Shown here in pieces: positions 1 to 64,000 of a stretch of DNA of 64,000 bases; position 1 is the first letter of the stretch, and each line of letters starts with the position of its first letter. The notes beneath the pieces are model-generated. The model had not been told where the DNA came from, ran no database searches, and saw only the letters and a list, made by a program, of their open reading frames with translations. The position numbers and the translations under genes were made by a program. This DNA is from an uncultured Acidimicrobiia bacterium (lineage in GTDB: Bacteria > Actinomycetota > Acidimicrobiia > Acidimicrobiales > AC-14): assembly GCA_963836205.1 (NCBI GenBank), contig CAWIIV010000006.1, forward strand, positions 480,001 through 544,000, in the 5' to 3' direction.

Positions 1-1531
1 ACAGGCCCTGGCACTTGGTGCCGAACGTGCGGTAGTTAGGCGCCCACACCACCCAGACCGCGTGGTCGGGGCCGGCCCGGTCGAGGAGCATGCGGGCGAA
101 CGGGGCGGTGGCGGCGGCCCGGTTGGCCTCCTCGTAGCCCACCCAGTCGACCCGCTCGGGGCCGGTGCCCCGGGGGAACGTGACCTGTTCCAGGCCCGCC
201 CCAGGTTCGAGGAGGCGGCTGACCGACGGACCGAGCTGGTCGGGGCAGTAGGCGACCACGTCGCCCGGCCGGGCCTCGGCCCGGAGGGCGGCCGCCACCC
301 GTCCCGCCGACGTGCGGTCGCCGGCCAGGTGGGGGATGGCGGTGACCAGCCCGAGGGCCACGGCCAGGCCCAACACCACCGGTCCGGCGGCGATGCCGGA
401 CAGGGTGGTGGTGCCGAGGGCGGCGAGGAGGAGCACCAGCGGGAGCACCACCGCCGCGTAGCGGATGGCGAAGGCGGAGTTGGTGGCCTGGCCGACGACG
501 ACGGCGAAGGCCATGGTGACGGCGGCGGCGAGGGCCAGCCTGCGCCCGGGCGGACGGCCCCGCAGGTCGAGGGTGATCAGCCCCGGCCCGACGGCGGCGC
601 CGAGCAGCCCCAGGGCGAGGAGGGCGTAGACGAGCAGGCCGAGGGGCAGGGCGGTGTCGGAAAGCCCCGAGTTGAACTGCATGACGATGTCGAACACGGT
701 CCGGGGCTTGGGCGGGGTTCCCCACGGCGTGCCCGTGGCCCGCATCTGCTCGAGGAACGACGGCAGCCACGGGAGGAACAGCACCGACCCGACGGCCATC
801 GCCGGCAGGGCCCGGCGCGCGCCGGCGGTCCGCCACCGGACCGCGAGCAGCAGCGCGACCGCTCCCACCAGGAAGAACGCCCAGTAGTGGGTGAGGAAGA
901 GGAGCCCGGTGACCACGCCCAGGCCCACGCTCGCCGGCACCGACCGGCGCTTGAGGACGGTGTCGAGGGCCAGGAACCCGGCCAGGACCAGGAACACGAC
1001 CAGCGAGTACATCCGGGCCTCGGTGGCGTAGCGGATGGCGAACGGCGACGAGGCCAACAGCAGCAGGGCCGCCCACGGCAGCCAGTTGGGCGGACCGGCG
1101 GCCCGGTCGCCAGCCCGGTTGCCGACCTGCTCGCTTGCCCGCTCCTCGGCCAGCCGCCGGCCGGCCAGCCACATCAGCGGGAGGGCCGCCACCGCGAAGA
1201 TCCCCGACAGGGCCCGGGCGGCCACGTCGCCGGTGCCGGCCATGTCCATCCACCCGTGGAGGAGCACGTAGTACAGCGGCGGCGCCCCGTCGTGGCGGAG
1301 GGCGTCGAACAGGTCGCCCAGCGGAAGGCGGGCGATGTTGACGGTGAGGGCCTCGTCGAGCCACAGGGGGGAGACGGTGACGAAGCGGGCCACCAGGCCC
1401 AGGGCCAGCACCAGCCCGATGGCGCTGCCCGCCGCCAGCCGGCGCCGGCGGGCAGCGGCGGACGACACCGGGCGGCCGCCCCGGTCGGAGTCGGGGGCCG
1501 GCGGGTGGACTCGGATGTCCTCGAGGGTCAA
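1..1531 (-). CDS. GT-C / family 39-like membrane glycosyltransferase (3' end runs off window)
   Basis: Manual minus-strand translation (absent from ORF track because no stop in window): LWLDEALTVNIARLPLGDLFDALRHDGAPPLYYVLLHGW and many hydrophobic segments; start uncertain (TTG at 1531). Confidence 0.75.
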   Translation of the reverse strand, partial: MTLEDIRVHPPAPDSDRGGRPVSSAAARRRRLAAGSAIGLVLALGLVARFVTVSPLWLDEALTVNIARLPLGDLFDALRHDGAPPLYYVLLHGWMDMAGTGDVAARALSGIFAVAALPLMWLAGRRLAEERASEQVGNRAGDRAAGPPNWLPWAALLLLASSPFAIRYATEARMYSLVVFLVLAGFLALDTVLKRRSVPASVGLGVVTGLLFLTHYWAFFLVGAVALLLAVRWRTAGARRALPAMAVGSVLFLPWLPSFLEQMRATGTPWGTPPKPRTVFDIVMQFNSGLSDTALPLGLLVYALLALGLLGAAVGPGLITLDLRGRPPGRRLALAAAVTMAFAVVVGQATNSAFAIRYAAVVLPLVLLLAALGTTTLSGIAAGPVVLGLAVALGLVTAIPHLAGDRTSAGRVAAALRAEARPGDVVAYCPDQLGPSVSRLLEPGAGLEQVTFPRGTGPERVDWVGYEEANRAAATAPFARMLLDRAGPDHAVWVVWAPNYRTFGTKCQGL

Positions 1532-1556
1532 GGCCGGTGGTGGTGGACCGGAGGTC

Positions 1557-4163
1557 TCAGCCGCCGCGGTCGGACACCGGGACCGGCGGTGGTCCCGCCG
1601 GGGAGTCGCCGGGCGGACCCGGGGGGCGGCCTCCGGGGGCGGGGCGGGCGGAGGGGCCGCCGGCGTTCTCGGCGTGGCCCGGGAGGAGCGGCACCGGCTG
1701 CTCGGGGTCGTCGACGACCATCGGCCCCCGCCGGGCCCACTTCACGGCCAGCCCGATCCCCACGAAGGTGAGGATCCAGCCCAGGTAGTCGACCGGGGTC
1801 CAGCCGTAGTAGACGCTCACGTGCTGGGAGGTGGGGATGACCACCATCAGGTTGGGCGACACCCGGTAGGGGCCCTTGCCCCCCGACACCTTCCAGTTGG
1901 GGAAGTAGGACGCCTTCACCAGCACCGGCACGCCGACGCGGTCGACGTCGAACGTGATGCGGTTGTCGCTGGCCTTGATCCCGCTCACCGCCACCGGGTC
2001 GAGCGGCCGCCGCTCGGCGGTGTCGACGGTGACGTCGGACCCCACCGTCTTCGAGTCGGTGACGACCTTGTCGACCTTCACCCGCTGCCACTCCCTGGGC
2101 CCCGACGCGGCCAGGAACACGTCGTGGGCACCGAAGTCCTGGTACCAGTCGGCCATGACCGCCATCCACTCCCGCTCGCCGTTGCCCCCGCCGGTGATCA
2201 CCGCCGGCTGGTTGGTGAGCGGCGACACCAGCTCCGAGCCCTTCACCTCGTAGGCCCGCCAGGCGCCGGTCTGGCCGACGAGGGTGAGCTCGGGGTTGGC
2301 GTCGGCCTGGGCGGTGGCCTCGGGCGAGAACGACAGGTAGTAGCGGGCGCCCAGCATCTGGAGGTGGTCGACCCCCTTGGCCACGTCGAGGCCGGTGTAG
2401 GGCAGGTCGCGCTGGGGGTTGGAGGGGGCCTTCGACAGCTCGGCCGCGGTCATGAAGTGGTAGGGGACGCTGGCCGACGACTCGAAGTAGAGGCCCTCCA
2501 TGGAACCGATGCAGCCGTCGGTCCAGTAGGGCAGGAGCATGAGCGCCATCGGCGTGCCGAAGCGGTCGAGTTTGGACTCGTACTCCCAGTGGGTGCGCCC
2601 GCAGCCGTTGGTGCGCCCCAGCGACGCCATCATCTCCACCACCCGCTCGTACTCGGGGTACGCCTCCTTGCGCTCGTAGCCGGAGTAGTTCCACTTGGCC
2701 CAGTCGTCGACGTAGCTGCTGTCGGTGGTGGCGGGCTTGGGCAGCCAGCTGGGCAGGACTCCGAGGGGCAGCCCGACGAACATCCACACCGCCAGCGCCC
2801 CCGCGATCGGCGTGAGCCGGCGGGCGAGGATCTGCGTGCGCACTGGGTCGGCGGAGCTGACCCGCGTGCCCGGCTCACCGGGATCGGCGGCGAAGATGCG
2901 GCCCAGGGCGGGGCCGATCTCGGTGATCGCCACACCGGCCAGCAGGTAGAGGCTCAGGAACCAGAACGGCAGCACCCGGGCGTTCCACAGCCGGCCGGCG
3001 GGGGCGAGCACGAACAACGAGCCGGTGATGGCGGCCATGCCCACCAGGAACAGGCCGACCCGGCGGCGCATGGCCACCGCGAACACCGCCCCCGCGGGGG
3101 CCAGGACCAGCCACAGCCAGGCCTTGTTCTCGGGAAACAGGTTCGCGCTGTACTGGGTGATCTTCCCCCAGCCCATGTTGTTGGCGTAGTCGAGCCGCAT
3201 CCCGAACGGGAACGACCAGAAGGCGGCGAGCAGCGCCCCCACGCCGATCATCCCGAACAGGAACTTCAGGCGGGCCCGGCCCGGTCGAAGGAGGTAGAAG
3301 AGGCAGGCACCGACCACCGCGAAGATCGTGGGCAGCAGGTGACTGAGCCCGGTGAGGGCGAGCAGGACCGCCCCCAGGGCCCGGTTGCGGCCGGTGTCGA
3401 GACCTCGCGCCACCACCCCGAGGAAGAGCAGGGCGAAGGAGAGGCTGATGGAGAACGAGAACTCGCCGGCCAGCGTGGACGGGATGTTGCCGCCGTAGAT
3501 GGTGAAGCCCCGGTCGAAGAGGAACGGGAGCGTGGCCAGGGCCAGCATCACCGGACCGGGGAAGCGCATGCCGGCCAGGCGGCCGAAGGCGTAGGCGCAC
3601 ACCGGGAGGGTGACCAGGCCGAGGACCGTGATCAGCTTGAACGCGACCCCGTAGGGCAGCACGAAGCTGAGGAGGGCGATCATCAGCGAGGGCAGCGGGA
3701 AGTAGAAGTGGTAGGCGGGGAAGCCCGAGTACCAGTCGGGGGCCCAGCCGGTGAGGCGGAGGTTGGGCAGGAGGTGGTGGCGCATGTAGTCGGGGCCCCA
3801 CACGTGGGCCCCCATGTCGCCGCCCGACGGCGTGGTGTTGGCGAACAACAGGTTGGGCTGGAGCTGGATGAAGACGAAGAGCATGCAGGCGGCCACGATC
3901 ACGGCCGTGAGCAGGGTCTCCGGGGTCACCTGGCTGGCCCGCAGCTTCAGCTCGTCGACCGACGGAACCCGGAAGGTGGGCATCCGCCAGCCCTGGCCCA
4001 GGCGCCGGGGGGACGGCTCGCCGTCGGACCCGTCCTCGGCCGGCGGGTCACCGGCCGGACGACCCCTCAGCGTCGGCGTCTTGAAGTTCGCCAGCGTCGA
4101 CAAGGTCGCCAACCTCACGCGGTCGAAAGCCGCCCGGAGCGGCGGCCGCCGCTGTACTGCCAT
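1557..4163 (-). CDS. Polytopic membrane protein, PTPS-related/GT-C-like
   Basis: 868 aa; GGDMGAH...WAPDWYSGFPAYHFYFPLP motif, multiple TM helices, extracytoplasmic C-terminal region. Confidence 0.7.
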   Translation of the reverse strand: MAVQRRPPLRAAFDRVRLATLSTLANFKTPTLRGRPAGDPPAEDGSDGEPSPRRLGQGWRMPTFRVPSVDELKLRASQVTPETLLTAVIVAACMLFVFIQLQPNLLFANTTPSGGDMGAHVWGPDYMRHHLLPNLRLTGWAPDWYSGFPAYHFYFPLPSLMIALLSFVLPYGVAFKLITVLGLVTLPVCAYAFGRLAGMRFPGPVMLALATLPFLFDRGFTIYGGNIPSTLAGEFSFSISLSFALLFLGVVARGLDTGRNRALGAVLLALTGLSHLLPTIFAVVGACLFYLLRPGRARLKFLFGMIGVGALLAAFWSFPFGMRLDYANNMGWGKITQYSANLFPENKAWLWLVLAPAGAVFAVAMRRRVGLFLVGMAAITGSLFVLAPAGRLWNARVLPFWFLSLYLLAGVAITEIGPALGRIFAADPGEPGTRVSSADPVRTQILARRLTPIAGALAVWMFVGLPLGVLPSWLPKPATTDSSYVDDWAKWNYSGYERKEAYPEYERVVEMMASLGRTNGCGRTHWEYESKLDRFGTPMALMLLPYWTDGCIGSMEGLYFESSASVPYHFMTAAELSKAPSNPQRDLPYTGLDVAKGVDHLQMLGARYYLSFSPEATAQADANPELTLVGQTGAWRAYEVKGSELVSPLTNQPAVITGGGNGEREWMAVMADWYQDFGAHDVFLAASGPREWQRVKVDKVVTDSKTVGSDVTVDTAERRPLDPVAVSGIKASDNRITFDVDRVGVPVLVKASYFPNWKVSGGKGPYRVSPNLMVVIPTSQHVSVYYGWTPVDYLGWILTFVGIGLAVKWARRGPMVVDDPEQPVPLLPGHAENAGGPSARPAPGGRPPGPPGDSPAGPPPVPVSDRGG

Positions 4164-4222
4164 CTCAGTATCTTGTCATTCCCCGCCGTGGACGTCGCGT
4201 CGGGACGCGAACGCGGAAACCG

Positions 4223-4390
4223 TCAGCGGGCGGCAACCAGGTCGAGCACCGAGCGGAGACCGACGGACTGGCCGCCCCGGTCCCACCAGCGGCGCTCGCA
4301 GGCCTGGCACGAGTGCATCGTGACCGTCTCGGCGTGGAGCTGCATGCGGATCTCGACCAGGTCGCGCGAATGGCAGTGCTGACACGTCAT
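4223..4390 (-). CDS. Small zinc-ribbon protein (55 aa)
   Basis: MTCQHCHS...HSCQACERRWW, two CxxC pairs; purine-rich RBS-like AGGGAGG upstream. Confidence 0.65.
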   Translation of the reverse strand: MTCQHCHSRDLVEIRMQLHAETVTMHSCQACERRWWDRGGQSVGLRSVLDLVAAR

Positions 4391-4520
4391 CTCAGAACCC
4401 CTCCCTAGCGAAAATGCCCTCCCAGGCACTCCGGGTATCGGCACATTTGGTTGACCGCTTGAGCAGGAATCGGGAGGATTGTGGAACCATGGACCACGGT
4501 CGGCGGTCACCCGTACACAA

Positions 4521-5525
4521 ATGGGCGGAACGATGCGAGACGTGAGACACCCGGCGAGGGGGCGATGCCTCTTCGGCGCGCTCGCCGCCCTGGTGCTGGC
4601 CGCCTGCTCCTCCGACGGGTCCGACGTGCGCACGGCGGCCGCGGCCACGTCCACCACCCGGCGGGCCGAGGTGCCGACCTCGTCGACGGCGGTCACCACC
4701 ACCGTCCCGGCCCCGACCACCACCGCCGCCGCCGCGCCGGTCGAGGTGGTGAGCTCGGCCGACGTGCTGGCCGTCCAGGAACGGCTGGCCGAGCTGGGCT
4801 ACGACGTGGGCGAGCCCGACGGGCGCTTCGGCGGCCGCACCAGCTACGCGGTGATGGCCTTCCAGAAGATCGAGGGCCTGAGCCGCACCGGCGACATCGA
4901 CGACGAGCTCAAGGCGGCTCTGGCCACCGCCTCGTCGCCGGGGCCGTTGGTGCCGGGAGGGCCGTCGACCAGGGTGGAGATCGACCTCAACCGCCAGGTG
5001 CTCATGCTCTGGACCGGCGGGGAGCGCACCCGCATCCTGCCCATCTCCAGCGGCAACGGCGAGGAGTACTGCGTCGACGGTGAGTGCGACATCGCCGTCA
5101 CCCCGCCCGGCTCGTTCCACATCGGGCGCAAGGCGGAGGGCCTGGAGATCGCCCCCCTCGGCGAGCTGTGGTGGCCCATGTACTTCAACGGCGGCATCGC
5201 CATCCACGGCTCGCCCTCGGTGCCGCCCTACCCCGCGTCCCACGGGTGCATCCGCATCCCCATGTACGCCGCCCCCACGCTGTACGAGCAGGTGGGACGG
5301 GGGACGGCCGTCATCCTGATCGGCCGGGGCCCGGGGCCGGAAGGCGTCGGCCCCCCGCCCGAGCCGCCGCCCAACCCGGTGCCGTCGTCGACCCTGCCGC
5401 CCGAGCCCGAGCCCGAGCCCGACCCCGAGCCGCCCGAGACCACCACCACCGCCCCGGTCGACGAAACCACCACCTCGACCACCCCGGACGACACGACCAC
5501 CACCGAGGTCACCACGCCGAGGTAG
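4521..5525 (+). CDS. L,D-transpeptidase lipoprotein with peptidoglycan-binding domain
   Basis: Lipobox LAAC; PG-binding DGRFGGRTSYAVMAFQ; YkuD motif HGS...SHGCIR; Pro/Thr-rich tail; start approximate. Confidence 0.85.
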   Translation: MGGTMRDVRHPARGRCLFGALAALVLAACSSDGSDVRTAAAATSTTRRAEVPTSSTAVTTTVPAPTTTAAAAPVEVVSSADVLAVQERLAELGYDVGEPDGRFGGRTSYAVMAFQKIEGLSRTGDIDDELKAALATASSPGPLVPGGPSTRVEIDLNRQVLMLWTGGERTRILPISSGNGEEYCVDGECDIAVTPPGSFHIGRKAEGLEIAPLGELWWPMYFNGGIAIHGSPSVPPYPASHGCIRIPMYAAPTLYEQVGRGTAVILIGRGPGPEGVGPPPEPPPNPVPSSTLPPEPEPEPDPEPPETTTTAPVDETTTSTTPDDTTTTEVTTPR

Positions 5526-5545
5526 CCCCCCACCACTGGTGACGG

Positions 5546-6290
5546 TCAGGTGTTGAGGGCGACCACCAGGCTGATGAGGTTGAACGAGGCGTGGGCCACG
5601 ATCCCCGGCCCGAGCCGACCGGTCTTGACGGCCAGGGCGGCCAAGGCCGCGCCGAAGGCAGCCAGGGAGGCCATGATCACGATCTGGGCGTCGAACGGCA
5701 GGTCCTGGGGGTGGGCCAGGCCGAAGAACACCGACGAGCCCACGATGGCCCACGTCGACCCCAGCCGCTTCTGGATCGAGCGCAGGAGCAGGCCCCGGAA
5801 GAACAGCTCCTCCACCAGGGGGGCGCCCACCACCGCCACCAGGATGACGCCGATGAGGGCGGCGCCCGTGGGCCTCGTTGATCAGGTCCTCCACCGGCCC
5901 CGACACCTCGGGCCGGCCGATGAACGGTCGCAGCAGGAGGGCGACGCCGGGCACGATCACCAGCTGGGCGGCGATGCCCACGCCGATCCCGAGGGCGAGG
6001 TCGATGCTGCTGGCGGCCCAGCCGAAGTCGCGGGTGAGGCTGCCCGAGCCCTTGCGCCGGGTGGCCAGCACCACGCTGCCCACCAGCCCGATCCACAGGC
6101 CCACCTGGCCGATGCCCTTGCCCCCCAGGCTCAGCTCCTCGTCGCCGCTGACCCCCATCCAGATCCCGGCCAGGACGCTCGACAGCAGCAGTCCCACGAA
6201 CATCCCCATGAGCACGTCGCCCAGGCCCCACCGGGGCGGAGGGCCGGCGTCGGCGTCGGCCGCGGGAACCTCGGGGGTCTCGGAAGCCAT
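5546..6290 (-). CDS. CPBP (CAAX) intramembrane metalloprotease, one frameshift near 5868
   Basis: N-part in ORF 4392..6290 joins EELFFRG...FGLAH...AHASFN in ORF 5546..5839 if one G is removed from CACGGGCGCC. Confidence 0.75.
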
Positions 6291-6333
6291 CGACCGTGGA
6301 GCCTACGGGCCGCGACCACAGCCGACCCGGCGA

Positions 6334-6380
6334 TCCTGGGCTGGAAAAGGTGCGCGTGGCGCCCCTTTTCGTGCCCAGGA
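6334..6380. repeat. REP-like palindrome, family A copy 1
   Basis: TCCTGGGC..GAAAAGG..CCTTTTC..GCCCAGGA; reverse complement resembles the copies at 47215 and 50564. Confidence 0.7.
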
Positions 6381-6406
6381 ACCCGCAACCCGGGCCGCGG
6401 CGGGGG

Positions 6407-6661
6407 CTACGAGGCTTGTGCTTGCAGGTCGCCGGGGTCGGTGGCGGCCGTGGTGGGGCGGCTCCCGGCCCGTCGATCGTGGCCGGTCCAGCCCTTGGGG
6501 GCGGCCAGCCGGTCGGCGTGGCGGACGCAGAGGTCGATGGTGTGCGGTTCCTTGGCGCCCAAGTCGTCGAGCCAGACGGTGCTGGTCGCGTACTGGAAGC
6601 TGAGGGTGGCGCTGGCGGCGTCGCCGCATCCTGGACGGGCACACAGGCGAGGCCGCTGCAT
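6407..6661 (-). CDS. DUF3499-like small Cys/His protein
   Basis: CARPGC...ATLSFQY...DLCVRHADRLAAPKGW, typical actinobacterial DUF3499 pattern. Confidence 0.75.
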   Translation of the reverse strand: MQRPRLCARPGCGDAASATLSFQYATSTVWLDDLGAKEPHTIDLCVRHADRLAAPKGWTGHDRRAGSRPTTAATDPGDLQAQAS

Positions 6662-6745
6662 TCCACCACGGTACCGGCCGGTCGAGGATCGGCCGTGGAT
6701 GGTGGCGGCCCAGCTTCGACGCCCGGTGCCATTACCATTGCCGGC

Positions 6746-8779
<2,034 letters not shown>

Positions 8780-8928
8780 CCCGCTCGCGGGAGTGTCCAG
8801 CCGGTCGGGAAGGCCGCCAACCCAGGCCCGCTAACATCGAACCACGACCCGGACGACGCCGTCGCGTCCTCCTGTCGCCCCAAATCCGCACCCCGAATCA
8901 CGATCCGTTCTCGGAAAGACAGCCTGCC

Positions 8929-10239
8929 TTGAGTCGCTTCACCCCGGACGCCGCCGCCGCCCTCGATGGGCCGGGCTGGCTGCGCGCCCGCCGCACCGCC
9001 GCCGCCGAGCGCTTCGCGGCGGCAACCCTCCCCACCGAGGCGGAGGAGATCTGGCGCTACAGCCGGGTGTCGCAGATCGACCTCGACGCCTACACGCCCG
9101 CCACCAACGGCAGCCACGGTGACCACGGGGGCATGCCCCCCGGCCTGGCCGACGTGGTCGACCGGGCCGGCGCCCGCTCGGGGCTGCTCGTCCTCCACAA
9201 CGGCCGGGTGGTGGTGCGTGAGCTCGACCCCGCCCTGGCCGCCCGGGGCGTCGTCCTCGCCGACGCCCTCGACCTCCCCGACGGCAGCGGCGACGGCGTG
9301 CTGGCCGGCTCCGACACCGACGCCGACGCCTTCACCGAGCTCAACGGCGCCTTCCTGCGGGGCGTCGCCTACCTGCGGGTGCCGCCGGGCGTGGAGGTGG
9401 CCGACCCCGTCCTGATCCTGCACTGGTTCGACGGTGACGCCACGGCCTCGTTCCCCCGCACCGTGCTCTCCGCGGGCGAGGACAGCCAGGTGACGGTGGT
9501 CGAGCACCAGGCGTCGGCCGACGTCATGGCCCTGGTCGACCCGGTGCTGCAGATCGACGTGGCCAACGCCGCCCGCCTGCGTTACCTCAACGTCCAGGAG
9601 CTGGGCCCGCGCGTCTCGCAGGTCGGCTACCAGGCCAGCCGCATCGGGCGCGACGGCAGCCTCTCGTCGTCGGTCGTGGCCCTCGGGGGCGACTACGCCC
9701 GGGTCCGCACCGACTCCCGCATCGACGGCAAGGGGGGATCGGCCGACCTCAACGCGGTCTACTTCACCGACCGCGAGCGGATGCACGACTTCCGCACCCT
9801 GCAGGACCACGCGGCCCCGTCCACCACCAGCAACCTGCTGTTCAAGGGGGCGGTGCAGGACCACGGCCGGTCGGTGTACTCGGGGATGATCCGGGTGCGG
9901 CCCGAGGCCCGGGGCACCAACGCCTTCCAGACCAACCGCAACCTGGTCCTGTCGGAGGGGGCGGGGGCCGAGTCGGTGCCCAACCTGGAGATCCTCACCG
10001 ACGACGTCAGTTGCAGCCACGCCTCCGCCGTCGGGCCGGTCGACGAGGACCAGCTGTACTACCTCGAGAGCAGGGGCGTCCCCCCGGTGGCGGCCGAGCG
10101 CCTCATCGTCATGGGCTTCCTCGGCGAGGTGCTCGACCGGCTGCCCAGCCCGAGCCTCGTGGCCGGCCTCAAGGCCGCCATCGGCCGCCGGCTCGCCTCC
10201 CGCGACGAAGCGCCGGCCGCGGCCGCGGTGTCGCAATGA
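8929..10239 (+). CDS. sufD: Fe-S cluster assembly protein SufD
   Basis: LPTEAEEIWRYS, TTSNLLFKGAV, PNLEILTDDVSCSHA, LYYLESRG; TTG start. Confidence 0.9.
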   Translation: MSRFTPDAAAALDGPGWLRARRTAAAERFAAATLPTEAEEIWRYSRVSQIDLDAYTPATNGSHGDHGGMPPGLADVVDRAGARSGLLVLHNGRVVVRELDPALAARGVVLADALDLPDGSGDGVLAGSDTDADAFTELNGAFLRGVAYLRVPPGVEVADPVLILHWFDGDATASFPRTVLSAGEDSQVTVVEHQASADVMALVDPVLQIDVANAARLRYLNVQELGPRVSQVGYQASRIGRDGSLSSSVVALGGDYARVRTDSRIDGKGGSADLNAVYFTDRERMHDFRTLQDHAAPSTTSNLLFKGAVQDHGRSVYSGMIRVRPEARGTNAFQTNRNLVLSEGAGAESVPNLEILTDDVSCSHASAVGPVDEDQLYYLESRGVPPVAAERLIVMGFLGEVLDRLPSPSLVAGLKAAIGRRLASRDEAPAAAAVSQ

Positions 10240-10252
10240 TCAAGGGGTCGCG

Positions 10253-10588
10253 ATGATGTCGTCCACGACCGCCGTGCGGCTCTGCGCGGCCGACGAGATG
10301 GCGGCCGGCACCGCCCGCCGCTTCGACGTGGGCAAGCTCCGCATCGCCCTCGTCCGCATCGGCGACGACTTCCACGCGGTGGGCGACCGTTGCAGCCACG
10401 CCGACTTCTCCCTGTCCGAGGGCGAGGTCTGGCCCGACGAGTGCGAGATCGAGTGCTGGAAGCACGGCAGCACGTTCTCCCTCCTCACCGGCCAGCCCCA
10501 GTCGCTGCCGGCAATCCAGGCCATCCCGGTCTACAAGGTCCGGGTCGACGACGGCGACGTGATGGTGGAGCTGCCCAAGCATGAGTGA
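10253..10588 (+). CDS. Rieske-type ferredoxin
   Basis: CSH...CWKH Rieske motifs; within suf cluster. Confidence 0.9.
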   Translation: MMSSTTAVRLCAADEMAAGTARRFDVGKLRIALVRIGDDFHAVGDRCSHADFSLSEGEVWPDECEIECWKHGSTFSLLTGQPQSLPAIQAIPVYKVRVDDGDVMVELPKHE

Positions 10589-11330
10589 GCTCAAGGTCAC
10601 GGGCCTCAAGGCCGGTATCGACGGGCAGGACATCCTGCGCGGCATCGACGTGTCGGTGGCCAGCGGCCAGGTGCACGCGGTCATGGGCCCCAACGGGTCG
10701 GGCAAGTCCACCCTGGCCAACGTGATCATGGGCCGGGCCGGCTACCACGTGACCGCGGGGTCGATCACGCTCGACGGCGTCGAGCTGCTGGGGATGCCGG
10801 TGTGGGAGCGGGCCCAGGCGGGCCTGTTCCTGGCCATGCAGTACCCGAGCGAGGTGCCGGGCGTGTCCCTGGAGGACGCCCTGGCCGCCGCCCTCGAAGC
10901 CCGGGGCGAGGACATCGGCGACCTGCGGGAGCGGGTGGCGGCCGAGGCCGAGCGCATCGGGCTGCCGCCGGCCCTGCTCGACCGGGCCCTCAACGTCGAC
11001 CTGTCGGGCGGCGAGAAGAAGCGCAACGAGACCCTCCAGCTCGGCATCCTCGGCCCCAAGATCGCGGTGCTCGACGAGATCGACTCCGGCCTCGACGTCG
11101 ACGCCCTGCGGGCCGTCAGCCGCCGGGTGGAGACGATCACCAACGAGATGGGCGTGGGGGTGCTGGTCATCACCCACTACAGCCGGCTGCTGCGGGAGCT
11201 CAAGCCCGACGTGGTGTCGGTGCTGCGGGCCGGCCGCATCGTCGACTCCGGGGGTCCCGAGCTGGCCGAGGAGCTCGAGCGCACCGGCTACGCCGGCTAC
11301 GAGCCTGAGTCGAACGGCCTCACGGCCTGA
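10581..11330 (+). CDS. sufC: Fe-S assembly ATPase SufC (copy 1)
   Basis: GPNGSGKS, SGGEKKRNE, LDEIDSGLDVDAL, ITHY. Confidence 0.92.
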   Translation: MSELKVTGLKAGIDGQDILRGIDVSVASGQVHAVMGPNGSGKSTLANVIMGRAGYHVTAGSITLDGVELLGMPVWERAQAGLFLAMQYPSEVPGVSLEDALAAALEARGEDIGDLRERVAAEAERIGLPPALLDRALNVDLSGGEKKRNETLQLGILGPKIAVLDEIDSGLDVDALRAVSRRVETITNEMGVGVLVITHYSRLLRELKPDVVSVLRAGRIVDSGGPELAEELERTGYAGYEPESNGLTA

Positions 11331-11336
11331 GTCGTT

Positions 11337-12266
11337 CTACGGCTGGGTTGTCACGCCTGGCGCCACGGCCGACGGGAGGGTGATCGTCGGGGCGGGGGCG
11401 AGGGGCTCGGGTGGGGCTTCGGGCTGCGGGGGGCCGATCACGTCGCCCACCCCACCCGACACGTACACCGGCCAGCCGTTGCCCACGATGGTGGGGAACC
11501 AGTCGGCCGCGTTCATCGGGATGCGCACGCAGCCGTGGGACGCGGGGTAGCCGGGCACCGAGTAGGCCCCGTGGAAGGCGATCCCGCCGTTGAAGTAGAG
11601 CGGGTTGTAGAGGTCGCCCAGGGGACCGGTCTCCCAGCCCGACGCCACCCGGTAGACGCTGTAGGCGCCCCGGGGGGTGACAGCGTACCGGCACCAGCCC
11701 TCGGAGCAGAAGCGTTCCTCGGAGCCGCTGGAGACGGGGACGATGCGGGTGAGCGAGCCGCCCTGGTAGAGGAAGAGGACCTGGCGACCGAGGTCGACCT
11801 CGACCCGATTGGGGCCACCCTGGGGGGCGAGGGCGGCGTGGGTGCCGGGGTCGGCGGCCATGGCGGCCACGATGTCGTCGGTGGCCCGGCCGTCGCGGCC
11901 GAAGCCGTGGACCTTCTGGAAGGCCATCACCGCGTACATGGTGACCTTGTCGAACGTACCGTCGAGGTCGCCCACGTCGTAGTGGAGGGCGTCGAGGCGC
12001 TGCTCGAGGGCGAGCACGGCGGCTCCGCTGTCGCCCTGGCCCAGGCCGGGCGGGGGCGGCTCCTCGGCCACGACCGGTGCGACGGTGGTCGACGTGGAGG
12101 TGGTGGTCGACGAGGTGGTGCTGGTGGACGTGGAGGTGGAGGTGGACGGGGTCAGGGCGCCGGCCGCGTCGGTGACGGCCGGCGGGCCCGAGCTGCAGGC
12201 GGCCAGGACAAGGGCGGCGGCGAGGGCGAGCGCGGCGAGGGCAGGGCCCGGCAGGCGGTGGGTCAC
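11337..12266 (-). CDS. L,D-transpeptidase lipoprotein with PG-binding domain (paralog of 4521..5525)
   Basis: LAAC lipobox, Ser/Thr linker, AVMAFQK, HGA...SHGCVR. Confidence 0.85.
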   Translation of the reverse strand: MTHRLPGPALAALALAAALVLAACSSGPPAVTDAAGALTPSTSTSTSTSTTSSTTTSTSTTVAPVVAEEPPPPGLGQGDSGAAVLALEQRLDALHYDVGDLDGTFDKVTMYAVMAFQKVHGFGRDGRATDDIVAAMAADPGTHAALAPQGGPNRVEVDLGRQVLFLYQGGSLTRIVPVSSGSEERFCSEGWCRYAVTPRGAYSVYRVASGWETGPLGDLYNPLYFNGGIAFHGAYSVPGYPASHGCVRIPMNAADWFPTIVGNGWPVYVSGGVGDVIGPPQPEAPPEPLAPAPTITLPSAVAPGVTTQP

Positions 12267-13774
12267 GGGTGGGGGACCTTCTCCGGGCCCTGGTTCACGA
12301 ACGTGTTGATGAAGCGCTCGATGGTGTCGGCCTCGACCGACCCGCACAGGAGGCGGGCGTGCCAGGCCGTGGCCGCCACCGGCGTCTCGATCGCCGGGCG
12401 GGGCACGAGGAGGATGTCGCGGGCGTGCCTGGCACCCACGTCGCGCAGGGTGGCGAGGCTCTGCTCGTCGAGGTCGGGCCGGTACCAGAGCACCACGTAG
12501 CCGTGCTCCATGGCGTGGACGATCTGGCCGTCGGGCGGCGCGGTGGCCTCGGTGAAGACGCCGGCCCCGGCTGCCTGCGGCGTGTGGTTTCCACCCGACG
12601 GGGGGTTGAGCCTGTAGGTCGGATTGGGGACGTGGTTGCGGCCGATGCCGCCGTCGGAATCGCTCTCCCGGTCGAACTGGCACGACGCCGTCTCGAACTC
12701 GGACGCCTGCTGGCTGCGCTCCCGGCGGTCGGTGGTGATCACGAACGCCACCAAAAGGAGGATCGCCACCACCCCACCGGCCAGCAGGGCCTGGTTGCGG
12801 ATGCTCCGCCTCCGCCGGGCGGCAGCCGCCGCCGCCAGCCGTTCTTCCCGGGTGAGGCCGCCGCGGGGGCGACCCTTGCCCCCCTCGGGAGCAGCGGCCG
12901 GAGCCGGCTTGGAGGGCGACGACGCCTTCGCCGAGCCGGCGGCCTTGCCTGTCGCCGACGCCGTGGCCGCCGCTGTCGCGGAGCCCGACTTGGCCGCCGG
13001 GCCCGCCTTGGCCGCCTTGGCCGCGGCCTTCGCCTTGGCCGCCCCGCCGGTCCCTGCGGCCGGGCCCCCCGGCTTGGCCGCCCCGCCGGTCCCTGCCGGG
13101 CCGCTGGGCTTGCTGGTGCCCGGGCCGCCCGCCTTGCTGTTGCCCGGGCCGCCCACCTCGGTGGCCGAGCCGCCCGCCCTTGGGGTGGCCGCGCCGGCCG
13201 ACGGGGGGGTGCCGGGCTTCCCCGGGCCGGCCTGGGCCTTGCCGGTGCTCCCGCCCTGAGACGTGCCCGGTCTGGCCGGGCCGGCCTGGGGCTTGCCGGT
13301 GCTCACGCCCTGAGACGTGCCCGGTCTGGCCGGGCCGGCCTGGGGCTTGCCGGTGCTCACGCCCTGAGACGTGCCCGGTTTGGCCGGGCCGGCCTGGGGC
13401 TTGCCGGTGCTCCCGCCCTGAGACGTGCCCGGTTTGGCCGGGCCGGCCTGGGCCTTGCTTGCGCTCCCGGCCTGGGAGGCGCCGGGCTTGTCCGGGCCAC
13501 CCTCCTGCGACTTGGCGGCGGCCGGCGGAGCGGCAGGCCCGGCCGGACTGCCCTCCTGCGGCGTGGCCGCCGCGGCGGCGGCGCCGGGCCCGGCCGGGCT
13601 CCCCGCCTGAGGGGTGCCGGGCTTGGCCGCGTCGTTCGCCGCGGGCGCGCCGGGCTTGGCCGTTCCGGTGGCCTTGGGGTTCGTCGGCTTGGGGATGGTG
13701 ACGCGCTTGGCCGGATTCGCCGGCCGATTCGCCGCTCCCCGACCCTTCCCCGGACCCTTCTTCTTGGCGGCCAT
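12263..13774 (-). CDS. DUF3105-domain membrane protein with long A/G/K/P-rich N-terminal region
   Basis: NPPSGGNH, VHAMEHGYVVLWY, AATAW, GPE motifs after one TM helix. Confidence 0.8.
   Translation of the reverse strand: MAAKKKGPGKGRGAANRPANPAKRVTIPKPTNPKATGTAKPGAPAANDAAKPGTPQAGSPAGPGAAAAAATPQEGSPAGPAAPPAAAKSQEGGPDKPGASQAGSASKAQAGPAKPGTSQGGSTGKPQAGPAKPGTSQGVSTGKPQAGPARPGTSQGVSTGKPQAGPARPGTSQGGSTGKAQAGPGKPGTPPSAGAATPRAGGSATEVGGPGNSKAGGPGTSKPSGPAGTGGAAKPGGPAAGTGGAAKAKAAAKAAKAGPAAKSGSATAAATASATGKAAGSAKASSPSKPAPAAAPEGGKGRPRGGLTREERLAAAAAARRRRSIRNQALLAGGVVAILLLVAFVITTDRRERSQQASEFETASCQFDRESDSDGGIGRNHVPNPTYRLNPPSGGNHTPQAAGAGVFTEATAPPDGQIVHAMEHGYVVLWYRPDLDEQSLATLRDVGARHARDILLVPRPAIETPVAATAWHARLLCGSVEADTIERFINTFVNQGPEKVPHP
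13241..13456. repeat. 54-bp coding tandem repeat x4 (AGPA[K/R]PGTSQG[G/V]STGKPQ)
   Basis: Unit GCCGGTGCTC[C/A]CGCCCTGAGACGTGCCCGGT[C/T]TGGCCGGGCCGGCCTGGGGCTT. Confidence 0.9.
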
Positions 13775-13816
13775 CGCCGGGCGACAGTACCCCCCGGAGG
13801 TGCCTACAGTGCGGCC

Positions 13817-14299
13817 ATGCTCGCTCGAGGCGCCCGGGCACCGTCGTTCACCCTCCCCGACATCGACACCGGCGAGCCCGTTTCCAACCCCTGGACGGAC
13901 GGGTCCGAGCGCACCGTCCTCGCCTTCTTCAAGGCCACCTGCCCCGTCTGCCAGATGGCGGCGCCCGTGGTGCGGGCCATGGCCGACTCCGGCGCCCGGG
14001 TGGTGGCGGTGGGCGAGGACCCGGCTCCCACGCTGGCCCGATACCGCGACAAATGGCGCCAGACCGTACCCACCCTCAGCGAACCCGCCCCCTACCGGGT
14101 GTCGGGCGCGTACGACCTGGTGAGCGTCCCCAGCCTCTACTTGGTCGACCGCGACGGCACCGTCGTCGACTCCGTCCTCGGGTGGGACCGCGACGAGTGG
14201 AACCGGGTGTCGCTCGCCGCCGGCGGCCGTCCCGTCTCCGCCCACGGCGACGGTCTGCCCGCCTTCCGCCCCGGCTGAGGCAGCCGCAACCGCCACTGA
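13817..14299 (+). CDS. TlpA/AhpC-TSA-like redoxin; probable selenoprotein (UGA at 14276-14278; ends 14278 if UGA is a stop)
   Basis: APSFTLPD, FFKATCPVCQ, VPSLYLVD; C-terminus FRPG-UGA-GSRNRH-UGA with SECIS-like hairpin. Confidence 0.75.
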
Positions 14300-14313
14300 C
14301 CCGGTCGGGCAGT
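14295..14313 (+). promoter_or_regulatory. Putative bacterial SECIS hairpin
   Basis: ACTG-A-CCC-[GGTC]-GGG-CAGT; loop begins 24 nt after in-frame UGA. Confidence 0.55.
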
Positions 14314-14345
14314 CTCAACAGGTTGACAGTGATTGTGGGATGAAA

Positions 14346-14366
14346 CTTGAGTCAGTCGTTGTTAAC
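14346..14366 (+). promoter_or_regulatory. Degenerate HspR operator (HAIR-like)
   Basis: CTTGAGT-N7-TGTTAAC versus consensus CTTGAGT-N7-ACTCAAG, upstream of hsp20; right arm matches only 3/7. Confidence 0.4.
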
Positions 14367-14407
14367 TCTCAGCGAGGCACCATCACCGATCCTGAGAGGA
14401 ACACCGA

Positions 14408-14800
14408 ATGCAGAAGCAGAACTGGCTCCGTCCGGCGACCATGCCGATGGACGCCTACCGTCACGAGAACAACCTGGTCATCAGCTTCGACCTGCCCGGC
14501 GTCGACGCCGACGCGGTCGAGGTCACCGTCGACAACAAGACGCTCAAGGTCGTATCGCCCCGCCCCCGGCCCACCGCCGAGGGCATCCAGTGGCTGACCG
14601 CCGAGCGTCCCTACGGCACGTCCACCTGCCAGCTGCCCCTGGGCGATGGCGTCGACCTCGACGCCCTCCAGGCCCACGTGGCCGACGGCGTGCTCACCAT
14701 CACCATCCCGCTGATCGAGGGAGCCAGCCGCCGCATCGAGGTCACACGCGGGAGCGAGGCAGCCCCCGCCGAGCGCGTCGAGACTCCCGCCGCGGCCTAG
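14408..14800 (+). CDS. Hsp20/alpha-crystallin small heat-shock protein
   Basis: MPMDAYR, FDLPGV, ERPYG, DGVLTITIP. Confidence 0.9.
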   Translation: MQKQNWLRPATMPMDAYRHENNLVISFDLPGVDADAVEVTVDNKTLKVVSPRPRPTAEGIQWLTAERPYGTSTCQLPLGDGVDLDALQAHVADGVLTITIPLIEGASRRIEVTRGSEAAPAERVETPAAA

Positions 14801-14821
14801 TCGCCACCCCCAGCTACGCCC

Positions 14822-14851
14822 GTCGGCCCCGGCGACGTCGCCGGGGCCGAC
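14822..14851. terminator. Perfect 30-bp palindrome between convergent hsp20 and MFS genes
   Basis: GTCGGCCCCGGCGACGTCGCCGGGGCCGAC equals its own reverse complement. Confidence 0.6.
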
Positions 14852-14875
14852 CCGCGTGCCGACGGCCGGGGGGAG

Positions 14876-16153
14876 TCAGACAGGGTCGTCGAGGGCGGCG
14901 GCCAGGTCAGGGCGGACGGCTCTCGCCACCAGCACCACGGCCAGGAACAAGCCCGCCCCGGCGAACGTGACCCGCCGCAGGCCGAAGCGGTCGCCCAGCG
15001 CCCCCTGGAGCACGGCCCCGATGGGATACACGACCCCCAGTGCCACCATGTAGAGGCTGAGGATGCGGGCCCGCAGGCTGGCGGGCGCCCGCAGCTGCAC
15101 CACCGTGCCCAGGCCGGAGAGGATGCCGATGTAGCCCGCCCCCACTCCGGCCAGGGCGAGGGTGGCCAGCGGCAGCGACGGCGCCAGCGCGTACAGGGCC
15201 AGCATGCCGGGCAAGACCACCAGGTCGACCATCAGCACCGGCCGCCGGCCGTAGCGGCGGGCCAGGGGCGCCATGGCCAGGGCCCCGGCCACGGCCCCCA
15301 CGCCCTGGGCCGTCACCAGGATCGACGTCCCCCGCTCCCCGGCGTCGAACAGCTTGATGGCCACCGCCGGGATGAGGGCGATGAACGGTGACAGGAGCAG
15401 GGCGGCCACCGCGATGGCGAAGATGGCGGCCCGGCACCCGGGCTCGGACCACGCCCCCCGCGCCCCGGTGGCGATCCGCCGGCCGATGCCACCGGTCTCG
15501 TCGGGGTCGGGACGGGGCGGAGGCAGGCGGACGAGGGCGATGGCCACGAAGACGGCCCCGAACGAGAGGGCGTTGAGGACGAAGGCGAACGTGTACGACC
15601 CCAGCGCCAGCACCAGCCCGGCCAGGGCGGGTCCGACCACCCGGCCCAGGTTGTACTGCGCCGACGAGAGGGAGATGGCGCCCAGCAGGTCGTCCTTGGG
15701 CACCAGGTCGGGGAGGATGGCCTGGTAGGCGGGGAACCCGAAGGCGGCCATGCAGCCCCCGCCGAGGGCGACCACGGCCAGGTTGGCGGGCGTCACCGTC
15801 CCGGTGGCGGCCAGCACCGCCAGCAGCGCGGCGAAGCCCATCTCGCCCAGCGTGGTGAGCAGGAGCAGGCGCCGGCGGTCGGCCCGGTCGGCCAGCACGC
15901 CTCCCACCGGCGACAGCAGGCCGATGGGCAGGAAGGCGGCCGCCGCCACCAGGCCCGTCCACCGGGCCTGGCCGGTGAGCTCGGTGACGAGGACCCCGAT
16001 GGCCACCGTCTGCACCCACGACCCGATGTTGGAGACGAGCGCGGCGGTCCAGACGAGGGCGAAGTCGCGGTGGCCCAGCGGCTTGAGGGACGTGAGGCCG
16101 AGCAGGCCCCGCCGGGCAACGGCGGCCGGCGGCGGCGGCTCCTCGGGGATCAC
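14876..16153 (-). CDS. MFS transporter (MFS_3-like)
   Basis: About 12 TM helices; GGVLADRADRRRLL motif A. Confidence 0.9.
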   Translation of the reverse strand: MIPEEPPPPAAVARRGLLGLTSLKPLGHRDFALVWTAALVSNIGSWVQTVAIGVLVTELTGQARWTGLVAAAAFLPIGLLSPVGGVLADRADRRRLLLLTTLGEMGFAALLAVLAATGTVTPANLAVVALGGGCMAAFGFPAYQAILPDLVPKDDLLGAISLSSAQYNLGRVVGPALAGLVLALGSYTFAFVLNALSFGAVFVAIALVRLPPPRPDPDETGGIGRRIATGARGAWSEPGCRAAIFAIAVAALLLSPFIALIPAVAIKLFDAGERGTSILVTAQGVGAVAGALAMAPLARRYGRRPVLMVDLVVLPGMLALYALAPSLPLATLALAGVGAGYIGILSGLGTVVQLRAPASLRARILSLYMVALGVVYPIGAVLQGALGDRFGLRRVTFAGAGLFLAVVLVARAVRPDLAAALDDPV

Positions 16154-17028
16154 AGGCCGGGATCGGGAGCCTGGTAGCGGGCCTCCAGCCCGTAGTGGTC
16201 GTCGAGGCGGACGACGCGGTTGAAGTCGTCGAACGTGGTCAGCATGCCGAGGTCGTCGCGCAGCGTGCCCTTGGCCGCCAGCACCCCGTAGGCGCTCGCC
16301 AGCGCCCTCGCCGCCGCGAACAAGCCGGTCAGGGGGGACACGATCAGGTCGAACCCGAGCTCGTGCAGCTCGGACGGGGTCATCAGCGGGGTCCGGCCGG
16401 CCTCGATCATGTTCGCCACTCGCACCACGCCGGGGGTGGCGTCGACCACCGCCCGCATCTCGTCGACCGACTCGGGAGCCTCCACGAAGACGGCGTCGAC
16501 GCCCAGGGCGGCCGCCGCCTGGGCCCGGGCGATGGCCTCGTCGAGGCCGACCGCGGACCGGGCGTCGGTGCGGGCCACCACGATCAGGCCCTGGGTGCGG
16601 GCGTCGAGCGCCGCCTCCAGCTTGGAGAGCCAGTCACCCCGGGGGACGACACGCTTGCCCGCCATGTGCCCGCACTTCTTGGGCCACACCTGGTCCTCCA
16701 GGAAGATGCCCGCCCCGCCGGCCGACTCGAACAACTCCACCGTGCGCCGGGTGTTGAGGGCGTTGCCGTACCCGGTGTCGGCGTCGACGATCACGGCCGT
16801 CTCCGGCGCCGCCCGACACACCCGCCGGGCCACGTCCGCCATCTCCCCCTGGGTCAGGTACCCGAAGTCGGGCAGCCCGAGGAGGCTGGCCGACGTGGCG
16901 TACCCGGAGAGGAAGGCCACCGGAAACCCGGCATCGGCCGCCAACCGCGCCGACAGCGCGTCGTACACGCCCGGCATGAGCACCGTCTCCCCCGCCGCGA
17001 GGAGCGACCGGATGCGATCACCGTCCAT
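16150..17028 (-). CDS. Isocitrate lyase/PEP mutase family (methylisocitrate lyase-like)
   Basis: DADTGYG, EDQVWPKKCGH, ARTDA. Confidence 0.88.
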   Translation of the reverse strand: MDGDRIRSLLAAGETVLMPGVYDALSARLAADAGFPVAFLSGYATSASLLGLPDFGYLTQGEMADVARRVCRAAPETAVIVDADTGYGNALNTRRTVELFESAGGAGIFLEDQVWPKKCGHMAGKRVVPRGDWLSKLEAALDARTQGLIVVARTDARSAVGLDEAIARAQAAAALGVDAVFVEAPESVDEMRAVVDATPGVVRVANMIEAGRTPLMTPSELHELGFDLIVSPLTGLFAAARALASAYGVLAAKGTLRDDLGMLTTFDDFNRVVRLDDHYGLEARYQAPDPGL

Positions 17029-17201
17029 CGGCCGACAGTAGGCCGCCCCGGAACCGCCAGTCCCCTCCGCCGGCGCAGTTCGCCGGCGGACCGACAGGCC
17101 GCCGCAGGCCTTGGCCTGTCGGAACGACAAGCAGCGCGCCGAAGGCGGTCAACGCGGTGGCCTCTGACGTTCGGGGGCCGTCGGGGGCGAGCCCCCGACT
17201 G

Positions 17202-17657
17202 TTATCCGGTGATCCCGCAGACCTGGCGGCCGTACTCCTGCAGGTCCTGGCCCGCGACGCCGAACTCCGGCTCTGAGAGCACCGTGTAGTCGCCGGTGAG
17301 CAGCCGCTCGAAGCCTTCGGCCAGCACGGTGGCGGTGTCCTTGATCTCGGCCGGTGCGACGGCCACGGCCTCGCGCACCTGGGGCGCCACCTCCTGGAGC
17401 AGCGCCTGGAGGTCCTCCGGGCTGGAGACCACGGTGGGCACCTCCCGGAGGGTGTTGATGTTGGCCCGGGCCAGCACGCAGAACTCCTCGCTGTTGGCAC
17501 CGGTGAAGGTGCGGGGGGCTCGGGTCGTGGCCACCGGGACGGTGGTGGTGGCGTCGGTGGTCGCCTCCTCCTTGTCGTCGCCGCCGCCGCAACCGGCCAG
17601 CCCGACCAGGGCCACCACGGCCAGTGCGGACGACAGGACTCGAACTCGGCGCATCAT
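17202..17657 (-). CDS. Hypothetical lipoprotein
   Basis: Signal peptide with LAGC lipobox, Thr-rich linker, two Cys. Confidence 0.65.
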   Translation of the reverse strand: MMRRVRVLSSALAVVALVGLAGCGGGDDKEEATTDATTTVPVATTRAPRTFTGANSEEFCVLARANINTLREVPTVVSSPEDLQALLQEVAPQVREAVAVAPAEIKDTATVLAEGFERLLTGDYTVLSEPEFGVAGQDLQEYGRQVCGITG

Positions 17658-18187
17658 GCTCCTTCGGCTTGGGCCTGGCCGGCGGGGGCCCGCGTGGACT
17701 GGGCCTCGTCGAGCGCCTGGGCCAGCGTGTTCCACGACAGCGTGGCGCACTTGATTCTTACCGGAAACTTCACCACGCCGCGCAGGGCCTCGAGATCGCC
17801 CAGCTTCACCTCGGGGTCGGGAGCCACCGCCTCCACCACCTCGCGGCCCTCGCCGTCGAGGCGGTGCTCGTGGATCGACATCATGGCCTTGAACGCCCGG
17901 ATCAGCTCCCGGGCCTCGGCCCAGGTGCGACCCTTCACCGCGGCCGACATCATCGAGGCCGAGGACTGGCTGATCGAGCAGCCCTGGCCCGAGATGCGGA
18001 TGTCGGCCACCGCGTCGGTGCCGTCGTCCTCGTCGGCGGTCAGGTCGACGTAGAGCACGACCTCGTCGCCGCACAGGGGGTTGAAACCCTCCACCCGCAG
18101 GGCGGGCGGGCTGGGCAGGTCGCCACGGTTCCGCGGGTTGCGGTAGTGGTCGAGGATGATCTCCCGGTACAGGTCTTCGAGCGACAT
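17654..18187 (-). CDS. sufU: SUF system NifU-family protein SufU
   Basis: LYREIILDHY, NPLCGD, GCSISQSS, RIKCATLSW. Confidence 0.92.
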   Translation of the reverse strand: MSLEDLYREIILDHYRNPRNRGDLPSPPALRVEGFNPLCGDEVVLYVDLTADEDDGTDAVADIRISGQGCSISQSSASMMSAAVKGRTWAEARELIRAFKAMMSIHEHRLDGEGREVVEAVAPDPEVKLGDLEALRGVVKFPVRIKCATLSWNTLAQALDEAQSTRAPAGQAQAEGA

Positions 18188-18197
18188 CGGGCGGCCT

Positions 18198-19421
18198 CTA
18201 GCTGAAGAATTTGGACGCGGACAGCAGCGCCTCGGACAGGGCGTCGACGTCGGATTCGTCGTTGTAGACGTAGAACGACGCCCGGGCGGTGGCGTTGACG
18301 CCCATCCGCCGCATGAGCGGCTTGGCACAGTGGTGCCCGGCCCGGATGCACACCCCGGTCTCGTCGAGGACCTGGGACAGGTCGTGGGGGTGGATGTCGT
18401 GGTAGGCGAACGACAGCACCCCGCCCCGGCCCTCGGGGTCGGCCGGCCCGAACACGGTGAGGTCGTCGCCGTGGCGCTCGGCCAGGGTCGTGAGGGCGTA
18501 GGTGGTGAGCTCGATCTCGTGGCGGCGCACCGCGTCCATGCCCAACCCGGTGAGGTAGTCGACCGCCGCCCCCAACCCGACCGCCTCGGCGATGGGGGGC
18601 GTGCCCGCCTCGAACTTCCAGGGCAGGACGTTGGGCTTCCAGCCGTCGAGGCGCACGTCGGTGATCATCTCGCCCCCGCCCAGGAAGGCGGGCATGGAGT
18701 CGAGCAGCTCCTCCTTGCCCCAGAGGACACCGATGCCCGTGGGCCCGCACATCTTGTGGCCGGTGAAGGCGAGCAGGTCGCAGCCCAGGGCGGCCACGTC
18801 GGTGGGCAGGTGGGGGACGTACTGCGACCCGTCGACCAGCAACACCGCGCCGACCGCGTGGGCGGCGTCGGCCAGCTGCCGGATGGGGTTGAGCGTGCCC
18901 AACACGTTCGACATGGCGGTGACGCTCACCAGCCCGACCCCGTCGAGCAGGCGGTCGAGGTCGTCGAGGAGCAGGGTGCCGTCGTCAGAGACGGGGAGGT
19001 AGCGCAGCTCGACGCCTTTCTCCTCCCGCAGCATGAGCCAGGGGACGAGGTTGGCGTGGTGCTCCATCTCGGTGAGGAGCACGGCCTTGCCCGCCGGCAG
19101 GCAGTGGCGCCCGTAGCTGTGAGCCACCAGGTTGATGGCCTCGGTGGCGTTCTTGGTGAACACGACCTCGTTGGATGACCGGGCGCCGATGAAGCGGGCC
19201 ACCTTCGACCGCCCACTCTCGAAGGCGGCGGTGGCCTCTTCCGCCAGCCGGTACACGCCCCGGTGCACGTTGGCGTGGGTGTTCTCGTAGTAGTGGTCCA
19301 TGGCGTCGAGGACCGCCCGTGGCTTCTGCGAGCTGGCCGCCGAGTCGAGATAGACCAGCCGCCGCTCCTGGTTGAGGAGCGGGAAATCAGCCTTGACAGA
19401 CGAGCTCAGGCCGTGCGCCAC
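18198..19421 (-). CDS. sufS: Cysteine desulfurase SufS
   Basis: YLDSAASSQKP, TGHKM, RAGHHCAKP. Confidence 0.95.
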   Translation of the reverse strand: MAHGLSSSVKADFPLLNQERRLVYLDSAASSQKPRAVLDAMDHYYENTHANVHRGVYRLAEEATAAFESGRSKVARFIGARSSNEVVFTKNATEAINLVAHSYGRHCLPAGKAVLLTEMEHHANLVPWLMLREEKGVELRYLPVSDDGTLLLDDLDRLLDGVGLVSVTAMSNVLGTLNPIRQLADAAHAVGAVLLVDGSQYVPHLPTDVAALGCDLLAFTGHKMCGPTGIGVLWGKEELLDSMPAFLGGGEMITDVRLDGWKPNVLPWKFEAGTPPIAEAVGLGAAVDYLTGLGMDAVRRHEIELTTYALTTLAERHGDDLTVFGPADPEGRGGVLSFAYHDIHPHDLSQVLDETGVCIRAGHHCAKPLMRRMGVNATARASFYVYNDESDVDALSEALLSASKFFS

Positions 19422-20179
19422 GCGTCGTAGCCTTCGCGCTCGAGGCGGTGGGCCAGGTCGGCGTCGCCCTGGGCCACGATGCGCCCGTCGACGAGGATGT
19501 GCACCACGTCGGGCTCGAGGTACTGCAGGATGCGCTGGTAGTGGGTGATGAGGAGCACGCCCAGCTCGGGCCGGTCCTTGCGCACCTCGGACACCCCGTT
19601 GGACACCGTCTTCAGGGCGTCGATGTCGAGCCCGGAGTCGGTTTCGTCGAGGACGGCGAACTCGGGCTCGAGGATGGCCATCTGCAGGACCTCGTTGCGC
19701 TTCTTCTCACCGCCCGAGAAGCCCTCGTTGAGATAGCGGTCGCCGAACGACGGGTCGATGCCGAGGCGGGCCATCCACTCCATGATCGACAGCCGCAGCT
19801 CGAGCACCGACAGGTCGATGCCCTTGCGGGCCGACAGGGCCTGGCGGAGGAACTGCACCACCGACACGCCCGGGATCTCCTCCGGGTACTGGAAGGCCAG
19901 GAACAGGCCGGCCTTGCCCCGCACGTCGGTGGCCCAGTCGGTGATGTCGTCGTCCTTGAACGTGACCGTGCCCGACGTGACCTCGTAGTCGGGATGGGCC
20001 AGGAGGGTGTTGGCCAGGGTGGACTTCCCCGACCCGTTCGGCCCCATGAGCGCGTGCACCTCGCCCGCCATCACGGTGAGATCGACCCCCTTGAGGATCT
20101 CCTTGCCTTCCACCGAGACGTGCAGGTCCGTAATCTCGAACAACGGCGTCTCGGTCAGAGGCTGGCCCACGTCCTCCAT
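19406..20179 (-). CDS. sufC: Fe-S assembly ATPase SufC (copy 2)
   Basis: GPNGSGKS, FSGGEKKRNE, LDETDSGLDIDAL. Confidence 0.92.
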   Translation of the reverse strand: MEDVGQPLTETPLFEITDLHVSVEGKEILKGVDLTVMAGEVHALMGPNGSGKSTLANTLLAHPDYEVTSGTVTFKDDDITDWATDVRGKAGLFLAFQYPEEIPGVSVVQFLRQALSARKGIDLSVLELRLSIMEWMARLGIDPSFGDRYLNEGFSGGEKKRNEVLQMAILEPEFAVLDETDSGLDIDALKTVSNGVSEVRKDRPELGVLLITHYQRILQYLEPDVVHILVDGRIVAQGDADLAHRLEREGYDAWRTA

Positions 20180-20217
20180 ATTACACCTACGGCCGTAGGG
20201 GAAATTGGGCCCGGGTC

Positions 20218-22386
20218 GTGGCAACGGCCGGTTTGGCTAACGTCGGAGCTATCGCCGATCCCTGGACGTTCATGGGCGCCAGCCCGTCGCTGGGACAGGC
20301 CGACGGCCACGTCACCCTGGTCGAAGGGGCCTCGTTCTGCATCTCCGACCGCAGCGGCGACATCCGGGCCGCCTCCGCCCAGGGCCTGTTCTTCCGCGAC
20401 ACCCGGTTCCTGTCCGGGCTCGAGCTCAAGATCAACGACTACCCGCCCGAGCCGCTGGCGGCGGAGACGTCCAACCCCTTCTCGGCCACGTTCGTCCTCC
20501 GCACCCAGACCCGGCCGGGGGCGGCCGAGAGCTCGCTCATGGTCTTCCGGTACCGGTACGTGGGACGGGGCATGCGGGAAGACCTGGTGCTCTCCAACTA
20601 CGGCGAGGAGGCGGCCTACTGCTCGGTCGAGCTCTCCTTCGCCGCCGACTTCGCCAACCTCTTCCGGGTCAAGGAGGGGCACCTGCGCAACGAGGGCAGC
20701 GTCGAGCTGCGCACGTCGGCGTCGGGGATGGCCTTCGACTACCGGCGGGGGCCGAGCACCAAGGGCCTGCGCATCGCGGCCAGCGAGCCGGCCCGGGCCC
20801 TGTCGTCCACGCTCCACTACGAGCTGGTCATCCCCGCCCGGGAGAGCTGGAACCTGTGCCTGCAGTTCACCCCCGTGATCGAGGGCGACGAGATCGAGCC
20901 CCGCTACCTGTGCGGCCAGCCGGTGGAGCAGGCCACGCCCAGCCAGCGCCTCGACCACTGGCGCAGCATCGTCCCCCGGGTGGAGACCGACTACGAGGAC
21001 CTGCGCAAGGTGGTGGCCCGGTCGGCCGAGGACCTGGGCGCCCTGCGCATCTTCGACCCCGACCACCCGGAGCGGACCGTGGTCGCCGCCGGCGCCCCCT
21101 GGTTCATGACCCTGTTCGGGCGCGACTCGCTGCTCACCGCGTGGATGGCGCTGCTGGTCGACCCCGACCTGGCCAAAGGAGTGCTCCAGACGCTGGCCCG
21201 GTTCCAGGGCACCCGGGTCGACCCCCGCCAGGACGAGGAGCCGGGCAAGATCCTCCACGAGATGCGCTTCGGCGAGGCGCCGTCGCTGTCGCTGGGCGGG
21301 GGCGACGTCTACTACGGGTCGGCCGACTCCACGCCCCTGTTCGTGATGCTGCTGGGCGAGCTGCGGCGGTGGGGCCTGGCGCCCGACGTGGTCGACGCCC
21401 TCCTGCCCGCCGCCGACCGGGCCCTGTCGTGGATCGAGGACTACGGCGACATGGACGGCGACGGCTACGTCGAGTACCGGCGGGCGTCCGACAAGGGCCT
21501 GGCCAACCAGGGCTGGAAGGACTCCTGGAACGCCATCCGCTTCGCCGACGGCCGCCTGGCCCGTCCCCCCATCGCCCTGTGCGAGGTGCAGGGCTACGTC
21601 TACGCCGCTTACCTGGCCCGGGCCCACTTCGCCGACGAGGCCGGCGACACCGAGCTGGCCGTCGACTACCGGGCCCGCGCCAACGACCTGAAAGTCCAGT
21701 TCAACCGCGACTTCTGGCTGCCCAAGCAGGGTTGGTACGCCCTGGGCCTCGACTGCGACAAGCGCCCCATCGACGCCCTCGCGTCCAACATGGGCCACTG
21801 CCTGTGGACCGGGATCGTCGACGAGGACCGGGCTCCGTTGGTGGCCGAGCGGCTGCTGTCGCCCGAGATGTTCAGCGGCTTCGGCATCCGCACGCTCGCC
21901 ACCACCATGTCGGGCTACAACCCGATCAGCTACCACATCGGGTCGATCTGGCCCCACGACAACGCCATCATCGCCGCCGGGCTCATGCGCTACGGGTTCG
22001 CCGACGAGGCCAACCGGGTGATCAAGGGCCTGCTCGACGCGGCCACCCACTTCGACCACGGCCTGCCCGAGCTGTTCGGGGGCCTGAGCCGCGACGACGT
22101 GCCGTTCCCCGTCAGCTACCCGTCGTCGTGCACGCCCCAGGCATGGTCGGCGGCGTCGCCGCTGCTGTTCCTCCGGACGCTCCTCCGGTTCGACCCGTGG
22201 GTCCCCCACGACAAGGTGTGGGTCGACCCCGAGCTCCCGGAGTGGATGGGCCGCCTGCGGATCGGCAACATCCCCCTGGCCGGCCAGCGCATCACCATCG
22301 ACGTCGACCGGGCGGGGACCAAGATCGAGGGCCTCCCCCCCGACATCGAAGTCGTCAGCGAGCCCCGCGACCCCCTGACCGCCTGA
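20218..22386 (+). CDS. Glycogen debranching enzyme-like amylo-alpha-1,6-glucosidase
   Basis: AGAPWFMTLFGRD, EEPGKILHE, NQGWKDS, GSIWPHDN, PQAWS; start uncertain. Confidence 0.88.
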   Translation: MATAGLANVGAIADPWTFMGASPSLGQADGHVTLVEGASFCISDRSGDIRAASAQGLFFRDTRFLSGLELKINDYPPEPLAAETSNPFSATFVLRTQTRPGAAESSLMVFRYRYVGRGMREDLVLSNYGEEAAYCSVELSFAADFANLFRVKEGHLRNEGSVELRTSASGMAFDYRRGPSTKGLRIAASEPARALSSTLHYELVIPARESWNLCLQFTPVIEGDEIEPRYLCGQPVEQATPSQRLDHWRSIVPRVETDYEDLRKVVARSAEDLGALRIFDPDHPERTVVAAGAPWFMTLFGRDSLLTAWMALLVDPDLAKGVLQTLARFQGTRVDPRQDEEPGKILHEMRFGEAPSLSLGGGDVYYGSADSTPLFVMLLGELRRWGLAPDVVDALLPAADRALSWIEDYGDMDGDGYVEYRRASDKGLANQGWKDSWNAIRFADGRLARPPIALCEVQGYVYAAYLARAHFADEAGDTELAVDYRARANDLKVQFNRDFWLPKQGWYALGLDCDKRPIDALASNMGHCLWTGIVDEDRAPLVAERLLSPEMFSGFGIRTLATTMSGYNPISYHIGSIWPHDNAIIAAGLMRYGFADEANRVIKGLLDAATHFDHGLPELFGGLSRDDVPFPVSYPSSCTPQAWSAASPLLFLRTLLRFDPWVPHDKVWVDPELPEWMGRLRIGNIPLAGQRITIDVDRAGTKIEGLPPDIEVVSEPRDPLTA

Positions 22387-22388
22387 CC

Positions 22389-22439
22389 GTTCGTGGGCCG
22401 GTTTGGGGGCGCCTGGCGCACCTTTTCCGACCCACGAAC
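22389..22439. repeat. REP-like palindrome, family A copy 2 (diverged); may act as terminator
   Basis: GTTCGTGGG..GGGGCGCC..GCGCACCTTTT..CCCACGAAC between convergent genes. Confidence 0.6.
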
Positions 22440-22442
22440 TTC

Positions 22443-23060
22443 CTACCAGCCCCGGTCGACCCACTCCTGGAGGTTGGGCCGCTCGGTACCGATGGTGGTG
22501 TCGGAGCCGTGGCCGGGCAGCACGAGGGTGTCAGGCGGGAGAGTGGCGAACAGGCGGTCGTCGATCGAGCGGATGATCGTGGCGAAGTCGGAGTAGGCCC
22601 ACCGGGTGGCGCCCGGCCCCCCGGGGAACAGGGTGTCGCCCGAGAACAGCACCGGTGACCCCTCGACCTTGAAGCACATCGAACCCGGCGTGTGGCCGGG
22701 CGTGAGGATGGTGTGCAGCCGCAGCCGGCCTACGGCGATCACGGTGTCGTCCTCCAGGAGGAAGTCGTACGACGGGAGCATGGCCGCGTCCTCGGCCGTC
22801 ACGCCTACCAGGTAACCCGCCTCCCGGACCGCGGGGACGGCCTGGATGTGGTCCCAGTGGCCGTGGGTCTCGAGGACCTGGCGGACGTCGAGTCGCCGGC
22901 ACAGCTCGAGCAGCTTGTCGTGCTCGTTGGCCGCGTCGAGCAACGCCGCCTCCCCCGTCTCCCGGCAGCGGACGACGAAGACGTTGTTGGCCAGCGGTCC
23001 CACCACCAGGCGGGTGATCTCGACCTGCGAGTCCTGGTAGTGGAGCGCGCCGGCAACCAT
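22443..23060 (-). CDS. MBL-fold metallo-hydrolase (glyoxalase II-like)
   Basis: THGHWDH, PGHTPGS, SGDTLF, PGHG. Confidence 0.9.
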   Translation of the reverse strand: MVAGALHYQDSQVEITRLVVGPLANNVFVVRCRETGEAALLDAANEHDKLLELCRRLDVRQVLETHGHWDHIQAVPAVREAGYLVGVTAEDAAMLPSYDFLLEDDTVIAVGRLRLHTILTPGHTPGSMCFKVEGSPVLFSGDTLFPGGPGATRWAYSDFATIIRSIDDRLFATLPPDTLVLPGHGSDTTIGTERPNLQEWVDRGW

Positions 23061-23147
23061 GCAGTCGAGTATGGCGCCGAGCGCGCGCCTCGGCGGTCGC
23101 CGTCTGGGTTGAGCCCCGAGTCTGTGGAAGTCTCGACAGGGGGAGGC

Positions 23148-24551
23148 ATGGACGGCGAGGCATCCGAGAACCGAACAGCAGCAGCCGCAGAAGTCGCTGT
23201 CAGCTACTCAAGCCGCGACCGCACGCAGGTAGTCGAGTTCGTCGAGCAGCTTCGCCAAGCCGGGGTCTCAGTATGGATCGACTACGGCAGCATCGACGGA
23301 GCGCTCTTGTGGCACCAGGAGATCGCCGACGCGATCGAGGCGTGCAAGGCGCTCGTGCTCTTCGCGTCGGCGGCGTCGCTGAGCTCGCCGCATGTCGTCC
23401 GGGAGGTGTCGTTGGCCTTGGACATGAACAAGCCGATCCTGCCTGTGTTTCTGGAAGCCACCGAGATCCCCCGGTCGCTTCGCTACCAACTGACTGGCAT
23501 CCAGCACATCAAATTCCACTCCGGTGACCCCAGCGAGACCTACGCGGCGGTCCTCCGCTCGCTCTCACGACTGGGCGTCGAGATCCGGAAGCCGATCGCC
23601 TCAGTCCGCGCAGCACCCGAGGAGCCCAGTTCCGTCCCGCTCCGCGTCGCCCGCCCACCAGTGCCGAACGTGGTGAGGCCCCGAGCCCCCGCCGGGGCCG
23701 CCCAGCGGGTTCATCGCCGGTCGCCGGGCGTCGGACATGAGGTCCGTGCAGGGGCAAGGGCCAATATCGAGGCGGCCGGGAGGTCGTCCCGAGGGCCATG
23801 GAAGATCGCGGCCGCTTCGATTCTCCTCGTTGTGGCGGTCGTGATCGGATTCTTGCAGCTGGCCCCCGAGCGGGGCAGCGATGGATCGACACTCAGCGAC
23901 CACCCAAGCACTACGGCGAGCACCGCCGCCGCCGGGTCCGGTACGCCTGTTAGCCTGCCGACCCCAGTCACGGGTGCATCGATCACCGGCGAAACCCCGT
24001 GCCCGAACGTCGACGGGTCGTCGCCCCGCACGACGGCCTTCGCCAAGGCGCCCCCGACGTGCATCGACGCCGGTAGGGCCTACGCCGCCGAAATGCAGAC
24101 GTCGAAGGGCCTCATCACGATCACCCTCGATGCCGACAGCGCACCCCTGACGGTGAACAACTTCGTGGTCCTGGCCCGCTACCACTTCTTCGACACACTG
24201 CCCTTTCACCGCATTGTCAGGGGCTTCGTTGTACAGGGGGGCTCACCCGATGCGACGGGCGCTGGTGGACCCGGCTACCGGTTCGCCGACGAGCTGCCCC
24301 CGGCCGACGGCTACGAGCTGGGGGCGGTCGCCATGGCCAATTCGGGTGCCGACACCAATGGCAGCCAGTTTTTCATCGTCTCGGGCGATCCGAGTTCCTT
24401 GGCGCCCAGCTACACGCTGTTCGGCGAGGTCACCGCCGGCCTTGACGTTGTTAGGGACATCGACGCCGCCGGCCTACCTGGATCGGATTCGGATGCGGGC
24501 AAGCCTACCGAGGTCGTAACCATCCAGTCGGTGGTAATCCAAGAGAGCTGA
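23148..24551 (+). CDS. TIR domain - TM helix - cyclophilin-type peptidyl-prolyl isomerase fusion
   Basis: TIR: VSYSSRD...VWID...EIADAIEAC...SPHVVREV; TM IAAASILLVVAVVIGFL; cyclophilin FHRIVRGFVVQGG, AMANSGADTNGSQFFI; GGGAGG before ATG. Confidence 0.85.
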   Translation: MDGEASENRTAAAAEVAVSYSSRDRTQVVEFVEQLRQAGVSVWIDYGSIDGALLWHQEIADAIEACKALVLFASAASLSSPHVVREVSLALDMNKPILPVFLEATEIPRSLRYQLTGIQHIKFHSGDPSETYAAVLRSLSRLGVEIRKPIASVRAAPEEPSSVPLRVARPPVPNVVRPRAPAGAAQRVHRRSPGVGHEVRAGARANIEAAGRSSRGPWKIAAASILLVVAVVIGFLQLAPERGSDGSTLSDHPSTTASTAAAGSGTPVSLPTPVTGASITGETPCPNVDGSSPRTTAFAKAPPTCIDAGRAYAAEMQTSKGLITITLDADSAPLTVNNFVVLARYHFFDTLPFHRIVRGFVVQGGSPDATGAGGPGYRFADELPPADGYELGAVAMANSGADTNGSQFFIVSGDPSSLAPSYTLFGEVTAGLDVVRDIDAAGLPGSDSDAGKPTEVVTIQSVVIQES

Positions 24552-24587
24552 GGGGGAAGAGTCGGCACCCGCCGCTAGCCTGCCCGG

Positions 24588-25022
24588 GTGGCCGTGATCC
24601 TCGTGGCGCTGGCGATCGCAGGTGTCTTCGCCATCGCCGCCGTCGTCATCGGCCGGGAGGTCCGCCGGCTGGCCGCCCGGCCCCCGCAGCGGTCGTTCGA
24701 CTTCGAGGAGGCGGTGGCCTACGTGTGCGACCACGTCGGGCTCGAGGTGGCCTCCGTCTTGAGCCCCGACGACGTCCGCAAGATCCTCGACTGGCACCTC
24801 GAGTACTTCCGCCTCCGGGGGGTGGCGTCGAACGGCGACCGGCCTCACACCGACGGGCCGGTGGTGGTCAGCGGGGCGGAGACGGTGGACTTCGTGCTCA
24901 TGCAGTCGGAGGCGAGCGGCACCCCGTACACGCCCGCCCAGGTCCACGCCGTCCTCGACGCCCAGATGCGTTACCTGGAGGAGATCGGGGCCGTCGGCCA
25001 GGTCGCCGATCCCGACGAGTAA
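24588..25022 (+). CDS. Hypothetical protein with N-terminal TM helix
   Basis: 144 aa ORF with host-like codon usage. Confidence 0.7.
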   Translation: MAVILVALAIAGVFAIAAVVIGREVRRLAARPPQRSFDFEEAVAYVCDHVGLEVASVLSPDDVRKILDWHLEYFRLRGVASNGDRPHTDGPVVVSGAETVDFVLMQSEASGTPYTPAQVHAVLDAQMRYLEEIGAVGQVADPDE

Positions 25023-25061
25023 ACGTCACCACTTTTGGCCGCCGGTGTGCTTTCATACGTA

Positions 25062-25277
25062 CACCGAAGAAAGGAGGTGGTCCAACTGAGCGATAGTTGT
25101 CTTGGGACCTCGGAGGTGGCTGTCCGCTAGCGGCAGCTGGGCCACGCTGGCGAATACCGCCAGTCACCGCTCGAGATCACGTCCGGAGCTGGTCCCGCCC
25201 GGAGTAGTCCGTTGATCTCGGGTTTTCCTTTCCAGCTAGAACTACAGCCGAGGGGGCGCACACCGCGCCCCCTCGGC
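25062..25277 (+). ncRNA. Putative structured RNA / small-ORF transcript of unknown family
   Basis: Several nested stems, SD AAAGGAGGTG, 14-codon ORF 25086-25130, terminal hairpin GCCGAGGGGGCGC..GCGCCCCCTCGGC. Confidence 0.5.
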
Positions 25278-25305
25278 GCGAGGCGGGCTCCGAACGGGGG
25301 TGGTC

Positions 25306-26064
25306 ATGCGTATCGACATCGATTCGGGCGGTCTGCGGCTGTCCGGCCACCTCTACCGGCCGACTGACGACTCCGGCGACACTCCGTCACGGGGGCTGGT
25401 GCTGTGCCACGGCTTCCCGGCCGGGCCCGGCGGCTCGGCCACGTCGGGGCAGACGTTCCCCGAGTTCGCCGAGCGGTTGGCCGCCGACACCGGCTGGACC
25501 GTCCTCACCTTCAACTTCCGGGGCACGGGCTCGTCCGAGGGTGACTTCTCGCTCTCCGGCTGGCTCACCGACCTGCGGGCGGCCATCGACTTCCTCCTCG
25601 CCACCGGGCTGGTCACGGGCGTGTGGCTGGCCGGTTCGGGCACGGGCGGCGCCGTCGCCATCTGCGCCGCGGCCGAGGACGACCGGGTGCAGGGCGTCGC
25701 CGCCCTCGCCCCCCACGCCGACTTCCGCGACTGGGGCGCCGATCCCGACGGGTTCCTCGACCACACCCGGCGCATCGGCGTGGTGCGCGACCCCCACTTC
25801 CCCCCCGACATGGACCTGTGGACCCGGGAGCTGCTCGAGATCCGGCCCATCGTGGTCATCGGCAAGCTCCCGCCCCGGCCGGTGCTGCTCGTCCACGGCG
25901 GCGACGACGAGATCGTCCACCTCCAGGACGCCCGCTGGCTGGCCGACGCCACCGACGGCAAGGCCGAGCTGCGCATCGTCCCCGGCGCCGGCCACCGCCT
26001 CCGTCACGACCCCCGGGCGGTCGCCATCCTCATCGGGTGGCTGGAGCGTCAGCCGGTCGACTGA
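25306..26064 (+). CDS. Alpha/beta hydrolase-fold protein
   Basis: LCHGFP, FNFRGTGSSEG, GSGTGG at the nucleophile elbow (canonical Ser position is Gly), HGGDDEIV, GAGH. Confidence 0.8.
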   Translation: MRIDIDSGGLRLSGHLYRPTDDSGDTPSRGLVLCHGFPAGPGGSATSGQTFPEFAERLAADTGWTVLTFNFRGTGSSEGDFSLSGWLTDLRAAIDFLLATGLVTGVWLAGSGTGGAVAICAAAEDDRVQGVAALAPHADFRDWGADPDGFLDHTRRIGVVRDPHFPPDMDLWTRELLEIRPIVVIGKLPPRPVLLVHGGDDEIVHLQDARWLADATDGKAELRIVPGAGHRLRHDPRAVAILIGWLERQPVD

Positions 26065-26705
26065 TCGGCGGCGTCGATGGCGGCGTCGATCGCCCCACGG
26101 AGGGCGGCGGCGGCCGTTTTGGGATCGTCGGACTCCGTCAGCCACCGCACGACCACGAAGCGCCGGGCGCCGGCGGCCACCATGTCGGCGACAGTGGCGG
26201 GGCTCACCCCCCCGGTGACGAACCAGGGCCGGGCGTGGTTAACGGTGCCGGCTGCGTACCGGAGGTATCCCAGCCCGGTTCCGGGGCGGCCGGGCTTGGT
26301 CGGCGTGGGCGACACCGGCCCGGTGGACACGTAGTCGACCGGCTCCTGGGCGGCGGCGTCGAGCTCCGAGGGGGCATGAGTCGAGAAGCCGACGATGGCT
26401 GCGGGGCCGAGGATGCGGCGGACGAGGGCGGGAGGGGCGTCGTCCTGGCCCACGTGGACGCCGTCGGCCCCCACCTCGAGGGCCAGGTCGGGACGGTCGT
26501 TGAGGATGAAGGGCACGCCGTAGTCATGGCACATGGCCGCCGCCACCCGGGCCCGGTCGATGAGGGGTCGGGCGTCGAGGCGCTTGTCCCGGAGCTGGAC
26601 CAGGTCGACGCCACCGGCGATGCAGGCGGCGAGGAAGGCGGCCAGGTCGGGGCGGTCGGCGGTGCAGAGGTAGAGCCGGCGGCCGTCCAGGTCGAGGGCG
26701 GTCAT
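26049..26705 (-). CDS. thiE: Thiamine-phosphate synthase
   Basis: VQLRDK, LNDRPD, GVHVGQDD, PTPTKP. Confidence 0.92.
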   Translation of the reverse strand: MTALDLDGRRLYLCTADRPDLAAFLAACIAGGVDLVQLRDKRLDARPLIDRARVAAAMCHDYGVPFILNDRPDLALEVGADGVHVGQDDAPPALVRRILGPAAIVGFSTHAPSELDAAAQEPVDYVSTGPVSPTPTKPGRPGTGLGYLRYAAGTVNHARPWFVTGGVSPATVADMVAAGARRFVVVRWLTESDDPKTAAAALRGAIDAAIDAADQSTG

Positions 26706-26866
26706 CCGGTCACCCGCCGGCGCCGGCCCGCACCAGCTCCAGCCGGTCGCCTTCGGCCAGGGTGGTGCAGAGGTAGAGCCGGCGGCCGTCCAGGTCGAGG
26801 GCGGTCATCCGGTCACCCGCCGGCGACGGCCCGCACCAGCTCCAGCCGGTCGCCCTCGGCCAGGGT
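26661..26866. repeat. 103-bp tandem duplication of the thiS 3' end / thiE 5' start
   Basis: 26661-26763 vs 26764-26866, two mismatches. Confidence 0.9.
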
Positions 26867-27016
26867 GGTGGTCGACAGGAGGCGCCGCTCGACCGGCTCG
26901 CCGTTGCGCTCCACCAGCACCCACCGTCCGCCGAGGCCGAGCGCGGTCAGCAGGTCGTCGACCGTCGATCCGTCGGGCAGCTCGACGGCGTCGCCGTTGG
27001 CCACCACGACGATCAT
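26813..27016 (-). CDS. thiS: Sulfur carrier protein ThiS
   Basis: 67 aa ending ELVRAVAGG. Confidence 0.92.
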   Translation of the reverse strand: MIVVVANGDAVELPDGSTVDDLLTALGLGGRWVLVERNGEPVERRLLSTTTLAEGDRLELVRAVAGG

Positions 27017-27026
27017 CGGACCGTGA

Positions 27027-27605
27027 TCATTGGGCGGCCTTGGCCGCCGCCTTCTTCGCCCGCTTGTACTCCCGCACCTTGGCCAGCGACTCGGGGCTGT
27101 CGATGTCGGCCACCGAGTAGAACCCGTCGGACGAGTAGGGACCGGCCGCCTCCTCCCATCCCGGCGGCTGCACGCCCAGGCGCTTGGCCAGCAGGGCCAG
27201 GAAGATGCGGGCCTTCTGGTCGCCGAAGCCGGGCAGGGCCTTCAGCCGCTGGTAGAGCTCGGTGCCGGTGTCGGCCGTCTCCCACACCGCGGCGGCCGAG
27301 CCGCCGTAGTCGTCGACGAGGGTCCGGGCCAACGCCTGGGTGCGGGCCGCCATCGACCCCGGGAAGCGGTGCAAGGCCGGCGGGCGGGCGAAGACGGCGG
27401 CCAGGGCCTCGGGGTCGTGGTCGGCGATGTCGGCCGGGTCGAGCCGCCCGCCGAGGCGCTCCTTGAGGTCGAAGGGGCTGCGGAACGCCTTCTCCATCGG
27501 GATCTGCTGGTCGAGGAGCATGCCGATGAGCAGGGCGAACGGGTCGCTCGACAGGAGCTCGTCGGCGGCCTCGTCGCCGGTGAGGTGGAGCGCGTTCGGA
27601 GCCAT
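27027..27605 (-). CDS. HhH-GPD-type base-excision repair-like protein
   Basis: LLIGMLLDQQIPMEKAF, LPGFGDQKARIF. Confidence 0.85.
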   Translation of the reverse strand: MAPNALHLTGDEAADELLSSDPFALLIGMLLDQQIPMEKAFRSPFDLKERLGGRLDPADIADHDPEALAAVFARPPALHRFPGSMAARTQALARTLVDDYGGSAAAVWETADTGTELYQRLKALPGFGDQKARIFLALLAKRLGVQPPGWEEAAGPYSSDGFYSVADIDSPESLAKVREYKRAKKAAAKAAQ

Positions 27606-27609
27606 GCCC

Positions 27610-27885
27610 TCAGTCTGCCGCCTTCAGGTCCTTACCGACGAAGAACCCGCCGAAGGGGATGGCGGCGGCCACGATCACCCAGATGGTCCGTCCGAGGCCC
27701 CACCCCTGGCTGGGCCGCACCTTGATGACGAGGATCACGTAGGCGAGGAAGATGATCCCGTGGACCATCCCCACGACGGGGACGAGGTCGGGCCCCTCGA
27801 CCACCCGCTTCACGAAGCTGGCGCAGAGGAGGATGAGGAAGCTGACCGCCTCGATGTAGGCGACCGCACGGAAGTTCTTGATCAC
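27610..27885 (-). CDS. DUF3817-like membrane protein
   Basis: FRAVAYIEAVS, GMVHG, IPFGGF. Confidence 0.75.
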   Translation of the reverse strand: MIKNFRAVAYIEAVSFLILLCASFVKRVVEGPDLVPVVGMVHGIIFLAYVILVIKVRPSQGWGLGRTIWVIVAAAIPFGGFFVGKDLKAAD

Positions 27886-27942
27886 CGGCGCAGCCTCCCA
27901 TCGGCCGGGCCGCCGGCACCACTTGTGGGCGACGCCGCCGCG

Positions 27943-30654
27943 TCACCGCACGCGGGGGTCGGGGATATCGGGGTCGAGGCCGTAGTGGGCGATGGCGTCG
28001 GCCACGTCCTGGGGTTTGCCGTCGTCGGCCCGGGCGAGGGACTCGAGGACGGCCACCACCACGTGGGCGGCGTCGGTCTCGAAGTGGCGGCGGAGGTTGG
28101 CCGACGTGTCGGAGCGGCCGTAGCCGTCGGTGCCCAGGGCCACGAACGGCCGCGGGATCCACCGGGCCACCTGGTCGGGCACCATCTTCATGAAGTCGGT
28201 GACGGCCACCACCGGTCCCTCGGCCCCGGCGAGGGCCTCGGTCACGTACGGCGTGCGGGGCGGGTCGGTGGGGTGCAGCCGGTTCCACCGCTCGACGGAG
28301 AGAGCGTCCTCCCGCAGGGCCTTGTACGACGTGGCGCTCCACAGCTCGGCGGCCACGTCGTGGTCGGCGGCCAGCATCGTCTGGGCCTCCCGGGCCGCGC
28401 CCTGGGCGGTGCCGGAGAAGAGCACGGTCGCTTTGCGGCTGGGCCCGTCGGGAGCGGCCGCGAACCGGTACAGGCCCCGCCGAATCCCGTCCTCCACGTC
28501 CCCTGGATTTTGGCCCTCGGGCAACGGCGGCATGGCGTAGTTCTCGTTGTACAGGGTGAGGTAGTAGAAGACGTCCTCCGGCTCGGGGCCGTACATGCGA
28601 CGGATGCCGTCCTCCACGATCACGCCCAGCTCGTAGGCGAAGGCGGGGTCGTAGGCGGCCAGGTTGGGCACGGTGGAGCCGAGGACCAGGCTGTGGCCGT
28701 CGGCGTGCTGGAGGCCCTCGCCGTGGAGGGTGGTGCGGCCGGCAGTGGCGCCGCACAGGAACCCCCGTCCCCGGGAGTCGCCGAAGGCCCAGATGAGGTC
28801 GCCCACCCGCTGGAACCCGAACATCGAGTAGAAGATGAAGAACGGCAGCATCGGCGTGCCGTGGGTGGCGTAGGCGGTGCCGGCGGCGGTGAAGCTGGCC
28901 ATGGACCCGGCCTCGGTGATGCCCTCCTCCAGGATCTGGCCGTCCTTCGACTCCTTGTACGACAGGAGGAGGTGGGCGTCGACCGGCTCGTAGAGCTGGC
29001 CGTGGGCCGCGTAGATGCCCACCTCGGGGAAGAGGGAGTCCATGCCGAAGGTGCGGGCCTCGTCGGGGATGATCGGCACCACCCGCTGGCCGAGGCCCTT
29101 GTCGCGGAGGAGGTCGCGCAGGAGGCCGGCGAAGGCCATGGTGGTGGACACCTGGCGGGAGCCCGAGCCGGCCTTGGTGGCGTCGAACACCTTGGCCTCG
29201 GGCATGGGGAGCTCGCGCTGGCGGCGGACGACCCGCTTCGGCAGGGACCCGGCCAGGGCCCGCCGCCGCTCCATCATGTACTCGAACTCGGGGGACTCCT
29301 CGGCCGGGCGGCAGTAGGGCGGCTGGTCGGTGTCCTCCAGGGCCGCGTCGGAGAGCAGGTCGTCGATGTGGAGCCGGTCGCGGAACTCGCGCAGGTTCTT
29401 CTTCGACATCTTCTTGATCTGGTGGGTGGCGTTGCGGGCCTCCACCTCGGGGCCGAGGGTCCAGCCTTTGATGGTCTTGGCCAGGATGGCGGTGGGCGCC
29501 CCTTCGTGCTCGACCGCGGCCCGGTAGGCGGCGTAAAGCTTGCGGTAGTCGTGCCCGCCCCGGGGGAGGGTGCGCAGCTCGTCGTCGGTGAGGTCGTCGA
29601 CGAGGGCGCGTAGCCGGGGATCGGGACCGAAGAAGTGCTGGCGGATGTAGGCCCCTGACTCCACTGAGTACTTCTGGAACTCGCCGTCGAGGGTGGTGTT
29701 CATCTTGTTGACGAGGACACCGTCGCGGTCCTTGGCGAGGAGCTCGTCCCACTTGGAGCCCCAGATGACCTTGATCACGTTCCACCCCGCGCCCCGGAAC
29801 ACCGCCTCCAGCTCCTGGATGATCTTGCCGTTGCCTCGGACGGGGCCGTCGAGGCGCTGGAGGTTGCAGTTGACGACGAACGTGAGGTTGTCGAGGGACT
29901 CTCTGGCGGCCAGGCTCAGGGCGCCGAGGGATTCGGGTTCGTCGCACTCGCCGTCGCCCAGGAAGGCCCACACTCGTGAGCGACTGGTGTCGACGATGCG
30001 GCGGTTGGCCAGGTAACGGTTGAAGCGGGCCTGGTAGATGGCGTTGATGGGGCCGATGCCCATGCTGACGGTGGGGTACTCCCAGAAGTCGGGCATGAGC
30101 CGGGGGTGGGGATAGCTCGACAGCCCGTTGCCCCCGATTTCCTGGCGGAAGTTGTCGAGCTGGGCCTCGGTCAGGCGGCCCTCGAGGAAAGCCCGGGCGT
30201 AGATGCCGGGGGCGGCATGGCCCTGGAAGAAGACCTGGTCGCCGGGCTGGCCGTCCTCCTTGCCCCGGAAGAAGTGGTTGAAGCCCACCTCGTAGAGGGC
30301 GGCAGAGCTGGCGTAGGTGGCGAGGTGGCCGCCGATGCCCGGGGCCTTGGCATTGGCCCGGGTGACCATGACCGCCGCGTTCCACCGCACGAAGGCCCGG
30401 ATGCGCCGCTCCATGGTCTCGTCGCCCGGGAACCACGGCTCCCGCTCGGGCGGGATGGAGTTGATGTAGTCGCTCGACACGGTGGCCGGGAAGCCCACCT
30501 GGAGCTCGCGAGCGCGCTCGAGGAGTTTCATCACGAGGAACCGGGCCCGGGTCTTGCCCCGGACGTCGACCACGGCGTCGAGCGAGTCCACCCACTCGGA
30601 CGTCTCCTGGGGATCGATGTCGGGAAGCTGGGCGGAGAATCCGTCGAAGATCAC
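27943..30654 (-). CDS. aceE: Pyruvate dehydrogenase E1, homodimeric
   Basis: [45 protein letters not shown]. Confidence 0.96.
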
Positions 30655-30696
30655 CCCTCCATGCTTCCACCCGGGGATGACGATCGCGTTACGCGC

Positions 30697-30996
30697 CGGG
30701 CAAGTGGCTCGAGTCCGCCACGGAGGGGGTGTTCGTGGCGATCGCTCGGTGGGAGGGTGGGCCGGCCCCCGGTCCTGTCCGAGCAAGTGGCACGAGTCCG
30801 CGACGGAGGGGGTGTTCGTGGCGATCGCTCGGTGGGAGGGTGGGCCGGCACCCAGTCCCCGGCGAGCAAGTGGCACGAGTCCGCCAAGGAGGGGGTGTTC
30901 GTGGCGATCGCTCGGTGGCGGGCGGGCCAGGCACCCGGTCCCCGCCGAGCAAGTGGCACGAGTCCGCCACGCAGGGGGTGTTCGTGGTTTGCTCGC
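30697..30996. repeat. 83-bp period array (x3.6): 52-bp imperfect palindromic core + 31-bp related linkers
   Basis: GCAAGTGG recurs at 30700, 30783, 30866, 30949. Confidence 0.9.
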
Positions 30997-31029
30997 CGGG
31001 TGTCGCAGCCACCCGATTGAATGGGCCGC

Positions 31030-31929
31030 ATGGCCGACTTGGAACTGGCCGCCCTCGCCGCATTCCAAGGGGGACTCGTCACGCACGACCAAACACGCGA
31101 CCATCTCACCCAGGGGCAGATCGAGGCTCGGCTTCGGGCCGGACGCCTCGTCGTCGTACGTCGCGGTGTCTATCGACACGCGGGCGCGCCGGTCACCCGG
31201 TCGCAGCCGCTCCGAGCCGCGCTTCTGGCCGCGGGTCCGAACGCCGCCGCCTCGTTCTGCTCGGCGGGCGAGCTCTGGAGGCTGCCGGGGATCGTTGCCG
31301 CGGTCCCGGAGCTGACCGTGCCGTGGCCAGCGCGGGTACGACTACCGGGGGTGCGGTCCCATCAGAGTCGGGCCATTCCGCCGTACCACGTCACCGTCCA
31401 CCAGGATCTCCGGGTGACGACGCCCGCCCGGACCCTTGCCGAGTTGTCCGCCCTTGTCGGACCGAAGCAGCTCGGACGGATGGTCGACGACGGCCTGCGC
31501 CGGCACCTGCTCGACCTTGAGGACCTGAGAGAGGCCTACGACGTGCTCGCCTGCCCAGGGCGGCGGCGGCTCACGGTGCTGCGGGCGATCCTTGAGGCTC
31601 GGCTCCCTGGCTTCCATCCGGGAGACAGCCCGGCGGAGCTCGACGTGCGGCGGATTCTGGTGCAGGCCCGGCTCGGGGAGCCGGTACCGCAGTACCAGGT
31701 CGTCGTGGGGGAAACGATCTATCTCCTCGACTGGGCGTACCCCGACGATCGCATCGCCGTCGAGTACAACGGCTGGGAGTTCCACCGCAGCCGCAGCTCG
31801 TTCGACCACGACGCGGCCCGGTCTAACGCGCTGACGGCGGCTGGGTGGCGGCTGATCGTCGTCACATCGGCCACCGAGCCCAAAGCGCTCGTCGACAACG
31901 TTCGGGGTCTCCGTTCGGCCGCCGCGTGA
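31030..31929 (+). CDS. AbiEi-like N-terminal domain + DUF559/Vsr-like endonuclease-fold protein
   Basis: AAFQGGLVT...VRRGVY; VTTPARTL; DSPAE; [31 protein letters not shown]. Confidence 0.8.
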
Positions 31930-33056
31930 CGACGGTCGTGTTCACCGACGGGGCGTGCCTGGGGAACCCGGGGCCGGGGGGGTGGGCGTGGGCGGTGCCG
32001 GGGGGGCGCTTCGCCAGCGGGGCGGAGGCGCACACCACCAACCAGCGCATGGAGATCCACGCCGTGCTCGACGCGGTGCGCGCCCTCGAAGGTCCGATGG
32101 AGGTGGTGAGCGACTCCACCTACGTCGTGAACTGCTTCCGCGATCGGTGGTGGGAGTCGTGGATCGCCCGCGGTTGGCTGACGTCGGCCAAGAAGCCGGT
32201 GGCCAACCGCGACCTGTGGGAACCCCTGATCCAGGAGGTTCGACGCAACCCCGACCGGATCACGTTTCGGTGGGTGAAGGGCCACAGCGGCGACGTGAGC
32301 AACGACCTTGTCGACCGGCTGGCAGTGGAGGCGGCCCGAACCCAACAGGGTCGCACCGGCGAAGGCGCCCCCACCGACCTCGGCGCACCCGACGACCCGA
32401 CAGGCACCGCCAAGGCCAGGGGCGCCGCCTCGGCCAGGAGGGCCGCCCATGGCACGGACGCCGCCACAGCGAAGGCGACGACGGCCACCGCCGGCAGCCG
32501 GCTGCCGCCCGGCCGGCTGGTGGCGATCACCGGTCACCGCCCGCCCGAGCTCGGCGGCTACGACCCCGACAACCCGGTCGCCAACGCGGTTCGCGGCAAG
32601 CTCACCGAGATCCTTGTGGCCAAGCGCCAGCTCACTCCCGACCTGGTCGTGCTCACCGGCCTCGGACTGGGCGTCGAGCAGGTGGGGGCCGAGGCCGCCC
32701 TCGCGACCGAGGTCCCCTTCGTGGCCGTCCTCCCCTATCCCGACCCCGACGCGGTGTGGCCGGCCGACGCTCGCCGCCGCTTCCGGCATCTCCTCGACCG
32801 GGCCACGACCACCCTCGTCCTCGAAGCCAGGCAGCCCGCCACCAAGCAGCTGGCCGGTGCCGCAATCCGCCGTCGCGACGCCTGGCTCGCCCGCCACGCC
32901 CAGGAGGCAATCGTGGTGTGGGACGGACACGACGCCAACGTCGGCCGCACCCTGCGCTCCCTCCAGGACGCCATGGGCGAGGAGGAGGTGTGGGTGGTCA
33001 CGCCACCGGTGCCACCGGCGCCACCGGCGGCGCCACCGGCGGCGCCAGCCGGCTGA
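31926..33056 (+). CDS. rnhA: Ribonuclease HI fused to YspA/DUF1273-like SLOG domain
   Basis: FTDGACLGNPGPGGW, TTNQRME, SDSTY, WVKGHSG; then AITGHRP..TGLGLGVEQ..VLPY..IVVWDG. Confidence 0.85.
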   Translation: MTTVVFTDGACLGNPGPGGWAWAVPGGRFASGAEAHTTNQRMEIHAVLDAVRALEGPMEVVSDSTYVVNCFRDRWWESWIARGWLTSAKKPVANRDLWEPLIQEVRRNPDRITFRWVKGHSGDVSNDLVDRLAVEAARTQQGRTGEGAPTDLGAPDDPTGTAKARGAASARRAAHGTDAATAKATTATAGSRLPPGRLVAITGHRPPELGGYDPDNPVANAVRGKLTEILVAKRQLTPDLVVLTGLGLGVEQVGAEAALATEVPFVAVLPYPDPDAVWPADARRRFRHLLDRATTTLVLEARQPATKQLAGAAIRRRDAWLARHAQEAIVVWDGHDANVGRTLRSLQDAMGEEEVWVVTPPVPPAPPAAPPAAPAG

Positions 33057-33759
33057 CCGGCAGCCGCCCCCGCTCCACGGCCACCGGCGAGTCCCGCACC
33101 CGGGCCAGCCAGGCCAGGAACTCCGACCGCGGCACCGCCATCACCCCCAGAGAACCCAGGTGCTCGGTGGGGATCTGGACGTCGACCAGTGCACCGCCGG
33201 CGTCGCCCCACCGCCGCACCAGGTCGACGAACGCCACCTTCGACGCGTCCGGCTCCCGGTTGAACATCGACTCTCCCGTGAAGCACCCGCCCACCCGCAC
33301 CCCGTACAGCCCACCGACCAGCCGCCCGTCGGCATCCCACACCTCCAGGCTGTGGACCCAGCCCAGCCGGTGGAGTCGCGCGTAGGCGGCCCGCATCTCG
33401 GCCGTCACCCACGTCCCCTCGCCCGACGGCCGGTCGGCGCAGGCGGCCACCACCTCCTCGAAGGCGGCGTCGACGGTCGACGCCCACCCGCAACGCCGCA
33501 ACCGTTGCCGCAACGACTTCGAGACGGTCGCGCCAAGGGCGACGTCGAGCACGCCCCGAGGGTCGGGCGAGAACCACGGCAGGGCCACCGTCTCGTGGGG
33601 CCAGGGGAAGATGCCCCGCCGGTAGGCGTCGACCAGGGTCTCCACCGCCAGGTCGGCACCGAAGGCGATCAGCCCCGTGCCCTCGTCGGCCGTAGCCCCG
33701 TCCGGCAGCCGCCACGCCGACCGCGCCACCCTCCTGGGTGGCGGCGCCGGGTCAGCCAC
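32998..33759 (-). CDS. aat: Leucyl/phenylalanyl-tRNA--protein transferase
   Basis: AYRRGIFPW, WFSPDPRG, HSLEVW, GGLYGV, GESMF, ASKVAF. Confidence 0.92.
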   Translation of the reverse strand: MADPAPPPRRVARSAWRLPDGATADEGTGLIAFGADLAVETLVDAYRRGIFPWPHETVALPWFSPDPRGVLDVALGATVSKSLRQRLRRCGWASTVDAAFEEVVAACADRPSGEGTWVTAEMRAAYARLHRLGWVHSLEVWDADGRLVGGLYGVRVGGCFTGESMFNREPDASKVAFVDLVRRWGDAGGALVDVQIPTEHLGSLGVMAVPRSEFLAWLARVRDSPVAVERGRLPVSRLAPPVAPPVAPVAPVA

Positions 33760-34897
33760 TCGCCGGCGGGCGCACCACGGCCAGGTACACCGCCCGCACG
33801 GCCAGCGCCTCCCGCACCTCCCCGAGGACGTCGTCGAGGAACTCCCGCCGGTACGTGATGTCGGTCAGCACGTAGACCGTGAAGTAGAAGCCGGAGAAGG
33901 CGGTGAGGAACCCGGCCACCTGCAACAGCTCCGAGGTCAGGGCCACCGGCCGGCCCCACCACTGCCAATCGGCGAGCACGTTGACCGAAACGCCCGACCA
34001 CAGCGCGGCCGTCGCCGGCGTCACCGTCAGCAGCCCGAACACCACGAAGAACACGCCGATCATGAGGCTGACGAGCACGATCTGCACGCCCTGGCTGAAC
34101 AGGACGACCAGCCCCAGGTTCACCCACTGACGACGGGTCAGCGGCGGCGACGGCACCGGCCCGGTGACCAGGTCGGCTGCCGGCGTCATCGCCGCCACCT
34201 CGGGCACGTCGGCCAGGTCGGACGAGATCCCCTTCACCTCCCGGGGGATGCGGGCGACAACGAAGACGATTCCGACGAGGGCGAACAGTCCCATGGTGAC
34301 GGCCAGGAACGGTCCGTCGAGGGTGGCCGCCGCCTGCCACACCTCGGCGGTGAGGAACAGGAACGTCACGAACAGCAGGAGCAGGGGCATGGCCCGCACG
34401 AAGAGGTTGAACACGTCGCCCAGCTGGTGCCCGAGCCGGCGCACCGCCCATCGGGTCATCGGTACCAGCCCGTAGCTGGTGGTGGCGTAGATCAGCCCCA
34501 GGAAGACAAGGTTGCCGACAAGGGTGTTGAGCGCCGTCAGCCGCTGCCCGCCGGCGAGCAGGGGCAGGACGGCCGGGACCAGGACGAACACGGCCAGCTC
34601 GGTCGGTCCCACCCGGTCGGGACGAGCGAGCAGGGGCCGGTGGCGGACGGCGTTGGTGAGCGCCCACACACCGAGCAGGGCGGCGAAGCTGCCCCCCGCG
34701 ACCAGGACGTTCACCCACCACGCCCAGTGGGAGTTCAACGCCAGGGCCAGCTCCAGCAGCAGGATCAGGGTGAGGGTCGGGAGGGTGCGGGTGAACACGT
34801 CCCGGGTGACGCTGTAGCCGTCGATGAAGTGGGGGATGCCCCGGGACAGGAACCACTCCTCCACCCGCCGCACGACGATGGGATCGGGCGTCTCCAC
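33752..34897 (-). CDS. Hypothetical polytopic membrane protein
   Basis: EEWFLSRGIPHFI, RAMPLLLLFVTFLF..EVWQ; many TM helices; start approximate. Confidence 0.75.
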   Translation of the reverse strand: METPDPIVVRRVEEWFLSRGIPHFIDGYSVTRDVFTRTLPTLTLILLLELALALNSHWAWWVNVLVAGGSFAALLGVWALTNAVRHRPLLARPDRVGPTELAVFVLVPAVLPLLAGGQRLTALNTLVGNLVFLGLIYATTSYGLVPMTRWAVRRLGHQLGDVFNLFVRAMPLLLLFVTFLFLTAEVWQAAATLDGPFLAVTMGLFALVGIVFVVARIPREVKGISSDLADVPEVAAMTPAADLVTGPVPSPPLTRRQWVNLGLVVLFSQGVQIVLVSLMIGVFFVVFGLLTVTPATAALWSGVSVNVLADWQWWGRPVALTSELLQVAGFLTAFSGFYFTVYVLTDITYRREFLDDVLGEVREALAVRAVYLAVVRPPASG

Positions 34898-34927
34898 CCG
34901 GACAGTGTGGTGGGCGAGACTCGTCCC

Positions 34928-36706
34928 GTGCGTTGCGGCGTCGATACCGGGGGCACCTTCACCGATGTCGTGACCGACGACGGGACGATGGTGAAGGTGC
35001 TGAGCACGCCCGACGACCCGGCGCGGGCGGTCGCCGCCGGCATCGACGGCCTCGGGCGCCCGGCCCTTCTCGCCCACGGGACCACCGTCGCCACCAACGC
35101 CCTGTTGGAACGGCGGGGCGCGGTGGTGGCCCTGGTGACCAACGAGGGCTTCGCCGACGTCATCGAGATCGCCCGCCAGGACCGACCGTCGCTCTACGAC
35201 CAGTGGGCCGACCGGCCCGAGCCCCTCGTCCCCCGCCGCCTCCGCCTGGAGGTCGGCGGGCGCCTCGACGCCACCGGTACCGAGATCGAGCCGGTGGCGG
35301 ACCCTCCGTCCGTCCCCGACGGCGCCGAGGCGGTCGCCGTCTGCCTCCTCCACGCCGACCTCAACCCGGCCCACGAGCGGGCGGTGGCCGACCGCCTCCG
35401 GGCACGGGGCCTCGACGTCACCATCTCGTCCGACGTCTCCCCCGAGTTCCGGGAGTACGAGCGCACCGTCACCACCGTCATCAACGCCTACCTCCGCCCC
35501 CGGTGTCGTGACTACCTGCGCCAGCTCGACCGCCTGGCGGACGAGGTGCTGGTCATGACGTCGGCCGGCGGGCTGATCCCGGCGGCGGAGGCCGCCGAGC
35601 TGCCCGTCGCCCTTCTCCTGTCGGGACCGGCGGGCGGCGTCGTTGCGGGTGCGGCCGCGGCCGCGGCGGCCGGGTTCGCCGACGCCGTCACCTTCGACAT
35701 GGGCGGGACCAGCACCGACGTGTGCCTCATCCAGGGCGGCGCGCCCGAGCCCGCGCCGGGTCGGGTCGCCGCCGGTTTCCCCGTCCGCCTGCCCGCCCTC
35801 GACATCCACACCATCGGCGCCGGCGGCGGGTCCATCGCGTCCGTCGACCCCGGCGGGGCCTTGGTGGTGGGGCCCTCGAGCGCCGGCGCCGACCCCGGTC
35901 CTGCCTGCTACGGACGGGGCGGAGAGCGGCCGACCGTCACCGACGCCGACCTCGTCCTCGGCCGGATCCCGGTGGACGCCGCCTTCGGCGACCTCGGCCG
36001 GCTCGACGCCGACGCCGCCCGCGCCGCCCTCGACACGGCCGGAGTGACCGCCGAGGGCGTGGTGGCCGTGGTCGACGCGGCCATGGAGCGGGCCGTCCGG
36101 GCCGTCACCGTCGAGCGGGGGGTCGATCCGTCGACGGTGGCCCTGGTGGCATTCGGCGGCGCCGGCCCCCTGCACGCCTGCGCCATCGCCGCCGCCCTGG
36201 GCATGGCCGCGGTGGTCGTCCCGCCCCGGGCAGGCGTCCTGTCGGCCGTCGGCCTGCTGTGCTCGCCCCGCCAACGCGACCTGGTGCGGTCGTGGCCGAC
36301 GCCCGCCGACCATGCCGGACTGGCCGAAGCCGCCGCAGCCCTGGCCGCCGAGGCCCGCGAAGCGGTCGGTGGCGACGAGTCCGATGTCGAGGTGACCACC
36401 GCCTTCGACTGCCGCTACTCGGGCCAGAGCCACGAGCTCACGGTCGCCTCCCCCGCCGGCTTCCCCGACGAGCACCGCCGCCGCAACGGCTACGCCCGTC
36501 CCGACGCGCCCGTCGAGATCGTCGCCGTGAGGGCCCGGGCCCGGCGGCCACCGGCCCTGGCCCCGACCGACCTCGCGCCCCCGTCCACCGAGCGTCACCC
36601 CACCGTCGGCCCCGCGGTCGTAGTCGAGCCCGACTGCACGGTGTGGGTCCCCGAAGGCTGGTCGGCCGACGTCGCCGACGACGGCAGTTGGGTGCTACGC
36701 AGGTGA
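34928..36706 (+). CDS. Hydantoinase/oxoprolinase subunit A
   Basis: GVDTGGTFTD, HGTTVATNA, SGPAGG, DMGGTSTD, GAGGGS, AFGGAG. Confidence 0.92.
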   Translation: MRCGVDTGGTFTDVVTDDGTMVKVLSTPDDPARAVAAGIDGLGRPALLAHGTTVATNALLERRGAVVALVTNEGFADVIEIARQDRPSLYDQWADRPEPLVPRRLRLEVGGRLDATGTEIEPVADPPSVPDGAEAVAVCLLHADLNPAHERAVADRLRARGLDVTISSDVSPEFREYERTVTTVINAYLRPRCRDYLRQLDRLADEVLVMTSAGGLIPAAEAAELPVALLLSGPAGGVVAGAAAAAAAGFADAVTFDMGGTSTDVCLIQGGAPEPAPGRVAAGFPVRLPALDIHTIGAGGGSIASVDPGGALVVGPSSAGADPGPACYGRGGERPTVTDADLVLGRIPVDAAFGDLGRLDADAARAALDTAGVTAEGVVAVVDAAMERAVRAVTVERGVDPSTVALVAFGGAGPLHACAIAAALGMAAVVVPPRAGVLSAVGLLCSPRQRDLVRSWPTPADHAGLAEAAAALAAEAREAVGGDESDVEVTTAFDCRYSGQSHELTVASPAGFPDEHRRRNGYARPDAPVEIVAVRARARRPPALAPTDLAPPSTERHPTVGPAVVVEPDCTVWVPEGWSADVADDGSWVLRR

Positions 36707-36772
36707 CAGCCCCTGACGAGCCCGGAGGTGGACAGTGAGTCGTCGGCGCGATGACAAGCCAGGTGGAGGGAC

Positions 36773-37096
36773 GTGACCAGGAAGGTCACGCTGCGGGCGG
36801 AGCGCACGGGCTCCGACTACCGCCACCTGGAGGCCTACGTCGACGAGGCGGGCCACCTCCACATCGACGGCCAGGACCTCGGGCCGGGCACGGCCATCGT
36901 CAGTGACGACGGCGAGTACGAGTGGTTCGAGACGATCGACGCCGACCATCTCCCCCGGCTCGTCGTCCTCCTCGGGGGCCAACTGGGCGAGCACATCCTC
37001 GACGTCCTCGAGCGGGCGTACACCGGCGTCGGCTCGTACGAGTTGGAGAAGCGGCTGCGGGAGAGCGACATCCCGGTCACGCGCCGCGTCTGGTGA
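36773..37096 (+). CDS. Hypothetical protein between oxoprolinase A and B
   Basis: 107 aa, GGAGGG before GTG, stop overlaps next start (GTGA). Confidence 0.65.
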   Translation: MTRKVTLRAERTGSDYRHLEAYVDEAGHLHIDGQDLGPGTAIVSDDGEYEWFETIDADHLPRLVVLLGGQLGEHILDVLERAYTGVGSYELEKRLRESDIPVTRRVW

Positions 37097-38637
37097 GCGG
37101 GCTGGGCGCAGCCGAGCTGCAGATCCTCATCTCCCGGCTCACCGGCGTGGCCGAGGAGATGGGGGCGGTGCTGCGGCGGGCCGCCTTCAGCCCCAACATC
37201 AAGGAGCGGGCCGACTGCTCGGCCGCCCTGTTCACCGCCGACGGCGAGCTGCTGGTGCAGGCCGAGCACATCCCCGTCCACCTGGGATCGATGCCGGCGT
37301 CGGTGGCGGCGGCCATCGCCGCGTTCGGCGACGGGCTGACGCCGGGCGACCAGGTCGTCCTCAACGACCCCTTCGCCGGCGGCACCCACCTCAACGATCT
37401 CACCCTGGTAGCACCGTGTTTCCTCGACGGCCGGCTGGTGGGATGGGCGGCCAACCGGGCCCACCACGCCGACGTCGGCGGCATGGCGCCGGGGTCGATA
37501 CCGGCCGACGCCACCGAGATCTACCAGGAGGGGCTGCGCATCCCACCGGTGCTGCTCACGGCCGCGGCGGAGGACATCCTGTGCGCCAACTCCCGCACCC
37601 CCGCCGAGCGCCGGGGCGACCTCGACGCCCAGCGGGGGGCCAACGTGGTGGGTGTCGAGCGGCTGGCGTCGTTGGCCGCCACCGGCGCCCCCTTCGACGA
37701 GGTCACCGCCTACGGCGAGCGGCGGATGCGGGCGGCGCTGGCCGAGGTGCCCGACGGGCGGTGGACGTTCGCCGACGTGATCGACTCGTGCGGTCCGTCG
37801 CCCGAGCAGCAGCATCCGGCCCGGATCGAGGTGACCCTGACGGTCGACGGGGAGACCGCCGCCTTCGACTTCACCGGCACCGACGCCCAGCGGCCGGGGA
37901 ACGTCAACGCGGTGGAGGCCGTCACCGTGAGCGCGGTGGCCTTCGCCTTACGGTCGGCCACCGACCCCACCATCCCCGCCAACGGGGGCGCCCTGCGGCC
38001 GGTCACCGTGATCGCGCCGGCGGGCTCCCTGGTGGCGGCCCGGCCCCCGGCAGCGGTGGGGGCGGGCAACGTCGAGGTGAGCCAACGGGTGGCCGACGTG
38101 TGCCTGGGGGCCCTGGCCCTGGCCCGACCGGGGCGCCTGGGCGGGGCCAGCCAGGGGACGATGAACAACACCCTCGTCGGCGGGACGGGCTGGGTCTACT
38201 ACGAGACCGTCGGCGGCGGGCAGGGCGGCCGCCCCCGCCGGGCCGGGATGAGCGGGGTCCACACGGGGATGACCAACACCAAGAACACGCCGGTGGAGGC
38301 GTTGGAGCGGGCGTATCCCATGCGGGTCCGCCGCTACCGGCTGCGGCGGGGGTCGGGCGGCGAGGGGTCGGCGCCCGGCGGCGAGGGCATCGAGCGCGAC
38401 CTGGAGATGCTGGAGGACGTGACGGTCTCGCTGATCACCGAGCGCCGGTCGTCACAGCCGTGGGGCGCCGACGGCGGCGGCCCGGGGGCGGCGGGTGAGA
38501 ACTGGCTGGTGCCGGCGGGCGACGAGTCCCGCGCCGAGCGCCTCCCCGACAAGTGCACGCTCCACCTGCACGCCGGCGACGTCGTCCGCCTGCTCACGCC
38601 CGGCGGTGGCGGATGGGGCCGCGGCCCCGGAGGCTGA
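37093..38637 (+). CDS. Hydantoinase B/oxoprolinase subunit B
   Basis: FSPNIKERADCS, HIPVHLG, NDPFAGGTHLND, TPGGGGWG. Confidence 0.92.
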   Translation: MSGLGAAELQILISRLTGVAEEMGAVLRRAAFSPNIKERADCSAALFTADGELLVQAEHIPVHLGSMPASVAAAIAAFGDGLTPGDQVVLNDPFAGGTHLNDLTLVAPCFLDGRLVGWAANRAHHADVGGMAPGSIPADATEIYQEGLRIPPVLLTAAAEDILCANSRTPAERRGDLDAQRGANVVGVERLASLAATGAPFDEVTAYGERRMRAALAEVPDGRWTFADVIDSCGPSPEQQHPARIEVTLTVDGETAAFDFTGTDAQRPGNVNAVEAVTVSAVAFALRSATDPTIPANGGALRPVTVIAPAGSLVAARPPAAVGAGNVEVSQRVADVCLGALALARPGRLGGASQGTMNNTLVGGTGWVYYETVGGGQGGRPRRAGMSGVHTGMTNTKNTPVEALERAYPMRVRRYRLRRGSGGEGSAPGGEGIERDLEMLEDVTVSLITERRSSQPWGADGGGPGAAGENWLVPAGDESRAERLPDKCTLHLHAGDVVRLLTPGGGGWGRGPGG

Positions 38638-38640
38638 CCC

Positions 38641-41346
38641 TCAGCCGTCGAGGCCGAGCTTGTGTCGCAGGCGGGCCGTGTCGAACGAGGCCGCACCGGG
38701 CGGGGTGGTGTAGGTGTCGAACTCGCGGAGGAGGGCGACGAGCTGCTCCCGCCATGTGGGATCGGCGGCGGCCTGATGGGGGGTGAGGCCGCCGAGGGCG
38801 GGGACCGGCTCGTCGACCCAGCGGTCCTCGTGATCTCGGATGACCGCCGCCAGCACCTCGCGGGCTTCGGGTGGGAGGGCGTCGGCGACGTGGGGCGACG
38901 ACTGCGAGCGGGAGGCGACCAACTCGTCGACGGGCGTCTCGCTCTCGCGTAGGAGGACCAGCCCCGGGACCGCCGCCTCCACCCTGGCCCGCAAGCCCCG
39001 GAAACGCCCGACGCTGGTGGCCGACACGGCGAGCTCGTCGCCCTCGACGGCCACCATCCCTCGCACCGGAGACAGGCCATCGGACCAGGTCTCGTCGTCG
39101 ACACGGTCGAGCACGGCGTCGAGCGCGGCCAGGCCCTCCGCGTCCGACATCCGGTAACGGGCCTCGCACAGCACTACCGGCTCACCGTCGGTGGTGACGA
39201 TCGTCGGCGGGGCCGAGGCGGCACCGATCAGCGTTGCCACCTCGAAGGCGTCAGCTTCGGCGTCGAGGGTGGCAAGGAGGGGATCGCGCAGTCGCAGCGG
39301 AACAGTAAGCGCGCCCCCGATGATCTGGAACCCGGCCCCGTCGGGAACCACGTGGGCGAGCAGGAGGTCGCCGCGACCCATCCGGCCGGACCCAAGCCGT
39401 TCCCGCACGTCGACGACGTCGCCGGTGCGGACGTCGCGCAGGGTCATGCCGACCCCGGGCGCGACGTCGACCACCTCGTGGACCGACCGGTCGACCAACG
39501 ACCATTGGGTCACGAGGTTGCGCTCGTCGTCGGGGAGAAGGGGGCCTCGCAGGCGGAGGAACTCCTCGACGACATCGTCCTCGAACAGCACCAGGGACGC
39601 CGCCAGGGCCTCGCCGCCGGGCTCGTCATCCCCGAGCTCGTCGGCCACCTCGTAGACGTCGCCCGTGAAGTCGGACCTTTCGAGGAACCAGACCAACTTC
39701 TCCCAGATCCAGCGGACGCGCTCGGGTAGCGGCACCGCTCCCGTCGTGCCCAGGCAGCAGTGCTTGTGCTTGCGCCCCGAACCGCACGGGCAGGGATCGT
39801 TGCGGCGGGCAAGCGCCCGGGGAGGCTGGGCGTAGCGACGGAGGACCTTGAGCCGGGCCTCGGCCTCGGCGTCGCCCACGTCGGCCAGGCGAGCAAGGAG
39901 ATCGACGGCCCGTCGGGCGTCGCCCGTGTCGCTGGCGTGCCAGGCCGCGTCCTCGAGCGACGGCCAGTGCGCAGGATCGGCCTCCAGCGCCTCCCGGCGA
40001 AGGGATTCGGCTCGGTCGTGGTCGCCGGCCCCGCTGGCGGCGACCGACGCCAGCCACGCCGGCCCGGTCCGGTGGCGCCGGGGTGCGCGAGCCAGAAGAG
40101 CGTCCGCAAACCTCGCCAGCACGTCGTTCTCCGAGGCCGCCGAGGCCAGGTCCGCGAACGCGGGGCCGAGATCGGGGTCGGAGAGGAGCGCGGCCAGCTC
40201 GTCGACCATGGCGCCATGGGCATCGTCGAGCACCGGCTGGCCGCCGGCGAAGATCCGGTAGAGCTCGGTGACGGCCACCAGGGCGGCCGCCTCCCGGGGG
40301 TCGAGCCCATGGATGCGGGCCACCGCCGACGCGGCACGGACCCGCCCGAACCCGTCCCAATCGGCGCCGTCGGGGGCGGCGTACCCGTCCCGGATCTCGT
40401 ACCCGCAGTCGGCGAGCAGCCCGCCCAGCGGCGGCAACACCCCGGCCTTCGGCAACGCCAGGTCGGTGAGGGCGGCGCCGACCAGCTCGTCCACCGACAC
40501 CGGCAAGCCGTCCCCGCCGTTCAGCCGGTCGAAAGCAGCCGCCAGCCCCTGCGCCAACCCCTCGGGTGCCGCCGGTTCCGCTGTGACCGGCACCACCTCG
40601 ACCTCGTCGCCCTGGAGCTGGAATCCGACGAGGTCGCCGGCGCGGGCCCCCCCGAGCCAACCGGTCGGCCCCACGAGGACCGCGCCCGTGTGCTCGCGGT
40701 GGTCGAGCTCGGCCACTTCTCCCCCGGCCAGGTGGAGGTGGCCGTGATCGGCCACGAGAACGCCCAACGGCTCCAGGTCGGGGGAGAACGCCACGAACCC
40801 ACCCGCCACCTCCTCCTCGGTCACGCGGTGGGTGAAGGTCGTCCCGTCGGGCGACTCCGCCAGCTCCCACTCCTCCCCGTCGGCGTCCGCCGCGCCGTCT
40901 TCAGCGTCACGGTCGTCCTCCCATGACTCGGGGAGGGCGGCCAGGTCGGCCGCGTACCGGGCTCGGTTGAAGGGCTGCCTATCGCTGCTCATCCGCCAGA
41001 ACTCGACCGCCGCCACCGACGCCAACATGTGCAGCGCCTCGTGGCGCTCATACCCCGCAGCGACGATGCGCTCGGCCGTCAGCCACACCTCCGGAGGGTC
41101 GTCGCGCCACAGCTGGCTGGCCACCAGCTCGTGCATGGCCAGGTGCAGGCGAGGGCTCATCGGCGCACCGTCGGGTGCGATCTCGTCCACGTCGGCGTCC
41201 ACCGCATCGGCCAGATCGGGATGCTCGGCCCGGATGAGAACGCGCCGGTCGTCCTCGTCGGCGGGATCGAGGAGGCCCAGCTCGACGCCGTCGAACGAGC
41301 CCGAGACGGGCGGACAGATCCACGCCCGACGGCGGTCGACATCCAT
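38641..41346 (-). CDS. Multidomain SEC-C motif protein
   Basis: N-terminal PRLHLAMH..RHEALH (DUF1841-like), TPR-like helices, RNDPCPCGSGRKHKHCC, C-terminal WVDEPVPALGGLTP; start approximate. Confidence 0.75.
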   Translation of the reverse strand: MDVDRRRAWICPPVSGSFDGVELGLLDPADEDDRRVLIRAEHPDLADAVDADVDEIAPDGAPMSPRLHLAMHELVASQLWRDDPPEVWLTAERIVAAGYERHEALHMLASVAAVEFWRMSSDRQPFNRARYAADLAALPESWEDDRDAEDGAADADGEEWELAESPDGTTFTHRVTEEEVAGGFVAFSPDLEPLGVLVADHGHLHLAGGEVAELDHREHTGAVLVGPTGWLGGARAGDLVGFQLQGDEVEVVPVTAEPAAPEGLAQGLAAAFDRLNGGDGLPVSVDELVGAALTDLALPKAGVLPPLGGLLADCGYEIRDGYAAPDGADWDGFGRVRAASAVARIHGLDPREAAALVAVTELYRIFAGGQPVLDDAHGAMVDELAALLSDPDLGPAFADLASAASENDVLARFADALLARAPRRHRTGPAWLASVAASGAGDHDRAESLRREALEADPAHWPSLEDAAWHASDTGDARRAVDLLARLADVGDAEAEARLKVLRRYAQPPRALARRNDPCPCGSGRKHKHCCLGTTGAVPLPERVRWIWEKLVWFLERSDFTGDVYEVADELGDDEPGGEALAASLVLFEDDVVEEFLRLRGPLLPDDERNLVTQWSLVDRSVHEVVDVAPGVGMTLRDVRTGDVVDVRERLGSGRMGRGDLLLAHVVPDGAGFQIIGGALTVPLRLRDPLLATLDAEADAFEVATLIGAASAPPTIVTTDGEPVVLCEARYRMSDAEGLAALDAVLDRVDDETWSDGLSPVRGMVAVEGDELAVSATSVGRFRGLRARVEAAVPGLVLLRESETPVDELVASRSQSSPHVADALPPEAREVLAAVIRDHEDRWVDEPVPALGGLTPHQAAADPTWREQLVALLREFDTYTTPPGAASFDTARLRHKLGLDG

Positions 41347-41408
41347 ATCGACGACGGTAGGCGACCACGTCGTCCGTTTCGATGAGCGTCTGTTGGTAGC
41401 TTGATGGC

Positions 41409-41642
41409 ATGCGAGCAACCATTGACAAGGCAGGTCGCCTGGTCATTCCCAAACCGCTTCGCGACCTGCTCGGGCTCGGGCCCGGCGAGGTCGAGGTCAC
41501 CACCGACGGCGCCGCCCTGCGGGTGGAGGCGGTCCCCGGCGAAGGCCTGGACGAGCGACGCGGCCGGCTCGTGATCCCTCCGTCCGGTGTGCCGATCGGC
41601 GGCGGCGACGTGAAGTCCCTCCGTCATGGCGACCAGCGGTAG
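41409..41642 (+). CDS. AbrB/MazE-type antitoxin (VapB)
   Basis: MRATIDKAGRLVIPKPLRDLLGL. Confidence 0.88.
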   Translation: MRATIDKAGRLVIPKPLRDLLGLGPGEVEVTTDGAALRVEAVPGEGLDERRGRLVIPPSGVPIGGGDVKSLRHGDQR

Positions 41643-42060
41643 GGAGCCCGACCTCCTGGTCGACACCAGCGTCGCCGTGGCGTTGGCCGTCGGCGATCAC
41701 CAGCTCCACTCGGCGACGATCGACGCGCTCGACGGACGGCGGCTGGGACTGGCCGGCCACGCCGCTTTCGAGACCTTCTCGGTGCTGACCCGTCTGCCTT
41801 CGCCCGCCCGCCGGTCGCCCGCGGTCGTCGTCCAGATCCTGATGGCGAACTTTCCGGAAAGCCGGTTCTTGTCGGCCTCGGGTGCGGCCGCCCTGTTCGT
41901 CCGGCTGGCCGACGGTGAGTTCGCCGGCAGCTCGGTCTACGACGCGCTCGTGGGGGCGGCAGCGGCCGAGCACGGGCTCACCCTCGCCACCTGGGACCGG
42001 CAGGCCCTCGATACCTACCGGGCGCTCGACGTGCACGTCGAGATGCTCCACCTGCCGTGA
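41626..42060 (+). CDS. PIN-domain toxin (VapC)
   Basis: LLVDTSV, FETFSVLTR, YDALV, LATWD; overlaps antitoxin. Confidence 0.88.
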   Translation: MATSGREPDLLVDTSVAVALAVGDHQLHSATIDALDGRRLGLAGHAAFETFSVLTRLPSPARRSPAVVVQILMANFPESRFLSASGAAALFVRLADGEFAGSSVYDALVGAAAAEHGLTLATWDRQALDTYRALDVHVEMLHLP

Positions 42061-42437
42061 GTGACATCGACGACCCCATCGAGCGGGTGACGGCGTTGTG
42101 TCTCGCCCTCCCCGAGGCCGAGTCGGTACCCGCGGGCGACCGGCACACCGCATTCTCGGTCCGGAAGCGGATCTTCGCCTATCACCTCGTCGATCACCAC
42201 GGCGACGGGCGGGTGGCACTCAACTGCAAGGTCGCCCCCGGCGAGAACACGGCGCTCATCGCCGACGACCCTGTCCGGTGGTTCATGCCCGCCTACCTCG
42301 GTCCCCGGGGATGGGTCGGCCTCGACCTCGAGGCGGCGCCGGTCGACTGGGACGCGGTCCGCTCGCTCCTCATCGAGAGCTACCGGCTGGTCGCGCCCAA
42401 GGCCCTCGTCCGCCGGCTCGACACCGACCCGACGTGA
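42057..42437 (+). CDS. MmcQ/YjbR family protein
   Basis: LCLALPE, FSVRKRIF, PAYLGPRGWV, ESYRLVAPK. Confidence 0.85.
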   Translation: MSDIDDPIERVTALCLALPEAESVPAGDRHTAFSVRKRIFAYHLVDHHGDGRVALNCKVAPGENTALIADDPVRWFMPAYLGPRGWVGLDLEAAPVDWDAVRSLLIESYRLVAPKALVRRLDTDPT

Positions 42438-43159
42438 CCGTCGAGGCGGTGGTCTTCGACTGGGGCGGGACCCTCTCCGAGTTCGTGTCGGCCGAGTTGG
42501 TCGACGCCTGGCGGCTGGCCGCCCGCCACCTTGCGCCCGACCGGGAGGACGAGCTCACCGACCGCCTGGTGGCAGTCGAGGCCGCCTTCTGGACCACCAC
42601 CGCCACCCACCAGCGCAGCGCCACCCTCGCCGACCTCCTGGCCGCGGCCGCGGCCGAGCTCGGCCTCGACGTGGCCGAGGCGCTGCTGGAGGAGGCCGCC
42701 GTCCGCCACCTCGACTCCTGGACGCCCCACGTCCGCCACGACCCCGACGCCGCACCGACCTTGGCCGCGCTGCGGGACCGGGGCCTGCGCATCGGGCTGC
42801 TGTCCAACACCCACTGGCCCCGCCCGTTCCTCGAGCGCTTCCTCGAGCGCGACGGGCTGGCCGGCCTCATCGACGTCCGCCTCTACACCAGCGAGATGCC
42901 GTTCCAGAAGCCCCATCCCACCGCGTTCCGCGCCGCCCTCGACGCCCTCGGTGTCGGCGACCCGTCCACCGCCGTGTTCGTGGGCGACCGTCCGTGGGAC
43001 GACATCTCCGGCGCCACCAGCGTCGGCATGCGCACCGTCCTCCGTCCCAACCCGATGCTCGACGAGGACGGTCCTCCGCCCGACGCCCGCATCGCCGCCC
43101 TCCCCGAACTGCTCGACCTGGTCGCAGGCTGGAACGGCGACGGGATCAGGCGACCGTGA
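42434..43159 (+). CDS. HAD-family hydrolase
   Basis: FDWGGTL, LLSNT, KPHP, VGDRPWDD. Confidence 0.88.
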   Translation: MTVEAVVFDWGGTLSEFVSAELVDAWRLAARHLAPDREDELTDRLVAVEAAFWTTTATHQRSATLADLLAAAAAELGLDVAEALLEEAAVRHLDSWTPHVRHDPDAAPTLAALRDRGLRIGLLSNTHWPRPFLERFLERDGLAGLIDVRLYTSEMPFQKPHPTAFRAALDALGVGDPSTAVFVGDRPWDDISGATSVGMRTVLRPNPMLDEDGPPPDARIAALPELLDLVAGWNGDGIRRP

Positions 43160-43565
43160 CCGTCCCCCGCATGCCGTAGGCCCAGTGCCCGGGCAGGTGG
43201 CAGCCGAACTCCACCTGCTCGCCTGCTTCGTCGCCGAAGGTGAACGTGGTGGCCCGGCTCTCGCCCGCGGGCACCGACACCTCGCCGGGACGGGGCGGGT
43301 GGTACGCCTCGGTCCCGTTCTCGTGCCGCTCGTGGACGCCGGCGTCGCCGACGATCAACTCGTGGCCGATGGGGTCGAGGTTGTGGACCAGGAACTTCAC
43401 GGTGGTGCCGGGGGCCACCTCGATGTGGGCCGGGGAGAAGGTGGAGAACCGAGCGGTGAGCTCGATCGTCTTGTCGGACCCGGGGCCGCCGCACCCGGCC
43501 AGCCCCACCGTCCCGGCCGCCATGGCCAGGAGGGTGGCGGTCAGCCGGATGCGGCGGCCGGACAT
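43146..43565 (-). CDS. Cupredoxin-domain lipoprotein
   Basis: LAGC lipobox; HE..; CHLPGHWAYGM copper-ligand motif. Confidence 0.85.
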   Translation of the reverse strand: MSGRRIRLTATLLAMAAGTVGLAGCGGPGSDKTIELTARFSTFSPAHIEVAPGTTVKFLVHNLDPIGHELIVGDAGVHERHENGTEAYHPPRPGEVSVPAGESRATTFTFGDEAGEQVEFGCHLPGHWAYGMRGTVTVA

Positions 43566-44665
43566 CACTTGCGCCGGTAGGCGAGGGCGATGCCGCCGGC
43601 CCCGGCGACGACCACCAGCCCGGCCAAGCCGACGAAGGCGGCCACGTTGCCGGCGCCGTTGTCGTCGTCGGTCCCGAGGAGTCCGCCCTCGGGCTGGGCG
43701 GTGACATCGTCGTCGTCGGTGCCGAGCAGGCCGGCCGCCTCCGCCGATGGCTTGCCCGCCCCGCTGGCGTCGATGGCGAGGTCGTACGTGAGCTCCGACG
43801 GCGCCGCCGCCACCTTGAGGTACGACAGCCACATCGACTGCGGCAGCCACTCCATCCCCTTGTCGGTGCGGAGGTCGGTGAGCAGGGCGTCGGAGGCGAG
43901 CTCCTGGCGGTCGAGCACCACGCCGGCCGAGTCCTTGCCGGCGAGAAGGGTCGGCTTGATCTCGGTGAGGACGAACACGTCGGCGTCGATCCGCTCGCCC
44001 TCCACCCGGCCCAGGCCGAGGATGCGCAGCGGCACCCACGGGTTCTCGGTGGGGATGGTGATGTGCACCGGCGTGCCGTCGCCGATGTTCACGCCCTTGT
44101 CGGCCACCGCGGCGGCGTCGAAACGGGCGGCGAGGAAGATGGGGCTGCGGCGGGCGTAGAAGTCGAGGACCTCGGGGGCGTCGGGCGTGAGGAGGAAACC
44201 GTTGTCGATCGCCCACTGGCCGACGGCCTGGGCGCCGCCCTTGAGGACGGTGAGGTCGAGGGCGCCCACCCGGGTCTCGAGCAGGACTTCGGCCGAGTCG
44301 CCGGCCGCGGCCGAGGCGGCGAACTCGAGACGAGCCTGCGGGGGCGGAGGCGTGACCTCCTTGACCAGGCGCTGGAGAGTCCACTCGCCGCCCTCTTCAA
44401 CCGTCGTGGGGACGCCCGGCAGAGGGACGATCGAGCCGAACGCCCCGCCGGTGCCGGCGAACTCGAAGGCGGTCACGTAATGCTCGATGCCGTCGGCATA
44501 GCCGGCCAGGGTGGTGGTGCGGGTGAGGTTGACCTCGCCGTTCTGGCTGAAGACGCCTCCGCAGGCGAGGGCGGGGCCGGCAGTCGCGGTCAGGGCGACC
44601 GTGGCAGCGGCGGTCGCGGCGGTAAAGGTGAGCAACCAGGTCCTTCGTCGAGTGGGGCGCATCAT
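43565..44665 (-). CDS. Secreted, C-terminally anchored protein (DUF2330-like)
   Basis: Signal peptide ending ALA-CGG, FGSIVPLP, C-terminal TM + RRK. Confidence 0.6.
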   Translation of the reverse strand: MMRPTRRRTWLLTFTAATAAATVALTATAGPALACGGVFSQNGEVNLTRTTTLAGYADGIEHYVTAFEFAGTGGAFGSIVPLPGVPTTVEEGGEWTLQRLVKEVTPPPPQARLEFAASAAAGDSAEVLLETRVGALDLTVLKGGAQAVGQWAIDNGFLLTPDAPEVLDFYARRSPIFLAARFDAAAVADKGVNIGDGTPVHITIPTENPWVPLRILGLGRVEGERIDADVFVLTEIKPTLLAGKDSAGVVLDRQELASDALLTDLRTDKGMEWLPQSMWLSYLKVAAAPSELTYDLAIDASGAGKPSAEAAGLLGTDDDDVTAQPEGGLLGTDDDNGAGNVAAFVGLAGLVVVAGAGGIALAYRRK

Positions 44666-44742
44666 CGACCTCCCGTCGTGTGAGCTGTCCGTGAGACGCC
44701 TCCGGTGGGAGGTTCGGTTCCCGGGACCTAACCTGTTTCTCC

Positions 44743-45711
44743 GTGCGATACCGGGAGGTCGGCGGGGCCCGGGTGTCGGTCGTCGGCCTGGGGACATGGC
44801 AGTTCGGGTCGGCCGAGTGGGGCTACGGCGAGGGATACGCGGCGGTGGAGGCCGACGCGATCGTCCGGCGGGCGCTGGATCTGGGCGTGAACCTGATCGA
44901 CACGGCCGAGGTCTACGGCCACGGACGGTCGGAGTTGATCGTCGGTCGCGGGATCGCCGGGCGGCGGGACGACGCGTTCGTGGCAACCAAGGTCTGGCCG
45001 GTGGCGCCTCTGGCCCGGGTGGTGGAGGAGCACGCCCGAGGGAGCGCGGCGCGGCTGGAGGTCGAAACCATCGACCTCTACCAGATCCACTGGCCGAACC
45101 CCTTGGTGCCATTGGGGATGACGATGGCGGGCATGCGCCGGTTGGTGGACGGGGGCGTCGTGCGCCACGTGGGGGTGAGCAACTTCTCCCTCGGTCGCTG
45201 GCGGGCGGCGGAGCGGCGGTTGGGGTCGCCGGTGCTGTCGAACCAGGTCCAATACAACCTGGTCGCTCGCAAACCGGAGCGGGAGCTGCTCGGGTACGCG
45301 GCCTCTTCCGATCGGCTGATCATCGCCTACAGCCCATTGGCCAAGGGCCTGCTCGGGGGACGGTACGACGATCGTCATCGGCCGTCGTCGCTGATCAGGA
45401 AGGTGAGCCCCCTGTTCATGCCCGAGAACCTCCGCCGGGTGAAGCCGTTGCTGGACGTGCTGCGGGAGGTGGCCGCTTCGCAGGGTGCGAGCCCCGCCCA
45501 AGTGGCCCTGGCGTGGGTGCTCCGCCGCCCGAACACGGTCGCCATCCCCGGGGCCCGGACGGTCGAGCAACTCGAGTCCAACGTCGCCGCCGCCGACCTC
45601 GACCTCACCGACGACGAGGCTGACGCGTTGACCGGGGCGTCCGACGCCTTCCACCGGGCGTCGATGGCCCGAGCCGCACCAAGCCTCTTGCGGAGGGCTG
45701 AAAGGGCATGA
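44743..45711 (+). CDS. Aldo/keto reductase
   Basis: GLGTWQFG, IDTAEVYG, DLYQIHWP, GVSNF, AYSPL, IPGA. Confidence 0.92.
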   Translation: MRYREVGGARVSVVGLGTWQFGSAEWGYGEGYAAVEADAIVRRALDLGVNLIDTAEVYGHGRSELIVGRGIAGRRDDAFVATKVWPVAPLARVVEEHARGSAARLEVETIDLYQIHWPNPLVPLGMTMAGMRRLVDGGVVRHVGVSNFSLGRWRAAERRLGSPVLSNQVQYNLVARKPERELLGYAASSDRLIIAYSPLAKGLLGGRYDDRHRPSSLIRKVSPLFMPENLRRVKPLLDVLREVAASQGASPAQVALAWVLRRPNTVAIPGARTVEQLESNVAAADLDLTDDEADALTGASDAFHRASMARAAPSLLRRAERA

Positions 45712-45724
45712 TATTCCTTAGGCC

Positions 45725-46331
45725 GTGAGGCGCCTGGCGCTCGTCGGGATGGTGGTGGCGTTGCTGCTCCTGTCGGCCGCGTGCGGCGGCAAGGACGAAC
45801 CGTTGGGCCCCATCGGCTCGGTGCCCCAAGCCACGACAACGACCAACCCCTACGCCGTGCCGGAAGTCATCGACGAGGCCTACGTGAACCGAGTCCTGGC
45901 CGGGCTGGACCAGGCCTACGGCGACCTCACTCGCTTGATCGTGAGCACCGAGAACATCGTGCCCGAAGCGATCGACCGTCTCAAGACTCATCTATCGTCG
46001 ATGAGGATCAGTTTCAGTTAGCAAATCAACGCTATTCCAGAGACATCCTCGACCGAGGCCTCGAGACCATCCGGCCCAATCCCGGCAATAGGGCCACAAC
46101 AGTCAGCGAACTGATCACGGTCAGTGCACGGATTGTGTCTTTGCCGAGAGTGGACATGGACACCTCTGCGGTCACGATCTCGCCGAAACCCGTTTTCCGC
46201 ACCAGGTGGATCGCCATCGTCCCTCATGATCCCGTCGCTGGATCGAAGAACAATCCCACGGGATGGGTATTCGTCTACGAAGGATTCGAGAAGACTTTTC
46301 TCAACCGGCCGACCCATGCGCCGGCTTCTAG
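45725..46331 (+). pseudogene. Lipoprotein, cassette copy 1 (frameshifted)
   Basis: N-terminus near-identical to 49153..49746; reading frame breaks near 45990 and later. Confidence 0.7.
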
Positions 46332-47212
46332 TCACCCTTGTGGTTTGCATTCATTCTCTGGCGATACCAACTGTTACCCTGGCACGACAGGCCGAGAACC
46401 CGGAGCAAACCTCGACTTACCCTGGTCGTGGCGCCAGTCAGAAGCGGCGGGAATTCCGGCGGTCAGGACGGTAGTAGCCGGGGCGGTGATGGCGCTCGAT
46501 GTGGAGAGCGCCGAGTCGAAACGGCCGACACGGCGTCGGTCGAACCCACGAAGGACTACGACCGACTCGGCGCCTTCGGTTCGGTACATTCCCTATGAAC
46601 GTGTCGTTCCAGGCGGCGGGCCCAATGGCGAAATGTGCAGTTGGCCGAAGTGGGTTCCGGCGGTTCCCGACGAACCACTCCCGTGGATCGCGGGTTTCCG
46701 AACTGACCAGAGCCATGGAGGACTCCTTGCCTCGGCTACCCGGAGCTGCCCGATCGAGCCGGGTTCCGAGTCTCGTCAGCTGAGACGCCAAGATCTATGC
46801 ACATCAGTACTGGCAACACATGCCGCTCCCTAGTCCTCAGCCGTACATCGCTCCAGGAAGGGCGATCACCGGGATGTTCGCCTACCTCGAGACTCGAGGG
46901 ACGACGACCCACACCTTCTCCGAGCCGGAGACGCCTTTTGGGCCACTAACGATCGTGGCGACCGGCAGGTACTACGTCGATTGGGGCGACGGGACCCGGA
47001 CCGGGCCACACTCCTCCGAGGGCGAGCCGTGGCCGGACGGCGACATCAAGCATGAGTACATCCATATCGGCTCGTACGACGTCGTGGTCACCGAGCGGTG
47101 GACGGCGACGTGGAGCTTCGGGGACCAGTCGGGCACGCTTACCGAGCTTCGCACCGTGGGGCGGATCGACGACTTCCCCGTCCAGCAGATTCAGGCGGTC
47201 GTCTTCCAGTAG
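46316..47212 (+). pseudogene. Secreted protein with PKD-like C-terminal domain, cassette copy 1 (frameshifted)
   Basis: MRRLLV start; C-terminal 130 aa near-identical to 49731..50561; internal frameshifts. Confidence 0.7.
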
Positions 47213-47214
47213 GA

Positions 47215-47265
47215 GTTCTGGGGCATGAAAAGGGGTGCCACGCTCCCCTTTTCATGCCCACAAAC
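47215..47265. repeat. REP-like palindrome, family A copy 3
   Basis: GGGCATGAAAAGGGG..CCCCTTTTCATGCCC. Confidence 0.8.
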
Positions 47266-47324
47266 GGCTACGGCAGCCTGCGGGCGCCGATGGTGTCCTT
47301 CCAGACCGGTTCGTAGCCGGCGGC

Positions 47325-48782
47325 GAGGATGTCCCGAGTTCCGTGGAACTTCGGTGGCGGCCCCGATGATCAGGCGGCTACTTCCCCATCCTCGCACGGG
47401 GGTGCGACAACCTTCGTGACGTGAGCGTCAAGGGCGGTCCGGAGGGCGGGCAGGTGGAGAAATCCGTTCACCCGGCGGAACTGCTTGGCCGCCTCCACCA
47501 TGCCCGCCGCACACCAGCGCAGCGCCATCGTCCCGTCCCGCCAGCGCTTCACGTTGGTCGAGTGATCCCGGCAGATCTCGATCATCGACTCGATGGCGTT
47601 GGTCGAGCGCAGCGTTCGGGCCAGCGTCGGCGGCACCCCGAGGCGGCTGACGGTGAGCGTCTCGGCCAGGCCCTCCCGCAGGCTGCCAGCGGCACCGGGG
47701 TGGCCCTTGTCCAGATCCCGGGCCAGGGCTTCGAGTGTCGCCTCGGCGGCCAACGCGTCAGCGTCGTGGTAGGCCGCTCGCATCTTGCGGGCCACCGTGG
47801 CCGCCATGTCCTTGGGCAGTCGCGACTCGACATTGCGGATCTTGTGGAGCTGGCAACGAGCCACGACCGGGTGGTCGAACACCGCCTTGACCGCCGCCAC
47901 CAGCGCCTTTGCCCCGTCGAGCACGCACAGGATGGGCCTGGTGGTGTCCAGGCCCCGATCCCGAAGGCCGGTGAGGAGGTCCTTGACGATGGTGGCGTTC
48001 TCGGTGTCGCCCTCCACCACCCCGAGCGGGTGCTTCGTCCCGTCGATGCCGATCCCCAGTGCCACCACGCAGACGTGGTCCGCGAAGTGCACGCCGTCGA
48101 TCATCAGCGCCACCAGGTCGAGGCCCGACAGGTCGGCGGCCAACATGGTGGCCAGGGCCGTTCGGTGGCGGTCACGAACCGCCGGCTGACCGCCGACTTC
48201 GACTTCGATCGAGCTGCTGCCTCGACCCCGGTGCCGACCGGCTCGAGTCCGGCCGAGTACCGCCGAGTCGACAGCTTGGCCATCATGCGCTCCAGCGCCA
48301 TCGAATCGAGCAGCTCGGTGGAGGCGAACAGGTCGTAGGCCGGCACCGCCACCTCGGCGGTTCCGTCCGCGCTGCGCATGCGCGGCCGCTGCACCGGCAA
48401 CCGCCGCCCGCCGAGGGTCACCGAGCCGTCCTCGGTTCCGTGGCGGACGGCGGTTCGATCGGGATCATGGACGCCCTTGGGCCCGCAGGCGGCGGTGACG
48501 CTCTCCTGCATCATCACGTGCATGACCTGCAGCCCAGCCCCGACGGCCAAGGCGAGAAGGCCCTCGCGCACTGTCTCGGCCAGCTCGGCCATGGCCAGGC
48601 TCACGGTGTCGGGCAGGGCGAGCTCGGCGGTCGCCGCGTGCGCGGCCTTGGTCTGATAGTTCTTCTTCACTGGCGGTCCCCTTGCTGGTCGAGTGACTTG
48701 GCGGTCGCCCGACACCTACCATCCGGCAGGTCTCAGGCGGGGGACCGCCACCTCAAACTTCTACGACGACCGGGACAACCTC
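47325..48782 (-). mobile_element. IS256-family insertion sequence (1458 bp)
   Basis: Imperfect terminal IRs GAGG[A/T]TGTCCCG..CGT[G/A]GAA..GGTGGCGG; 9-bp target duplication GCCGGCGGC at 47316-47324 and 48783-48791. Confidence 0.92.
47370..48670 (-). CDS. IS256-family transposase, one frameshift near 48160
   Basis: RHGTEDGSVTLGG, LSTRRY, MIDGVHF, VLDGAKAL, RCQLHKIRN, RSTNAIES split over two frames. Confidence 0.88.
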
Positions 48783-48999
48783 GCCGGCGGCTCTCAATCG
48801 AGACGATCTCGGACGGCGAGCGGTCGTCGGGGACTCGACTGGGCGCTCGGCGGGGCTTTCCGACGCGTAGCCGCCGGGTTCGGGGTGGGAACCCGGCTGA
48901 CTCGACGTCGCGCCCAATGAACACCGCGTTCCCAAGCCGGGGCATCGAGGATCGCCAACGAGAACCACCCTCAGCGGGAACAGGCGCAGCTTGCACGCG

Positions 49000-49140
49000 G
49001 GTCAAACGTCGCCGTCGCCGATCTCGAGCTGACAGCCGACGAGGGGAACGCGCTGCTCACCGCCGCGTCCGACGCCTCCACCGGGCGTCGATCGTGCGGA
49101 AGGGTCCCAAGGCCACTTGCGAAGGCCTGAAAGGACATGA
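49000..49140 (+). pseudogene. Degenerate copy of the aldo/keto reductase 3' end
   Basis: Aligns by eye to 45575-45711 (NVAVADLELTADE vs NVAAADLDLTDDE). Confidence 0.7.
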
Positions 49141-49152
49141 TATTCCTCAGCC

Positions 49153-49746
49153 GTGAGGCGCCTGGCGGTGGTCGGGGTGGTGCTTGCGGTGACAATCTTC
49201 GGCGCGTGCGGCGGCAAGGACGAACCGTTGGGCCCCATCGGCTCGGTGCCCCAAGCCACCACGACCACCAACCCCTACGCCGTGCCCGCGATGATCGACG
49301 AGGCGTATGTCAATCGCGTATTGGCCGGGTTGGAACGAGCTTTGGGCGACGTGACGCGCCTGATAGTCGGCAGTCTAAACCTCCCGCCGGAGGCCATTGA
49401 TCGTCTCAAGGTCCTCTATCTGGATGACGGACTGCTCCAACTTGTTGTTGACGGCTTCCAAAAAGACCTCCTCCGCGGCCTGGAGGGGATTCGCCCTAAC
49501 CCTGGGGATCGGCGTACGACCGTTATCGAGCTGCTCTCCGTCACGCCTGGGTGCCTGTTCGCACGGGTTCGTACCGATGCCTCAGCGGTAGTGACTACTC
49601 CAAACGCAACCTATGAACAGTGGATTGGACTCGTCCCACTTGACGCATCCCCACCAACAACCTTCAACGCGACGAACTGGGGTTTCGTGTACGAGGGAGC
49701 GAATCCAGACCGGTCGGCACCGGAGGATCCATGCGACGACTCCTAG
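49153..49746 (+). CDS. Lipoprotein, cassette copy 2
   Basis: 197 aa, FGAC lipobox, lower GC in 3' part. Confidence 0.8.
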   Translation: MRRLAVVGVVLAVTIFGACGGKDEPLGPIGSVPQATTTTNPYAVPAMIDEAYVNRVLAGLERALGDVTRLIVGSLNLPPEAIDRLKVLYLDDGLLQLVVDGFQKDLLRGLEGIRPNPGDRRTTVIELLSVTPGCLFARVRTDASAVVTTPNATYEQWIGLVPLDASPPTTFNATNWGFVYEGANPDRSAPEDPCDDS

Positions 49747-50561
49747 TCGTGGCCGGCACCATCATTTCCCTGCTCTCCGTTTCAGATCCCGCGGTCGCGG
49801 CTAGCCAACCGGTATGTCGTTACGTCCCGTCCCTCGCGGACTATCTCTGCGAGGATTTTGAAATCACCCAAACAGGCTCAGATCCGATCAATGGTGCAGG
49901 GCACCTTGCCGGCGGAGCCGATTCGACGGACGGTAAGGTATACGTGCCGTACAAGAAGGTCCTGCCTAGCGGCGGGCCGAATGGCGAACCGTGTTTGGTG
50001 ACCGCCTATCAGGAGGTATTCGAAGGCGAGGACCCCAGAGTCGTCGCGGATATTTCTAATCGATACATCGGCAACATTGGCGTCACTTACAATGACTGCC
50101 CCACGCGGCCGGACGAAGTGTTGGCGGCGGAAACCCCACAGACCTATGTACGGAGCTTCTGGACACGGCAGACGCTGCCGACACCTCAGCCCTATGTCGC
50201 CCCCGGACGCGCAATTACGGGGATGTTCGCGTATCTCGAAACCCGCGGGACCACGACCCATACCTACACCGACCCGGACACCCCCTTTGGCCCACTGACG
50301 GTGGTGGCCACCGGGAGGTACTACGTCGATTGGGGCGACGGGACCCGGACGGGGCCGCACTCGTCCGAGGGCGAGCCGTGGCCGGACGGTGACATCAAGC
50401 ACGAGTACATCCACATCGGCTCGTACGACGTCGTGGTCACCGAGCGGTGGACGGCGACGTGGAGCTTCGGAGACCAATCGGGCGTACTCGATGAGCTTCG
50501 CACCGTGGGGCGCATCGACTACTTCCCCGTGCAGCAGATCCAGGCGGTCGTGTTCCAGTAG
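49731..50561 (+). CDS. Secreted protein with PKD-like C-terminal domain, cassette copy 2
   Basis: Signal peptide, four Cys in variable region, YYVDWGDGT..HEY..GSYDVVVT..WTATW. Confidence 0.8.
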   Translation: MRRLLVVAGTIISLLSVSDPAVAASQPVCRYVPSLADYLCEDFEITQTGSDPINGAGHLAGGADSTDGKVYVPYKKVLPSGGPNGEPCLVTAYQEVFEGEDPRVVADISNRYIGNIGVTYNDCPTRPDEVLAAETPQTYVRSFWTRQTLPTPQPYVAPGRAITGMFAYLETRGTTTHTYTDPDTPFGPLTVVATGRYYVDWGDGTRTGPHSSEGEPWPDGDIKHEYIHIGSYDVVVTERWTATWSFGDQSGVLDELRTVGRIDYFPVQQIQAVVFQ

Positions 50562-50563
50562 GA

Positions 50564-50614
50564 GTTCTGTGGCATGAAAAGGGGCGCCACGCGCCCCTTT
50601 TCATGCCCACAAAC
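50564..50614. repeat. REP-like palindrome, family A copy 4
   Basis: GGCATGAAAAGGGGCGC..GCGCCCCTTTTCATGCC. Confidence 0.8.
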
Positions 50615-50616
50615 GG

Positions 50617-51786
50617 CTACGGCAGCTGACGGGCGCCGATGGTGTCCTTCCAGACCGGTTCGTAGCCGGCGGCTCGCAGCATGGACGCGACCTCCGACGG
50701 CGAGCGGTCGTCGGCGACCTCGAACTGGCCCTCGGCCTCGCTCGGCTCGGCGTAGCCGCCGGGTTCGGTGTGGGAGCCGGCCGACATCGACGTCACGCCC
50801 AACCGGAACACGCCGTCGCGCAGCCGGGGGGCCTCCCGGGTCGACAGCGAGATGCCGACCGTCGGTAGGCACAGCCGCAACGCGCACACGACCTGCACGA
50901 ACTCGGCGTCGGTCAGGGGGCGGGCCGGCTGATACTCGCCAGCGGCGGGGCGCAGGCGGGGTAGCGACACCGACACCTCGCATCGCCACCACCGCCGCAG
51001 CAACGCCGACGCATGGGCACCCACGGCCAGCACCTCTCGCCGCCAGTCGGGGACCAGTCCCAACAATGCCCCGATGCCCAGCGATCGCATCCCGGCCTCG
51101 GCCCCCCGGTCGGGCGCGGCCAGTCGCCAGTCGTAGTTGCGCTTCTTGCCCTTGAGGTGGCACGCCTCGTACACCGTGCGGTCGTACGCCTCCTGGTACA
51201 CGACCAGTCCCTCGCACCCCGCCGCCACCAGCCGGCGGTAGGTCGCGGTGTCCCACACCTGCACCTCCACCGACAGCGACGGGACCACGGGGGCCAGCGC
51301 CGCCACACAGGAGACCAGATACTCCTTCGACACGATCCGGGCGTGCTCGCCGGCGACCAGCAACACGTGCCGGAAACCCCGGGCCACCAGCTCCCGACCC
51401 TCGGCGACGACCTCGTCGACCGTCAGCGTCCGCCGGGCGATCTCGTTGCCGGCGGAGAACCCGCAGTAGGTGCACACCGACACGCACTCGTTGGACAGGT
51501 ACAGCGGCGCGAACAGGCGTACCACCCGTCCGAAGCGCTGCACCGTCGCCCGAGCCGCGGCCGCGGCCAGGTCCTCCAGACGATCCCCGGCCGCCGGCGA
51601 CAGGAGCACGGCCAAATCGGAGAGAGAGCGCCGACCGGCCCGAAGTGACCGGTCGACATCGCCAGGAGTGGCCGACCAAGCCCGCGCCACCAGCCCGGAC
51701 AGGTCGGTCGCCAGCAGGTCGGCCGCCGCCGTCCCCGACGGCACGCCGGCCGGCCGCGACGACAGCTCGACCGCGACAGCGGTCAA
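50617..51786 (-). CDS. thiH: 2-iminoacetate synthase (radical SAM)
   Basis: [56 protein letters not shown]; TTG start overlaps thiG stop. Confidence 0.92.
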
Positions 51787-52553
51787 GAAAGGAAACCCGT
51801 CAACGGTGATGACGCGTTCGCCACCCCTCCCACCGACGGCAGCCCGGCCAGGAACCCCCGGCGACCGGCCTCGACCGCCAACCGGAACGCCGCCGCCATC
51901 GCGGCCGGCGAGCCGGCGGTGCCGATAGCGGTGTTCACCAGCACCGCGTCGGCCCCCAGCTCCAGCGCCTCGGCCGCCTGCGACGGTGCCCCGATGCCGG
52001 CGTCGACCACCACCGGCACCAGCGACTGCTCGACGATGATCTCCAGCGCCCCCCGGGTCCGCAGCCCCTGGTTCGACCCGATCCACGAGCCCAGCGGCAT
52101 CACCGTCGCGCACCCGACCTCCTCCAGCCGCTTGCAAAGCACCGGGTCGGCGTTGACGTAGGGCAGTACCGTGAACCCGTCCCGACACAGGATCTCGGCC
52201 GCCTTGAGCGTCTCCACCCCGTCGGGCAGGAGGTACCGGGGCTCGGGCGTGATCTCCAGCTTGATCCACGTGGGCAGCCCCGCGGCCCGGGCCAGGCGAG
52301 CCAGGCGCACCGCCTCCTCCGCGTCGTCGGCGCCCGACGTGTTTGTCAACAGCAACACCCGCTCAGGGTCGATTGCATCCAGAATGTCGCCGTCGACCGC
52401 GGTCACATCCACGCGCCGCAACGCAACCGTCACCATCTCGGTCCCGGACGCCTCGATCGCCGCCCGCAGCGACTCGTTGGACGGGAACTTCCCGGTCCCG
52501 AGAAACAGGCGGGACTGAAACGTCCGTCCCGCGATCACCAGCGAATCCGACAC
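51783..52553 (-). CDS. thiG: Thiazole synthase
   Basis: [37 protein letters not shown]. Confidence 0.95.
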
Positions 52554-52556
52554 CCT

Positions 52557-52652
52557 GACGCTGCCTTTCGCCCGCATTACCGGGCCGGTCTGGAGGGTCG
52601 CGGGCCGGTCGGGCCCGCCTCTCAGCCCGGCGCTCCGAGCTCCCCTGCGTTC
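52557..52652 (-). promoter_or_regulatory. TPP riboswitch
   Basis: Minus strand GGGGAGC..GCTGAGAG..GACCC..GGTAATGC..GCGAAAGG directly upstream of thiG. Confidence 0.88.
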
Positions 52653-52670
52653 GCGTTCTACCGTACAACC

Positions 52671-53030
52671 GTGCGCTACTGGACCGTGGAGGAGGCGCGG
52701 GACTACCTGCCCCGGCTGAAGCAGCTGGTGGAGTCCGTCCGCCACACCAACCAGGTGCAGGCGGGCAAGGTCGGGTCGCGGAACGGCAACGTCTCGCCCG
52801 TGGCCGAGGCCCGGGAGGCGATCGCCGAGATCAAGGCGGGCGACATCATCCTGCGGGACGCCACCACCGGCCTGAGCGACTTCCCGGCCCTCGGCGAGGA
52901 CGGGGTGGTCTACTACCTGTGCTGGCGGCTGGGCGAGGACGAGCTGTCGTGGTGGCACCTGCCCGAGGAGGGTTTCCCCGGCCGCAAACCCCTCCCCCGC
53001 TACCCACGTGGTCCCGGAGGATCCCTGTGA
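52671..53030 (+). CDS. DUF2203-like protein
   Basis: [30 protein letters not shown]. Confidence 0.8.
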
Positions 53031-53122
53031 GCACGCGCAAACTGATCGTCCTGGCCCTGCTGGCGGGGTTGGCGATCCTCATCGCCTTCACCATCCAGAT
53101 CACGATGGCGACCAACAGGTAG
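53027..53122 (+). CDS. Small single-TM peptide (31 aa)
   Basis: [31 protein letters not shown]; GTGA overlap and GGAGG upstream. Confidence 0.55.
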
Positions 53123-53249
53123 CTCGTGCCTGGCCACCGCGGCGCCCGGCGAGCGAGCCCTCCCCACGGCCACCGTTCGCCCCCGCGGAAGATGTCAACC
53201 GTGGGTGGAACGTAAACTTGGCGGTCAACGAGGCTGTGGAGGTTGGTAG

Positions 53250-54650
53250 ATGCGTCGGACAAGGCCCATGTTGCGAGTTGCCGTTCTGTTTCTGACCGTG
53301 AGCGCGTCGCTGGTCACGGCCGCGAGCCGGGCTGACGCCGCCGTCTCCAGCTCGAGCTCCATGACGGTTCCCGTCGCGTCGGCGGTCGGCAACAGTGGCC
53401 TGGCCGGCTCCATCACGGTGCGCAACATCAACACCCCCCCGAACCAGAGCGAGACCAACACCGTGAACCAGCTGCGCCTCGCCCCCTCGTGCGGGAGCGC
53501 TCCAGTTGGCGCCAACCCCTGCCCCACCCCCGATACGGGGGTGTTCTCTGTCGCGCCGTCCGCCTCCGGGGCGGCCGGCACCGCCTGTGCCGGGGTGACC
53601 TTCACCGCCTCCGCCCCCGACGCCGCCGGCATCGTCTCCTTCTCCTCGCCCGGCGCGGTCGTCCTCGCCCCACCGGGGGGCGCCGCGGGCAGCGACCGCT
53701 GCACCGTCAACTTCACCTACAGCACCCTGAAGCTGCCCACGATCGACGTCGACCCGCCGACTCCTGGGGCGCAGACGTTCACCAACGCCCGGACCCAGAG
53801 CACCAGCTCAGGCGGCCAAACGGTGTCCAACTCGTTGAACGTGATGGTCACCGTTGTCCCTGCCCTCGGCGGCTCGACCGTGGCCGACTTCGGTAACGAC
53901 GGGAGGACCGACTTCGCCCTGTTCCGGCCCTCCACGGGCACCTGGCTCGTCCGCAACAGCACCGGCCCCGACCAGATCACGCCATGGGGAACGAACGGCG
54001 ACGTGGCCGTCGCCGGCGATTACAACGCCAACGGCGCGGCCGACCGGGCCGTGTTCCGACCGTCCTCGGGCATGTGGTTCGTCCAGGGCGGTCCCACGGC
54101 CGCGTGGGGAACCTCGGGCGACGTCCCAGTGCCCGCCGACTACGACGGGAACGGTGCCACCGACATCGCCGTGTTCCGGCCGTCGACCGGCACCTGGTAC
54201 GTCAGCGGCGGCGGGGCGGCGGTGGTCTGGGGGACGTCGGGCGACGTCGCCGTTCCCGGCGACTACAACGGGAACGGCACCGACGAGCGAGCGGTGTACC
54301 GCCCCTCCACCGCCGCCTGGTACGTGCAGGGCGGCACGACCACGATCTTCGGTACGGCCGGCGACATCCCTGTGCCCGGCGACTACGACGGAAACGGCAC
54401 GACCGACATCGCCGTGTTCCGGCCGTCGACCGGCATCTGGTACGTCCAGGGCAGCGCGGCGGTGGCCTGGGGGACGTCGGGCGACATCCCCGTACCGGGC
54501 GACTACGACGGCAACGGCACGACCGACCGCGCCGTCTTCCGCAAGTCGACCGGGACCTGGTACGTCCAGGGTGGGAGCGCCACCGTCTGGGGGGCGTCCG
54601 GCGACGTCCCGGTGGCCCTGCCGCCGGCCATCAGGGCGATCGTTCCCTGA
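53250..54650 (+). CDS. Secreted protein with FG-GAP/VCBS-type repeats
   Basis: Signal peptide; about six GDYDGNGTTDIAVFRPSTGTWYV repeats. Confidence 0.85.
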   Translation: MRRTRPMLRVAVLFLTVSASLVTAASRADAAVSSSSSMTVPVASAVGNSGLAGSITVRNINTPPNQSETNTVNQLRLAPSCGSAPVGANPCPTPDTGVFSVAPSASGAAGTACAGVTFTASAPDAAGIVSFSSPGAVVLAPPGGAAGSDRCTVNFTYSTLKLPTIDVDPPTPGAQTFTNARTQSTSSGGQTVSNSLNVMVTVVPALGGSTVADFGNDGRTDFALFRPSTGTWLVRNSTGPDQITPWGTNGDVAVAGDYNANGAADRAVFRPSSGMWFVQGGPTAAWGTSGDVPVPADYDGNGATDIAVFRPSTGTWYVSGGGAAVVWGTSGDVAVPGDYNGNGTDERAVYRPSTAAWYVQGGTTTIFGTAGDIPVPGDYDGNGTTDIAVFRPSTGIWYVQGSAAVAWGTSGDIPVPGDYDGNGTTDRAVFRKSTGTWYVQGGSATVWGASGDVPVALPPAIRAIVP

Positions 54651-54798
54651 GAGGGCCCCGGCACCGGCCGGGTCGTTCGAGGACGTCTTCCGTCGGGGGC
54701 GATCAACCGGCCTCCTCCCGAACGGGCCGTTCACCGCCGGATGACGGTCGTGGGGCAGCGGTGAATCCCCCACGAGGGCGCCGGTAGGCTCTCGATCG

Positions 54799-56200
54799 AT
54801 GGCTGACGCATACGACATCGTCGTGATCGGAGGCGGACCGGGCGGGTACGCGGCCGCCCTCTACGCCGCAGGCGCCGGACTTTCGGTCGCCGTTGTCGAG
54901 AAGGACAAGGTCGGCGGCACGTGCCTGCACCGAGGCTGCATCCCGGCCAAGCAGTTCCTGGAGACGGCCAGCGTGTTCCGCACCGTGGCCGGGGCCAAGG
55001 AGTTCGGCATCCAGGCCGAGCAGCCCACGGTCGACTTCGCCGTCAGCCAGGCCCGCAAGCAGAAGGTGGTCAACCAGCTCTGGAAGGGTCTCCAGACGCT
55101 GATGAAGAGCCGCAAGATCACCACCGTCACCGGCACCGGCGCCCTCGGCCCCGGCCGGACGGTGCGAGGTGACCGACGCCGACGGCGGCACCACCGAGCT
55201 CGTCGGACGTCAGGTGATCCTGGCCTCGGGATCGGTGCCCCGCACCCTGCCCGGCTTCGAGGTCGACGGACGCTTCGTGCTCACGTCCGACGAGGTCCTC
55301 GCCCTCGACCGCCTGCCGGGCTCGGCCGTGGTCATCGGCGGCGGGGCCATCGGCTGCGAGTTCGCCTCCATGATGAGCGACCTCGGCACCCAGGTCACCG
55401 TCCTGGAGGCCCTTCCCCGGATGTTGGCCGGCTGCGACGCCGACGTGGCCGAGGTGGTCGCCCGCTCGTTCAAGCGGCGGGGCATCGACGTGCACGCCGG
55501 CGTCCCCGTCCACGGCCACCAGCAGGGCGACGGCCAGACCACGGTGAGCTTCGGCGACGGCAAGTCGGTCACGGTCGACGTGGTCGTGGTCTCGGTCGGT
55601 CGCCGGCCCCTGAGTGACGGGCTCCTCCTCGACGGCACCGCGGTCGAGGTCGACAGGCGGGGTTTCGTGGCCGTCGACGAGCTCATGCGCACCGCCGAGG
55701 ACGGCGTCTACGCAGTCGGCGACCTGGTCAACACGCCCCAACTGGCCCACGTCGGCTTCGCCGAGGCCATCGTGGCGGTGCAGCACATCCTGGGCGAGGA
55801 CCCCGTCCCGGTCGACTACGGCAACGTGCCCTGGGCCATCTACTGCCACCCCGAGGTCGCCTTCGCCGGTGTGTCGGAGCAGACCGCCCGCGACGCCGGG
55901 CGCGACGTGGTCGTGTCCAAGCACCGGTTCGCCTCGAGCAGCCGGGCCATGATCATCGGGGAGACGGAGGGATTGGTGAAGGTGATCGCCGAGAAGGCGC
56001 CGGACGGGCGGGCCGGCAAGCTGCTGGGCGTGCACATGGCCGGACCGTGGGTGACGGAGCAGCTGGCCGAGGGCTGGCTGGCCGTGAACTGGGAGGCCAC
56101 GCCCGACGACATGGCGCCGTTCATCCATCCCCACCCGACCCTGTCGGAGACGTTCGGCGAGGCCGTCCTGACCCTCACCGGAAGGGGGTTGCACGGCTGA
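54799..56200 (+). CDS. lpdA: Dihydrolipoamide dehydrogenase, one frameshift near 55165
   Basis: GGGPGG, GGTCLHRGCIP, GGGAIGCE, HPHPTLSE; ACGGTGCGAGGTG has one extra base. Confidence 0.9.
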
Positions 56201-57720
56201 TGGACGTCACCATGCCCCAGCTGGGCGAGACCGTCACCGAGGGCACCATCACCCGGTGGTTCAAGCAGGTCGGCGACCAGGTGGCGGAGGACGAGGCCCT
56301 CTTCGAGGTCTCCACCGACAAGGTCGACTCCGAGGTGCCGGCGTCGGCGTCCGGCTACCTGTCCGAGATCCTGGTCAAGGAGGGCGAGACGGTCGACGTC
56401 GGCGCCAAGCTGGCTGTCATCTCCGACCAGCCCGCCGGTGCCGGTGCCGGCGGCGGAGGCGACTCCAACGGCCAGGGCGCGGCGGAGGCGCCCGCACCCG
56501 ATGCGGATGCCGAGGCCGAGGCCACTGGCGAAGCCGACGACACCGATTCGGCCGAGGCCGACGACGCCGAGGCGGCCCAGGACGAGGCTGCTGCGGACGA
56601 AGCCACCGCGGAACCCGAGCCCGCGCCGAAGTCGGCCGCCACCGCGGCGTCGCCCTCGTCGGCCGCGCCCAAGTCCGCCCCGGCCGCACCCACGCCGCCC
56701 GCGACGTCTCGGTCCGCACCCGGTGGCGGCGACGGGGCCGGCCCGGCTGCTGGGCCCAAGCGGGTGCTCTCGCCCGTGGTCCGCCGCCTCATCGCCGAGC
56801 ACGACCTCGATCCCGACCAGATCGCGGGCACCGGCTACCAGAACCGGATCACCCGCGACGACGTCCTCGCCCACCTCGACAAGGGGGCCGCCGGCACCGG
56901 CCCCCGCCCGGCCGCCGCCACGTCCGCGTCCGCGCCCACCGCGCCGGCCCCGTCCGCGCCCGCCCCCGCCCGCCCGGCGGCCACCGTCCCCGCCACCGCC
57001 GGGGCCGGCGGCGATCAGGTCGTCCCCTTCTCCAACATCCGCCGGCGGACGGCCGAGCACATGGTCCGGTCCCTCGACACGTCGGCCCACGTCCTGACGG
57101 TCATCGAGGTCGACTTCGACAACGTCGACCGCGTCCGGCAGGCGGCCAAGGCCAAGTGGAAGGCCGACGAAGGCTTCTCCCTCACCTACCTCCCGTTCGT
57201 TTCCCGGGCCGTCATCGACGCCATCCGTGAGTTCCCCAACGTCAACGCCTCGGTCGACGGCGACTCGCTCGTCGTCCACCGGGCCGTCCACCTCGGCTTC
57301 GCCGTCGACCTCAACTTCGAGGGCCTCATCGTCCCCGTGATCCACGACGCCGACGCCAAGCGCATGCGCTCCCTCGGCCGGGAGCTGGCCGACCTGGCCG
57401 CCCGGGCCCGGGCCAAGAAGCTCAACGCCGACGAGATCCAGGGGGGCACGTTCACCATCACCAACCCCGGCGGCTACGGCACCCTGCTCACGTTCCCGGT
57501 CATCAACCAGCCCAACGTGGCCATCATCTCCACCGATGGCGTGAAGAAGCGCCCCGTGGTGGTCGAGCTGCCCGACGGGTCCGACGCCATCGCCATCCAC
57601 CCGGTAGGCAACCTCGCCCTCAGCTTCGACCACCGGGCCTTCGACGGCGCCTACGCGTCGGCGTTCATCGCCCGGGTCCGCGACATCCTCGAGACCCGCG
57701 ACTGGTCCCAGGAGCTGTGA
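56200..57720 (+). CDS. 2-oxoacid dehydrogenase E2 dihydrolipoamide acyltransferase (DlaT/SucB-like)
   Basis: Lipoyl domain EVSTDKVDSE, E3-binding SPVVRRL, catalytic FDHR. Confidence 0.92.
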   Translation: MDVTMPQLGETVTEGTITRWFKQVGDQVAEDEALFEVSTDKVDSEVPASASGYLSEILVKEGETVDVGAKLAVISDQPAGAGAGGGGDSNGQGAAEAPAPDADAEAEATGEADDTDSAEADDAEAAQDEAAADEATAEPEPAPKSAATAASPSSAAPKSAPAAPTPPATSRSAPGGGDGAGPAAGPKRVLSPVVRRLIAEHDLDPDQIAGTGYQNRITRDDVLAHLDKGAAGTGPRPAAATSASAPTAPAPSAPAPARPAATVPATAGAGGDQVVPFSNIRRRTAEHMVRSLDTSAHVLTVIEVDFDNVDRVRQAAKAKWKADEGFSLTYLPFVSRAVIDAIREFPNVNASVDGDSLVVHRAVHLGFAVDLNFEGLIVPVIHDADAKRMRSLGRELADLAARARAKKLNADEIQGGTFTITNPGGYGTLLTFPVINQPNVAIISTDGVKKRPVVVELPDGSDAIAIHPVGNLALSFDHRAFDGAYASAFIARVRDILETRDWSQEL

Positions 57721-57729
57721 CCGCCTCCG

Positions 57730-57777
57730 AACTGGTGACACATCTGGGGGCCCCGACCACCAGATCCGTCACCAGTT
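57730..57777. repeat. Intergenic inverted repeat (REP-like or terminator)
   Basis: AACTGGTGAC..ATCTGG..CCAGAT..GTCACCAGTT. Confidence 0.6.
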
Positions 57778-57794
57778 GGCACTGAGGCGGGGCC

Positions 57795-59303
57795 GTGCTC
57801 CGGGCCCGGTGGCTGGGGCGGACGCAGTTCGCCGACGCCCACGCCCTCCAGCGGGCGCTGTTCGAGCGGGCCACCGACCCCTACCTGCTCCTCTTGGAGC
57901 ACCCGCACGTCTTCACCCTGGGCTTGCGGGGGACCCTCGACCACGTCCTGACCGACCTCGGGGCGCCGCTGGTCCGCACCGACCGGGGCGGCGACGTCAC
58001 CTACCACGGGCCGGGCCAGCTCGTCGGCTACCCGATCCTCACCTGGCCCAACGGCCCGGGCGCCACGCCCGCCTACGTCCACAGCGTCGAGCAACTGGTG
58101 ATCGACGTGTGCGCCGACTTCGGCCTCGGCGGTGCCGGCCGTCTCTCCGGCTATCCGGGCGTGTGGGTCGACGGCTGCCGCAAGCTGTGCGCCATCGGCG
58201 TCCGCCGCAGCCGGGGCCGCACCATGCACGGCTTCGCCCTCAACGTCGACCCCGACCTGTCGTGGTTCGACCGCATCGTCCCCTGCGGCATCGACGGCTG
58301 CCAGGTCACGTCGCTGGCGGCGGAGGGCGTCGACGTCCCCATGGCCGAGGTGGTCGAGCGCCTCGTCACCCGGGCGGCCGACCAGTGGGACGGGGGACGG
58401 TACGAGGTCACGTCGGTCGAGGGCGAGCGTCCCACCGGCGGCCTCCCGGTCGACGAGCGCAAGCCGCCGTGGCTGCGGGTGCGGGCCGACCTCGGCGCCG
58501 GCTACCGCGACGTCAAGCGCACCATGCGCAGCCTCGACCTGGTGACGGTGTGCGAGGAGGCGGGCTGCCCCAACATCTTTGAGTGCTGGGCCGACGGCAC
58601 GGCCACCTTCATGGTCAACGGCGACCAGTGCACCCGGGCCTGCCGCTTCTGCCTGGTCGACACGTCCCGCCCGTCGGGGGCGCCCGACCCGGCCGAGCCC
58701 GAACGGGTGGCGGAGGCGGTGGCCGAGATGGGACTGGCCCATGCGGTGGTCACCGCGGTGGCGCGTGACGACCTCCCCGACGGGGGCGCGGCCGCCATCG
58801 GCGCGACGGTCGACGCCATCCGCCGCCGCTCGCCCGGCGTCACCGTCGAGGTCCTCATCCCCGACTGCAAGGGCGACCCCGACGCCCTGGCCGCCATCTT
58901 CGCCACCCGCCCCGACGTCCTCAACCACAACCTGGAAACGGTCGCCCGCCTGCAACGGCTGGTCCGTCCCTCCGCCGGCTACGCCCGGAGCCTGGCCGTC
59001 CTGGCCCGGGCCAAGGCGGCCGGGCTCACCACCAAGTCGGGCCTGATCGTGGGGATGGGCGAGACGGAGGACGAGGTGGTGGCGGCCATGACCGACCTCC
59101 GCAGCGTCGGCGTCGACATCCTCACCGTGGGACAGTACCTGCGCCCGTCGGCCGACCACCTGCCCGTCGCCCGGTGGTGGGCGCCCGAGGACTTCGACCG
59201 GGTACGCGCCGCCGGCGCCGCCCTCGGCTTCGCCCACGTGGAGGCGTCGCCCCTCACCCGATCGAGCTATCACGCCCGCCAGGCCGCCGAGGCCGCCCGC
59301 TGA
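57795..59303 (+). CDS. lipA: Octanoyltransferase LipB - lipoyl synthase LipA fusion
   Basis: LipB RGGDVTYHGPGQ, HGFALN, IVPCGI; LipA CEEAGCPNIFEC, CTRACRFC, RSSY. Confidence 0.92.
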   Translation: MLRARWLGRTQFADAHALQRALFERATDPYLLLLEHPHVFTLGLRGTLDHVLTDLGAPLVRTDRGGDVTYHGPGQLVGYPILTWPNGPGATPAYVHSVEQLVIDVCADFGLGGAGRLSGYPGVWVDGCRKLCAIGVRRSRGRTMHGFALNVDPDLSWFDRIVPCGIDGCQVTSLAAEGVDVPMAEVVERLVTRAADQWDGGRYEVTSVEGERPTGGLPVDERKPPWLRVRADLGAGYRDVKRTMRSLDLVTVCEEAGCPNIFECWADGTATFMVNGDQCTRACRFCLVDTSRPSGAPDPAEPERVAEAVAEMGLAHAVVTAVARDDLPDGGAAAIGATVDAIRRRSPGVTVEVLIPDCKGDPDALAAIFATRPDVLNHNLETVARLQRLVRPSAGYARSLAVLARAKAAGLTTKSGLIVGMGETEDEVVAAMTDLRSVGVDILTVGQYLRPSADHLPVARWWAPEDFDRVRAAGAALGFAHVEASPLTRSSYHARQAAEAAR

Positions 59304-60670
59304 CCCGTACCGCGGTCGTCTGGTTCCGGCGCGACCTCCGCCTGGCCGACCACCCCGCCCTCCTGGCCGCCCTCGACGCGGCCGACGAGGTGGTGGCCCT
59401 GTTCGTCAAGGACCCGCACCTGCAACGGTCGTCGGGGGCGCCCCGGCTGGCGTTCCTCGCCGGCTGCCTGGCCGAGCTCCACGAGCGCACCGGTGGCCAC
59501 CTCGTCCTCCGCACCGGCGACCCGGCCAAGGAGGTGGCGGCGGTGGCCCGGGAGGTCGAGGCCGACCACGTCTTCGTCACCGCCGACTTCGGCCCCTATG
59601 GCACCCGCCGGGACGAGGCCGTCGACAAGGCCCTCGGCGGCAGCCTGGTCGCGGTCGACTCGCCCTACGCGGTCGCCCCGGGCGACGTCACCACCGCCAC
59701 CGGCGAGCCGTTCAAGGTGTTCACCCCCTTCCACCGCCGGTGGAAGGAGCACGGCTGGGGCCTGCCGGCCGACGAGCCCGCCGACCCGAGGTGGGTCACC
59801 GGCCTTCGCTCCGAGCCCGTCCCCCAGGGTCCCGACCTGGGCGGCACCACCATCCTCCCGCCGGGCGAGGCCGCCGGCCGGGCCCGCCTGGCCGACTTCG
59901 CCGAGCGGGTGCCCCGCTACGCCAAGGGCCGTGACTTCCCCGCCGAGGACGCCACCAGCCGGCTGAGCGCCTACCTCAAGTACGGCTGCGTCCACCCCCG
60001 CCAGGCCCTCGACGCGGTGAGGCATCGCAAGGGCGAGGGGGCGGAGCGGTTCCGGGCCGAGCTCGCCTGGCGGGACTTCTACGCCTCGATCCTGGCCGCC
60101 TTCCCGTGGTCGGCGCGCCACGCCTTCCGCCCCGAGATGGCGGCCATGAAGCTCGACACCGGCCCCGACGCCGACCGTCGCTTCGAGGCGTGGGCCGCGG
60201 GCCGCACCGGCTACCCGATCGTCGATGCCGGGATGCGCCAGCTGGCCGAGGAGGCATGGATGCACAACCGGGTGCGGATGATCGTGGCCAGCTTCCTGGT
60301 GAAGGACCTGCACATCGACTGGGTGCGGGGCGCCGACCTGTTCCTCGACCGCCTCCAGGACGGCGACCTGGCCTCGAACAACCACGGCTGGCAGTGGGTG
60401 GCCGGCACCGGCACCGACCCGGCTCCTTTCTTCCGCATCTTCAACCCCACCACCCAGGGCAAGAAGTTCGACCCCGAGGGCGACTACGTCCGGCGGTGGG
60501 TGCCCGAGCTGCGCCACGTGGTGGGCGGCACCGTCCACGAGCCGTGGAAGCTCAAGGGGGGACCGCCGCGGGGCTACCCGCAGCCGATCGTCGACCACGA
60601 CGAGGAGCGCAAGGAGGCGCTCGCCCGCTACGACCGGATTCGGGAGCACACAACGGAGCGACGGCGGTGA
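59300..60670 (+). CDS. phrB: Deoxyribodipyrimidine photolyase
   Basis: VWFRRDLRLADHPAL, TSRLSAYL, GRTGYPIVDAGMR, WMHNRVRM, FRIFNP; start uncertain (CTG). Confidence 0.9.
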   Translation: MTRTAVVWFRRDLRLADHPALLAALDAADEVVALFVKDPHLQRSSGAPRLAFLAGCLAELHERTGGHLVLRTGDPAKEVAAVAREVEADHVFVTADFGPYGTRRDEAVDKALGGSLVAVDSPYAVAPGDVTTATGEPFKVFTPFHRRWKEHGWGLPADEPADPRWVTGLRSEPVPQGPDLGGTTILPPGEAAGRARLADFAERVPRYAKGRDFPAEDATSRLSAYLKYGCVHPRQALDAVRHRKGEGAERFRAELAWRDFYASILAAFPWSARHAFRPEMAAMKLDTGPDADRRFEAWAAGRTGYPIVDAGMRQLAEEAWMHNRVRMIVASFLVKDLHIDWVRGADLFLDRLQDGDLASNNHGWQWVAGTGTDPAPFFRIFNPTTQGKKFDPEGDYVRRWVPELRHVVGGTVHEPWKLKGGPPRGYPQPIVDHDEERKEALARYDRIREHTTERRR

Positions 60671-61812
60671 GCGACGGCGCGACGATCGACGACATGACCG
60701 ACACCCTCACGACCGATGCCGACCGCTGGGCCACGGTGGTGGCCCGGGACGACGCCGACTTCTACTACTCGGTGCGGACGACCGGCGTGTACTGCCGGCC
60801 GTCGTGCGCCGCCCGCCGCCCCCGCCGGGAGAACGTCGCCTTCCATACCACGCCCGCGGCGGCGGAGGAGGCCGGGTTCCGCCCCTGCCGCCGGTGCCGG
60901 CCGGACGAGGCCCCCGGCGCGGCCGCCGAGCGCCGGGCGGGGGCCGTCGCCGCCGCCTGCCGGGCCATCGAGGCCACAGCCACCGGGCAGGACGGCCCGC
61001 CGCCATCCGTCGACGATCTCGCCGCCACCGCCGGCATGAGCCGGTCGTACTTCCACCGGGCGTTCAAGGCGGTCACCGGGCTGACCCCGAAGGCGTACGC
61101 CGTCGAGGTCCGCAACCGGCGGGTTCGTGAGGCGCTCGCCTCGGGCGGCACCGGCGGCACCGTCACCGAGGCCATCTACGACGCCGGGTTCAACTCCAAC
61201 GGCCGCTTCTACGCCACCTCGACCGCCGCCCTGGGCATGACGCCGACCGCCTACCGGGCCGGCGGCACGGGGCTCGCCATCCGCTTCGGCGTGGGCGAGT
61301 GCTCGCTGGGCTCGGTCCTGGTGGCGGCCACCGACACGGGCGTGTGTGCCATCTTCCTGGGCGACGACCCCGACGCCCTCGTCCACGACCTCGAGGACCG
61401 CTTCCCGGGGGCGACCCTCACGGGCGCCGACGCCGACTTCGAGCGGTGGATGTCGGCCGTGGTCGCCCTCGTCGACGACCCCCGCACCGGCCTCGACCTG
61501 CCCCTCGACGTGCGGGGCACCGCCTTCCAGCAGCGGGTGTGGCAGGCGCTGCGGGCCATTCCCGCCGGTCGCACCGCCTCCTACTCCGAGATCGCGGCCA
61601 CGATCGGCGCGCCCACGGCGGTCCGGGCAGTGGCGGCGGCGTGCGCGGCCAACAAGATCGCGGTGGCCATTCCGTGCCACCGGGTCGTCCGCACCGACGG
61701 CTCCCTGTCCGGCTACCGGTGGGGCGTCGACCGCAAGCGCCTGCTCCGGGAGCGCGAAGCCGCCGCCCAAAGCCGGCCACCCGCCAGGGGTTCGGCACGT
61801 AGCCTCTCCGAG
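60667..61812 (+). CDS. ada: Bifunctional Ada regulator / O6-methylguanine methyltransferase (no stop; in frame with next domain)
   Basis: TTGVYCRPSC, FRPCRRC, AraC HTH, GTAFQQRVW, IPCHRV. Confidence 0.9.
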
Positions 61813-62922
61813 ATGGACGACGCGACGCTCGCCGCCCGGACCGAACGGGTCCGGGCCCGGATGGGGGAGCTCGAGGTCGACGTCCTCCTGCTCTCGCTCG
61901 GCGCCGACCTCCCGTGGCTCACCGGGTATCAGGCGATGCCCCTCGAGCGGCTCACCATGCTCGTCCTCCCGTTCGACGGCGAGGCCGTGCTCGTGGTCCC
62001 CCGCCTGGAGGCGCCGCGGGTCGAGCGCCACCCCGACCGGTTCGGGGTCCTGGCGTGGGAGGAGTCGGAGGACCCCATCGGTTTCGTGACCGAGCTCGCC
62101 GGCCGCCGGCCCCGGCAGCGGATCGCCATCTCCGACCGCACATGGGCCACCTTCGTCCTCCGCCTCCAGGACGCCATGCCCGACTGCTGGTGGCTCCCGT
62201 CGTCTGTCGTCACCTCGCCCCTGCGGGCGGTGAAGGACCCGTCCGAGGTCGACGCCCTCCGCCGGGCGGCGGCGGCGGCCGACCGGGTGGCGGCCCAGCT
62301 CATCGGGGGCGACATCCCGCTCGTGGGCCGCACCGAAGCCGACGTGTCTCGCGACATCGGGGAGCGCCTGGTGGCCGAGGGTCACCAGCGGGTCAACTTC
62401 GCCATCGTCGGCAGCGGCCCCAACTCGGCCAGCCCTCACCACGAGCCGGGACCCCGGGTCATCGGGCGGGACGAAGCGGTGGTCTGCGACTTCGGGGGCA
62501 CGCTCGACGGCTACTGCTCCGACATCACCCGCACCGTGTTCACCGGTCGCCCGCCCATCGAGTTCCGCACCCTCTACAACGTGCTGGAGGAGGCCCAGGC
62601 CATGGCGGTGGAGGCGGCCACCGTCGGCACCCGCTGCCAGGACGTCGACCTCGTGGCCCGGGCCCACATCCACGACGCCGGCTTCGGGGCCTACATCGTC
62701 CACCGCACCGGCCACGGCATCGGCCTGGAGGAGCACGAGGACCCCTACATCGCCGGTGGCAACGCCCTGCCCCTCGTCCACGGCCACGCCTTCTCCATCG
62801 AGCCCGGCATCTACGTCCCGGGACGCTTCGGTGCCCGCATCGAGGACATCGTGGTCGCCACCGACGACGGCCCCGAGCCCCTCAACCGGGTGGCCCACGG
62901 GTTGGCCCTGGTCGAGGCCTGA
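61813..62922 (+). CDS. M24 Xaa-Pro peptidase
   Basis: RAVKDPSE, PHH, DFGG..YCSDITRT, HRTGHGIG, EPGIY, RIED. Confidence 0.9.
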   Translation: MDDATLAARTERVRARMGELEVDVLLLSLGADLPWLTGYQAMPLERLTMLVLPFDGEAVLVVPRLEAPRVERHPDRFGVLAWEESEDPIGFVTELAGRRPRQRIAISDRTWATFVLRLQDAMPDCWWLPSSVVTSPLRAVKDPSEVDALRRAAAAADRVAAQLIGGDIPLVGRTEADVSRDIGERLVAEGHQRVNFAIVGSGPNSASPHHEPGPRVIGRDEAVVCDFGGTLDGYCSDITRTVFTGRPPIEFRTLYNVLEEAQAMAVEAATVGTRCQDVDLVARAHIHDAGFGAYIVHRTGHGIGLEEHEDPYIAGGNALPLVHGHAFSIEPGIYVPGRFGARIEDIVVATDDGPEPLNRVAHGLALVEA

Positions 62923-62928
62923 GGCGCC

Positions 62929-63654
62929 ATGGACCTCGGCCTCCACGGCAAGGTCGCCCTCGTCACCGCCTCTTCCAGGGGACTGGGTCGGGCGTCGGCC
63001 CAGGCCCTGGCCGAGGAGGGGGCCAGGCTGGTGATCTGCGCCCGGGGCGAGGAGGCGTTGGAGAAGGCCCGGGCCGAGCTGGCCGCCATCACCGAGGTGG
63101 TCGGCGTGGTGGCCGACGTCACCCGCCCCGACGTGCCCAGGAAGCTGGTCGACACGGCCGTCGACCGCTTCGGTGGCCTCGACGTGTTAGTCGCCAACGC
63201 CGGTGGCCCTCCCCCCATGCGGGCGCTCGACGTCGACGATGCCGCCCTCACCGCCGCGCTCAACGCCAACCTGCTCACGTCGATCCGCCTGGTGCAGGCC
63301 GCCGTGCCGCCGATGCGCACCGCCGGGTGGGGACGGATCGTGCTCATCGCCTCCACGTCGGTGAAGCAGCCGTTGCCCAACCTGGCCCTGTCGAACGCGG
63401 CCCGGGCCGGTCTGTGGGGCTGGGCCAAGACGGCGGCCCAGGATCTCTTCGGCGACGGGATCACGCTCAACCTGGCCCTCCCCGGCTACCACGCCACCCG
63501 TCGGATGCTCACCGTGGGTGCGCCCGACGGAGTCCCCCTGGGGGACCCGGGCGACTTCGGGAAGGTGGTCGCCTTCCTCTGCTCCGATCCGGCCCGCTTC
63601 GTCAGTGGTTCGGCGGTGGCGGTCGACGGGGCGAGGATTCTCGGCCTCAGCTGA
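62929..63654 (+). CDS. SDR family oxidoreductase
   Basis: TASSRGLG, VANAGGP, LSNAAR, VDG. Confidence 0.9.
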   Translation: MDLGLHGKVALVTASSRGLGRASAQALAEEGARLVICARGEEALEKARAELAAITEVVGVVADVTRPDVPRKLVDTAVDRFGGLDVLVANAGGPPPMRALDVDDAALTAALNANLLTSIRLVQAAVPPMRTAGWGRIVLIASTSVKQPLPNLALSNAARAGLWGWAKTAAQDLFGDGITLNLALPGYHATRRMLTVGAPDGVPLGDPGDFGKVVAFLCSDPARFVSGSAVAVDGARILGLS

Positions 63655-63687
63655 GGCCGGACGGCAAGGCGGGGTCAGCGCCGGGTG

Positions 63688-63951
63688 CTACCGCTCGTCG
63701 GGGGAGCTCGGGTGCTGGTGGCGGCGGTTGGCGGGACGGTTGCGGCGGGCGGGCTCGTCCTGCAGGTCCTGGATGGCGTCCATGGCCCGGGTCCACTCGG
63801 CGGGCACGCCGTCGAGCTTGCGGAGGGAGTAGCGGAACTTCCAGATACCGGCGGTGCGCTTCAACCGCTCGCCGGCCAGGCGGGCGATGAGCAGAGCCAC
63901 GCCGAGCGCCAGACACACGTACGCCGCCACTTCCAAGATCGTGTCAGTCAT
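63688..63951 (-). CDS. Hypothetical small membrane protein
   Basis: 87 aa ORF with N-terminal hydrophobic helix; lower GC. Confidence 0.45.
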   Translation of the reverse strand: MTDTILEVAAYVCLALGVALLIARLAGERLKRTAGIWKFRYSLRKLDGVPAEWTRAMDAIQDLQDEPARRNRPANRRHQHPSSPDER

Positions 63952-64000
63952 GGTCTCGTCTCCCGGTCATCCTTTTCCTACATCTCTTTTCGGCATCGGG

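Follow-up and report, generated by a model that had tools for sequence, protein, structure and literature searches.

A TIR–transmembrane–cyclophilin fusion protein as a candidate membrane receptor in an uncultured Acidimicrobiia bacterium

Introduction

To our knowledge, bacterial TIR systems sense intracellular events, namely phage proteins, nucleic acids and second messengers. TIR enzymes of the Cat1, AbTir, SARM1 and TIR-APAZ type cleave NAD+ after self-association, and the sensors found with them are CARF, SAM/ARM and Argonaute modules; none of these enzymes lies in the membrane and carries an outer domain. Animal TLRs bind ligands with an outer domain that a single transmembrane (TM) helix connects to a cytoplasmic TIR domain, which is of the scaffold kind and lies at the C-terminus of a type-I protein. 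The TRIMCyp proteins, primate fusions of TRIM5 with cyclophilin A, are cytosolic, have a RING/B-box/coiled-coil output and need higher-order assembly.

In the available portions of PMC11350192 and of a 2025 Thoeris survey, the bacterial TIR systems are described as sensing inside the cell, and the word cyclophilin has 0 occurrences. Some of the Escherichia coli TIR systems in the accessible text of PMC11350192 are single proteins, one class has a TM segment, and TLR-like membrane features are seemingly absent from the systems covered there. A precedent for invading proteins that depend on an extracytoplasmic prolyl isomerase is found in PMC2615193 which, in the part available, reports that the isomerase FkpA is required for the toxicity of imported colicin M.

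Here we describe a gene from an uncultured Acidimicrobiia bacterium, located in a window of 64,000 nt (the whole stretch of DNA that was analysed), the predicted product of which joins an N-terminal TIR domain to a cyclophilin through a single TM helix. The predicted protein would share these three elements with TLRs, but the polarity is opposite (N-terminal TIR, type II, no LRR) and the TIR is nearer the enzymatic type; the likeness is one of analogy only. TRIMCyp proteins are unrelated to the fusion and have capsid as their ligand, and the resemblance is one of logic only, a housekeeping cyclophilin captured as an immune target-binding module. Like Thoeris ThsB and the single-gene TIR systems of E. 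coli, as presented in the available part of PMC11350192, the gene would be a TIR-based accessory gene. The literature search, which lay outside supplementary domain-architecture tables, returned nothing relevant on a TIR–cyclophilin fusion or a membrane TIR receptor.

Results

The coding sequence occupies nt 23148..24551 of the forward strand, within an open frame listed as running from 22692 to 24551. From the ATG at 23148 it specifies 467 residues plus a stop codon and has no internal stop, in agreement with the single uninterrupted frame reported in the preliminary description. This ATG is supported as the start because P0002, an independent metagenomic protein that is collinear over its full length and 63% identical, shares the opening M-D-G and can be aligned with it from the first residue onwards. 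A purine run (GGGGGAGG, nt 23139–23146) is separated from the ATG by just one base and would therefore be a weak ribosome-binding site. Upstream of the gene there was no match to Rfam, and neither a promoter-like site nor flanking repeats beyond chance length were found at it. One terminator-like site was seen within the gene and was disregarded. A separate cyclophilin isoform from an internal start was considered and rejected, since the site that corresponds by homology to the housekeeping start carries GTT, which is not a start codon. Codon usage is less GC-skewed than that of the surrounding genes, as noted previously: GC3 is 0.80 for the whole gene (TIR part 0.83, cyclophilin part 0.81), against 0.92–0.98 for the neighbours and 0.97 for both cyclophilin paralogues of the same genome. 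This value lies in the lowest 7% of the genome's 1416 long coding-like frames (median 0.91).

A segment at nt 23093..24562, comprising the gene, the 55 bases before it and the 11 after it, has no DNA homology (blastn) to genomes of the same genus. Homology to relatives ends at nt 23069–23092 in all six loci compared and resumes at nt 24563–24575 in three of the six. The corresponding site in the relatives, between housekeeping genes, is held by an acyl-CoA-dehydrogenase-like gene (ORF read in locus L010 and confirmed by Pfam), which the fusion replaces in this genome alone. The fusion gene is accessory or foreign, as it is present in only one of eight genomes of the genus, has a GC3 in the lowest 7% and forms a clean one-gene replacement. 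To its left is a divergent gene for a metallo-beta-lactamase-fold hydrolase (nt 22443..23060, reverse strand; Pfam), conserved in 8/8 genus genomes and not part of the system. To its right, beginning 36 bases past the fusion stop, is the gene for a protein of 144 aa (nt 24588..25022, forward strand), which is hydrophobic near its N-terminus and could be assigned to no family; it is conserved at 88–95% in relatives without the fusion, and so is probably not a partner.

The protein is predicted to be a single-pass type-II membrane protein, with a cytoplasmic TIR domain of the enzymatic type and, on the external side of the membrane, a tethered cyclophilin. All of its parts are encoded on the forward strand. 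The TIR_2 domain (residues 16–130, nt 23193..23537; Pfam PF13676) is followed by a Pro/Arg-rich linker, predicted to be cytoplasmic (residues 145–217, nt 23580..23798; 11 Pro, 14 Arg/Lys), which matches that of P0002 at 29% identity with 15 gap columns. Over its last ~30 residues the linker shows homology to the cytoplasmic tail with which housekeeping membrane cyclophilins begin (RRSP..RSSRGPW against RKKP..STRRKW, alignment A4). The sole TM helix (residues ~219–240, nt 23802..23867) gives a Kyte-Doolittle peak of 2.67 in a 19-residue window, all other windows reaching 1.6 or less. Beyond it are a Ser/Thr-rich tether, predicted to be extracytoplasmic (residues 241–271, nt 23868..23960; 45% identity to P0002; 21 Ser/Thr among the 60 residues 241–300), and an N-terminal extension of the cyclophilin (residues 272–314, nt 23961..24089; 81% identity to P0002), in which C285 and C305 are invariant in 12/12 sequences (A4) and may form a disulfide. 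The cyclophilin-type PPIase core (residues 315–462, nt 24090..24533; Pfam PF00160) completes the protein. Composition and hydropathy thus agree with the linkers and single helix first described, and the topology proposed with them, TIR inside and cyclophilin outside, is the likely one: six Arg/Lys occur in the 30 residues preceding the helix and one in the 30 following, indicating an N-in orientation by the positive-inside rule, the translation has no N-terminal signal sequence ahead of the TIR domain, and the two invariant cysteines lie in the outer part. The organism is presumably a monoderm actinobacterium, in which case 'outside' would mean the wall zone.

The TIR_2 assignment is clear (76.6 bits, cut-off 28, E 2.9e-21), and the genome search recovered the identical span. 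Enzymes of the Cat1 and AbTir type have a catalytic Glu in the helix that follows the third strand; it lies in 'WCWDEL' of Cat1 and 'WTNYEL' of AbTir. Aligned with it is Glu86 of the fusion (codon at nt 23403..23405, forward strand), the putative catalytic residue in the HVVREV motif picked out earlier; it is invariant in 25/25, 66/66 and 11/11 aligned relatives (three alignments), as are about 25 other TIR positions across phyla. A Trp precedes the Glu in both the Cat1 and AbTir alignments, whereas the fusion lacks it and has NV.KEV instead. A profile was built from a TIR-only alignment, since the uncut alignment (A3) drew mostly TPR proteins. Its best solved matches were the enzymatic TIRs Cat1 (9mud, 1.1e-8) and AbTir (7uwg and 8g83, 1.1e-6 to 2.9e-6), followed by C. 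elegans TIR-1/human SARM1 (2e-5) and the TIR-APAZ protein of SPARTA (2e-4); the scaffold TIRs of MyD88 and TLR6 scored only ~0.04–0.07. The domain appears to be of the enzymatic, NAD-cleaving type, because Glu86 is invariant (66/66) and the best solved profile matches are NAD-cleaving TIRs; its output would then be NADase activity.

This half of the protein belongs to a large subfamily of at least 1413 members, the nearest relatives in which are mostly single-pass TIR–TM–TolB-like/TPR proteins from other phyla (Verrucomicrobiota and many more; for example, L108–L110 and P0331–P0400), on which no paper was found. They share 53–58% identity in the TIR, keep the same invariant residues including Glu86, and are the clade that lies closest in the tree of TIR domains (SH-aLRT 86). 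Like the fusion, they have an N-terminal 'SYS..D / KEVSLA' TIR, a charged linker and one hydrophobic helix. Their outer part, however, is TolB-N/FlgO-like plus TPR, while Pfam shows only Pro_isomerase after the helix of the fusion, which took its catalytic cyclophilin, along with tail and TM helix, from the housekeeping protein of the host lineage. An N-terminal TIR, exactly one hydrophobic helix and a TolB-like/TPR tail were present in 86 of the 104 closest TIR relatives newly listed; in other members a PD40 propeller, NHL, an outer domain of unknown kind or a multi-pass module is found instead. The outer module is thus exchangeable and the TIR constant, and the predominance in the clade of an N-terminal TIR joined through a single TM helix to an outer domain that varies fits a receptor-like reading. 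Positive charges show no trend among 93 family members (more before the helix in 35, equal in 5, fewer in 53), so that the lack of a signal peptide is the basis for the topology of the wider family. One match considered as a further fusion, P0218, was rejected because it consists of four TIR domains.

The cyclophilin core scores 123 bits with Pro_isomerase (cut-off 21.7, E 1.8e-35), and all of the active-site motifs named in the preliminary description are present in the translation (FHR 353–355, QGG 363–365, AMAN 395–398, GSQFF 405–409). Residues R355, F360, Q363, A397, N398, Q407, F409 and L418 are invariant with ten housekeeping orthologues, and position 422, at which the aligned solved cyclophilins have His, is Tyr in the fusion as in 10/10 of these orthologues. 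The domain is complete and probably active as a prolyl isomerase; the closest solved structure is 1W74, annotated as peptidyl-prolyl cis-trans isomerase A (E 7.1e-28). A Trp of cyclophilins is important for cyclosporin binding. Cyclosporin A is a doubtful and probably weak probe for the fusion, because Ser417 occupies the position of this Trp in the aligned structure of PPIL1.

The source of this half can be traced to housekeeping membrane cyclophilins, which are collinear with residues 184–467 of the fusion at 63–66% identity and share its basic cytoplasmic tail, TM helix, Ser/Thr tether, Cys pair and core. They differ in having no TIR, a length of ~280 aa and a GC3 of 0.97. The genome's own housekeeping paralogue (P0007, contig 2:23556-24398) is still present, leaving the cyclophilin of the fusion free for a new role, and in nearly all relatives searched the housekeeping gene is paired with a second cyclophilin in a tandem that is conserved. 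In the cyclophilin tree, which includes the paralogue as row P0007 (one out-of-frame, genome-cut row was disregarded), the fusions nest within a 25-row housekeeping clade with an SH-aLRT of 100. The housekeeping orthologues have 124 conserved columns; both fusions retain 114 of these and share only three derived substitutions among them (A326T, Y347F and T443L). The cyclophilin is therefore almost unchanged from the housekeeping form, and nothing points to a specialised ligand. The longer cyclophilin matches, of 430 and 630 aa, proved to be tandem cyclophilin repeats and not fusions of interest.

The fusion is extremely rare, the window protein and P0002 being its sole members across all searches, and in a cluster look-up each formed a one-member cluster. 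The contig of P0002 is recorded at 25.6 kb. The ESM Atlas gave no usable match. A metagenome scan returned 588 relatives, mostly ordinary cyclophilins, none of which covered the TIR. Two scans of species-representative genomes gave no match in one case and, in the other, seven TIR loci, none with a cyclophilin. Three soil-metagenome runs from one study contain small shares (0.06–0.17) of the stretch, as short low-depth read contigs, some identical to the window (nt 23293–23447, 23873–24186 and 23908–24058); the TIR–cyclophilin junction was bridged by none of these and by no public contig found. No RNA datasets containing the stretch were listed. Between the two fusions the domains are conserved (TIR 69% and cyclophilin 79–81% identity, both gap-free) and the linkers have diverged (29–45%, with indels). 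The two are sisters in both half-trees, with SH-aLRT values of 97 (cyclophilin) and 92 (TIR). The comparison shows that the fusion arose once, apparently by the N-terminal joining of a module from the clade of membrane TIRs to a duplicate of the lineage's housekeeping membrane cyclophilin, and that the gene entered this genome later, swapping out one gene. Both domains show purifying conservation, and the fusion is old, its two members being only 63% identical.

For the antiphage role considered in the preliminary description, the analysis found no support. The neighbours of the fusion gene are housekeeping genes and not a defence island. PADLOC-DB v2 gave no whole-model match; the best was SAVED-TIR (5.1e-9), covering 92 of 404 model positions at residues 4–94, and all eight matches fall inside the N-terminal 145 residues (the TIR domain and its edges). 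PHROGs matched neither the fusion nor the right-flank protein, and the TIR profile found no relative in viral contigs. As regards Thoeris, the ThsB_TIR family scores 18.4 bits on the fusion, under its cut-off of 21.2, the PADLOC ThsB models reach E 1.2e-4 or weaker, and no ThsA-like gene adjoins the fusion. A receiver for a TIR-made signal was sought in the RyR family, the only one searched, and no RyR domain was matched in the 88.6% complete genome.

Discussion

The reading that we tentatively favour, with a confidence a little short of even, is that of an outside-in sensor, in which a ligand on the external cyclophilin would cluster the cytoplasmic TIR domains and so switch on NAD+ cleavage. 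The outer cyclophilin would act as a low-affinity, avidity-driven module for proline-containing polypeptides, with unfolded exported proteins that accumulate, or an invading protein of phage or bacteriocin origin that depends on an isomerase of the host, as candidate ligands. A multivalent ligand would gather several fusion molecules within the membrane; their TIR domains would then self-associate, as known TIR enzymes do, and cleave NAD+, and the outcome may be NAD+ depletion (growth arrest or abortive infection) or an ADP-ribose-derived signal. Each of these elements (topology, ligand, clustering, NADase output and biological role) is a prediction from sequence. The sensor first suggested is thus partly supported, by the architecture, the likely topology, the retained residues, the codon usage and the receptor-like TIR clade, but not as regards a defence role, a particular proline-containing ligand or NADase activity itself. 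Several points count against this reading. Constant encounters of a promiscuous isomerase with unfolded exported proteins would mean that activation had to be set at a high threshold; with only two members known, the gene could be an evolutionary dead end; and the housekeeping neighbours, the lack of a full-length PADLOC match and the near-unchanged cyclophilin weigh on the same side. A narrower version, a TRIMCyp counterpart with TLR-like topology, is rather improbable. Here a copy of the cell's own surface isomerase would be displayed as bait. An ejection or tape-measure protein of a phage, or a bacteriocin being imported, might depend on a host isomerase during its passage through the envelope; it would then bind and cluster the cyclophilin and so fire the cytoplasmic TIR NADase before the cell is taken over.

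Foremost among the alternatives, though itself unlikely, is that the protein is a foldase first, an extra membrane-anchored prolyl isomerase for exported proteins, whose TIR would serve as a cytoplasmic oligomerisation or localisation handle or would regulate the foldase, and that does no signalling from outside to inside. The near identity of the cyclophilin to its housekeeping orthologues, with all catalytic residues retained, fits this, as do the other fusions of the same cyclophilin clade, which are to folding and secretion modules (FKBP, redoxin, the SecDF P1 head and an Hsp70-like module). The genome, however, already has a housekeeping membrane cyclophilin and a second one adjoining it, Glu86 and the ~25 TIR positions invariant across phyla exceed the needs of a passive handle, and a TIR on the opposite side of the membrane could give the foldase no direct assistance. 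The TIR might instead be a non-enzymatic adaptor that, on engagement of the ectodomain, recruits other TIR proteins of the cell (such as TIR-STAND or TIR-WD40), as TLRs recruit MyD88. Seven further TIR_2 loci above the Pfam cut-off are indeed carried by the genome, including TIR-WD40-like and TIR-NTPase-TPR-like frames (domain types read by eye from the translations), but these TIRs are from other subfamilies, a query with the window protein (P0001) returned only itself and two cyclophilins from the genome, and the profile is nearer to enzymatic than to scaffold TIRs, which makes this reading improbable.

There is also only a slim chance that the gene is an evolutionary accident: a fusion of recent date, either neutral or slightly deleterious, that is functionless and heading for loss. 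The total of two members agrees with this, and the terminal branches are long (0.21 and 0.22, against a median of 0.073 for the housekeeping orthologues), but at 63% overall identity the fusion is old and yet both frames are intact, and the domains, in which the catalytic residues are retained, are far better conserved than the linkers, a pattern typical of purifying selection in both halves. An assembly chimera, or a frameshift join of adjacent genes, could be entertained for a genome of 25 contigs that is 88.6% complete and for which no public contig spanning the junction was found, but is extremely improbable given a diverged second homologue from other sources that is built collinearly in the same way, down to the homologous linker and tail, a GC3 that is uniform over both halves, and congruent sister relations from both; the fusion is thus neither a singleton nor, in all likelihood, a chimera, the two outcomes against which it had earlier been set.

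Returning to the outside-in sensor, a TIR joined to an outward domain by a single helix would, like animal TLRs, relay information from one side of the membrane to the other. Within this class the fusion is the easiest to study, since the enzyme that forms its outer domain is well understood and has standard assays, known active-site mutants and a known peptide-binding behaviour, and it could serve as a tractable model for the switching of the far commoner TIR–TM–TolB/TPR proteins. It would also be a clean natural example of a housekeeping foldase recruited as a recognition module. If the bait reading were true, immune sensing would take place at the outer face of the membrane and not in the cytoplasm and, by extension, the abundant TIR–TM–TolB/TPR relatives might be a repertoire of surface immune receptors.

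Results

The reading frame of the TIR-cyclophilin gene is open on the forward strand from window position 22692 to 24551, and translation from the ATG at 23148 gives a protein of 467 residues. A TIR_2 domain at residues 16-130 (Pfam, 76.6 bits; curated cut-off 28) is followed by a linker rich in Pro and Arg (11 Pro and 14 Arg/Lys within residues 145-217), the sole strongly hydrophobic segment (about residues 219-240), a Ser/Thr-rich stretch between the domains (21/60 residues) and a Pro_isomerase domain at residues 315-462 (123 bits; cut-off 21.7). Similarity to PpiA/PpiB and a retron TIR in NCBIfam was sub-threshold. The GC3 of the gene is 0.80, even across both halves, compared with 0.92-0.98 in the adjoining genes and 0.97 in the genome's two other cyclophilin genes, and lies in the lowest 7% among 1416 long coding-like frames of the genome. 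The preliminary description of a single-frame fusion with atypical codon usage was borne out at every point (frame, Pfam domains, linkers, helix, GC3), and the motifs it named are all present in the translation. An N-in topology, with the TIR inside, is predicted from the charges around the helix (6 vs 1), the lack of a signal peptide and an invariant Cys pair in the outer part; a simple charge count over 93 family members showed no trend.

The left flank of the gene (a glycosidase and a metallo-beta-lactamase-fold gene) is kept in 8/8 genomes of the genus. DNA homology to the loci of six relatives stops at window 23069-23092 and picks up again at 24563-24575 in the three loci that extend this far, in which the slot is about 1.1 kb. 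At L010, a locus of one relative, the slot is occupied by an acyl-CoA-dehydrogenase-like gene (343 aa) that runs in the same direction, and a similar stretch is visible at another, L011; no homologue of this gene was found elsewhere in the 88.6%-complete source genome. The homology break and the occupied slot indicate that one gene was replaced by the TIR-cyclophilin gene, which brought 55 bases of upstream sequence with it. The TIR-cyclophilin gene is accessory, and no repeats or mobile-element signs were found flanking it. The surrounding genes are of housekeeping type (SufS-type aminotransferase, ABC ATPase, thiamine synthesis, pyruvate dehydrogenase E1). The 144-aa protein encoded downstream is 88-95% conserved in relatives without the fusion, and so is probably not a dedicated partner. 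Between its gene and an alpha/beta-hydrolase gene sits a sequence that matches Ms_IGR-5, a family of actinobacterial small RNAs, over the full model (window 25063-25229, forward strand; Rfam 60.8 bits, gathering score 45, E 2.1e-12). Window 20218-22386 (forward strand) encodes a 722-aa glycogen-debranching-enzyme-like/MGH1-like glycoside hydrolase; the 769-aa antisense open frame over it (20155-22464) was rejected as a high-GC artefact.

A search of 5.8 billion proteins with the fusion (8000 candidates scored, 3059 with E <= 0.001) returned one other full-length match among the 120 listed: P0002, a metagenomic homologue of 454 aa from an independent source, with both Pfam domains and 63% identity over 100% of the query. 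No further two-domain protein was found in a search with the TIR region (1396 candidates, 61 of them with E <= 0.001), among the best 150 matches, down to 161 bits, of an exhaustive search of 1.84 billion representatives, among the 120 listed when longer proteins were searched with a TIR profile (8000 candidates, 1413 at E <= 1e-10), in 400 further genomes of the class (best TIR match 43% identical), or at the 7 loci that a pattern scan picked out across all species-representative genomes. The one candidate from the exhaustive search, P0218, proved to be four tandem TIRs. Nor was the fusion found in 60 relatives from its own family and order, a count resting partly on seven unpublished genomes (G008, G009, G015, G017, G021, G023, G035). 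The fusion and P0002 are each a one-member cluster, and these searches could have missed more divergent fusions with scores under about 160 bits.

The source genome carries its own membrane-anchored cyclophilin (P0007, 281 aa; contig 2:23556-24398) with a second cyclophilin directly after it; the pair (~280 and ~185 aa; contig 2:23556-24952) recurs as paired matches in many of the 60 relatives. Cyclophilin matches occur in 59/61 genomes searched, the two without being 73% and 82% complete. In other relatives of this cyclophilin the fusion partner is an Hsp70-like ATPase (P0249), a redoxin/thioredoxin-like domain (P0250), a SecDF P1 head (P0299) or an FKBP (P0293), all folding or secretion modules. 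The fusion aligns with the 280-aa proteins from residue ~184 on, taking in the basic cytoplasmic tail, helix, tether, two invariant Cys and core. A quick maximum-likelihood tree of 91 rows, including one faulty row, groups the fusion and P0002 as sisters (SH-aLRT 97) and places them inside a 25-row clade (SH-aLRT 100) to which the genome's own paralogue belongs; the terminal branches of the two measure 0.21-0.22, the median being 0.073. All catalytic residues are retained, both fusions preserve 114/124 of the columns that are conserved among the housekeeping proteins, and three changes are common to the two (A326T, Y347F, T443L). Among solved structures the nearest is 1W74 (E 7.1e-28), which is annotated as peptidyl-prolyl cis-trans isomerase A. 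Tyr422 occupies the His position of solved enzymes, as Tyr does in 10/10 housekeeping orthologues, and Ser417 the Trp position of aligned PPIL1. With its isomerase residues complete, the protein might be a foldase for which the TIR is a handle, although this is considered unlikely.

The closest TIR relatives among the matches listed (53-58% identity) lie outside the fusion's own class, in Verrucomicrobiota, Bacteroidota-labelled and other metagenomic bacteria. A distinctive group of residues (S19, Y20, D24, D45, S80, E86, A90, P99 and L102) is invariant in 66/66 TIR sequences. Most of the relatives listed are TIR-TolB-like/FlgO-TPR proteins, either ~580 aa without a hydrophobic helix or ~650-690 aa with one. 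By a crude hydropathy test, 86/104 newly listed relatives have an N-terminal TIR and then exactly one helix at about residue 160-190, with none in 12 and several in 4; P0429 has its TIR away from the N-terminus, and in P0411 the Glu motif was not matched by the pattern used. The outer module is exchangeable in this clade, and may be a PD40 propeller (P0329, whose gene adjoins a TIR-TM-TPR gene between tRNA-synthetase genes), NHL repeats (L107) or multi-pass membrane domains (P0124, P0410). The P0329 locus (Verrucomicrobia, L110:7998-12307) has two adjoining TIR genes of the same subfamily, TIR-TM-TolB-like-TPR and TIR-TM-PD40, amid isoleucine/valine-biosynthesis and tRNA-synthetase genes. P0121-P0123, also of this subfamily, have reversed polarity: a hydrophobic N-terminal segment, an unannotated ~280-aa ectodomain, a TM helix and a C-terminal TIR, the same order of parts as in Toll-like receptors. 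More distant TIR-helix-unknown-ectodomain proteins occur in the fusion's class (L117, L118, L119), as does a protein (L115, G405 contig 148) in which an N-terminal TIR 43% identical to the fusion's precedes an alpha/beta-hydrolase fold and then a long C-terminal part matched by no Pfam family. In a TIR tree (169 segments, reduced to 45 by removing any row with >= 85% identity to one retained) the two fusions are again sisters (SH-aLRT 92), beside the TIR-TM-TPR clade (SH-aLRT 86). Their sisterhood in both half-trees indicates a single origin: the fusion was born once, when a membrane-clade TIR was joined to the lineage's own membrane cyclophilin, copied in full.

Compared with solved TIRs, a TIR-only profile (alignment A5) matched enzymatic types best: Cat1 (E 1.1e-8), AbTir (1.1e-6 to 2.9e-6), TIR-1/SARM1 (2e-5 to 6e-5) and TIR-APAZ (2e-4), against about 0.04-0.07 for the scaffold-type MyD88 and TLR6. 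Glu86 lines up with the Glu of the 'W..(D/Y)EL' stretch in Cat1 and AbTir, which is catalytic in both. That the TIR is an adaptor is improbable. PADLOC gave partial matches alone, all inside the N-terminal 145 residues (best 5.1e-9), and ThsB_TIR (Pfam) scored below cut-off. Seven further TIR_2 loci in the genome exceed the Pfam cut-off; they belong to other subfamilies and have low GC3 (0.60-0.86). A broken TIR at the start of contig 11 (two sub-threshold pieces) has GC3 0.52. The further loci (L019-L026; contigs 7, 8, 11, 12, 14, 20), with domains beyond the TIR read by eye, include a TIR-WD40-like frame whose later part is repetitive, Arg/Pro-rich and out-of-frame-looking, a TIR-NTPase-TPR-like frame of ~1000 aa and a protein whose TIR is C-terminal.

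P0002 has the same M-D-G start as the fusion and is collinear with it end to end, linker and helix included. Identity is 69% in the TIR and 79-81% in the cyclophilin, both without gaps, compared with 29% in the cytoplasmic linker (15 gap columns), 50% in the TM helix and 45% in the outer tether (1 gap column each). This pattern shows both domains to be under selection. That the fusion is a functionless accident is improbable. No junction-bridging public reads were found, only short low-depth soil-metagenome contigs on the fusion stretch; an assembly chimera is effectively ruled out by the same collinear build in an independent source.

Discussion

The fusion is tentatively read as an outside-in sensor, a reading given somewhat less than even odds. 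The outer cyclophilin would bind proline-containing polypeptides with avidity, binding would cluster the protein, and the clustered TIRs would cleave NAD+. The output might be abortive infection, suicide under envelope stress or a signal carried by a nucleotide. Sporadic distribution and foreign codon usage favour an immune or conflict role. Phage HK97 depends on the prolyl isomerase FkpA. The similar need of an imported toxin, colicin M, for this periplasmic enzyme (PMC2615193) is a precedent in favour of the immune or conflict role. Against an immune role stand the housekeeping context, the unspecialised cyclophilin and the fact that no link to defence systems or phages emerged from PADLOC full models, neighbours, viral contigs or PHROGs.

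No paper describing a TIR-cyclophilin fusion was found among main texts, and the word 'cyclophilin' does not occur in the passages covered of 10.64898/2025.12.03.692087, PMC11350192 and PMC7159879. According to the Discussion of PMC11350192, the bacterial TIR systems studied there seem to lack the membrane features of Toll-like receptors. The fusion is best filed as a sensor-coupled TIR protein, a kind already known; what is unusual is that the sensor would lie outside the cell and that it is a captured housekeeping enzyme.
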